Part shown: in pieces, positions 1-52,112 of the stretch
Numbering within the stretch: the first letter of the stretch is position 1
Layout: each line of letters opens with the position of its first letter
Source: Girardia tigrina
Lineage: Eukaryota
NCBI GenBank assembly: GCA_001938485.1
Contig: MQRK01248235.1
Coordinates: 69,287 to 121,398, forward strand
Direction: 5' to 3'
DNA length: 52,112 bases
Notes under the pieces: generated by a model
What the model was told of the DNA's origin: nothing
The model's database searches: none
What the model saw: only the letters and a program-made list of their open reading frames with translations
Translations under genes and position numbers: made by a program

Positions 1-260
1 TACTAAACTGCAGGTCACAAATATTCAGTTTTTGTCCAAATTCCTTTGCTTTTCTAATGATAATTTCATCAGTCACGTATCCATTTATCGCATCCATTCG
101 AGATATCCATTCGATCAATTCGAATTTTTTAAGGTGTTTATTTAAAAATAGAATAAAACAAATAGAATTTCGAAGTTAAAGAGTTGATATTGTAGTTTCA
201 CCAGAAATAGAACAACAAAGTTTATTTAAGTACAACCCGAAATTACAACTTGTGTTTTTT
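1..260 (-). mobile_element. pogo/Tigger-like transposase relic (CENP-B HTH), truncated by window edge
   Basis: Minus strand reads IEWISRMDAINGYVTDEIIIRKAKEFGQKLNI, resembling the CENP-B HTH (W...G..VT..II..KAKEF); disrupted. Confidence 0.6.
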
Positions 261-892
261 ATCACTTATTTAAGCAAATTTACTTTCGAATATTTAACAA
301 CATTATTACAGATATAGCCATATGATTCTAGCAAAATCAATCTCTTAGTAATCTTCTGTTTTTCAATTGCTTTATACATAGTGATATAATTTATTTCGAC
401 ATTAGTCTCGCGCCGATCATGGTTAATAGCTTTCTTTCGTGTAACATTTGATAAAACTACTTTATTCAATTCCGATTTAATTACACTACTTGAAAGCTTG
501 TCATTGGCTTCATCATTACATGTGTCCATCATATTGCATCTCGTAATAACACAAGAATTAAGGATTTTCTTAAACCAAGCATTTAAAATAAAATTGCATC
601 CAAGCATTATACATTTTTTATTTTGCTGTATAACTTTGTAACTTTACCCTTTAACGCCGATGATTTAGAAAACGATTTAGAAAACATGTTAACCAACTCC
701 CGGATATAACTGATACATGTTCCTTATCGGAAACTCCAGTTCTGGTTGCTTTGCCCTTACACTCATTTTATTTCAGAAATCGAATTCTATATTTTAAATC
801 AAAAATTTCAAATTCTATTTGTTAAATAAAAATATTTTCGATTCTATTTTTTAAATAAACAATAAAAAAATCTATTTTTTAAATTTTTCCTA

Positions 893-2044
893 TACCAATT
901 TTTGGGTAATTTATGGATTCCATCAAAAAGAATTTCGATTGTTTCGACGCAACCCATTTATCGAGCCGTTTTCACACTTGTTCGTGTTTTGTGAGCCTCT
1001 GTTTCACCAATCCGTAAGCCATTGATCGAAATAAGTGATAATCCGATGGAGCAATGTCAGGAGACTAGCGTGGGTGCGGTATGATTTCCCAGTTCAGTTC
1101 TTTTATCGCATTTTTATGACCGGATTTTCAACATAAAGCAATATCGGGCATTCGTGTCTTGTGGTCAATTTCTGTCGTTTGGTGGCAACTTCTCTGTTCA
1201 GATTGATTAATTGCTCTCCATCACGAGCCATCGTAACAGTTTCATTAGGTTTTAGACTTTCATAAAACAAAATACCCTTCTGATTCCACCATATGCAGAA
1301 GAGCCCCTTCTTTCCATGGATGTTATGCTTGAGAGTCATCTTTGGCACCTTTCCTGGGTCTGTCAATGATCTCTTTCAATTTGGATTATTGAAATAAACT
1401 TTTCATCACCAGTGATAATTTGATGCATAAATTATTTGTGTTGCTGCCGATGAAGCAAAAGTTCGCACGTTGTTCTTCGATTTTCTTACTGGCGTTCAGT
1501 CAATTCATGTGACACCCATCTTTCTTCTTTCTGAATCTTGTCCATGTCATGCAAGTGATTCGAAATTTTTTGATGAGTCACATCGAACGCGTCAGCTAAT
1601 TGTTGTTGCGTTTGAGCATCATTTTCATCAAGGAAGGCTTGCAGTTGATTGTCTTCAAACTGCTTTGGTTGTCTACTGCGGTCTTTGTTGCTCATATCAA
1701 AATCGCCTTCCCTGAACATCTTAAACCATTTCTGACAGGCTCTCGCAGTGATTGTATCTTCGCCATATACTTCAGCAATCATTTTTTGAGAATAGATAGC
1801 ACTTTTTTTAAGTTAAACATGAATAAAAGAACTTCCCACAAATACTCTTTTGTTGGAGCTTCGATGGTCATCTGCAAAATTACAATAAAATTTTATATGC
1901 GAATTTTTTTTTAAAAATTCAAAATGTATTAGGTAGCGCTTAAAGCACTCTACTTTACAGAAACAAACAAATGTTATAGAAAAAAGTTTATTAATGGAAT
2001 AATATTACACAAAGTGAAACGAACTTTCATATTTGTGCACCTAA
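893..2044 (-). mobile_element. Degenerate mariner transposon (Mos1-like TIR), 3' end eroded
   Basis: TIR TA-TTAGGTGCACAAATATGAAAG at ~2044. Transposase fragments: WFKMFREGDFD, WVSHEL (WVPHEL motif), IITGDEK, NIHGKK, SPDIAPSDYHLF, GIHKLP. Stops and frameshifts present. Confidence 0.9.
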
Positions 2045-2298
2045 TACTTTTTAAATTTAAATTTTATCAGATTATTAAATTTTCATTAATTTTAAAAATT
2101 TCAATTCTGTTCGAATAATCAGTTATCGCAAATACAAAGAAGTACCAATTTTCCAACTGGGTAAGAGAATCAAAATTCTAATTTCGGCATAGTCATATAA
2201 ACACACTACATCCATACATAGTTCCTCACACTTTTATTTTCAAATTCTGAAATTTCTATATCTATGTAATTGGTAGCAACTTGTCATGTCAGTATTTC

Positions 2299-3837
2299 GG
2301 TACGCCGACTTTACCGCGCCGACTTTACCGCGGACGACTTTACCGCGGCGACTTTACCTTGGACGACTTTACCGCGGGCGACTTTACCGCGGAAAATTTA
2401 CAACAAAATTGTCAATACGTGAACAATATCATCTAAAGTATGAATACAAATTTTTAATTATGTTATGATAAAACAATGAATTATACACGGGTTTAATTTT
2501 AAAACATAAATAGATAGAAAATTTCAGATCGACATGACATTTAATTATTCTTTTTAATATAAAAAATAAACAAAGAACATACGAAAAATTAGTAAATTCC
2601 TAATTTAAAAAAAATTCAAATAACATTCTAGAACAAATGAATAACACACCAAAAAATGTGATGTGTAAATAGAAGAAAGATACAAAAATATTAAACTGAT
2701 ATATTAAAATAATGGAATAGTAAATATATACTTTAATCCAAAAAGTTTAAATTATGGGCAACGCCTCTAAGATAATCCAATATTGGTAAATTAATGTATT
2801 GCTCAACGACACGTTCAATCCTCTCACTTACTTTGGCATAAATTTGCGATTAGAATTGTGGGAATTCTTCAATTCTAGAGAGAATTTTAATGCTCTGCAA
2901 AATTAGTTCAACAAAATCTTGTTCAGTACGAAATTGATTTATCAAACTAAAATAGTTGGGTGATTGCAAGCGATAGAATTTTGAAACGCACGATGTCAAT
3001 TTTCTATTGCATTGTTTGTGAGTGGTAGATGAGAAATAAATCGGTCATATACATTCCAACACTGAATTAAATATCAAGGACGTAATCCTCGTTCTCCACG
3101 AGCACGGCCAATATATGTATCCTCAAAATATGCAAAGACATCATCGAGTTCTGGATAATCATTAGAAAGATCAAGTAAAACCAAAAAGGCAGTGATAACA
3201 TCATCCACAGGAACAAACGCTATAGCCATTATTGATTTCAGAATGGTTCTAATTTCATCATTGTTTAAATAGAGATCCGGAAGATTTGATGTTTGTTTTA
3301 TTTTTTCCAAATTGATTGGTTTCGATGAAAAAAACAGCCTTTAATCCAAACGGATTTCCAGATTTTGAAGTAAAGAATTGAAGATTCATGCTGAAAAAAG
3401 TGAGAGAAATTTTTTTAGAAATTTATAATATTTTAAGGTATATTTTTAAAGGTATCTTAACGTAAATGGAAAATTTTATTATAAATATTATATTTTAATA
3501 AAGTATTATTCGGTAATAATGGCAAAAAAATATCTTAATTAAAAATTTTAAGAAAATTGAATTTATTTAATTATTNNNNNNNNNNNNNNNNNNNNNNNNN
3601 NNNNNNNNNNNNNNNNNNNNNNNNNAGTATTATTCGGTAATAATGGCAAAAAAATATCTTAATTAAAAATTTTAAGAAAATTGAATTTATTTAATTATTT
3701 AATATTAATATTATAAATTTTTAATATTTTTTTCTGAAAAAATCAGCGGTAAAGTCACCCGCGGTAAAGTCGTCCGTGGTAAAGTCGCCGCGGTAAAGTC
3801 GTCCGCGGTAAAGTCGCCGCGGTAAAGTCGCCTCACC
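2299..3837 (-). mobile_element. Internally deleted Mutator-like element (Phantom/foldback type) with tandem-repeat TIRs
   Basis: GG...CC termini and an exact 9-bp TSD CAGTATTTC (2290-2298, 3838-3846). Six CGACTTTACCGCG-type repeats at each end in inverted orientation. Internal MULE transposase C-terminal fragment: GCFFH, MAIAFVP, YFEDTYIG, WNVYDR, TNNAIE. Confidence 0.92.
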
Positions 3838-5062
3838 CAGTATTTCCATTTATTATTTTATTGTTTTTTTAATTTTCAATTTATTAATTAATTATTACTG
3901 TTAGGTTTGTGATAATAAGATTTCCGAGGAACACTTTTCATTTTTATCTTGCACAAACCATTTTTAGATAAAAATAACGAATTTTAAATATAGATAAATA
4001 ATTTAATATTTAATTTAATTTTACAAATATATTACTTTAAAATTTATTAGGGTCGATATTTAAATTATTTATTTCAAATTAAAAGCCTTTTTTACCACGT
4101 TTTCATTTGCTTACTTTCGTTTTTGTTTGTCCGTTAAATTTTTTCTCGATGACTCATCGAGTCATGTTTCAAAAATCGGTTTTGTGTGTGTATTGGTGCG
4201 TTTGTGTATTGAAGACAGAGAAAGTCGTTTTGTGCTGAATGAGTTGTTAAATTTTATTTTAATTATTTCATATTATTTTGTATACAAATTTTATTTACAG
4301 TTAAATCCCGATAGATGGTGATGTTGTTTTGAGGATTGTTTACACTGAGGGGTTTTTCTGGAAAATTATTATAAAAAATTAATATTAATTTGATTTTTAG
4401 TAAACGGTTAAAACGTGGTTATAAAAAGTTCTTTTTTTAATGTAATTATTTGAGTTCAAACATTATTTAAGTTTTACATTTTAAAATTTTTAGTCAAACT
4501 ATTTTATTTTGAATTTTATTGCACGTATTTCATTCCAAACTTATTAAGTTTATTTTGATTTCCGAAAGTCTTTATATCAAAATTCATGACTATTTTTTAA
4601 TTTAAATTATTTTATAAAAACTCTCCATTTTTTAAATTTAAACATAAAACTTAAAACATTTTAATTTATAATGTTTTTGAAATTTATTTTTTAGATTTAA
4701 TTCAGAAATCTCTACGAGTTTCCCAAAATCCTCACAATAACCAGATACTTTTTCAAATAATATATTGCCATTTCACTAAAATAAACAAGATAATAAATCT
4801 ATTGAAACAAAAAAAAATATATTTACTATTTTTTATATTTATTTAACTATTGTTTTTCTTTATTAATTTTTCCATTCATTAAGGATTTCGCTTCGTTCCG
4901 TCAAATTCGTCAGGAAAAACCGAAACAATTGGACGAAATTAAGAAAAAATAAAAGCAAATTGTTTGATAATGATAGTACTAATAAATAATCAAAAGTTTT
5001 CTAGCCCAGATTCTCTACTAATTAAATTATTTAAACAGGAAATTATTTATGACTATTGTAAA

Positions 5063-5065
<3 letters not shown>

Positions 5066-5104
<39 letters not shown>
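5066..5104. repeat. (TA)n microsatellite (others near 16310, 24217, 25514, 28349, 31259, 52092)
   Basis: Directly visible dinucleotide runs. Confidence 0.95.
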
Positions 5105-5107
<3 letters not shown>

Positions 5108-5293
5108 TTATTTATGAGAACAATTTTCAATGGATTAATTTGAAATTACTCATTAATTATTTCTTTTTATCGAATCATAATGTTCTAATATTATAATTAA
5201 ATGAACAACTCATATTTTTGTTACATATGTTTGACGACTCGTAAGTGAACCAATTTTCTGACGAGATGCAATTGGTTGAGAGTTGTTTCCTTT

Positions 5294-5303
5294 GATATAT
5301 AAA
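5294..5303 (+). promoter_or_regulatory. Putative TATA box of prohormone gene
   Basis: GATATATAAA about 30-38 nt upstream of the ATG at 5332; an AATAAA lies at ~5755 downstream of the stop. Confidence 0.45.
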
Positions 5304-5331
5304 CGTGAAAGTCAATTGAGTTTGGTTAATA

Positions 5332-5727
5332 ATGAAATTTTATATTACATTTTTCCTATTTGTTACAATCATAGGAATATTCTCATGCTCAGATGCAACA
5401 AGTACGGCAGATCCATTAGCGTTCGGTCTGATTGTACTCATAGCAAACTGTGGTGTAACACGAACTTATATGATTCCGAAAAACGATTTAATGGTGCGCG
5501 ATAATGTCATGAATATTCAGGATATAGAAAGCATGAACAAATATGTTGATCCCAAAAACGGAAAACGATATTTTTCACCACGAATGGGCAAAAGATACTT
5601 TTCACCGAGAATGGGTAAAAGGTACTTTTCACCGAGAATGGGAAAAAGGCACTTTTCACCGAGAATGGGTAAACGATATTATTCTCCAAGAATGGGTAAA
5701 CGATATTATTTTCAAAGACTGGAATAA
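5332..5727 (+). CDS. Neuropeptide prohormone, PRXamide/pyrokinin-like (YFSPRMamide x3, HFSPRMamide, YYSPRMamide)
   Basis: Signal peptide MKFYITFFLFVTIIGIFSCSDA. Five KR-[Y/H][F/Y]SPRM-G-KR cassettes with dibasic convertase sites and Gly amide donors. The 27-bp units differ mainly at synonymous positions. From memory, it resembles planarian pyrokinin prohormone-like (ppl-1). Confidence 0.93.
   Translation: MKFYITFFLFVTIIGIFSCSDATSTADPLAFGLIVLIANCGVTRTYMIPKNDLMVRDNVMNIQDIESMNKYVDPKNGKRYFSPRMGKRYFSPRMGKRYFSPRMGKRHFSPRMGKRYYSPRMGKRYYFQRLE
5563..5724 (+). repeat. Six 27-bp coding tandem repeats
   Basis: AAACGATATTTTTCACCACGAATGGGC and five variants. Confidence 0.95.
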
Positions 5728-8661
5728 ATGAAACATTTTCTTTTTCATTATGAGAATAAAATTTTATTGATGTTTTTTTGAGAAACCAACTTTTATTTAC
5801 GAAACTTCTTACATTTCAATTTCTTCAAATCCAAGGTTTATATACCTCTCAAATCTCATTTATTTCTAATTTCCTTTAAACTGGTTTTATTTATCTACTT
5901 TAGACGAAATAGTAAATCGTCACAATGTCGTGTGCGTACAGATTGAGACATATTGGATGTACCATTCTCTTCATATAACTGGTCTGTGAAGATTTTAATA
6001 AAAATGTTTTACAGATTTGAATAAATAATAATAAATGATAAAAAGTATAAAAAATCTATAATATAAAATTCAAAGCGGAAAACTATGACCGTCGATCAGG
6101 AAAAGAAAAAAGCTCTAGAAAAAGAAGCTACTTGTGTCTAATTTTTTATTTTTGAATAACGTAAGGGACGACAGCTTTATAGTTAGGCCTAAAAGTTCAT
6201 TCAAGTTTGAATCTCTTTTTTTTTGGTTTATGATGTTGGACAAAATATTGCACTGAAATTCATATTACATTTCAAAATTAATGTTAATTTTAAATATTAC
6301 TATCGCTGTTGATATATTTTTATGAAGTGTAAGAACGAAATATGGTTCAGACACTTATTCATTAAAAACATTTATTTTCAGTTGTTTTTCAATTTAACAA
6401 TTTAAAATTTGTAAAACGAGTTACTGTTAAAAAATAAAAAAAAGTATATTAAGAAAGTAAAAAAACAGAATCTAAAACTCGGACAAACTTATAGTTTTAA
6501 GAAGGATAAATACAAATATTTTATTGGTATAATGTTTATTTACTTAAAATTCACCAAAAGAAGTCTAAGTAAGGATTCAGCGGTCCCTTGAAACCACATT
6601 CAGACAAAGATGTTGTTTCTTATTCCCACAAAACATGATAGTAATCAATATCACATAGAAATGGAAGACCTAATTCAAAGTAATTGAAATAATTTACTTT
6701 TTCTGATAATTATTATTGAAAAGGAAGTTTTACCTGAATCATGTGAATATCGAAGTTTAAAAAGCCCCAGGGTTACCAAATTTTGCATAATAAACAATAA
6801 ATAAAATGAAAATTGAATTTCCATCATCCAAATTTTATTTAATATCCATAAATTGTACTAATAGTTAAATAGTTTTCAATAAAGTGAGTCTGCACGTTCG
6901 TCTGAGAGTTAATTGTCAACACGAATCGCATAAGAAGCTTCGTTTCGACGTTTTTTTTAATAATTAAGTATTTCCTATATATTATTCGATAATTTGATTT
7001 CAATTGGAAAGAGATACGAAATCGAATTTTTTTCACCAAATTTGTCCAATAATCACAACGTTTCGATTCGATTTTTTTTAAATTGTGACAAAGTCACATA
7101 TATATGTAACATGCAAACATACACGCTTGAACATACACTCAACCAATCATTTATCACACATATACATGTTATCAATTTCTTTTAATCACATTTTTATTTC
7201 ACCTAATAAAAATTACACACACATCCACTCGATAAAAAAGTCACATCACTCGAATTGACAATAACTCATAATATTTTAATATTATAATCACATATTTATT
7301 GTGAAAGTCAACAAAATTCAAATAAAATCAACATTCTGGAAAAAGCGTAACAAGAAAGTTAAATCATTTATTCAATTTATTTAGTTATTTATTTTTTTAT
7401 TTAATTATTGTTTAATTTTTTTTAAGTTATTTAATTATTTAATTATCATCATGCTATCTCGACAAATGTTCTGTATTTTTTTACTTTCCGCTCCAATTAG
7501 TATGTATGTTTTTATTGATAATTGTAATGATTTAAATAATGTAATATGTGAATGGAATATAAAGGATCTCTCAAATATAATTATCATTCGAGAAACGTTA
7601 GAGCAATGTAAAGTTATTCGAAAGAATTAGGTGAAAAATGCGCTAAAAAATAACAATGCACTTCAAATTTGGAATCAATCTAGATAGTGTCAATCGTGAG
7701 AATATATCAAAATTTCTGAGATTTCCTTCGACATTCGCCGGTAATAAAATCTGTGTCGAATAAAAACTGTGACATGCAAATGAATGAGAACCAAAAGAAA
7801 ATGTACTATTGTATCAATAAGAATAAAATTGGGATTTTACCGGGATAAGCTGTCTTCAAGAGAACAACATCCAACAAAAACTCTTCAAATTCGCTACCCA
7901 CAAAACAATTATCATAGTTAAATAATTGTATATTACATCTCTCTCAATTTACTCGATGGAATGCATAAAATATTTTTTTCGTTATCAGATTTTTTATAGA
8001 TTAGATGAACAACTACTTAGGTTTTATTCGTTGATTTTCGATATTATTCTTTCGTGTAAACAAGTGAGGAGCGAGTAATTAATTTATACGTTTACACAAA
8101 TAACCAAATTCACTAAAATTTACACAATTAGGTTTTACATTTTTTTGAGAAATTCTTTCTCCAACAAATTTCGTAACAAGCAATATTTCACATCAAATTT
8201 TCAGTTTATAGTTTTATCGCTACATTGCATAGGATTATTGTTTGTGTAAATGTATTAATTAATTCCTGCGATAATAGTCATGCTAAGATTAACAATTACT
8301 ATTTTGAAAATTATGTCGTTTTTTATAATGTACAATAAAAATGTTTTTCTTAAATATAATAAAATTGTCTCCACGATATCAAAATTTGATTTGGGTGAAT
8401 TGAATAATTTTTATATTGAATCGGAACCTCCAAAAGAATGTCTCAAAGTTATTTATTATAATAAACAGGATATTTTCCAATCAGATGATTTGGTTTTGTT
8501 TGACGAAAATAAATGTGTCAGGAAAGGTAATCAGACTTAACTATTTGGTACTTTTTTCTTTGGGAGTAGATTAAAGGCACAGTTTACGTACAAATACTAC
8601 CTGCAACCTTGGCAGATTATAAAAAATAATAAGTGTTATAATTCTTACATTATAATTATAA

Positions 8662-9125
8662 TTCAGGGATCACCTGTGTGAGCCAGGCAGACATACTTCT
8701 ACCTAGTGTCCCTGAGTAACTAGATGGGTTTCGGCCCGTCTAGGCTAAAGTGTCTGAAAGCTAGCCGATATATTGCAGACATAGCCGGCATTATATTGTA
8801 TTCAGTGATAGGCCAGTAATCCATCAACTAGACTAAGCTATTAATCTGGGTGTGAAGACCGTGGGGAGAAGAGACCCCGCGGTCTATGGTTGGATTGCAC
8901 CGCAATGATCTGGGATGAATCAATCCCATTGAAGAGTGTTGTAATGACGTCGTTGTATTTTCGAACAGGATGAACTAAGGTATGGATCCCAACATTGGGG
9001 GAGTGCCCGTTGAGAACCATCAGCGTCCCAGGCCTCCTAAAGAGCCTCCGGCTCAATACCAGTAAAGGAGTTGAGGTGCACATTAGACAACAAGAAACCG
9101 AATGAAATCCTACGTATGAAACCTC
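8662..9125 (+). mobile_element. 5' end relic of a non-LTR retrotransposon (ribozyme, structured 5'UTR, start of zinc-finger ORF)
   Basis: GC-rich island starting at the ribozyme; hairpin at 8857-8884. ATG 8982 reads MDPNIGGVPVENHQRPRPPKEPPAQYQ*RS*GAH*TTRNRMKSYV, which has C2H2 spacing with stops at the two Cys positions. Confidence 0.6.
8664..8756 (+). ncRNA. HDV-like self-cleaving ribozyme fold
   Basis: P1 CAGGGAT/GTCCCTG; J1/2 hairpin CCTG/CAGG; P2 CAGACAT/GTGTCTG; P3 ACT/AGT; L3 TCTACCT; P1.1 CT/AG; P4 CTAGATGGGT-TTCG-GCCCGTCTAG; J4/2 GCTAAA with candidate catalytic C at 8745. Confidence 0.75.
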
Positions 9126-10299
9126 TAACTATAAAATGCAAATCTATTCCTCACAGCTCTTTTGATGAACACCCTTTATTATTAAAGAATAAAAGTGAAA
9201 ATGATAAATAAATTATACACATAAATGAATACAAAAAAACAATTTCTAACTAGACATTCATATTTAACAAGTCACATTTATTGTAAGATATATTAAAACA
9301 AAATTCTGCATCCAAGTTCTAATGTCCGGTCATAAAAATTACCTATTATCTTCCAAGTTTATCGGTCTCAGTACATTTTTAAAAATTTACTTCATTCCAT
9401 TAAATTCCTTCTATTATGAACATTAAAAATTAATTAATTATTTGCGAAATTAATTATGTTTAATTTTTATTTGTTTAAATGAGTAAAAAAGGATTTTTTA
9501 TATGTTTACAATTAAGAAATGAATTCTTAACGCATTTTTCTTTCATTTTTATCAACAAAGTCTGTTTCTATATAAACATTTGCTGTTATTTTTATTAATT
9601 AATTAAGATTTTCAATAAAAAATTCTTTAAATTTTAAAAAATTAATTATAAATAAATAATTCATTCAAATAAAAATTATTAATTAACAATGTAATTAAGT
9701 GAAGATATCAAATCATTTCCCATAAATTAGAAAAGTTACTCAATTTCATTCAATCTATAAATTGAAAAAGTCTGCAATTATAAAAACTAAACTCAATTTG
9801 AGTATCTTCTAGATTTGGATTCAAATGCGTAATTAGTTTTAAAAAAGAATTGTTAATAAAAGATATATGATGTACATATGAGCTGTTCAGTTTGAAAGTG
9901 ACATAAGTCAATTTTCAATTATTTCCAGTTGCTAGAGGTTCAATTCAGGTTTAATCCTGATCACCAGTTGAGACGACGGTTCCGTCACACAAAAGTGCAG
10001 AATTAAAAATATATTGCCGGATCGCACTGTAATTGTTGATGATAATTTCGCAAGTAAAAATTGATATAAATGTAAAGACCGAAATAACAAGAAAGCGAAT
10101 TTCACAATTTATTCTGTTAAGACTTTACAAATTGTCAATCTCCAACACACATTTAAAAAATTTCCAAATAATTGTTTGATAAAACAAATTATTATTATTT
10201 AGTTAACATTATTTTAATTTTTTATTGTTTAATTATTTTCCATGAGTACTCCACTGAGTAGATAAAATTTTGAACACAGATTTTCAGAATATATTTTAA

Positions 10300-10715
10300 A
10301 TTGCATTAGAACACAAATCCTTTAAATTCTCAATTTAAATATAAATTGACTTTCAAAATAAACAGCCAATATGTTCGTACGTACGCAGTTGCATTCGTGT
10401 ACTGTCCTAATCTAATTTACATTACTAGTGTAGCTCCCAATTTGAAAATCAGAAGAAATTTCTAATGGATTTAACCCCGGAACTATATCGCGAATCATAT
10501 GAAACAAATGGAAATGTTTCTTTTATTAAGGAGCAATGAATATATAACAGGCGATGCAAATTTAAATGTATCGTCAGCATACTACACATTAGATTCTAAC
10601 AAAATGAACACTCCAACTCTGTGTTGAAATCAACCCTGTGTTCTGATTGCCGAATTAAAAATATATTCCCGGATCGCACTATATTTGTTGATGATAATTT
10701 CGCAAGTAAAAATAA
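10300..10715 (-). mobile_element. Highly decayed MULE transposase fragment
   Basis: Fragments YADDTFKFASP (DGTF motif), LNPLEISSDFQIG (SDFE motif) and IGCLF. About 60 bp are duplicated at 10001-10061. Confidence 0.55.
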
Positions 10716-10886
10716 AATTACATTTAAACCCCTTTTAAAATTGTTTAGTTTTTTTTTGTCAGTGATTAAATGTGCCCGGTTGGTACATGAATGCATTTGA
10801 ACCATGTTTCGGGCCGAAGTCGTCCCAACATGTGTCATTATTTTCACAGGGGTTCCGCTAAGCCAGACACTTTCACTCAAACTCTA

Positions 10887-11243
10887 TCAACTCAATATCG
10901 GAGGATAACTTTCGTCCCATGATGGGTTGTTTTCATCCTCAGACAAGTCTCCATCCCGCGGCCTATATGGAAAAGACACTTCTTTTTCGTCTTCGGATGA
11001 TTCATAGCCTTGGACTTCATCCTCTTCACCTCCCTGTTGTACTCTAATCCTATAATTGTATGATTGTAAGAGTGCATTCAGGGCGGCTGGATCAAAGTCC
11101 TTGATGACCTCAGGTTCCACATGTTCATATTCCATATTTTCCATCATAAGCATGGAATCCTGAGGCTCCTCTATTTCTTCGACTATTATTTTTCTTATTC
11201 TTTTTGTACCTTTGTTAGGGTTTTGGAAAATGCATATGAACAC
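10887..11243 (-). other. Acidic ORF of unknown origin, probably TE-derived
   Basis: Open 118-codon Glu/Asp-rich frame, GC-richer than its flanks, with no recognisable domain. Confidence 0.25.
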
Positions 11244-11839
11244 TTCTTGATAAAATTTTATATAAGTAAAAATTTAAAATATTTCTTTTTGTAAAATTAA
11301 TTTCAAATAAAATAATATTTAGTTTAACAAAACTTGGAATTAAAAATTATAAATGTTTGTTTTACTTCATCAAATTTATAAATATTTTAGTCTTTGTTTT
11401 ATCTCATCAATTTTCAAGGCTGATGAAAACTGCTATATAAACAGCAGCAAATTTAGTTTTAGTTTACCCAAAAATATCTACAAGAAATTTACTAAAAGAA
11501 GAAGTCTCTGTAACAAGTAACGTAATACAAAATTTATTTTATTTTTATTTTATTCTTTTAAAATATTGGTAAACCATAAGTATCCTGTATGGGAGAAAAA
11601 GGTTTATTCTAAAAAGTACAATATCATTCGTTTTAGGAGATTCACAGTTTTTACTGTAATCTATTAACTCGTACGAAATATTGTTTTGTGTTTGTGTTCT
11701 GTCATCAAGAATTGAATTATTATTATTATTATTTTTGACTTGTCAATATTTGTTATTCAAAATAAAGTTTCATAAAAGAATTTGTGTTCATTATTCATAT
11801 ATTTATGTTGGAAGTCCCTTCTGATTAATTGGAGTCAGA

Positions 11840-13540
11840 TCAAAGATTAAAGATTATTGATTAAAGAATAAAGAATAGAGATTTAAGATTAAAGATAAAG
11901 ATTTAAGATTTGTGTTTTAAAAGTGAATATTTAAATTAAAAATAATTTAATACCCAATATCTTAAAGAATCACACCATCTCGGTGATACAACCATTGTGC
12001 TGCCAATTATTTTACATCTGATACTGAGCAGCCAATGAAAACTTTCCGTATCAACATTTGTGGGATCTTTATGTTTGTGAGGATATCGGTACTCCTGTTC
12101 GACCAGGTTCCTAGAATCCCAACTTGGAGATCCCAAATGCCGTTGCCTCAGGCATAGCCCGACAGCACGTCACCGCCAAGTTCTTGTAGTGATCGAGATT
12201 CCTGACATTATTATTTTATATATTCTTTTTTATGTCATAAGGACACTTTTTGTCTATTAAATACAAGTGCTTACTATTTTGGTACATACACTTGTAGATA
12301 AACCCAGTCTCTCGAAGGTGCAAATTGACTCTACATTTATGTGAATTGTGCAATCAAGATACTGATTGATTTGTTCTCCTATACACTTGAAGATCGAGTC
12401 ATATCTTTATTTCCAGAAGCCCTCACCAAACGGACACCCGTTCAACACGTGGACAATTGCTTTCTTATTGTTGCGACACTACGACGGTGACCCCTGTTTT
12501 TCGTACTGCCTTGGCGGTAATTGACAGGAACTGTGTAAATCATCGCATTGTGATAGAAATACTACTCACTGTAGTTCAACATCCCCCTCATAAACAGCGC
12601 AATGGAAGCTAATTGCAGAAATTAGACTTCTCGCAAAGGGACCGGCACGGCTTTGTTTTGCCATCCAGATTCCCATATGGAATGTAAAAGACTCTAAAGG
12701 CGAAGATGTGTATGAAATGCAAATAGATCATATAAGTTTGCAGTTTCTACCACGGAAACAATACAGATTTTGCAATTTGTCTCGTTTCTTATGTAACTAC
12801 TGCACGCTTTTCTACTGGAGCCACCCTGATGTTCTCCAAGAAGAAACCCCCAAATAAACTAAAAAGTCCCTCTCCTCTATCTCTGGTATCGTGCTTCCAT
12901 ATATTTGAATCCTATTGTTTTCTCTATATAGAATAAAAATCTACGTACACTTTAATTGGCGGAATTTAATACCCAAGATGTTGGTGAGATTTACTGCTCT
13001 ATCTACAATTGCCTGCATCCTGTATTGATTATGAGCCAGCAGAACCAAGTCATCTGCATGTGCCAATCAAATAAAAAGATGATTCACTGTTATAAGACCG
13101 TCACTAGATGGTCTATCCAAGTCCATTAGAACCGGATTTGTGGCGATATTAAACTGCAACATGGAGAGAGAACAACCTTGTTTCACTCCCACCAAGATGG
13201 GGATCTGCCCCGTCACCGCGTTGTCGCACTTGTAAGCAGATGAACAGTCCTTTTATAGCTGTCTTATCTGGTTGCAGGAATCCTCTCCTACACCCATTCG
13301 TCTCAACAATTTCAGGATAATCTTCACTAAAACTGAACCAAGTGCATCAGCATTGTCCAGCATAGTGGCATGAAACTGTACTCCATCTATCTGCCAGAAG
13401 TACTTGTCCAGAATCGCCCTAATCAGAAAGTTGTGCTCAGCACAACTATCATGCGGTCTAGACTCTTCTGCATTGGGTGTAGGATTTCGTGGAACTCGAT
13501 ACACTCATTTAACTGGTCCCTCAATCTCGTTACCATAATC
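11840..13540 (-). mobile_element. Decayed RLE-type non-LTR retrotransposon (R2/NeSL/R4-like): RT, CCHC knuckle, endonuclease region
   Basis: SCAEHNFL, LDNADALGSV, GVKQGCSLSMLQFNI, LAHADDLVL, CRRCRNNKKAIVHVLNGC and LGSPSW; many stops. An AATCTT-like tandem tract at ~11845-11910 may be the 3' tail. Confidence 0.8.
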
Positions 13541-14161
13541 TTAAAATCTTACATAATAAAATATAAATACAATTAATAAAAACCGTTATGTTACTTTTTA
13601 AAAAATTACATTTTAATCCATTTTAAAATTGTTTAGCATAAATATTGAAAAATAATTGATCAGAATGGCTTCATAAAATTATTTTCAACATAAAATGGGC
13701 GCCAAAAAACACTGACCGAAATAAATGGGGCCTAACCTACGTGACTGAAATAAGTCAGTGTCAGAAAATACTTATCCCAAAAAATCGTCGTCAAATAGCA
13801 TTGTATCACATTAAGAAATTAAATTATTGTCAACGAGTGACTATGCTAAGCGTTCAAAATTATTTCCAAAATTTACTGGCTCTACTATTTTAACAACAGT
13901 ACTTAATATATGTTTTCGAAACCAAGACGTGTTCCCATCAGTTATGAATAGTGGAAGCTGAACTACAATTCGTGCATGACCAAAAAATCAAACAACATCA
14001 TTCAGTTGAATTGTTGGTACATTCTTATCATCAATACTCTTAAATAAATGACTAACGTGTTTTCGAAAAAATGTTTAAAAATTTTGAATTATCCCACTTA
14101 TATAATGCAGTTTTCCATTCTTTTTATTAGCTTACTTTCTATACATATATAAATATATATA

Positions 14162-14345
14162 CAGTCGACTTCAGATAACTCGATAATCCGGTTTACACGA
14201 TATATTGTGGTTGTCCCGGCTGAGAGTGCTTACATTTACTTTGCGGTAACACTGTATAACTCGATATCGGATTAATCTATAAACCCCTTTACTCGATACA
14301 ATCTATGATTCTCTACCGTATAAATATTCGCATAACTCTATATTC
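14162..14345. mobile_element. One end of a pogo/Tigger-like element or MITE
   Basis: TA-CAGTCGAC terminus followed by repeated ATAACTCGATA subterminal motifs; the partner end was not found. Confidence 0.45.
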
Positions 14346-15418
14346 AAAATAATATAGCAAAAACTGGGTCAGTGGAGAAATATAATTTTATTAAATGTTA
14401 ATATAATTTTATTAAATGTTAAAAAATACATGTAATATTTAATTAATGTAATATATTGTGAAATTAAAAAAAATTACAATTTGTTTAAGTGTTTCTCTCT
14501 GGGTTGTTTCTATCTGAGGACTGTTGATTTAGTGATGAAAGCTGACTGTGAGTATTGTCTAATTGCTGGTGCTGTGAGTTTTTTTGTGATGGAAGAATGG
14601 TATAAATTCGTCTGAATTTGTACATTCTACCAGAACTTGTATTATCAAATATATTTTTAAAGAAAGAAAAAAAACGAATTTGTCTTAGGTGATATTTAGT
14701 TATTATAGTTGAGGGAGGTTTGGAGATGTCCTCATAGTTGCCGATCCGTCGATGGGTAACTGCAGGTGCTTTTAGTGCCTGCCAAGACTATTGACGGTCT
14801 GTTTGTTAAAAGAAGTTATTGATATTTTTTTAATTGAGGTTTTGTATTTACCTCCATCAACTATTTATTTCTTTTTTGTTTTATTTACCTCACTAAATCC
14901 ATTTCTCATCCTCATTTAGATAATGAATCAATCAATTTATGAAAAAGAAGATCAACATAGAGGGTTGCTTCGTGAGCTTCGGAAAAGGAGGGAAGAAATT
15001 GATAAAGTTACTAAGGATTTGTATGAAAAAACAACTGAACTTGAGGATTATAGAAGAATTTCAGTTCCTTGTCAGTGCATAAACCGATAATTGACAAGTA
15101 TATGCTTGCGCAACAAAAAATAAAGGCCTTACAGGTTGAAATTACCGAGTTGAGGATTCAACAAAATATGTCGGAATACCAAAAAAGATCATAAAGAAAA
15201 TCTCCCAGAAGATCCCGCAATGATCTTGGAAACTGTTTCTAGAATTGCATCAAAGGAACCCATGGATGCAGGAAGTGGAAACCTCGGGTCATCTTCAACG
15301 CTTCATGCATCTATCACTAAGGAAGATATGATTGCATCAATGACCGGCAAAATGAGCCAAACACAGAAAAAATGAGAAAATATTCTCACAATAACTCAAT
15401 AATTCTCGTTTCATTGAT

Positions 15419-15987
15419 TTAGTCTATTTTTGGTGTCGCAATCATGTTGATAGATAAAAGAGCGACATCGATCGGAAAAATCAGATTCTTTATCAAATTT
15501 CGAATAACATCGAGAGATTGTTGATTTGCGGATTTATTCGGTTTCAAATTGATGTGACAATCGTGAATCATATTTTTAATCACAGCCGGTGGAAAGCATA
15601 GTTTTGTACTCGGATTCAACGTTTTACTAGTCAAAATTTTTGCGACATCTTTAATTAAATTATCCACCACAAATTGTCTCTTTTTCTCCGTCAATCCGAG
15701 CTCTCCTTTCTCCACTATAATTTTATAGATCTCCAAAAATATTCGTCGTTTGAAAAGCGCCTTTCTAATTGTCTTTGCTCGCGATTTCCGCTTTCGACAC
15801 ATTCGTGTAAATACGTTTGTTTTGCACAGTTTGGATTTGAAATTCAAGTTTTTTGTCGCCAAGCGATCACTTTATTCGGCAAATACGCTATTTTAAATTG
15901 ACGACGTTTTCTTTCGGTTTTTACGATTATTTTCACGTCGAAAACATTTGTCAATCGCTTTTGATTTGTCAGAGAAAATGATACCAT
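15419..15987 (-). pseudogene. SBDS: SBDS/Sdo1 ribosome maturation factor pseudogene (intronless)
   Basis: MVSFSLTNQKRLTNV...FKIAYLPNKVIAWR, IYTNVSKAEIASK and EIYKIIVEKGEL...LNPSTK...CHINLKPNKSANQQSLDVI match SBDS. At least two frameshifts plus an in-frame TAG; the C-terminal domain is missing. Confidence 0.88.
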
Positions 15988-16307
15988 GAGAAAACGCTAA
16001 TTTTAATTACTAATTATATTCCAAAACCGTAAACGCGAAATTCTTTTATTCAAACTTTTATAATTTACCATCATATTATTTAAACAAATCATTAATTAAT
16101 TTTTTCCAGAAATTCACATAATTACAATTTAAAACTTTTTAACAAAAAAAATACAATAAATTTTATAAATATATATATATATAGATTTTTTTCTTTTAAT
16201 ACTTTTAATAAAAAAATTATATATNNNNNNNNNNNNNNNNNNNNNNNNNNNNNNNNNNNNNNNNNNNNNNNNNNCTTTTAATACTTTTAATAAAAAAATT
16301 ATATATT

Positions 16308-16359
<52 letters not shown>

Positions 16360-16516
16360 GATCAATTCGTAGCACTATTTAAACTTCTAAAGCCGATTTA
16401 TACTAAAAAAATAACAAAAATGAAAACACGAAATAATTTTATTCAACACAATTTGTCAAACAAAACATTTGTAAATATAAATAAATCTAATTCATAAAAC
16501 ATCAACACTCGACCAT

Positions 16517-19500
16517 TCATATCCTCAGATAATCATCCGACAACTCCTCTAAATGGTGTTCCTCGACCCACTCGATATCCTAAATTCTTGTAAATAAATG
16601 AAAATATTTGAATTGGTTTACATTCATTGAATATTCAGAACTCCAAGAATCACTAGGACTTGAACTCAGAGAATCTTCAGACATCTCTTGTTTATTAACG
16701 ATTTTCATGTATTCTTCATTCTGAAACGCGATTTCAAAAGAAATCTCAATTGATTAGACTAATAATAATACTGTTATCCATTCGATTTCAGTTTCATATT
16801 CAGTTTCAGAATCACTTATAATCTGCTGAGACTGCAATACTAAACTCTTGTCCATATATTCTATTGAATATTCGGATGATGAGGAGGAGTCTGATAAAGG
16901 GGATCTGAAGACATAAAATCAAGAAATGCAAAATATTAAATAATAAAAAAAGGTAACACTTCTGTGATATCACAGCCAAGTTCAGTCAACCTTATTTTTT
17001 ATTATATATAAACTCATAAATTTTTAGACGTTTTGAAATCTAAAACTGCAAAATATTTAAACACAATTTATAGAAATTTTATATTTTTTACAATTCAGGA
17101 AGTTGTGAATATTTAAAATTCAGATTTAATCTCATAAAAAACAAAGTATATATAAAGCTATTTTAAAACTGAATATAAAAAAATCGTGAAATACTTTGAT
17201 ATTTACTTATTTATCAATCTTTCTATTTACCTTTCAAAATAAACCCCATCAAATAACCGTTTTAAACATATTTTGAGGTCACTCAAACTCCTACAGCGAT
17301 TCGGTTTTTAAAATATTCAACATTAAGTCTGCTTTAATTTTTGAATTTCGGATTATTTTCAAAATGATATGGATTATTAAGTCGGAGGAACAATGATTAT
17401 CAATGGTAATTTGAATCTAAATGATTCTGAATAATAGCCACCATTTCAAACACATTTTTAGTCGCATTATGAGAGATTGTATTATGAATAATTTTTGACC
17501 CGTAATGCAGAATTATAGCAACTCAGTTCGCAAGTGACAACTTTTACTATGATTTTGACCAATCTGTGTAATTTTTCTTTGTTATTCTGCTTTTTATCTT
17601 ATTATCTAAAAAAAACATAATTTATGTCTATTTTAGAATGATGAGGAAATCTGTTCATCGTGAATCAACCATTGCACTCTACAAGAAGTGTGTAGCGGCG
17701 AACAAAATTATTAATCGATTATGAGTCAATAAAACAGTCGTTTCTCGAACAATGCAAAGGCATACTGAACTTGGAACAAGTGAAGATCGAAAAGGAAGGG
17801 ACATCAATCGTCAGTTAGAACAAAGAAGGCAATCAAGAAAAAATGAACCAAATTTCAACAATAATTTGAAATTTTTTGAATAGATGTGTTAAAGCACTTT
17901 TTTAAAAATTAAGCGTTGGACATGTTTCGATCATAGTTTCTGACCATCTTTAGTAACTTTATTTGTGTTGTATTGATTTTAAAAATTAAAATCCGTTTAA
18001 AAGTATATATGGTAATAAAAAATTTTAAATTAATATTAAAGTTTAATTTTATTGGTTAATATATATATTTATTTTATTTTTTTATTTATTTTTTTAATAA
18101 ACATTAATTTAATTTATTTTAAAGATATTTAATATTTAGGCTGCTTTACTTTTCCAATTTTGGATATTGAGCAATGGGTTATAGTGTCTTCTTAGCAATG
18201 ATTCATAATACAACCTCTAATAATGTGAATCAAAATTCTTCTGAAGAATAGAAAATTCATCTTTAGAAATAGATGAAGTTCTTTCTTTGCAACATCTGCA
18301 GTGATCAAGAACCTTACTCGTTTTACTTGACTGAGTGTTCACTAATCCGTGTTTCGAGATGATGATTTGTCTCTCCAATGTACGAGTTTTTATATCCGTG
18401 ACAGTTAAATCACAAGTTAAAACACAAGATTAGCTTTCACTAAACTGAAAATTTAGTTGAACGATTAAGACACTCAAAACAAAATTTATTAAACATGGCT
18501 GATTGGGCAACGAGTATTGCCTTGCAAAAGAATGCCATTACGACAGTCTTAATAGCTTGATTGTAACTGTCAAAATTCTGATAATAACGTTCCGCATTGA
18601 TAGTTTTTTCCGGTTAGTAACAAATTCTAATGAATTGGTCAAGTTCTGTCCCAAAAGATCACTACCATTGCTTTCAGCGTAAATCGATTTGGATGTAGTC
18701 AAAAATCTTTAGCCAAGTCTTAACTTGCCAAATTCTGAATCTATTTCGTTTCTTCAATGATAGATTTTGCTTGGCCTTCCGGTTTTTGATTGATCATAAA
18801 AGTTAGTGTTGTGTTCAGTGAAATTGGTTAACCATCATCATTACACTATTCCTTTACTGAGACAACTTATCAATATTTCGTATTAATCATGTTTGCGGTG
18901 GCGATTTTAATATTATGATTGAATTCAAACAAATTGTGAATGAACCTGTTTTGATGGTTTCGACAGATACACTGTTGGTTTACTGATAAAATTTATTTAG
19001 CAACTACTTTGACAACTTACAGTGGCTTGCAGTTAACTGTAATTCATGCCAATATTTAATTGATTTTCACTTGATTTTGGTTATATTTTTCTGGATTATT
19101 AAATGTAAAATGAAAAAGTAAGATTTTTATTATACATTTATTATAATATATACAAAAATATTTACAAAAACCGTTTTTTCATTTAAAAAATCACCGTTAA
19201 TATCTTTTTTCAAGAAACAGGCATTGAAAAATTTCTTGACATGACATTTTGACTTGACATTTCTGTCTGTTTTCTTCTTTTGCGCTTCAGCTTCAAATCG
19301 GCCGATATATTCAAATCGCAGCTCTTTGACTCGGTCAGAATTCTTTTCTTGAACGGAGCCCTTGATTTTCTTTACCATAATTAATTTTCCCGTGAAGAAT
19401 CTTGAAATTGTAGATTCAGATACATTGATTTCTTTGGTGTCTTGCATGTATCTCTTCATTTCTGCCAATGTTGACTGAGGATTTTCTTCAACATAATCCA

Positions 19501-22500
19501 CGATAAATTGACCTACTTCATCGTTAATTATCGGCTTCCTATGCCCTCCATATTTTCATACTGAAATTTGGCCGGTTTTACCATATTTATAAATTATATT
19601 TTTGGCTGCAGATTTGGAAATGTCCAATTGCCTTGCCAAATTGAGAAAATCTTCTGATAGACGATAGGCTCTAATTAGCCTTTTTGTCAATCTTTGATAT
19701 CCGGCAATGAAATTATTAATTATATTTCAAATTTTCTAAAAATCATGTTTTTCGAGTCTTTTTTTCGCGACAAGGCTCCGTGCTTTGAGTGTCGTCAGAC
19801 ATACTGCTGAAATTTTTTAAAATAAATTATATTTATTAGTAGTATACCTTAATGCATTGTCAGTAGCACTGTTAATGTTGGAAAATTCGAAATTAAACAT
19901 ATTTTTTTAATTTTAAATTCTTACTCTTAAGTGACGATAAATCGAGTGTGTATCAGCCGTGTATCAGTTTGTGTATGCATGTATTGTATGTATGTATGGT
20001 GTGTATTAGGTTAAGAGATTTTTTTCTATATTTAACACTACTGTTAAGTGCAGATAGCTATTTTTATATTCTGCTTACAATTATTTTATGATTTTTTATT
20101 GGCTATATATTTTTAGATGGCCAATTTTTATATGGAATTCTGAAACGAAGTAGAGAATCATTACTCTTAACTGAAAGCAACTGTAAATTAACATCGACTG
20201 ATATCTTTTTTTATTTGTTCTAATAAATTAGTGTATTAACAAAAATTAGTTTAACATCTAATAAATATTTAAACATTCGAATATCGATTGTGTTAAAAAT
20301 AATAAAATCAAACTAACATTTCTTTTAACTGAGCATTGCGAGGACTGACAAAATCAATGGATTCAGAACTAGTGCTACTTTCGGGAGACCGTTTAATACT
20401 TTGTGAACTTTTGGACAATGATAAAGGTGACTATAACGTAAATAAATGAAATTATAAACCAAAAATAGTAATGTTCGAAATGTAATTTCATTATGTAAAA
20501 ATGTAAAATAATCAATTTTCAATATCCAAGAAACGTAATAAAATCTGTTACATAACTGAAGTGGAACGAGAAAAGCTCAATTGGGTTAAAGTCATTAATA
20601 CAACTGATAAAAGCTGCCTATGTTTAATGCTCATGAAAGTTGGGCAGAATCGAGTTTTACTAACACAACTTTTTAATTTTCAACTTTCTTTTACACTAGT
20701 GCTTCTACCCTCCTTGATTTTGGCCTGTTAGGTCTTTTGATAATTGAAAGTTTCATCTTTTTTGTCTGAATAGGTTTTAAATTAATGTTATGTATTCGTA
20801 ACCAGACTAACTACATTGTCCTTACAAGAGATTCGAAATAAGTATTCCATTATTTAATATTCGAATATATTTGCCTGTTTTTAACTATTTGATATTCGAA
20901 TACTTTTATTAAAAAAATATTTTTATGATGTCATCTGTGAACTGAATGGATATAATTTCAGAGCATGATGTTAGCGCACTCCAAAGTCTTGTTAAAAATG
21001 AATCAAATCTTATAACAGTTGAAGGAGTTTATAAATTTTTATTCGATAAATTGGAGCTTCTACAAACTGAGATAAGCCAAAAACTACTAGACGTTATTAA
21101 AAGTAGGATGGAAGAGAAAATAGATCCTATTTTAACGATACTTCTAATACACCCCGATTCAATTTTTTTGCAATTCACAAAATATCTAGTTTCTCAACAA
21201 TCTATATATAATGTTATATATCATTCGATAGGGAATTTAAAACTACATATTAAATATTCAACACATCTTTGTTTTAACGTATTACTTTAATTGTCTTTCC
21301 AATTTTGCATTTTTGAAAGTTGTAAATCGATTCAAAATTTTTGCATTAGTAATAAAAGTAAGCTGTTGTTTTTAATTTTAAAACTATATTAGTAATTTCA
21401 TTTTTTACAAATCATTAGATGACTTTATCATCTGAATTACGAAATTTAATTTATGAAAAATTAAGGGAGAACATGACCAAAGTCGACATTGCTAAGGCAT
21501 ATAATGTAAGTTTAAGAACCGTATATGGCATTCAAAGGCAAGGAGTAGAACCCAAACCTTCTGTTAAACGTTCGAAGAACGCTAGGAAATCAAAAGAAGT
21601 TGTTAGAAGGGCTGTTAATGCATTCAAAATGAAAAATNNNNNNNNNNNNNNNNNNNNNNNNNNNNNTAAAATTATTACACCTTTCTCTAAAAGTACTGTG
21701 AGACGAAACTTAATCTCACTAGGTTATAAATATGTTCCTAGTGTATGTTCCATAATTTTAAGTGATGCTCAAAAAAACAGCGCGTGAAAATGGCTAGAAG
21801 CTACATAACGCAGCGCATTGATTTTCATAAAGTAGTATTTACTGATGAATCTCGTTTTTCTTTGGACGGTAATGATAATTATCATACCTGGTCAAAAAAC
21901 TCACGACCTATTGNNNNNNNNNNNNNNNNNNNNNNNNNNNNNNNNNNNNNNNNNNNNNNNNNNNNNNNNNNNNNNNNNNNNNNNNNNNNNNNNNNNNNNN
22001 NNNNNNNNNNNNNNNNNNNNNNNNNNNNNNNNNNNNNNNNNNNNNNNNNNNNNNNNNNNNNNNNNNNNNNNNNNNNNNNNNNNNNNNNNNNNNNNNNNNN
22101 NNNNNNNNNNNNNNNNNNNNNNNNNNNNNNNNNNNNNNNNNNNNNNNNNNNNNNNNNNNNNNNNNNNNNNNNNNNNNNNNNNNNNNNNNNNNNNNNNNNN
22201 NNNNNNNNNNNNNNNNNNNNNNNNNNNNNNNNNNNNNNNNNNNNNNNNNNNNNNNNNNNNNNNNNNNNNNNNNNNNNNNNNNNNNNNNNNNNNNNNNNNN
22301 NNNNNNNNNNNNNNNNNNNNNNNNNNNNNNNNNNNNNNNNNNNNNNNNNNNNNNNNNNNNNNNNNNNNNNNNNNNNNNNNNNNNNNNNNNNNNNNNNNNN
22401 NNNNNNNNNNNNNNNNNNNNNNNNNNNNNNNNNNNNNNNNNNNNNNNNNNNNNNNNNNNNNNNGTGAATATAACGTCTAATAGACATTTAAATTAGCTAT

Positions 22501-24210
22501 TGAATGACATATAACATTCCATATATAGCGTGATGCAATTAGATAATTTATCAATTGCAAAAAAATTGAATCTGGGTATATATCTGGAGACTGGCAATAT
22601 ACCACGTTCGAACGGTAATTTTCAATATTCCTCAAAAAAATGCAGCCATTACTTTAGCTGTTGAAATTATGAAACATATATCCACAAACGTTTACAGAAA
22701 AGGAGCACAACAATAGTTCTAGTTCAAGCTCATCTAATGCTGATACCGATTTAGCAGAAATACCGTTGCAGGAAGGATTGCAAAACGAACTGGAATATGC
22801 GATTAGTTCTATAAAAGATTCGCCAACCTTTACAAAAAATAGCATTAGATTTGATCATTATACTGAATTGAAGAAAGATTTTCAACAATTGGATTCTTTC
22901 AAGAAACGAACGACAAGAGTGAGTGAACTTCAACAGTGAGTGAACGTGTCTTCTCAACAGCTGATGCAATAAAAACCAAAAAAACCAATTTACATTTTGA
23001 AACCTTAAATTCACTTATTTTTTTGAAAATATTATAAAAAATAAAATTGATTAATATGTACTTGCTTTTATTTTAAGAAATAGAATTATTATTGTTTTTG
23101 TTAATTTTAATACGTTTTTTATTTTCGATAAACTATTCGAATATTTTGAGATTTTGTTATTTGGTATTCGAATAGTTTAAAAGTTCAAATAGTTGGAATC
23201 TCTGGTCATTTCTTTGCTACATTTTTTTACTAAGTTTATATGGTCGGTCATCAATATTTGAGTTTTGATTAGGATCCAACATTAAAAATATGCTGAATTG
23301 ATTGATCAAATAAAATTAATCAATAATGGAAATGACACTAAAATTATGTGAGAGACTAAGTTGAATAACGACTTAATTTGTCTGTGTCGCGTGAAAGAGA
23401 ACCTGGTTCAATGACGTAGAGATATGTAACCACAAAGATTTTTTAACTATCAATGAATAATCACGGTTGAATGAAACTACGCGACTATATACATAGTTTT
23501 CAGATGATACATTCTATTACCCATGAAACTTTCATGAAACAATTCGCGTCGTATGAGCTTTCCATGTTGCGAGAATTGCACAATCTGTTGCTGTACCGTA
23601 TTAGTCTCATCCCATAGTTGAAAACTCTAATGTAATATTTTGTATCCATAATATAACTTTCTACGATATCGACTTCTGTATTTTGAAGCACATGAATCTG
23701 AGTACTAAAGGAACGTCTCCCTTGGCTCAGAAGCGACCGAAATAAATACTTTAGAATGATTTTTAATTTAAATAATTTATAACAGTTAAATGATACCATA
23801 AATCTTACATGTGGTAAACCATTTCCATGACATTCTCTAATTTGACTTTTTTCTTCAAATGTTCTGTTATTCTGTATTGGTATTTTACTATTAAACTCGT
23901 CCACATTTGCTTTCTGGACAACTGTATCACACGGCAAAGTATTCGGAATAGGGGATTTACTAGGAACTGAGTGTACAATTGATCTGGATCTTTTAGAATT
24001 ACATAAAACTAAAATAGAATTTGAATAAAAACCTTTGAAAATAAATAACGAATGAAAATATTGATAAAATTTTAAAATACATCATCTTAAGTATTTTTTA
24101 AGGATTTGATAATTAATTTCACTTGATTAATAAGTTTAAAATGAACATAATTAAAATATTTTGAGATTTATAGTAACTACAATATACTATACTTGAAAAT
24201 GTAAAAAATA

Positions 24211-24275
<65 letters not shown>

Positions 24276-25509
24276 TTGAATCATAAGTAACTTCCGTTTT
24301 TTTTCATACATTTATTTTTCAATTACATAAAAAAAATAAAAACTAATTTAAAATGTACTCTCCGTTATTTGTTATGATCTGTTCCAATCTTGTTCTCAAC
24401 TTATTGATTCCTTCCTCGTAAAACTTGGCCGGTTTGGAGTGCAAGAAGCCAAGGACAGCCTGGTCTGATTCAAATAATTTTCCATTTAAAAAATTCTGCA
24501 AGGAGCAGAAAAGATGATAATCTGTCGGAACAAGGTCCAGGGAGTGTGGTGGATGAAGTAAAACAGACCAGTCAAGTTCGAGAATTTTTTCTTGAATCAC
24601 TCTTTATGTATGTGATCTTGCATTATAGTGCAGCAGAATGACGTTTTTACGGTTGACGAGTGCAGGGGGCGTCTCCAAAAGTTTTTTGTGTACTCTTTGC
24701 AGTTGTTGAACATACACATCTGCAGTAACTGTTTTATTCCTGTTTAAGAACTCATAGTGAATGATCCCACCATACACACAACAAAATTTTCTTCCCATGA
24801 ATGTTCGCTTTAGGATCCGGTAGAGGTGGTTGGCCTTTATCAAGGCCCTGCTTTTTACGGACGATGTTCTCGTAATCATCACATGTGATAATATTCTTCA
24901 AAAAAGATTCATTTTTTCTCTTCAGAGAAGACATGTGACAATCGAAATCATATCCACTTTATTGTGTTCACTTAGATTATGGGGTTACTCATTGTCCCAG
25001 TTTGCTTACTTTCCCCAATTTCTCTAGGTGGCGGTAAACAGTTGATTGTTACGTATTAAGCTATTCTACAAACTCTCTCGTTGTTTGGCGTGGATTTTGT
25101 TCCAATATTGGCTTCAAAATATCGCCATCGAAGTCTGAAGGGCGACCCCTTTTGGTTCGCCTTTCAATGTCACATCTCCAGAACGGTATTTGACAAACCA
25201 ATTTTTTATTGCCCGATTGGTTATCACTCCCTCACCATACACACTGCATTTTTTGGGCCGTAGCAGCAGCACTATTGCCTTGTTTATCTTCCCAAAGCAT
25301 AACATGGTGTAAGTGTACTTTTTGATTCTCCATTTTAAAGGTGAAAACAATTCAAAGTGACGCACACAACGGTAGACAGCTGTCTAAAGACTAACTAAAG
25401 TCTTACCTGTGTAGCGAAAACAAAAATCCCGTGTTTCGGTAACCCGTTCTATGTGTAAACAATAACAATAGATACCGTGTACCTGGGTGGAAGTTATGTG
25501 TGACTCAAC

Positions 25510-25566
<57 letters not shown>

Positions 25567-28344
25567 TGTTTGTGTATCAGTTTTATCATTGTGTGGAAGA
25601 TAATTCAAGTTGCCATTAATAATTCAACCCAAAAATGAATTAAATTCTAAAATTGTATCACGATCTCATAAAATATGTTCAAAATATGTTCAGCAATAAA
25701 TCTATTATAGATTTAACAATTTGTTCTGATATTGTTTATGAATATCAATTATTAATCAGTGACCTGAAGATGACGATTGATTCGTCGAAGTATATTGTCT
25801 CTAAATATATTTTTTAATACATGAATTTTGTTTTTATTAAAAAATAATATTAAGAAATAATCTTCTCATTTTTGTGTTTTAATTAACTTAATTTTTTAAT
25901 TATTTAAACAGATCAATTGATAAAAAATGTCTAAATAACATTAGTTGACGTTCATTATCTCATGTGGAGATACGTTAGTTTTGTGGTTATTTGTTAAATG
26001 ATTTTATGAATTCCTAAATAAATCTCAAAATTGTTGTAGAGATGTAATAATAAAAATGATTATGAAAATTAAAAAATAAGCAATTGTAATTAATAATATT
26101 ATCCACAATACCAAAGGTTCTCATATACTGTAGAGAAAACCATTGATATAAAAAGATATTAAGATATGATTTACAGGATTTCTGCTAAAAAATTCTTAAT
26201 TCAATTTACTTAAAATTACTTTTATAAAAATTGTAAAACAAAAGTCATTCATGAAATATATTTTGATCAAATATTTATTTACAAAAAATATGATGGTGCT
26301 ATAAAAATATTTAAAACATTTAAATCGTGTTTAAGAGGCATTCTGTATAACACATTACATACGGTCCGCCCAAATAATCATTAAATATAATTTATAACAT
26401 TATTTAATTACTAATAGTTATTATTACAACTGTCATAAAATATTTTTTTATTTTAATTATCATTATTTTAACAGAATTTTTATAGGAAAATCAAAATTTT
26501 TAAATCAAATTAGAAGCTTTCAAATAACAATTTATGTTACAAATGATTTTTGTCAAAAACTACATTGAGTCTTAAAAATTTACGAATGTCTAATAAAAGT
26601 TAAAATTAAATGAATTCAAAATCAAAATTGACAAAAAATGTTTATTTCATACGGTCATCTTTCGTTGAAGATTATTTTTGTTGCATTATTCAAATTCAGT
26701 CCTTTCAAATACTTATCCTTCAAATAACATTGCGAATTAACATTTAAACCGTCGTATTTTAATTTAATTAAAAAATATCAGAAAATATAATTTTTTATAA
26801 ATTTAAATTTGTAAGCTGCAATGAAGATATTAATTGTTAAGGTTTAGTAAAATAAATTAAATTAATTTAAATACAATTTCATAATAACAAAAAATAAATA
26901 TATAAATAATATTGTCTCAAATTCAAATCTAAAAAAAATATTTATATGATTATATAATAAAAAAATAAGTAAATAAAATAAAAATTATTTAAACAAAAAT
27001 TTTGGTTTTCAATTTTTTAATTTATACTTACCATTTGATTTTTGGTTTGCTTTATTGGAACCGTATTCAATGGACGATTTAGATAGATATTCACTAGAAG
27101 AACTGGAAGATGATGACTTTCTTCCAGAAGTGATATGTCGGTTTGTCTTTGAGCAGCAAGTTGAACACCTCGATTTACTTGAATCATCATAACGAGAATA
27201 TCTCGTATATGGAGAATATTTAGAAGAACTCTTTGTGTAAGATCTACGTTGAAGTCGAGAATTATGATCGTATTTAGATCTTCTACGAGAACGTGACCTT
27301 GTTCTATGATCAGACTGACTAGAAAATGATTCTGATCTAGAACTTTGTGAACTATACTGTATTTCTTTCTAAAAAATAAAAGTATGTTTTTTTAATAAAA
27401 TATATTTTTAGACTGTATAAATGATATTTGAGAACGAAATAATATTATAGAAACAATAATTATAATAAATTTACTTTTATAATCAAAATATAAAATAGAA
27501 CATGTATAAATTATTTAACTGGTTTACATAATTAATTTATGTATAACTAATTTTAAACAATTCTTAAGACAGGCTTAATTGAACAATATTTATATACATT
27601 TTGACAGAATTATCTTATATAAAGAGAATAATAAAAGAATTATAAAATAAACACAAATAATTGACACAGATGAAAACTGGGATTTAAGTAATACAAATTA
27701 TATCTTTTTGGAAGTTTTATTTAAATTGGATATATGCAACACTTAAAGAAAGATACATTGTGTAAATATTACATTGAATATGACATTTTATCATCATTTA
27801 CTTAATTATAATTATATTTTTTTTATTAATTAATAAATTGAAAACTTTGATTTAACAAATTTCAATATTTATGAATAAATATTATATTAATCTTTTATAT
27901 TTTCATAGTTTTAGGATGTTTTTTGAGTTTATCAAAAATTAATTGCTTTTATTAGACTTTAAATAATGATATTCAATATATGCCATGTAGTTTTTCTAAA
28001 GCAAATTAGGCATTTTTATTTTTTGATTAACCCCAGAACTACCATATCCGTGATTTTAAGCGTCCTGGTGAATTTTTTTTCAAATGCAGACATCAAGAAA
28101 GTGCCTTTGTCAAAAATTATTCTGACTTCTATCGCAATAAAAACAGTGTCAAGTATACAAATTCATTTACCATTGAGAACTTTGGTTGTAAAGTCCAAAT
28201 GGACATAATTATGTATTTATAGTATCAGTAGTTCTGATGTTCAATGAAGACTTTGATGAAAGGTAAAATGAATCGCAATATTGAATTTATTAGAGAAAGA
28301 AGAACAATTCAATATCGATATTTGGACAAAATAAATTAAAAATG

Positions 28345-28394
<50 letters not shown>

Positions 28395-31258
28395 TATCGA
28401 AACATTTACTTTTGGACTTGATTGTACACGCGTCAAATATTCATCTGGTGAATGGGTCCCCAAAATGCACGACAATTGTAACGATTTACACTTTCATGTA
28501 GTGTGAAAGTTGTCACAACCCATAACATAATTTTATCCATTAAAGCTGCTTTATTTCTTTACAGATAGTTCCTGTACGACGTGGTATTGAATGGAAATAA
28601 TTTAAGACTACATGTGCAATTAAATTAATATGCAAAGAAATTTTATTTTATTTAATAATTTTTTATGCTGAATATTATCACCACTTGATAATATCTCTTC
28701 AATTACTATTTTTGTTTCTTTATCACTACTCAATCGTTGACTTCTTAACTATTCTTTTACAATTCATGTTTCTTTCAATTTTTAAAGGTATTTAAAAAGG
28801 TACAGTATGAAGTGATGAAATTATGTTCAAAATATTGTTTAGTAAATCATAACTTTTAAAATAATCATATTAATATGTAAATGACGGCAACTTATAAAAT
28901 TTTATGATTCTAAAAATAAAGTACAAACACAATCTTCTTCAACTTGATTGAGAGAATTTTTAAGCACACATTATATTATGATTATATATGGTTAACTTTG
29001 GTAAATAAAATAAATCAGTCGATATTGATAACAATTAAATTTAATAAGTGATATTTCACTTCAAAATAATTGAAACAAGATCAAAGACATGGATCATTTT
29101 GATTATTATGCGGACATAAAATACCTTCATTATTTCAAATATCATGATCGGAGTTTTTTAAGCCATTTGAGGGTACAATGTACACCCAACTTTTGTAGAT
29201 GTACACCCAAAAATTTGGCTATTTATAGGTAAAGCATGGGTTCATTAAAAAATACACACACTGCTACTTCACCCACTGTCTCTCCCTCTCGACAATACAC
29301 GCTCCTACACAAGGTCATTTATAATTATATAATTCTTTAATAAGTATAAGACATTCTTATGTTCTTAACCCTTAAATCCAGTATGAATGTGTGATGTAAC
29401 AATTTTTGAGTAAAAATAAATATGTTATACTGTACACCCACATTTACTTATGTTACACCCAGCTGGAAACCCTGATCATGATCATCGAAAAGGTATTTAT
29501 GTATATAAAATTCATTTTTGTAAATTTTCATAATTTAAATGCAATTTTATTTTATAAAGTGTGAAGCACTCATTTCTTCTTCAAAGTTGATTTAGAAGCA
29601 TTTTTTCAATGCAAAAAAAGTTATATTTTTATGGATAAATAATATAAAATTAAAAAACATATTTTGATATAATATATTTATTAAAAAGTTGCTTTGAAAA
29701 TGTATCGAAACAAACATGATATTCAATTTGAAAAGCATAAATAGACAAAAAATAAATTAAGTATATAAATTGTTTTAATAGAAATTCATGACTAAACATG
29801 ACCGAAAAACGTGGTGATACAATATGTGATCAACGTTTCTACAATAATTGTAAGGCTACGAAGTCTAGGAGTCCTCCATTATAAAGGAATTTTAAAACTT
29901 AAAAGTTTAAAATAATTTCATTGACACCTTTTTCAAAATTAATTTTTAAATTAAATTTGAAAATGTTTTAATTTGGAAAAAATAAAGGCTACGACTTATT
30001 TTAAAGAAATTTATTTAAGATGATATTAAAATATTTTTTGATAAATATTAAACATTTTTAAATATTTTAGTTTAATTGATTTATTTCCTCTCTATTTTAC
30101 ATATTTTGTCGAATGATCTCTAGTTTAACTTTCAAATGTAAATTATATTTTAAATAAATATATTTTTATTTAAAATTTATGAATAAATAATGAGCTTTTA
30201 AAAGATATATTATTCTTGGAAAATAATATAAAATTTTAATGTTTTGGCAATGATTTTATATTTAAAATAAATTTAGTTAAATAAAATTTATTAATAAAAT
30301 CCGTAGTAACATACGAGTAAACGCATATTGTATGGTTAATTACGATGGACAACAATAATATAACATAAAAATATATTACAGGAAACTCTAAAATATAAAA
30401 ATGTAATATAAAAATAATAAACTCCTATTTAATAAATCTAATCTGCTCATGACAGATTATTTTTCAATTGCAAACTTCAAATTTATTATCTAAAATTATA
30501 TGATTTCTATACTCCTTTCCCGGGCAGTAATTATTTGCCCCCCTGTAAAATCCTCCTGTTGTTTGGCCTATTTTTAAAGAACAATAACGAAAAAAATGAT
30601 TGACTTTTCAGATTTTTCGAAATTTTCTTCTAATCCGTTTGTTTGAAATGAATGATCCACGAAGTCGGTCAGTTTTGACTTCCAACTGTCAATTTACTTT
30701 TGGCATTTGTACCATTTAATTTTTCGAACAATTTCAAAATCACTCGTTTTCCTCAGTCTGAGATGAAGGAAAGTCGACGAATATCTTCATTTTTTGTAAT
30801 TTGACGATTGATTGGTGAGAAATTGGATTTCACAAAATATAGAGAATAAAGATTATTAAGTCTTTTTGTATAATATAAATAAAATTAAGTGACTTTTTCA
30901 AATTATTTTAGATTTGCTTGATATTTTCCCGAAATATTTGTCAAAAAATCCTTATTCTCTCTAAATGTAGATCTAACTGAAAGAATCATTGACCAATCCC
31001 AATTATCATTTGAATTGTTCTTTGAATAGTTTAAAACAATTGAATCTTCATATCGTTTGAACCCAGCTGGCCCTAGAAAAGGAAGTCAGAGTGTACACGA
31101 ATCACATCACTACATTCACCATTTTTGGAGTACTTTTGAGAAATAGACAAACAAATATATGTATTTTAATTATATTATATTTAATAAATTAATATTCGAT
31201 TAAATTACAGGAAAACGTATATCATACGTTTTTAAATATTAATAAAGGAAATAATTAC

Positions 31259-31292
<34 letters not shown>

Positions 31293-34200
31293 ACGTATAT
31301 TATCTTTTAATATATTAATAATAAATATTAATAACATTTTAACAATATTAATTAATAATAAATAACAAAATATTAGTTCATATTGATACGTATACTCTAA
31401 TATTTTATTAACATTGTTACTTATATTCTTATAATTATTACTAATATTATATTTATTTCTTTAATTATAAATTTATCCGTTGCTATCTCACAAATAAATC
31501 GTATTTTTATAATCTTTTACGAATAAAAAATATAAAAAGGTCAATGCAAAATTAGAATAAAGTAAATAACCGAAATACCTGTAAATTTATTCATTTTCTG
31601 AAAAATTCAATAATTCCAAAATTGAGTAAAATGTTTTAGAAATTATAAAACATAAAAAAATATTATATTATATATTATAGGCCAATACAATAATCTAATT
31701 TAAAATTTAATTTGTAATAAAAAAGAATATTTTAATTAAATCTAATATATGATTTCATATGATACAGGACAACAAGTGTAATCATTGAGATTACACCAAA
31801 AACGATGGTAAAAGACATTTATTACTAGGGAAAAATATCTGAGACTCTTAGAAATCTCATCTCTTCAATATAATTAGCAAAATATAAGCAAAATATATTT
31901 ATTATATTAAATGACTCTATAACTTATTTAATAAATGGTTGGACCATTAAGTACTCAGACTGAATGTGAAATACGTCATAGAGATGACATTTTTCTACAA
32001 CAAAAAACGATCTCACATACGTTTACTTTTCATTGTAAGAACCGTTTTTTTATATTCTTTTTTTGAAACTTGAGTAATATTTCGCAATGAAATGACGTCA
32101 GCTCTCACTTCCTCGGGCGAATAAATTAGTTTTCCCAAATCGCCTACTTTACGTGTTGGAATAATAAGAAGTCCCTAAGCGTCAGGTTTGAGCTGTACGG
32201 AGGATAAGGGTCAATGCGGAAACTTACAATCCTAATAGACGCGTATAGGTAGAGGGCACAAATGGTGCGTTGCCATTAAGCAGCCATTGGGAAACATCAT
32301 GTTTTTTACAGTACTAATGTTGAATAGAATTTATTCTCATTATTCTTGCAACAAATCAAGATTTTCTTGAGAATGCTTAAAACAGAGATGCCACTGCCTT
32401 CTGTCAAAAACGTGTCAAAACCATGAAAACCAGCTTTCTTATACCAAAGGATTTCAACTCTTCGTAATTAATTATTTTTGACATTCAGACTGCCTCTAAA
32501 TACCTTCAGGCGATCCTTCTCTTTTTTATGATTTAGTTGCAACGTTTCTTTAAACTGCTTTGATCAAAAAGTTAATCTTTTCACGTTTAAACTCAGCAAA
32601 ATAGTCGAAGACTGTCATTTTGAGGAACAATTTACACCGAAAGTAACCTTTTATTCTTCTATGATTTCCTGGCTCTATCTCTTTCGAAGGACAAGAAATC
32701 CAAAACCATCACTGTACGGATTTGGATTCATTTGATAAAATGTAGAAATGTTGATTTTCTGCTTGTTAAAAAAGTACAAAATGACACATTTAAACAATTT
32801 AGATTTTCAGGGCCAATTCAGTTCTAATTTAACCATAAAAAATATTTTGTATATTTCTTGTATATTTTGGGTACTCGATTGTGCAACACCGTCGATTTGA
32901 AGAATTTTGTCATGACAATAAGAATAAAGAATTTGAAATCCAAATTTTAGTCAATTAAATTATCTACTGAAATGACAGCAACATTGGTTGCAATCTAGCA
33001 TCTTTTGTAACCGTTTAACCTTCATCTTGTATAGTTCAGGATTTATGTGGTCTGGGTTATGTACAGTCTGAAACCGAGAGAGTATTGTATTTTTTGTTTA
33101 GTTTTTTTTATATTTTTTAATATTTTCTCTCAAGATCTTCGTTTATTGACAAAAGAAATATGACATGAGACTGATTTGAAAGTTAGAACTGATTGATCAA
33201 ATTACTGGTTCATTATTTATTTTGCTTTATTAACACTTTGTGACAGATTCATTAAAAACTTATTATACGAAGGATAAAAGCAATATCGTCTAGCTCAATC
33301 GACCTTGTAAATGATCGACATCGACCTAATATAAATTTCCTGTAATTTATTCTTCATGTTGTTGCTTAAATACAAAATGGTAAGATTTACATAATGAATC
33401 AACTAATACAATTGGAAAGTCATTATATCATTTTTCAATTATTAATACTTAAATAACAGTAGAATTAGTATTATTTTAAAATAAATAATACTAGTCTTAT
33501 TTAGTGCTAAATATTTAAATTGCAATGTGAAATGATGGAATTTCAATGTCTCATCCCATGACCTAATATAATTTTGACAAAAAATAAGAATCCTTGAAGG
33601 TATTTATAATCTTTTATATATGAAATTCACTTCCCATCGTGTGATAAAGTTTACAAAATACATAAACATTTTTAGATATAAATAAGCTTTGCGATATTCA
33701 TAATTTAAAAATTTAATAATAATTTGCTGCTTTCAGAATAATTCTTTTTTGAATCCTCGTCAATGTAGTCAAATTATTACTTTCAATATCTTAATTTTAC
33801 AACTGGAACCTTGTATTGACATTAAGACTTAATCAAATAATTTTAATTTTTAAATTTATATTAACAAAAATTAATTTTATCACCAAAGAAGCAAATCACT
33901 TTTCGAAAAAATATCAGTAAGATATATCATCAATTATTAAACGTGATCTTTTTTACAACTGACCATTGTAAAAGGGCTTCTATATTAACTTTCATATTAA
34001 TTCATTCAGGCTCGAAACTAATTTTGTTAAATGTTGATTTGATTTATCCTAGTAATCGTTCTCCGATGTATCTCAAAACTCTAAGCTACAATGGCATTAA
34101 TTATCTTCTAAGACTAAATCGAAAAACTATATCGAATATAGGATATAGAAGAAATGGCGAAAAATAATGGTTAATTTTTTAGAGTAAAAAAAATATACAA

Positions 34201-37200
34201 TTCATAAGAAATGATACAAAACCTAACTGAAATGATTCTACATTCCTATACTTTTATTGACTTCCTACAGTTTTAATCTTTGTCAGGAACTGGTTACATT
34301 GATAAGGAAAATCATCGATAATTTTTGTAAGATGAAAATAGAAAACGACGTTTAGATTATATAAATATTGTAAGGAATATTTTGAATTTTGTATGTTGAG
34401 TTTAGTGTTTGGAAATGTGTTTCTCCTACCCAGATGGAAAGTCTGTATTGCGGATGTTCGTGATGAATAGTTTGCATTTTAAATTATAGCATAAGATATT
34501 AAAAAATATAAAATATTAAATCGCTTAAAATTTGAATATTAAAAATTTTAAAGTAAATAAAAGTTTAAACTTCTCTTTAAATTGAATAATAAATGTTTTT
34601 CTTTAAATAAAATCATTTTTAAAATTAAATTAATTTTTAGATAAAATTATTTAACGAAATTATAAAATTAGAATTTTCAAAATAAAATCTGAAAATCATT
34701 AAAGATAAAAATTTATTAACAAAAATTAATCAATTAAGCGAGATGTCAAATTATGAAAGCTTGACTGAGAATTGTCCCAAAGACAATTCAAACTATTTTT
34801 AAAATAAATGTATAAAAACCCATATTGATGTTCTCAATAATGATAATAATAAGAATATTATTATTATTCTGAAAATAATTTTTCATGTCTAACATGGATA
34901 ATGTTATAATCTGACAACAGATTGTGTTTAGTATGTAAGCTCTTTGATGAAGTTATGAATGATAGTTTTTTTTATTATCATCTCTTTCGATAACTGTATA
35001 ATCTCAAGTTGTGTGATTTGTTATTTGTATTGCTTTTATAAATTTACTCCTTTTTTTAGATGTTTGTCGGATTGTTGAGATCAGTTTGGGGAATACTTAT
35101 TATTTTTTATATTTATTTTTTTAGCTTTATTATCTACCTTTGTGATATTTGTCAGTTTTTTTAGTTATTGCCTGCATTTTATATGTATAACGATTCAAAT
35201 AGCCCATAGTAATATGGGATATTTGAATTTGGATTTTTTAAAAAAATCATTATTCAATAATTAATTATACATTCGTTGGTATTTTGATGGGATTCGGAAT
35301 ATTTCATTTTTATCCAATTAACGACTCTTTTTACTAACAATTGGACGAAATTCGTATATATTTGTCGGCCATTGATAGCAGACGAAATTCGTATTTATTC
35401 GACGACCATTAACGACGCCAATATAAAGCCGAATACATCTAAGAATTACTAAAAAAATTTAAGACCAGTTTCAATCAAGATTAATTTTTCTCTAATACAA
35501 AGGACATGCATATTTATTCCCATTCCAGTTATAATTATCTAACATTTAGTGGGTAAAAGTTTACAGTTGAATTAAAATTCACGTTATTGCTTGTTTGTTA
35601 ATATTTTTTTCTTTACCAAATCTCGACTAAACAGGTTCATCAAATAATACTCGTTTTTTGGTTAACCTGGTTAGTTTCACAGAATAATTAAAAATAACAG
35701 ATTTGCGTTATTAAGAGTTGAGAAACAAATTTGTTATTTTTACAGATAAAATGACAATTAATCATACCTTTATTACATTTAATTCTATATAATCTAATAT
35801 ATTTACTAATAATAAAAATCAAGTATCGAAATTCAAGTGCTATTAAATAGCTATTGTTATTAAATGTTAAAAAAATACTTGATTTTATATAAACAGTTTC
35901 GATTCTTAGTCGTTTCCCTAAAAAGTTCCTAATACAACTTTGGTCAAAAAATTTTAAAGTAAATATTTACGCATTTTGTCGTAATCCAAGAAGACTTTTT
36001 AATATGGAACAATGTCACCCTTGGTAAAATACTAATGATAAATATTTTTTGTTAAAGTTTATTAATAAATCGAATACATTAATATATTTAAACATTTGGT
36101 TAAATTTGTATGTCTTATTTTCTTTACAATCGTTCTAATGTGCCAACATTTTATAAATGAATGTACTATAAATTTAAAAAAAATTGTTTGGCTAACTTAT
36201 ATTTTGAAAAAAAATATATTTAGAATAAAAAACAATTTTAACCGATTAGATTCATTATTTGGATATATGATCGTTCATTTTGTACATTTTATTGGTATTT
36301 TATATTATATAACTTAAAATTTAAACTATCTGTCGCCATATATTTTGTTATCTTCAGTTGTTTGAGTTCGACTTTTATTCCCATAAAATTATTTTGTTTC
36401 ATAGGTTTCCGTATTTTTCATGTGATCATTTTCCTTGCTATTTTGCCTTCTTTCGGTAAAGTGCAAATATCCATTTGAAGGAACTTTTCCTGCTCTTCAA
36501 TCAAATCACCACCATTTTTCAAACAAACTTAATTTTCTTTGATTATAGCAACACAAATGGAAATTCGTAGTTATAAAAATCTTCATTTTCAACACTTGCT
36601 TTACTTCGCCTTTCGTCATTGTCATTATAAAGAACACTAATATGTTAATCGTAAATTTCCATAAACAAATGATAACTTTCCTCTTCTATTTCCTTTTTGC
36701 TAAAATAATGATTTAAAAATAAACACATACTGCTTAAACTAGAAATCAAAACACAAAAAAATATTAATTATAAAGTTCACCCCCAGACGTTTCAAACATA
36801 ATAATTTTTACGCACAAGTGGCATTAATAATGACAATATGACTGAATCATGTTTACACAACCAATATATATGAGCCGTTTATTTGGAAAGTGGCCTAACT
36901 ATTTAAATAATTACATTTTTATGTATTCTTTACATTTTGCAGCAAATTGTACAAAATTTGTTTAAAATCATTAAGATTTTTTATAACAAATATCAGTTGA
37001 TTGACGCAAACCCCTCCTACATATCTCGACTTTAACATAAATGGAATTAGGCCACTTTTAAAAGAAGCGGCTCATATATCATACAAAAATATTTTTTGTT
37101 AAATATGACAATAAAAAGATTAATAATTAAGAATAGATATAATTTAAATAAAATAACTAAACTGAACAGAATTATTTAATTAATTCTGAGTTAGAGTTAC

Positions 37201-40200
37201 AAAGTGATTAAATAATAGCTTATAAAAAAGTATATATTTTGTTAGAATATTAGTATAAATTTACTTATACAAAAATTAAAACAATTACCTTTTCAATAGA
37301 TTTTTCTGAACAAATTCAATGTTAAATAAAATATAAATAACAACAAAATAATACTTTGAACAATTATTTCATTATTAATATGTTTACTCTCAGATGGACC
37401 TAATCTCGGAAAACTTCGAATCTAAAATATTTCCCCGTAAATATCATCATTAACTTATATACAGAATACTTTGTCATTTGAAAGTCTTTTACTTTCACTT
37501 CTAATATTTTTATTTGAATCCATTGACTCAAGTAATTCCTTCCATAATTCCGATGTAAAAATACGGGCATTTTTATAAGAAAGAAAACCGGACAAATTAG
37601 TCTGTATTTCTCGTGGGTCTGGATACTATGAATTGCATTAAAAATATTTTTAGAAAATATACGAAAATGATTTTATTTAGAAGTGATTGATTTTTTATAC
37701 CAATCATATCATTATTTTAAAGATTTTTACTTATTTTACACATAAAAAACATATTACCATTAATGGAATGACCAGCGAATAGTGTCCTAAACAATACACA
37801 TAAACATAAGGGTTCTTAGCCTTTGAAAATTACTTGTCTGTTTGTCGAAAATTTAAAAATTCAAAAAAACATATTTGACAACCTATTAGACTAAGAATGT
37901 CTTTAAGATAAAAAATATTTACCTAAGAAGACGTTCATACTACAGTGCGTTCAGAAAGTCACTGTGCACCTTTAATTGTCTGGTTTATTTTTAGATAATC
38001 AGCGTTGTAGCAGACTTTTTAAATGCAAATTTCTATGAAATCGAACTATGAAATAGATTCGTGAACAAAAAACATACCTAAACACTTTGACCTTGACACT
38101 GAGCGTTTTACATTTTTTTAAAAAAAAATATCATTTTGATATTCAATCTAATCATTGACGAAAGTCAATTTATTGCGAAGTTAATTCCAATTGAAAATGG
38201 TTTTGTCAACGGAGGAGAGAATATTTTTGATTGAACATGTCTTTCGTGCGAATGATGAATACACAGAAGCAGTGAAGGAAAAATTTGCCGAAAAGTTTCC
38301 CGCAACAGCAATACTTCATCGAAATGCAGTTCGAGCGTTAGTGAACAAGTTCAGAGAAACTAGATCCGTTCATGATTCCTCCCGCTCAGGTCGACCAACG
38401 ATTTTAACGGAGCAAAAAGTCAAAGTTATTTCGAAAACCATGAGCCAGAGTCCAACAAAGTCAATGCGCCGTTTATCTCAAGAAGTGAGTGTATCCGTTG
38501 GAACTGTACATGCCGCCGTGAGGAAAACGTTAAGCTTATATCCATATCGTGTTACTTGTCAACATGAGTTGAAAGACACAGACTTTGAAAAGCGACTCCA
38601 GTTTTGTCATTGGTTGAAGGAAAATCTGAATGAGGATGACATGCTCGACAAGACTTTTTTCCGATGAAGCGTGGTTTCATTTGTCTAGATATGTGAGTAG
38701 CCAAAATTCTCGAGTTTGGTACAGTGAAAATCCGCATGAATTTGTTGAGAAGCCTCTGCATTCCTTGAAAGTTGGAGTATGGTATGCCATGTCCAGGAGG
38801 CGTGTAATTGGTCCCATCTTTTTTTACTGAAACCATAACATCAGAAAGGTACTGCAAGGAAATCCTTTTTGCTTTCATCGACCAGTTAACTAAAGAAGAA
38901 CGATCGACTGGCTATTTTCAGCAGGATGGTGCAACAGCNNNNNNNNNNNNNNNNNNNNNNNNNNNNNNNNNNNNNNNNNNNNNNNNNNCATCGACCAGTT
39001 AACTAAAGAAGAACGATCGACTGGCTATTTTCAGCAGGATGGTGCAACAGCACATACCGCAAACATTTCGCTTCGTTTTTTGAATGAGATCTTCCCGAAG
39101 AGAATCACTTCCAAAGGAATTTGGCCGCCAAGATCCCCAGATCTAAGTGTTTTGGACTTTTACCTGTGGGGAGCGATAAAGCAAAAGGTTTACCGAAACA
39201 AACCACAAACTTTGCAAGACCTACGTGATAAAATCCTACACCAAATTGAAGCCATCATCCAAGAGTAAATTCATCGAGTGTTCGAAAACTTGAAACGTCG
39301 AATTAACGTTTGTATTCACGAACTTGGTGGGCATTTCCAGCAGTTGTTGTGACTCTTTTCTTGTTATTTTTAATAAATTAAGAGACGGTCATTGTTCTTC
39401 ACATAAAATTGACTATGCAAAATATTTTGTTATTGATTTTTAGAACACAGGATATCGTTCTTGTTTTGAAATTGCAGGTGCACAGTTACTTTTTGAACGC
39501 ACTGTATTTAAAATCTTGTACAATTGAAAGGTCAATAAATTAAATATCCCAGCGACAAGTCATAACAGTGTAACGTTTATGTATCGGAAAACAAATATTT
39601 CTTAGATCAGATTTTATGATAGAAAACGGTGGAATAAACTTTCTTAATCTTTCCAAATTAACAAAAAACAAGAATGAATCTAGACTCAATTCATCGGATA
39701 TTTACCTTAAATTTGAAAAGATGCAAAAAGATTAAGCTATTAAATATAAAGCTTCTTTAAAAAAATGTTGTCTAAATCAGTGTTTCTTAACTTTTTTGTA
39801 TAGGGACCGTTATTATCACGGACTAGTTATTACAATTATATCGAAGATATGAAGCATTATTGGATTGTTTTGTGGTATTCTGGGTATTTCTCTACTTAAA
39901 AGACAAAATTTAGTATTTCGGCAAGTGAAAGTGCATGATTTAGATGATTCCGTGACAATTGCGTAAAGTTCATTGAGTCCATGACAATACGTAAAGACAA
40001 TTGCGTATATCATAAAAACACAAAAAAGCTAAAATTCATTGAATATTCCACCATTTGTTGTATTATTATAACATCAATTTACACATTTTATGATGCACAT
40101 ACAGTTTTGGCCATGGCATTAGAAATTTTACAAATTAAATGATATTAAAACCATTATGTATAATAAAATTATGTATATAATAAATGAAATTTAATAAATA

Positions 40201-43200
40201 ATAATGAACACAATCTATCTGATATTTTTAACTGACATTATTAATAATAAATTCTATTGTAAAAGTAATTTATTAATCAAAATATGACTCATATGATAAA
40301 TATTATAGCTGTTTTTATACATTAAAGTACATTATGTTTTAAAAAATTTACTTATAATTTTAAAATTAAGAAAAATTGTTTGAAAAACGTTTTTAATGAG
40401 AAATTTTAACATAAAAAAATCAAATTTGATATGAAATTTATTTAAAAAACTGAAAATGATAATAGAAATGACGAAGAAAATATTTGTTATTAAAGATAAA
40501 TTTTGGATTTAAATAGATTAAATTAAATTCGTGTAATATTTGACAATAATCTTTGAATTCACTACCATATTACTAAGAAGTGAATGTTACACGAATGAAA
40601 ACTATTAAAAATAGATAACCTTAACTTTAATGAACAATTAACGTAAACTTGGTGGAACAGCTAAATCCGGAATTATTAATATATTTAATGAAGCACTTTA
40701 AATACCGAATAAATAATAATATTGTTAAGAGCACTGGCAAAATTATTATGAAAACATTTATTAATATCACATTTAGAGTCATAACGACTCTAGGAAGATC
40801 TTTCATAATTTAATGTCATTCTAATTGGTTTTTAATTCTGTGTTTTTAATAATGATAATTCGAACAATTTTTCAATTTTTGTCTTTTTAAAATATTTATT
40901 ATCTTTTAATTGCAAAAATAATATATTAAAAATAATAATTTATACGTTCCTTTTTAAAACCTCAGAATTTAGTTAGAATTAATTATTTAAACACCATTAT
41001 GTTTTAAGAACTTTAAATAAATTTTTATTTTAATTCATAATATATTTTAGAAAATTGTAAAAATGTCTTTAAATTTTAAATTTCACTATATTTATTATTT
41101 TATATTATTTTAGGATAAATCAATTTAAATACGTTTATTATTGAACAAAATTTATATTAGCCCGTTCGGTCCTAACGGTACATATATGTACCACAAAAAA
41201 ATTTAAAATATCTAAAGTCAAGTTTGTTGTATTAAACTTATGGAAATTTTACCAGCTCGTAATTTCGCCTATTGTTTGCAAGTCTGGACTTGCGTACGGC
41301 CAGCTGTTCGTAAAGTTGATAATTTTTCATGCATTATATGAACATTGAAAATGCAAAAATATAACAAAAAAAACGAAGGGGTTAAATTAATTGTAATTGT
41401 TAATTTAATTATTTTTCACAGCAATTGAGTTTTGTAGACAATAAAATAGATAAAAATTTTAACGATAAAAATTAGCTGTGGTTGGTGAAGCAGCACATTC
41501 TAAAAAATGATCAAAACTACTTTTGTCCAGTGACCAAAGAAATGGGTGACCTCTCAAAGTCGTGATGGAATACCACACATCATCGATTCATCAATTATGG
41601 ATGACTCTGGTCTAACGAATCTTTCAATTTTAAAAGTATCACGTAAGATACACTGGATTTAATTTTTAAGTTACGTGTTAATAGTTCTTCGTTCACTACT
41701 AATTTTATTCATTTTTGTGGAAATCCACTTACTTATTTTTACTTTGATCATATGATAACCTGGATTTATAGAAAATTGGTTCTTTCTCACCGATAATCTT
41801 TTTTTCTAAAATTGATAGTGAGGAATATTTTAAATTGTTTGAATGTGTAAATGTATTGATGTTAATGATGATTTGAGTATGTTGAACTTAGAATGGTGAT
41901 TCTCCCATACAGATGGAAATTGGTATTTTTTATTAAGTTTAAAGTGATTGACTATTCGAACATAATTAAAATAATCATTTTATAAGTTCATATCTTTAAT
42001 TTCAGAATTAAAATTAAGTTTAATAATTTTTAGTAAAATTTAAATTAAATGCATTTTTAATAATTTCATGTCATTTTTATTATTTTGAGATTTATATAAA
42101 AATGGTAAAAATTAATATTTTTAGAGGTTAAATATTTTAAAAAATAATTTAGAAAAATTGTTCGAATAATCATGATTAAAAAAAGGAATGAGAAAACCAA
42201 TTAGAACGATGGCAAACGATGAAAGACCTTCTGAGAGTCTTAATGGCTCTAAATGTAATTGCAATAAAAATTTAAACGAGACTTATTTAAATGTTCTTAA
42301 TAGATAGTTTTAAGTAAGCTATAATATCATGTTACAGATATTGATGCGTATTGATGCAAACTTCAGTCTTATCAAGATTATATATTCAAAAATATTATTT
42401 CCAAAAAGAAATTATTTTCATTTCTGTGTTATTTACAACAAAAGTTATTTACACTAATTGAGTCATAATTTTTCTATTTTTAATCCTTGATAAAATATAT
42501 AAAACATTACCATTTATATAACATACCGAAAATGTACGATAGAAACTAAAATCAAATAAAATTATAAACGAGAAGATAATTTTACGTTTAAAAAAAAGTA
42601 TTAAAAATATTAATTAAAAAGTATTTGATTTTTATTGAATTTAATTTTATGAATTAAATGAAGTGAGTGAGAAATTTAATTGTCTCAGATTTTATTAAAT
42701 TTATTACATTTATCATTTGTGGTAATATTATTTTTAATTTTAAAATCTATTTTTATATTTTAGTCTTGCTTTATTTTATTTGATAATTTGCATTTCGAAA
42801 TTTTCTAATTCAATTCTTTTTGCTTCTTCAATTTATTTTTTTAACAAAATACGGCTAAACTTAATTACAGCCTTGTAGTAAAATGTTTTTTTCATATCGG
42901 CATTTTCTAAAAACTCAATTTTTTCGTACGAATAAATGATTTTCTCATCTACTTTTTTTATTTAAAAAAAATCATTAAATCTTCATATTCGTAAAAATGA
43001 GAAATTTATTTTATTCGATAATATCAGTTTTTGATTATTCTATACGTTATTGTTTTCATACCTATTTGTGATTTTAAGAAAGCCTTTATATTTAAGATAA
43101 TAAAATGTTTAAAATATATAATTATATACATACTTGGAGTTTACCTATAAATATAAATAATAAATAACGTTAATTTGATAATTGGAAAATGACAACCCCA

Positions 43201-46200
43201 TAGAGCTCTCAGAAATATTTATTTAAAAAGTTTTATGGTTTATAAACACAGGGGCATGGATGGCACATGAACTCTTAATGAATACATGACTTAAATGTTT
43301 TTAGATGTTTTTTTTAGAAAGGAGAAAAGATAAGTTTTGATTTTTATTTACCACGCGCCAGTTCACAACATTAATATGGATAATAAGCTTACAAATAAGA
43401 TAATAAGCTTATAAAAGTTGCATGCCCTTCATAACCTATGCACTCGCATAGTTAGGAAGAAACACAAGATGGAAAATATCCATATGAACATCCTGGACAT
43501 TGGACTCCCACATCCCATGGATATTATCGCGAGTAAAAGGTTTACTTTCCACAGTAAGACGGAAACTTCAGAAGATTACGAGACAATCAAACGAATCTGG
43601 AGGGGAGAAATAGAGATGGGAAAAAGGATCAGTGGGAGGAAGAAACACTCAAACTCGAAATGCCTTCGAGTAGACATACAATTGCTATTTGGGAATGATG
43701 CGGTGTATAGATATTTCATTAACCGCATCGTTAACAGAGACCTTACTGTATCGAGGGAAGCATACATAAACTCCTTAATTCGATCCGGAAGACTCAATAG
43801 GACAAGAACAATTGTGCCGAAGCTGATCAACGAGAGAGATAAACGTCACCAACGTCCAGTAGAAAGTTGCTACAAGGAGTTTGCCGAAAAAAAGGAACTG
43901 ATCAGATACATGAAAAGGGACCACTGGGTGTCCGCTTCCGCTAATCCTGATCAGTCCAACGAGACACAACAACATCAATTACCATTCCTATGTACACTAT
44001 GTAAAAAGTCGTACAAAACGAAGGGGTGGCTGGCCAGGCACCTCTACCTGGATAATAAATTGGAGGAGACAGAAGAAATTGGAAAACCAACAATGACACC
44101 AGCGCAAACCAGTAAAAAAATAGCACAGAGGAAAGAGTCGTAGAAAACCTCAACATTCCTGGTGACCAGATTTAATCCGTGACGGTCCCCCCGACTATCT
44201 CGACAGCGGTGGAGGAAGCGATAGATACTGAAGAAACACATCTGACTTTTAGGATTGCAGATCTAACTGCAAGGCAGAGTTCAGATGTCCCTTTCGCGGC
44301 TGTACGAAGTCCACAAATACAGCCAAAGATATGCAGAACCATTGTTATACAACCCATGGGTGGTCGTTTCTCACAGGGAAGCCGAAAAGATCTCGGAGAC
44401 CGAAACTATCCGACCCAGTAGGAGGCCTATAGGGGGCTGTTAGTGATTCTTTAGTTTGGGTGGACCCTCTAAAGAGATGGGTGGCCAACATGTGCCAGAG
44501 AATTGTAAAGAATTGCCCAAAATATCATATAAGTAAATTATATGAAATATATTCTTTAATTTGTTACGTAATTAATATTTAGGTTAAGATTTTTTCTATT
44601 TCCTTTGTTGAGTAGAAGACAATATGTCTTTCAAGAAGAGATCTTCTAACGTGGAGAAAACAGAGGAAACCTGGACGAAGAACATAATGCAGTTTCAAGC
44701 GTCATCAAGAAGATGCAGTGAAAATTTATGAAGCACCCTTAATTGAACGGAGTCGCATGTCTCTGAAAAGCCACGTCATTGGACGCATTGAATTTCTTAA
44801 ATGTAAAAGCTCAAACAATCGCAGAAGGACTCAAAGATGTGTTAGAAGAGTTTAACCTGTAAGTATCAATTGTGATGATTGTTACCGACACAACAAACCT
44901 GAATACCGGAAAGAAGACGAGCATTCTTGTTCACCTTCAGCAAACCCAAGTTCATCAGTTGCCAGTATCATGTGCTATATCGGATTCTTCGAATTGTCAT
45001 GGACGATGAGTTCAATGGGTCAACTAAATCACCAATTTAAGAAGGAAAACAATGTTGGAGTTATAAATAGTATAAGCTACCATAAAAGGTATGGAAGTTT
45101 TTCCTTTTACCATTCTCATTAAGAAAAATCACGGTGGAATAAAATCCCGCTTTAATTCATTTTTCCCGCATTTATCGCTGTTTTACAAAATTTCCCGCAC
45201 GGTCTGGCATCACTGGAAATCACCAATCATCGAGCACTTCTTTGTGCAGGATTTGATGTTCACTTATGATAAAACCGTAAAACTGAGATTAAAGAAACAG
45301 GAGCCTTGAGAGACGACATGAAGTTTCTCTGTCACCACACTCGTGTCTTCCGACACTTCACTGAGAGGAAAGACATCCCCTTCGTGAATTTTAAACAGAT
45401 TCCAAACATCAGCAATGCACGCTAGAACTCTCGTGCCATTCTAGCCCTTCTTGCGTTTATTCTGATGCCTGAAACCGGGAACAGGTTGCGTAAAATTTGT
45501 TCATTTATTTCTTACTCTTGGGTTGACCACTAGTTCAGCAGTCAATTGATCCACGCTGAAGATTTTGAAGATATATCTGTAGCGCTGATTGAGTACCCAA
45601 AGGCTCTCAAATGATTTTAAAGCCACTGGAAAACAGATTAATCTCCAATTAACATTGCCCGAAGTAACCAATGTTGTAAGAGTATGATTTTAGTTGTGCA
45701 AGATTTGCACAACTTCGGCCGCAACAATGACAATCTACCACTGAGATTCATTCTCTCCAATGACAAAATCGTGAATATTGGACTTCCTTGATTGTTTGAT
45801 GGTTCTATATATTGTTGTATATATGAATGATAAATACAATTTTTGAAATCATTTTGTACGCGAGGTTTTTTATCAAATCATCTAGAATATAAGATTTATC
45901 TAATCTTACATGAAAACCCATCCATACAGGGAAATGTTGTATAAAAGTAATCACCCTAGTGTACACTTTAGAGAGATTTTATGTATAAATAATTCTGAGA
46001 ATGACTGCATTTAATAAGTTCAATGACATCAAAATTGAATTTATGATAATATCAATTATTTATGTAAGCTAAATCCACCAGTATATATATATATATAACT
46101 ACTTGAGGCTCTAGTTGATTGCATATGTAATCAATTAAAACTTCATCTTCGTGTTTTATCAGCTCGATTATCTGTCTGCTAATCCACGGCCGCACGGCCT

Positions 46201-48646
46201 CGAGGTCCACTCGTTCCATGTCCACCTAATACGCATTATTTATCATTCTATCGCAACAAATTCGCTAATCAAATATTTAATTTTCTGAATGCTAATTTGA
46301 TAGTTTTGACAAATTATTTAGTCAAAGTTCTTTTAAGAAATTGGTCATCGAACATGTTTCACCGTTTTGAAATTTATCATCAGCAGTTATAATTTAATTT
46401 GTAAAATATTTAAATGTTAGTTTTAATAGAAAATTCAAGTTTTTGATTTAAAGATATCTTTGGATAATAATGACAAAATGTTTTATTATTTAATTAAAGA
46501 TTTGGAATGACCTTACTTTATCAATTTTGAACGTTTATTAATGGAGCATCCATTAAGGACGTCCCCTTCTAAGGGATGGAGGGGGTCACCACAAGGGGGA
46601 CATTTGGGGACAATAGGGAGTGGTGTCCAATTGTTAAGGGGACATCCCCCAGCAGCGCCTTTCATTAAAATCTAAAGTTAAATTTCAACTATCGTTTATC
46701 TTGTCATTTTTGTAAGATTTTCTGTTAGAGATTGATGTAATACTCAAAACCCCTGTTATCTGAATTCTATTTTCCCAATTCTTTTATAATAATTAAGTCA
46801 TTTATTTTTTCTTTAGAAATTATGTACATTTTCGTTATTTTAACAATATTTGATTTTTTTATTCTATTTTTTAATATGTGACTTAAATTACAGCCAAAAT
46901 AAAATTATATACAAGCTAATCTTTAAAGCTTCAATGTTATATACATTCTTCTAAATATAAGGGAAATCTGAAAGGGACAAGAGGGGGGAGGGGTCAAAAT
47001 ATGCTTATTTTTTATAGGACGTCCTTAATGGATGCTCCCTAATGGGTTTTAGTGTCGTATTACAAATGATTCAGAAAACTAAATCATTTTGTGCATCAAA
47101 AGCCTTCTGTAAAACAAAAACTCATTCTTTAAATAGAAGAGATACTATTTTTACTATTGTAACTAATGATCAAGAACCTTACTTGATCGACTTGATTGTG
47201 AATGCTCTCTAACCATGGTTTTGAGATGACGAGTTTGTAATTTGTCTTACAATTTTGAAACCACAAATCATGGTTTAAATCTTCTTAGAGTACGATTGAG
47301 GGATAACAAGTACCCAAACAAACAGGTATATCAAAACATTAAGGTTTCATTGTAAAAAATATGTACACAAACACGGATTAAGGAAGGATTAAATGAAGAA
47401 AACATTGAAAATCACACACAAATAATCAAAATACCATGTTATGAAGGATTTAAACAATTTAAGAAGAGTACTTGCAAGAATATTAGTGTCAAAGTGGTTT
47501 TAATAATATCTAAAGCTCAAAACTTCCTCTCGAATAAATTGAAAACGATTGTCGATTGCAAACTAATCTGGTTTATAAATTTGATTGTCACTGGTATAAA
47601 AACGCGTACATTAGAGAGTATTCATTAGTTACATTGGAACCTAAATTGGAGGAGGCAATTAGAAATTGGAGAACCAACAATGACACAAGCGCAATAAATA
47701 ACACAGAAGAAAGAATCGAAGAAAACCTCAACATTCCAGGAAACCAGAATCAATCCGTGACGGACTATCTCGATGACAGTGGAGGAAGCGATAGGCACTG
47801 AAGAAACACATCTGACTTTTACGATTACAGATCTAAAAGCAAGGGGAGAGTTCAGATGTCCCTCTCGCGACTGTACGAAGTCAGGGAATACACCCAATAC
47901 AAGCCATTGGTGGTCGTCTCTTACAGGGGGGCCGAAGAGATATCTGAGACCGAAACTATCCGACCCGTAGGTAGTCTATCGAGGGGCTGCTAGTGATTCT
48001 TTAGTTTTGGTGGACTCTCTAAAGAGCCTAGAGGCTCAATACCATTAGAAAGAGATGGGGGATCATATTTCAGAGACAAATCGTCATCTAAATACCCGGA
48101 TTAGTGAGCATTCACAATCAAGTCAACCGAGTAAGACTTGGTTACATTATAAATCTTCTGTTTCAAAGAATGAGTTTTCTGTTTTACAGAAGGCCTTTGA
48201 TTCATACTATGAGCGGCAATTTCGTGAATTACTATTAATAAGAAACTACAACCCAAAATGGACAGAGTAAGGCCATTCCAAATCTTAAATTAAATGATAA
48301 ATATTTTGCCATTATTATCTAATGATATCTTGAAATAAAAACTTAAATTATCTATATCTAATATTAAAATAAACATTTAAATATTTGACAAATTAAATTA
48401 TAATTGCTGATGATAAAGTTCAAAGTTTGTAAGAATGTTCAATGATCGATTTGTTAAAGAAACCTTTGACTAAATAATTATTTCAAATAGAAATCAAATA
48501 TTTTTTTTATTTTTTCACGTCTAACGAATTCAAAGAAAGAAATCTTATTAAAAATTGATATTTCACTCAGAATAAATTTCAGCGAAACAACAAACCCGAT
48601 TATTGAGTATTTCATCAAATTTCATATCTTTGGACACCTTTGTCAT
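16517..48646 (-). CDS. SRRM1: PWI-domain Ser/Arg-rich splicing factor, SRRM1-like (12 exons, about 521 aa)
   Basis: Exons 48646-48596, 46225-46103, 37625-37470, 37421-37388, 37305-37289, 27368-27032, 24008-23797, 23748-23521, 20430-20318, 16904-16772, 16720-16622, 16579-16517. All introns are GT-AG with matching phases (1566 nt total). PWI domain: MKFDEILNNRVDMERVDLEAVRPWISRQIIELIKHEDEVLIDYICNQLEPQYPDPREIQTNLSGFLSYKNARIFTSELWKELL, followed by an RS/S-rich region. The start codon and the joining of distal exons are less certain. Confidence 0.8.
17640..17850 (+). mobile_element. Tc1-like HTH fragment
   Basis: NKTVVSRTMQRHTELGTSEDRKGR. Confidence 0.4.
19270..19700 (-). mobile_element. IS630/Tc1-like transposase N-terminal fragment
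   Basis: LARQLDISKSAAKNIIYKY...GGHRKPII...YVEENPQSTLAEMK...VSESTISR (two HTH motifs). Confidence 0.65.
20826..23204 (+). mobile_element. Decayed hAT element (hosts a nested Tc1)
   Basis: Imperfect TIR (C/A)AGAGATTC; 8-bp TSD GTCCTTAC/GTCATTTC (6/8 match); TATTCGAATA subterminal repeats; hAT dimerisation-like tail ERVFSTADAIKTK...ETLNSLIFLK. Confidence 0.7.
21198..22532 (+). mobile_element. Tc1-like element, partly within an assembly gap
   Basis: Imperfect ~35-bp TIRs (CTATATAT..AATGTTATAT.TCATTC.ATAG). ORF from 21419 with HTH, SKSTVRR and VVFTDESRFSLDG. Confidence 0.8.
24272..25513 (-). mobile_element. Full-length degenerate mariner inserted in (TA)n
   Basis: TIRs TAGGTTGAATCATAAGTAACTTCC / GGAAGTTATGTGTGACTCAACCTA. 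Motifs IITCD, NIHGKKILLCVWWD, HYNARSH, HPPHSLDLVPTDYHLF, GINKL. Confidence 0.92.
25759..25801 (+). ncRNA. Minimal type-I hammerhead ribozyme (Penelope pLTR type), one core substitution
   Basis: GAC-CTGAAGA-T-GACGA(ttgat)TCGTC-GAAG-TATATT-GTC: stems I and II intact, GAAA changed to GAAG. Preceded by a remnant resembling a GIY-YIG end (AIN.FNPKMN). Confidence 0.7.
27032..27368 (-). CDS. SRRM1: SRRM1-like Ser/Arg-rich exon
   Basis: 112 open codons (RTRSRSRRRSK..., SSSSSSSS) with a polypyrimidine AG acceptor and GTAAGT donor. Confidence 0.8.
28405..28600 (-). mobile_element. Tc1/mariner catalytic-domain fragment
   Basis: VNRYNCRAFWG...VQSSPKVNV. Confidence 0.45.
29149..29474. mobile_element. 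hAT-like MITE
   Basis: Exact 8-bp TSD ATCATGAT (29141-29148, 29475-29482); ends CGGAGTTT.../...AAACCCTG; internal TACACCCA repeats. Confidence 0.75.
36869..37076. mobile_element. Tc1/mariner-type MITE
   Basis: ~30-bp TIRs TATGAGCCG...AAAGTGGCCTAA / TTAGGCCACTTT...CGGCTCATA with TA flanks. Confidence 0.8.
37470..37625 (-). CDS. SRRM1: SRRM1-like exon 3 (PWI C-terminal half)
   Basis: YPDPREIQTNLSGFLSYKNARIFTSELWKELL matches SRRM1 PDSKMMQINLTGFLNGKNAREFMGELWPLLL. Confidence 0.92.
37943..39504 (+). mobile_element. Near-complete IS630-Tc1-mariner element (rosa/Visitor-like, DD38D), inactivated
   Basis: ~29-bp TIRs CAGTGCGTTCAGAAAGTCACTGTGCACCT and TA TSD. Transposase 38197-39352 with RSGRP, FSDEAWF, FQQDGA and WPPRSPDLSVLDF; two frameshifts and one premature stop. 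Confidence 0.95.
41161..41381. mobile_element. piggyBac-like MITE
   Basis: TTAG-CCCGTTCG ... CGAAGGGG-TTAA (CCC/GGG ends, TTAA-like TSD). Confidence 0.5.
43418..44520 (+). mobile_element. 5'-truncated RTE-like LINE (RT C-terminus plus C2H2 zinc fingers)
   Basis: LHNLCTRIV...IKRIWRGEIEMGKRISGRKK is typical of RTE RT C-termini; C2H2 finger FLCTLCKKSYKTKGWLARH. Confidence 0.65.
44620..45958 (+). mobile_element. Decayed hATm-type transposon
   Basis: IVTDTTNLNTG, CQYHVL, NISNAR*NSRAI and RSNQCC; right end ATCACCCTA is the reverse complement of the TAGGGTG TIR typical of hATm. Confidence 0.65.
46103..46225 (-). CDS. SRRM1: SRRM1-like exon 2 (PWI signature)
   Basis: VDMERVDLEAVRPWISRQIIELIKHEDEVLIDYICNQLEPQ flanked by AG and GT. 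Confidence 0.92.
46346..46388 (-). ncRNA. Degenerate minimal hammerhead (inverted pLTR arm)
   Basis: Minus strand AACTG-CTGATGA-TAAATTTCAAAACGGT-GAAA-CATGTT-CGAT: core intact, stems eroded. Confidence 0.5.
46542..47039. mobile_element. PIF/Harbinger (Tourist-like) MITE
   Basis: 22-bp perfect TIR GGAGCATCCATTAAGGACGTCC; TAA TSD (46539-46541, 47040-47042). Confidence 0.9.
47620..48060 (+). mobile_element. Second RTE-like 3' fragment, inserted into the Penelope GIY-YIG motif
   Basis: Clearly homologous to 44055-44480 (AAATTGGAGGAG, GAAGAAACACATCTGACTTTTA, GACCGAAACTATCCGACCC); splits the AYI|xETNRH motif. Confidence 0.8.
48403..48443 (+). ncRNA. Degenerate minimal hammerhead (3' pLTR)
   Basis: ATTG-CTGATGA-...-GTAAGAATGTT-CAAT: stem I ATTG/CAAT intact, GAAA core mutated. 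Confidence 0.45.
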
Positions 48647-49572
48647 TGGGAAACGAGAGTTTTTTTATTTTAAGGTCTATCATAGACAAATTATCAATCA
48701 AAATACTAACAATAAATCATAATTTACTTTGACGAAATGAATTTTAAGGATCCGCTTAATAATTATTTAAATTGATTTAATTGAATTATTTAAACAAATG
48801 TTTATTAATTATTTTCATGTCATCGAAAATTAATAATAATAATTTCAGTGATTTCTATAATTGGAAATAAAACTAAAATTTGAAATGAATTTTTGTTTTT
48901 GTTTTATGAATTTATAAATTAATTCATGGCGGTTTAATTTATTGAATACTATTATTTTCGTTGAGAATTATTAAGGAAAAAATTATAACTTGATCTCTGT
49001 TGGGTTTATTCTAAGAATAATTGGAACTTGGTTTTTATCTTAAAAAATTCGGTAATTGAAGAATTTAAAAGGCGTTTATTAAAATTATACGGTAATAATT
49101 TTTAATAATCACAGCAATACAATGTTTTAAATGATTTCAAAGATGATAAAAACAATTGAAGAAATCTTATTTTGAGTTTGCACTTTTTATGAAGGGTTCT
49201 TGGTTATCACACAAAACTTGAATTATTTTAAAATTTTGTAAAGGTGATACTTAAATATATCAAAAGGATAGGTTAGTCTTTTGACAAGGTTCTACAAGTT
49301 TTTGTGAAGGAAAACAATATAAAATTAGTGGAGATTAAAAGTAACTTTCTACGATATGCTGCTTTTCTAAACTGGTTTTCATCGTGCCGTTCGTCACACA
49401 TTCCAGTATCTAACGAGCCAATTTTAACCAAGGCTTATTCATTTGTTGAATAGTTATCATTACAATGTTGCTTTTTTGGGTAAACCAGACAGATTACTCA
49501 AAGAGACAACAAAATAAAATATATACAGGTTCGCTTTCTCTAAGTGGCATTCTTAGAAGAGGTCCAATAGGT

Positions 49573-50290
49573 ATTTGATTTTAATTATATAAAAAATTAC
49601 AAAAATCAAATCATTAAAATTATTTAAAAGTTCGTGAAAATTTTAAATTAATTTTATTATTGCTATTTATATACTTGTTTTGATTTTTATGATATTTTTT
49701 CCAATAATTCAATTAAATAATTATGATCAACACAATAAATGTTGAAGGAAATTATATTCTTATAAAAACAATTTACAATAATATTTATATGAAATAAATA
49801 CAAATATTCAATGAGATTTTGACTATTCTGTAAAATTTTGGTTGAAAAGTTTCCCTTTCCAATCACATATAAGTTTATAATTTATTTTACAAATATAAAT
49901 ATTTATATAATTTTAATTTACTAATTTAAAGTTTCTTCCAAATTATAAATAAAGAAATAACCTAATTGGATTTCCCACTATTAGTTCGCTATTCCAAAAT
50001 TACTCAGTGTTAAGAGAACTCACACATTTGACAGAACATTTATTACATTCACAAATTTTATCATCTTTATGATGATCAATATTATTGCTTTCACTAGAAT
50101 CCATTAATCAATTTTCAATATCTCCCATTATAATCTGAACTACACTTGATAAGATTATTTTATTTAAAAATGTTTAATTTAAATTTGATTGGCTAAAATA
50201 AAATATTTTTATAGACATGTTTAAACATTAATTTGATTTTAATTATATAAAAAATTACAAAAATCAAATCATTAAAATTATTTAAAAGTT
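49573..50290. repeat. Exact 60-bp direct repeat (49573-49632 and 50231-50290)
   Basis: ATTTGATTTTAATTATATAAAAAATTACAAAAATCAAATCATTAAAATTATTTAAAAGTT occurs twice. Confidence 0.9.
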
Positions 50291-50939
50291 GCAATAATAA
50301 AAACTAAAAATTTGAATATTAAATCTAAATTTAAATAAATGAGTTTCAGATTATAAAAAAATAAATATTGATAATCCATCTGGTTAGGAGAGGCACAATC
50401 CCAAATCAACATACAACATTTAAACATACACCAAATATTCCTCACACTCAAGATTTCTTTTCCAAAAATAATCAAAATTGCTTCTTAATTCTGGATATAT
50501 ACGGTAAATCAATCCTTCAATTTTAAATATCAATTCGTCATCAAATTAATTTCTTTCGAAAAGTTTTGTTTTGTCTTCGTATAACTTTTTGATTGAACTG
50601 ATCTTGCAAAGATATCAGCTCGTTCGATCTTGTGTAAATATTAATTTATCAATCATTCGATTTTCGGTCTCTTATATAAACCTACCACTATTTGTGTACG
50701 TTGAATTTGAAAATCAAACTTCGACTCATAATGAATTATTCTTAATTTCGTATTTTTGATATTTGGCGTTTAGGCCTTCCTGTACTTTTGATTTAATTTT
50801 ATATAATTTTTATATTTTTATAATTTAAATAAATAATAATAATTTTATTTAAAAAAATAGTAATAACTCTTATTACTATTTTATAAATTTTATTTAAATA
50901 AATCAAATAAATAAAAAAACACGTACAAAGCACATTCCC

Positions 50940-51900
50940 CAACAGCAAGGTCTAATTTCATATTCATGGATTCTATGCTGGAAATGTCGTCATGATATAT
51001 CTGCTCTAGTAATTTATGGTGAAGTGATTTTTACGATTGTCAGTGTTTCAAGTGGAAATATTCTCCAATCCATAATTCAAAAATATTACGCGAATGATAT
51101 TTTTAATTTTGAAGAAACTAAACAATTCAAAAATTAGTGCTATTCAAGAGCTTGGCTTTCAAAAATGAAACATTTCATGGCGGAAAGTATTCTCAGGAAA
51201 GCATATCCATAATTGTCGGAGAATACATGAAGAAAGAAAAGCTATTAATTATGGTTATTTGTAAACAGTCAATCCTAATGTATTTCGAAATCAAATCATT
51301 TTTTTAGAATAAATTAGTTTTCACAAAAGCTGGATGATTTCGGTAATCTTTCAGGAATACATTTAAAAAATTGATCTATTTGTAAACCAAAAACGGAAGA
51401 TTTCAATCAGGGTAGAATCTACCCATTTAAAAAAATTTTACTTTGAAAAGAAAGAGAAAGATGTTGAGTACTTTAAGATGCTTAAAGAAATGTTGATAAA
51501 TTTACTGAATTCGATTAGATTTTTAAAATCGTCCACTTCTCTCAATTCTCGGTTGTTTACCAATTTGTGTGACGAAAATGATGAAACTTTCAACTAATTC
51601 CTTTTACATACCAAGGTGATATTATTGTCAAGGGGCTGCAGTTTGCTAAGGCTTGTTAACTTTTATATTTCATATACATATATTTTATGGAATCAGGATC
51701 AATCACTATGTAATGAGTTAAAACTTTACACGCATCACGTATTCTACTTAGCAGATATTTATTCAAAATTCAATGAAATACAGAATCATTTGGAAGGAAA
51801 AATGTTACAATTTTTCAGGTCTGTACCATTATAATGACTTCAAGTAAAATTGGTGCTATATAAGTTAGCACTAGTACGCAAAAGATTTCAAAAAACATTT
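50940..51900 (+). mobile_element. hAT (Charlie/Buster-like) transposase relic
   Basis: NSRLFTNLCDENDETFN...LLHTKV.LLSRG.SLLRL and FYLADIYSKFNEIQNHLEGK. Confidence 0.7.
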
Positions 51901-52112
51901 CGAGGATTAAGAAAATATGTATGTTCAACATGACTAGATACAACTAGAATACCAAAAAGGAGTGAACCATTCTAACGCAGATATGTTATTACGAAACAAG
52001 TGTGATACATGTACATAATGTTTAATGGCACACGGAGAGGCAAAGATACAGAAGATCAAGACGCGAAGGATAAACGTAGTAGGCATCACAGATATATATA
52101 TATATATATATA

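What the first reader, a model, noticed from the sequence alone, without database searches (positions are those of the whole stretch)
8664..8756. HDV-like ribozyme with a covarying P1.1 (CU/AG) at the exact 5' boundary of a retroelement relic
Seen: every helix of the nested double pseudoknot can be drawn (P1 7 bp, J1/2 hairpin, P2 7 bp, P3 3 bp, 7-nt L3, P4 10 bp with UUCG loop). The linkers AGUAAC and GGCUAA match the pattern of retrotransposon HDV-like ribozymes. The predicted cleavage site (5' of 8664) coincides with the switch from AT-rich host DNA to the GC-rich element. Unusual: P1.1 is CU/AG instead of CC/GG (a compensatory pair), the +1 base is C paired with G rather than a purine, and the L3 G25 equivalent is C. 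Known: R2, RTE and L1Tc LINEs use HDV-like ribozymes to define their 5' ends. Inference: this is either a new ribozyme variant or a decayed copy of one.
Basis: partly seen in the sequence, partly recalled or inferred. Interest (0 to 1): 0.7.

Follow-up and report, generated by a model that had tools for sequence, protein, structure and literature searches.

The report
Ribozyme-headed short retroelement, mutated copy
A 416-base jumping element with hundreds of copies in this animal genome starts exactly at the predicted cut site of an HDV-type self-cutting RNA; two of its odd features are shared by the whole family and have published precedents, while the third is a private mutation that likely inactivates this copy.

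Summary
The fold is real: a strict descriptor hits only 8664-8756 in the window and 0 of 1000 shuffles. It heads a 416-bp ORF-less element (8664-9079) with at least 664 3' ends in the genome. 14 of 20 loci chosen by their 3' end start at C8664. P2 covaries across subfamilies, and CU/AG versus CC/GG covaries with sister elements. C+1 and CU/AG are family traits with precedents (L1Tc ribozyme; Rfam RF02682 consensus; 2026 crystal structures). The L3 'G25' C is private: 51 of 54 copies have G, and U/C at this pair is among the inactive HDV combinations, so this copy is probably dead. A likely partner is an APE-RT-zinc-finger LINE with a canonical HDV ribozyme, a shared 3' hairpin and the same target motif (GTGT-N9-T^AC). 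Cleavage is untested. The scan already noted this kind of element on other DNA of this genome. Verdict: new member of a known kind (NARTc/SIDE-like), with a possible one-base shift of the cut site.

The parts
8633..8636 (+). Upstream half of the target motif (GTGT at -14 to -11 from the first base of the target duplication); host DNA
   Evidence: G/T/G/T at -14..-11 in 20/18/19/14 of 26 insertion sites; coordinates
8647..8652 (+). Left target-site duplication (6 bp, ACATTA), preceded by TT; shorter than the usual 10-14 bp
   Evidence: T at -1 in 25 of 26 sites
8653..8663 (+). 11 extra AT-rich bases at the 5' junction (repeat of the adjacent ATTATA unit); its last 3 bases can extend P1 into the P1.1 strand
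   Evidence: sequence; MFE with flank pairs them with 8715-8717; origin by slippage is inferred
8664..8756 (+). HDV-like ribozyme fold; predicted cut 5' of C8664
   Evidence: descriptor; pair counts on 28 distinct family rows, 98.4% of cells paired
8699..8716 (+). P1.1: C8699-G8716 and U8700-A8715
   Evidence: U/A 56, C/G 59, C/A 1 among 116 distinct cores from three families
8703..8703 (+). G25-equivalent position, C in this copy only
   Evidence: G 51, A 2, C 1 of 54 full-length copies
8745..8745 (+). Predicted catalytic C (C75 equivalent)
   Evidence: C in 53 of 54 copies; role inferred from HDV
8757..9027 (+). Non-coding body of unknown origin
   Evidence: no ORF of 80 aa or more inside it on the + strand; no tblastn match to the LINE protein (best E 0.59) and no blastn match to 5 LINE loci; no tRNA
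9028..9081 (+). 3' tail: GAGCC/GGCTC hairpin (9042-9054) inside a longer predicted stem, ending GTGC(AC), no poly(A); homologous to the LINE 3' end
   Evidence: 27 of 31 nt identical to LINE 3' ends, E 1.5e-5 in that small search; alignment
9080..9085 (+). Right target-site duplication (ACATTA); its AC is also the element's invariant last two letters

Best explanation
This is one copy of a multi-copy, 416-bp, protein-less retroelement whose first 93 bases have the pairings of an HDV-like ribozyme that likely cuts the element's RNA out of read-through transcripts just before C8664, and this copy is probably inactive because it has lost the family's G25. Shown: family, fixed 5' end, target duplications, covariation, shared 3' tail and target motif with an APE-RT-zinc-finger LINE. 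Inferred: host or tandem read-through transcription; self-cleavage 5' of +1; recognition of the 3' hairpin by the LINE protein; nicking at GTGT-N9-T^AC with the RNA's terminal AC matching the target, reverse transcription to the 5' end, and an 8-16 bp duplication.
For: Copy number: 664 matches to the 3' end and 757 to the ribozyme core, controls 0. Fixed start: 14 of 20 loci picked by their 3' end begin at +1 (one is a duplicate of another), 2 within 6 nt, 3 are 5'-truncated, 1 is cut by a contig end; +1 is C in 44 of 47 junctions with differing flanks, and lies outside the duplication in 26 of 30 copies with a duplication of 9 bp or more. Structure kept across subfamilies: 98.4% of cells paired, 4 pairs with changes on both sides (3 in P2, 1 in P1.1), versus 14-52% paired for slid controls. 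Across this family, a sister short family (495 cores) and the LINE (563 cores), L3 position 22 and position 38 are U/A 56, C/G 59, other 1; the inner P3 pair is U/A 58, C/G 57, other 1. Core bases U20 54/54, C75 53/54, A78 54/54. Partner: 1179 LINE 3' ends; single loci link its ribozyme to APE and RT (L184) and to the zinc-finger end (L193); a 1145-aa intact relative, 95% identical over the RT piece, exists in public assemblies. Short elements and LINE sit head to tail at the same sites. G25: in antigenomic HDV only four mutant combinations at the U23/G28 pair kept activity and U/C is not among them (PMC3386971 passages); G25A abolished cleavage in the C. briggsae ribozyme (PMC13635239 passages).
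Against: No cleavage or RNA 5'-end data: the four runs laid were contigs only and showed no start sites. Rfam gives no hit for this family (0 hits on 5 short-element loci); only the LINE's ribozyme scores, below gathering. The CC/GG to CU/AG change is probably one or two evolutionary events, not 56, and the loci were picked by patterns that contain these positions. The number of pairs with two-sided change is only marginal against shuffles (22 of 500). Position 39 is T in 5 of 54 copies (one sub-lineage), which breaks C21-G39. Homology to the LINE is limited to about 31-50 nt at the 3' end, so another related LINE may be the true partner. This copy's duplication is only 6 bp.
Confidence: 0.8

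Rival explanations
1. The fold is inherited, but the fixed 5' end is set by an internal promoter (as for Pr77 of L1Tc, or a Pol III B box), and cleavage is dispensable or falls one base later.
For: L1Tc's first 77 nt are both promoter and ribozyme (PMC3383444 passages). 10 of 54 copies carry an exact tRNA-type B-box word in P4 (the consensus word is recalled). The sister family starts at G with a 6-bp P1.
Against: Subfamilies without the B-box word, including this one, also amplified. ARAGORN finds no tRNA in 7 of 7 loci. Compensatory changes in P2 and P1.1 and a conserved catalytic core would not be expected if only a DNA promoter mattered.
Confidence: 0.12
2. This very copy is an active ribozyme variant that tolerates C at the G25 position.
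For: All helices and the catalytic C are intact; only 2 differences from the subfamily majority lie in the ribozyme (8679, 8703). R2 ribozymes tolerate much active-site variation (PMC3774820 section 16).
Against: C is seen in 1 of 54 copies; this copy is the most diverged of 19 in its subfamily (6.0% vs mean 3.8%); U/C at this pair was inactive in HDV; the flank can extend P1 over the P1.1 strand, an effect reported to reduce L1TcRz activity.
Confidence: 0.07
3. The double pseudoknot is a chance drawing on a GC-rich repeat.
For: No Rfam hit; MFE z-score only -1.63.
Against: 0 of 1000 shuffles; covariation; the fold starts at the element's first base in three related families.
Confidence: 0.01

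Closest known systems
NARTc / L1TcRz of Trypanosoma cruzi (PMC3185411, PMC3383444; passages read)
   Same: Short non-autonomous element with an HDV-like ribozyme at +1 and a short 3' part shared with its LINE; cleavage mapped 5' of a C at +1.
   Different: Partner here is a single-ORF APE-RT-zinc-finger LINE in an animal; the head is not near-identical to the partner's (no blastn match); P1.1 has two pairs rather than one; no poly(A) tail.
[quoted passage not shown]
   Same: Ribozyme head plus a LINE-recognised 3' end is enough for propagation; target duplications; head and tail can have different origins.
   Different: Dispersed in hundreds of copies at a loose bipartite motif rather than one rDNA site; APE-type partner.
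Bipartite ORF-less derivatives of RTE, Ingi, Vingi and R2 LINEs (PMC5786205; abstract and passages read)
   Same: 5' end of LINE type with predicted ribozyme, 3' end of LINE type, no ORF.
   Different: The 270-nt body has no detected LINE source, so simple internal deletion of the sampled LINE is not shown.
Rfam RF02682 HDV-F-prausnitzii, and C. briggsae / Ackermannviridae HDV-like ribozymes (PMC13635239; passages read)
   Same: The RF02682 consensus printed has the same L3 (UCUACGU) followed by AG after P1, i.e. the CU/AG P1.1; the crystal structures have a U:A pair in P1.1 and cleave fast.
   Different: RF02682 starts with G; it is bacterial and not described as a retroelement head. This family does not score against the model.
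RTE-related SINE/LINE insertion signature (PMC6007223; abstract read)
   Same: A second motif about one helical turn from the cut, and a match between the element's 3' letters and the start of the duplication.
   Different: Here the motif is GTGT rather than a T stretch, duplications begin with AC, and there is no microsatellite tail.

Membership tests
HDV-like ribozymes | Nested double pseudoknot P1, P1.1, P2, P3, P4 | tested here: met
HDV-like ribozymes | Catalytic C in J4/2 (G-C-N-A-A context) | tested here: met
   C8745; 53 of 54 copies
HDV-like ribozymes | U20-G25 pair in L3 (family) | tested here: met
   U20 54 of 54, G25 51 of 54
HDV-like ribozymes | U20-G25 pair in L3 (this copy) | tested here: not met
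   C8703
HDV-like ribozymes | Covariation supporting the pairings | tested here: met
   P2 within the family; P1.1 and P3 across three families; few independent events
HDV-like ribozymes | Match to a curated Rfam HDV model at gathering score | tested here: not met
   the LINE's ribozyme reaches only 25-32 bits
HDV-like ribozymes | Metal-dependent self-cleavage 5' of +1 | not testable with these tools
   needs an in vitro assay
Bipartite non-autonomous LINE derivatives (NARTc, SIDE, RTE-N type) | Dispersed copies with target duplications and no ORF | tested here: met
Bipartite non-autonomous LINE derivatives (NARTc, SIDE, RTE-N type) | 3' end shared with an autonomous LINE | tested here: met
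   27 of 31 nt plus shared hairpin
Bipartite non-autonomous LINE derivatives (NARTc, SIDE, RTE-N type) | 5' end derived from the same LINE's 5' end | tested here: inconclusive
   same ribozyme layout and P4 base but no blastn similarity
RTE-clade LINE (the partner) | Single ORF with APE then RT directly behind a short 5' UTR | tested here: met
RTE-clade LINE (the partner) | RT groups with labelled RTE references in a tree | not tested
   no labelled references came; the RTE label rests on architecture and recalled motifs, and the C-terminal zinc fingers are atypical by recall
tRNA-derived Pol III SINEs | tRNA-derived head with A and B boxes | tested here: not met
   no tRNA in 7 of 7 loci; B-box word in only 10 of 54 copies and not in this one

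The most novel reading that the evidence does not exclude
These elements record a natural one-base shift of an HDV ribozyme's cut site. The sister family starts at G with a 6-bp P1. Gain of a 5' C extended P1 over the next G, moved P1.1 one register along the GGG run, and the CC/GG to CU/AG change then locked the new register; intermediates with C+1 and CC/GG survive (L148, L127). The whole group is mobilised by a zinc-finger LINE that reads a bipartite site (GTGT-N9-T^AC) and preferentially lands in the catalytic motif of Penelope endonuclease genes.
Probability: 0.35. Interest if true: 0.6.

Novelty: new member of a known kind. Interest (0 to 1): 0.36.

Why it matters
As it stands, it adds an animal example of a ribozyme-headed, protein-less retroelement and shows that structure searches demanding a purine at +1 and CC/GG would miss a family of hundreds of copies. 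The three related families give a natural set of variants (G1-U with CC/GG; C1-G with CC/GG; C1-G with CU/AG) for testing how free the HDV cleavage-site pair is and how a cut site can shift. The partner LINE's two-part target motif could interest people who engineer targeted RNA-templated insertion. The window's own copy is probably a dead passenger.

Tried and rejected
Rfam at gathering score and at E up to 10: nothing relevant in the window; the weak R2_retro_el match (E 7.6) is chance. Search for a LINE with exactly this 3' end: all 16 exact matches and 20 of 664 loose matches sampled were short or truncated short elements. tRNA/Pol III origin: rejected. G25C as a family variant: rejected. 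RNA evidence: 4 of 5 listed runs laid; all were contigs, they hold pieces of related copies, but show neither start sites nor transcription. Host lineage: a literature search for the window's neuropeptide motif found 0 occurrences in the 8 papers listed; I leave the host as an unnamed invertebrate. A search for flatworm RTE/HDV papers gave 0 papers with all five terms. Webb and Luptak 2011 and Ruminski et al. 2011 are not held, so their ribozyme catalogues were not seen and could contain this variant. A published statement on the purine preference at +1 was sought but not read; that preference is recalled. No supplements were read; Figure S7 of PMC4035085 and Figure S2 of PMC3774820 list P1.1 variants and may bear on novelty.

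Full report
Observation. A descriptor requiring P1 (7 bp), P2, P3, a 7-nt L3, a 2-bp P1.1, P4 and a C-N-A linker finds one site on both strands of the window, 8664-8756 with C8745; it finds none in 1000 shuffles of the surrounding 617 nt and one in 15 shuffles of the window. Rfam has no gathering-score hit in the window and nested folding alone is unremarkable (z -1.63).

The element. A search of the own genome returned 40 scored matches of 1271 candidates, nearly all starting at or within a few bases of 8664. Alignment shows a unit of about 416 bp ending in GTGC followed by AC, without poly(A). Pattern counts give 664 3' ends and 757 ribozyme cores. The first 30 loci were chosen by likeness to the 5' end and are biased, so I took 20 loci by their 3' end: 14 begin at +1 (two of them are the same place assembled twice), 2 within 6 nt, 3 are truncated and 1 ends at a contig edge. 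Among 47 distinct junctions +1 is C in 44 and T in 3; in 30 copies with a duplication of 9 bp or more, +1 lies outside it in 26 and directly abuts it in 21. The C is therefore carried by the element. In the window the duplication is only ACATTA (8647-8652, 9080-9085) with 11 extra bases before +1.

The three oddities. (1) G25: 51 of 54 full-length copies have G, two A, and only this copy C. It is one of two ribozyme differences from the subfamily majority, and this copy is the most diverged of 19 (6.0% against a mean of 3.8%). In antigenomic HDV all combinations at the equivalent U23/G28 pair were tested; four mutants kept activity and U/C is not among them (PMC3386971, passages). G25A abolished cleavage in a nematode HDV-like ribozyme (PMC13635239, passages). 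This copy is probably inactive (inferred). Its flank can also extend P1 over the P1.1 strand. (2) CU/AG: it is family-wide (position 22 U and position 38 A each in 53 of 54). One copy, L148, has CC/GG. A sister short family (495 cores) and the LINE (563 cores) have CC/GG. Over 116 distinct cores the two positions are U/A 56, C/G 59, C/A 1; these loci were picked by patterns covering the site and represent few events. The Rfam RF02682 consensus has the same L3 followed by AG, and U:A pairs in P1.1 occur in two fast, crystallised ribozymes. (3) C+1: family-wide; L1TcRz cleaves 5' of its C1 by primer extension (PMC3185411, passages; that C1 pairs with G is my reading of the text, figure not seen).

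Structure across subfamilies. On 29 rows that I chose from the 54 to span subfamilies (28 distinct), 98.4% of cells pair; three P2 pairs and one P1.1 pair change on both sides; slid controls pair at 14-52%; 0 of 500 shuffles reach the covariation score but 22 of 500 reach the number of two-sided pairs. P4 varies in length while its base stays paired. One sub-lineage (5 of 54) has T at position 39 and keeps a single P1.1 pair.

The likely partner. Copies often sit head to tail with another repeat whose 3' end has 1179 matches. It encodes APE, RT and C2H2-like zinc fingers in one ORF; L184 links its 5' end to APE and RT, L193 to the zinc-finger end, and an intact 1145-aa relative is on record. 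Its 5' end is a canonical HDV-like ribozyme (G1-U, CC/GG) that scores 25-32 bits against two Rfam HDV models, below gathering. It shares 27 of 31 nt and a GAGCC/GGCTC hairpin with the short element's tail. The 270-nt body of the short element matches neither its DNA nor its protein. I call it RTE-like from architecture; no labelled tree was built.

Target site. In 26 insertion sites of the two short families (36 resolved; 10 Penelope-site or tandem sites left out) the bases are G, T, G, T at -14 to -11 in 20, 18, 19, 14, T at -1 in 25, and the duplication begins with A in 26 and C in 21; lengths are mostly 11-13 bp. The window's site fits. 12 of 47 family junctions (13 by the loose pattern, one being the window's own site), 11 of 30 LINE junctions and 1 of 21 sister-family junctions are at one position of a Penelope-type endonuclease motif, of which 2382 unoccupied sites were counted against a rough 1-3.6 x 10^5 plain motif sites extrapolated from the window. 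Several families and subfamilies are involved, but co-amplification of some junctions is not excluded.

Mechanism. Shown: fixed 5' end at the predicted cut site, conserved pairings, duplications, shared tail and target. Inferred: read-through transcription, self-cleavage before +1, binding of the tail by the LINE protein, target-primed reverse transcription. RNA-type contigs from four runs hold pieces of related copies but cannot show ends or transcription.

Possible register shift. In the sister family the T before the G run belongs to the duplication in 9 of 10 well-resolved copies, so that element starts at G with a 6-bp P1 followed by GGG. In this family an added C pairs with the first of those Gs, and only that 7-bp register makes CU/AG complementary. 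Intermediates with C+1 and CC/GG exist (L148, L127). The order of events is not rooted, and one-base shifts of P1 and P1.1 between predictions are mentioned for R2, so this stays a hypothesis.

Comparison and verdict. It works like NARTc and the R2 SIDEs, and fits the bipartite ORF-less LINE derivatives described for RTE, Ingi, Vingi and R2 (PMC5786205, abstract and passages). I found no paper on this family, but two key catalogues were not available. The scan noted similar elements elsewhere in this genome. Verdict: real, a new member of a known kind; this copy likely dead; interest 0.36.

Noticed in passing
window 43358-44600 (+), and 47755-47967 (+): Relics of a related APE-RT-zinc-finger LINE: tblastn to the partner protein E 4e-32, 1e-13 and 2e-5; the first ends in a shortened version of the shared 3' tail.
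   Followed up: partly
window 5320-5727 (+): ORF for a neuropeptide-type precursor with repeated FSPRM-G-KR units; weak Pfam PBAN match (E 7e-4); motif not found in the papers listed.
   Followed up: partly
window 15419-15871 (-): Exon-like piece matching SBDS domain II (E 6e-16).
   Followed up: no
window 38185-38667 (+), 19130-19555 (-), 21766-21910 (+): Tc1/mariner-like transposase relics (weak HTH hits for the first).
   Followed up: no
window 9996-10076 and 10648-10728: 81-nt direct repeat, 88% identical, 652 nt apart.
   Followed up: no
L078, L071, L075, L081, L056, L083 (P4 of the ribozyme): An exact tRNA-type B-box word sits in P4 of 10 of 54 copies; absent from this copy's subfamily. 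Chance or a captured Pol III signal.
   Followed up: partly
L124-L153: Second ribozyme-headed short family (about 310-350 bp, 495 cores) with canonical CC/GG, a different body, a similar 3' fold and the same target motif.
   Followed up: partly
L026, L049, L069, L075, L154, L159, L172, L137 and others: Repeated insertion of all three families at one base of a Penelope-type endonuclease motif (IGETNRHL follows the site).
   Followed up: partly
L023, L050, L066, L080, L083, L002, L125, L067: Head-to-tail arrays of the same or different family members separated by one duplication unit, i.e. re-use of the same target.
   Followed up: partly
L068, L070, L073, L083, L117: Sub-lineage with T at position 39, leaving only the U-A pair of P1.1.
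   Followed up: no
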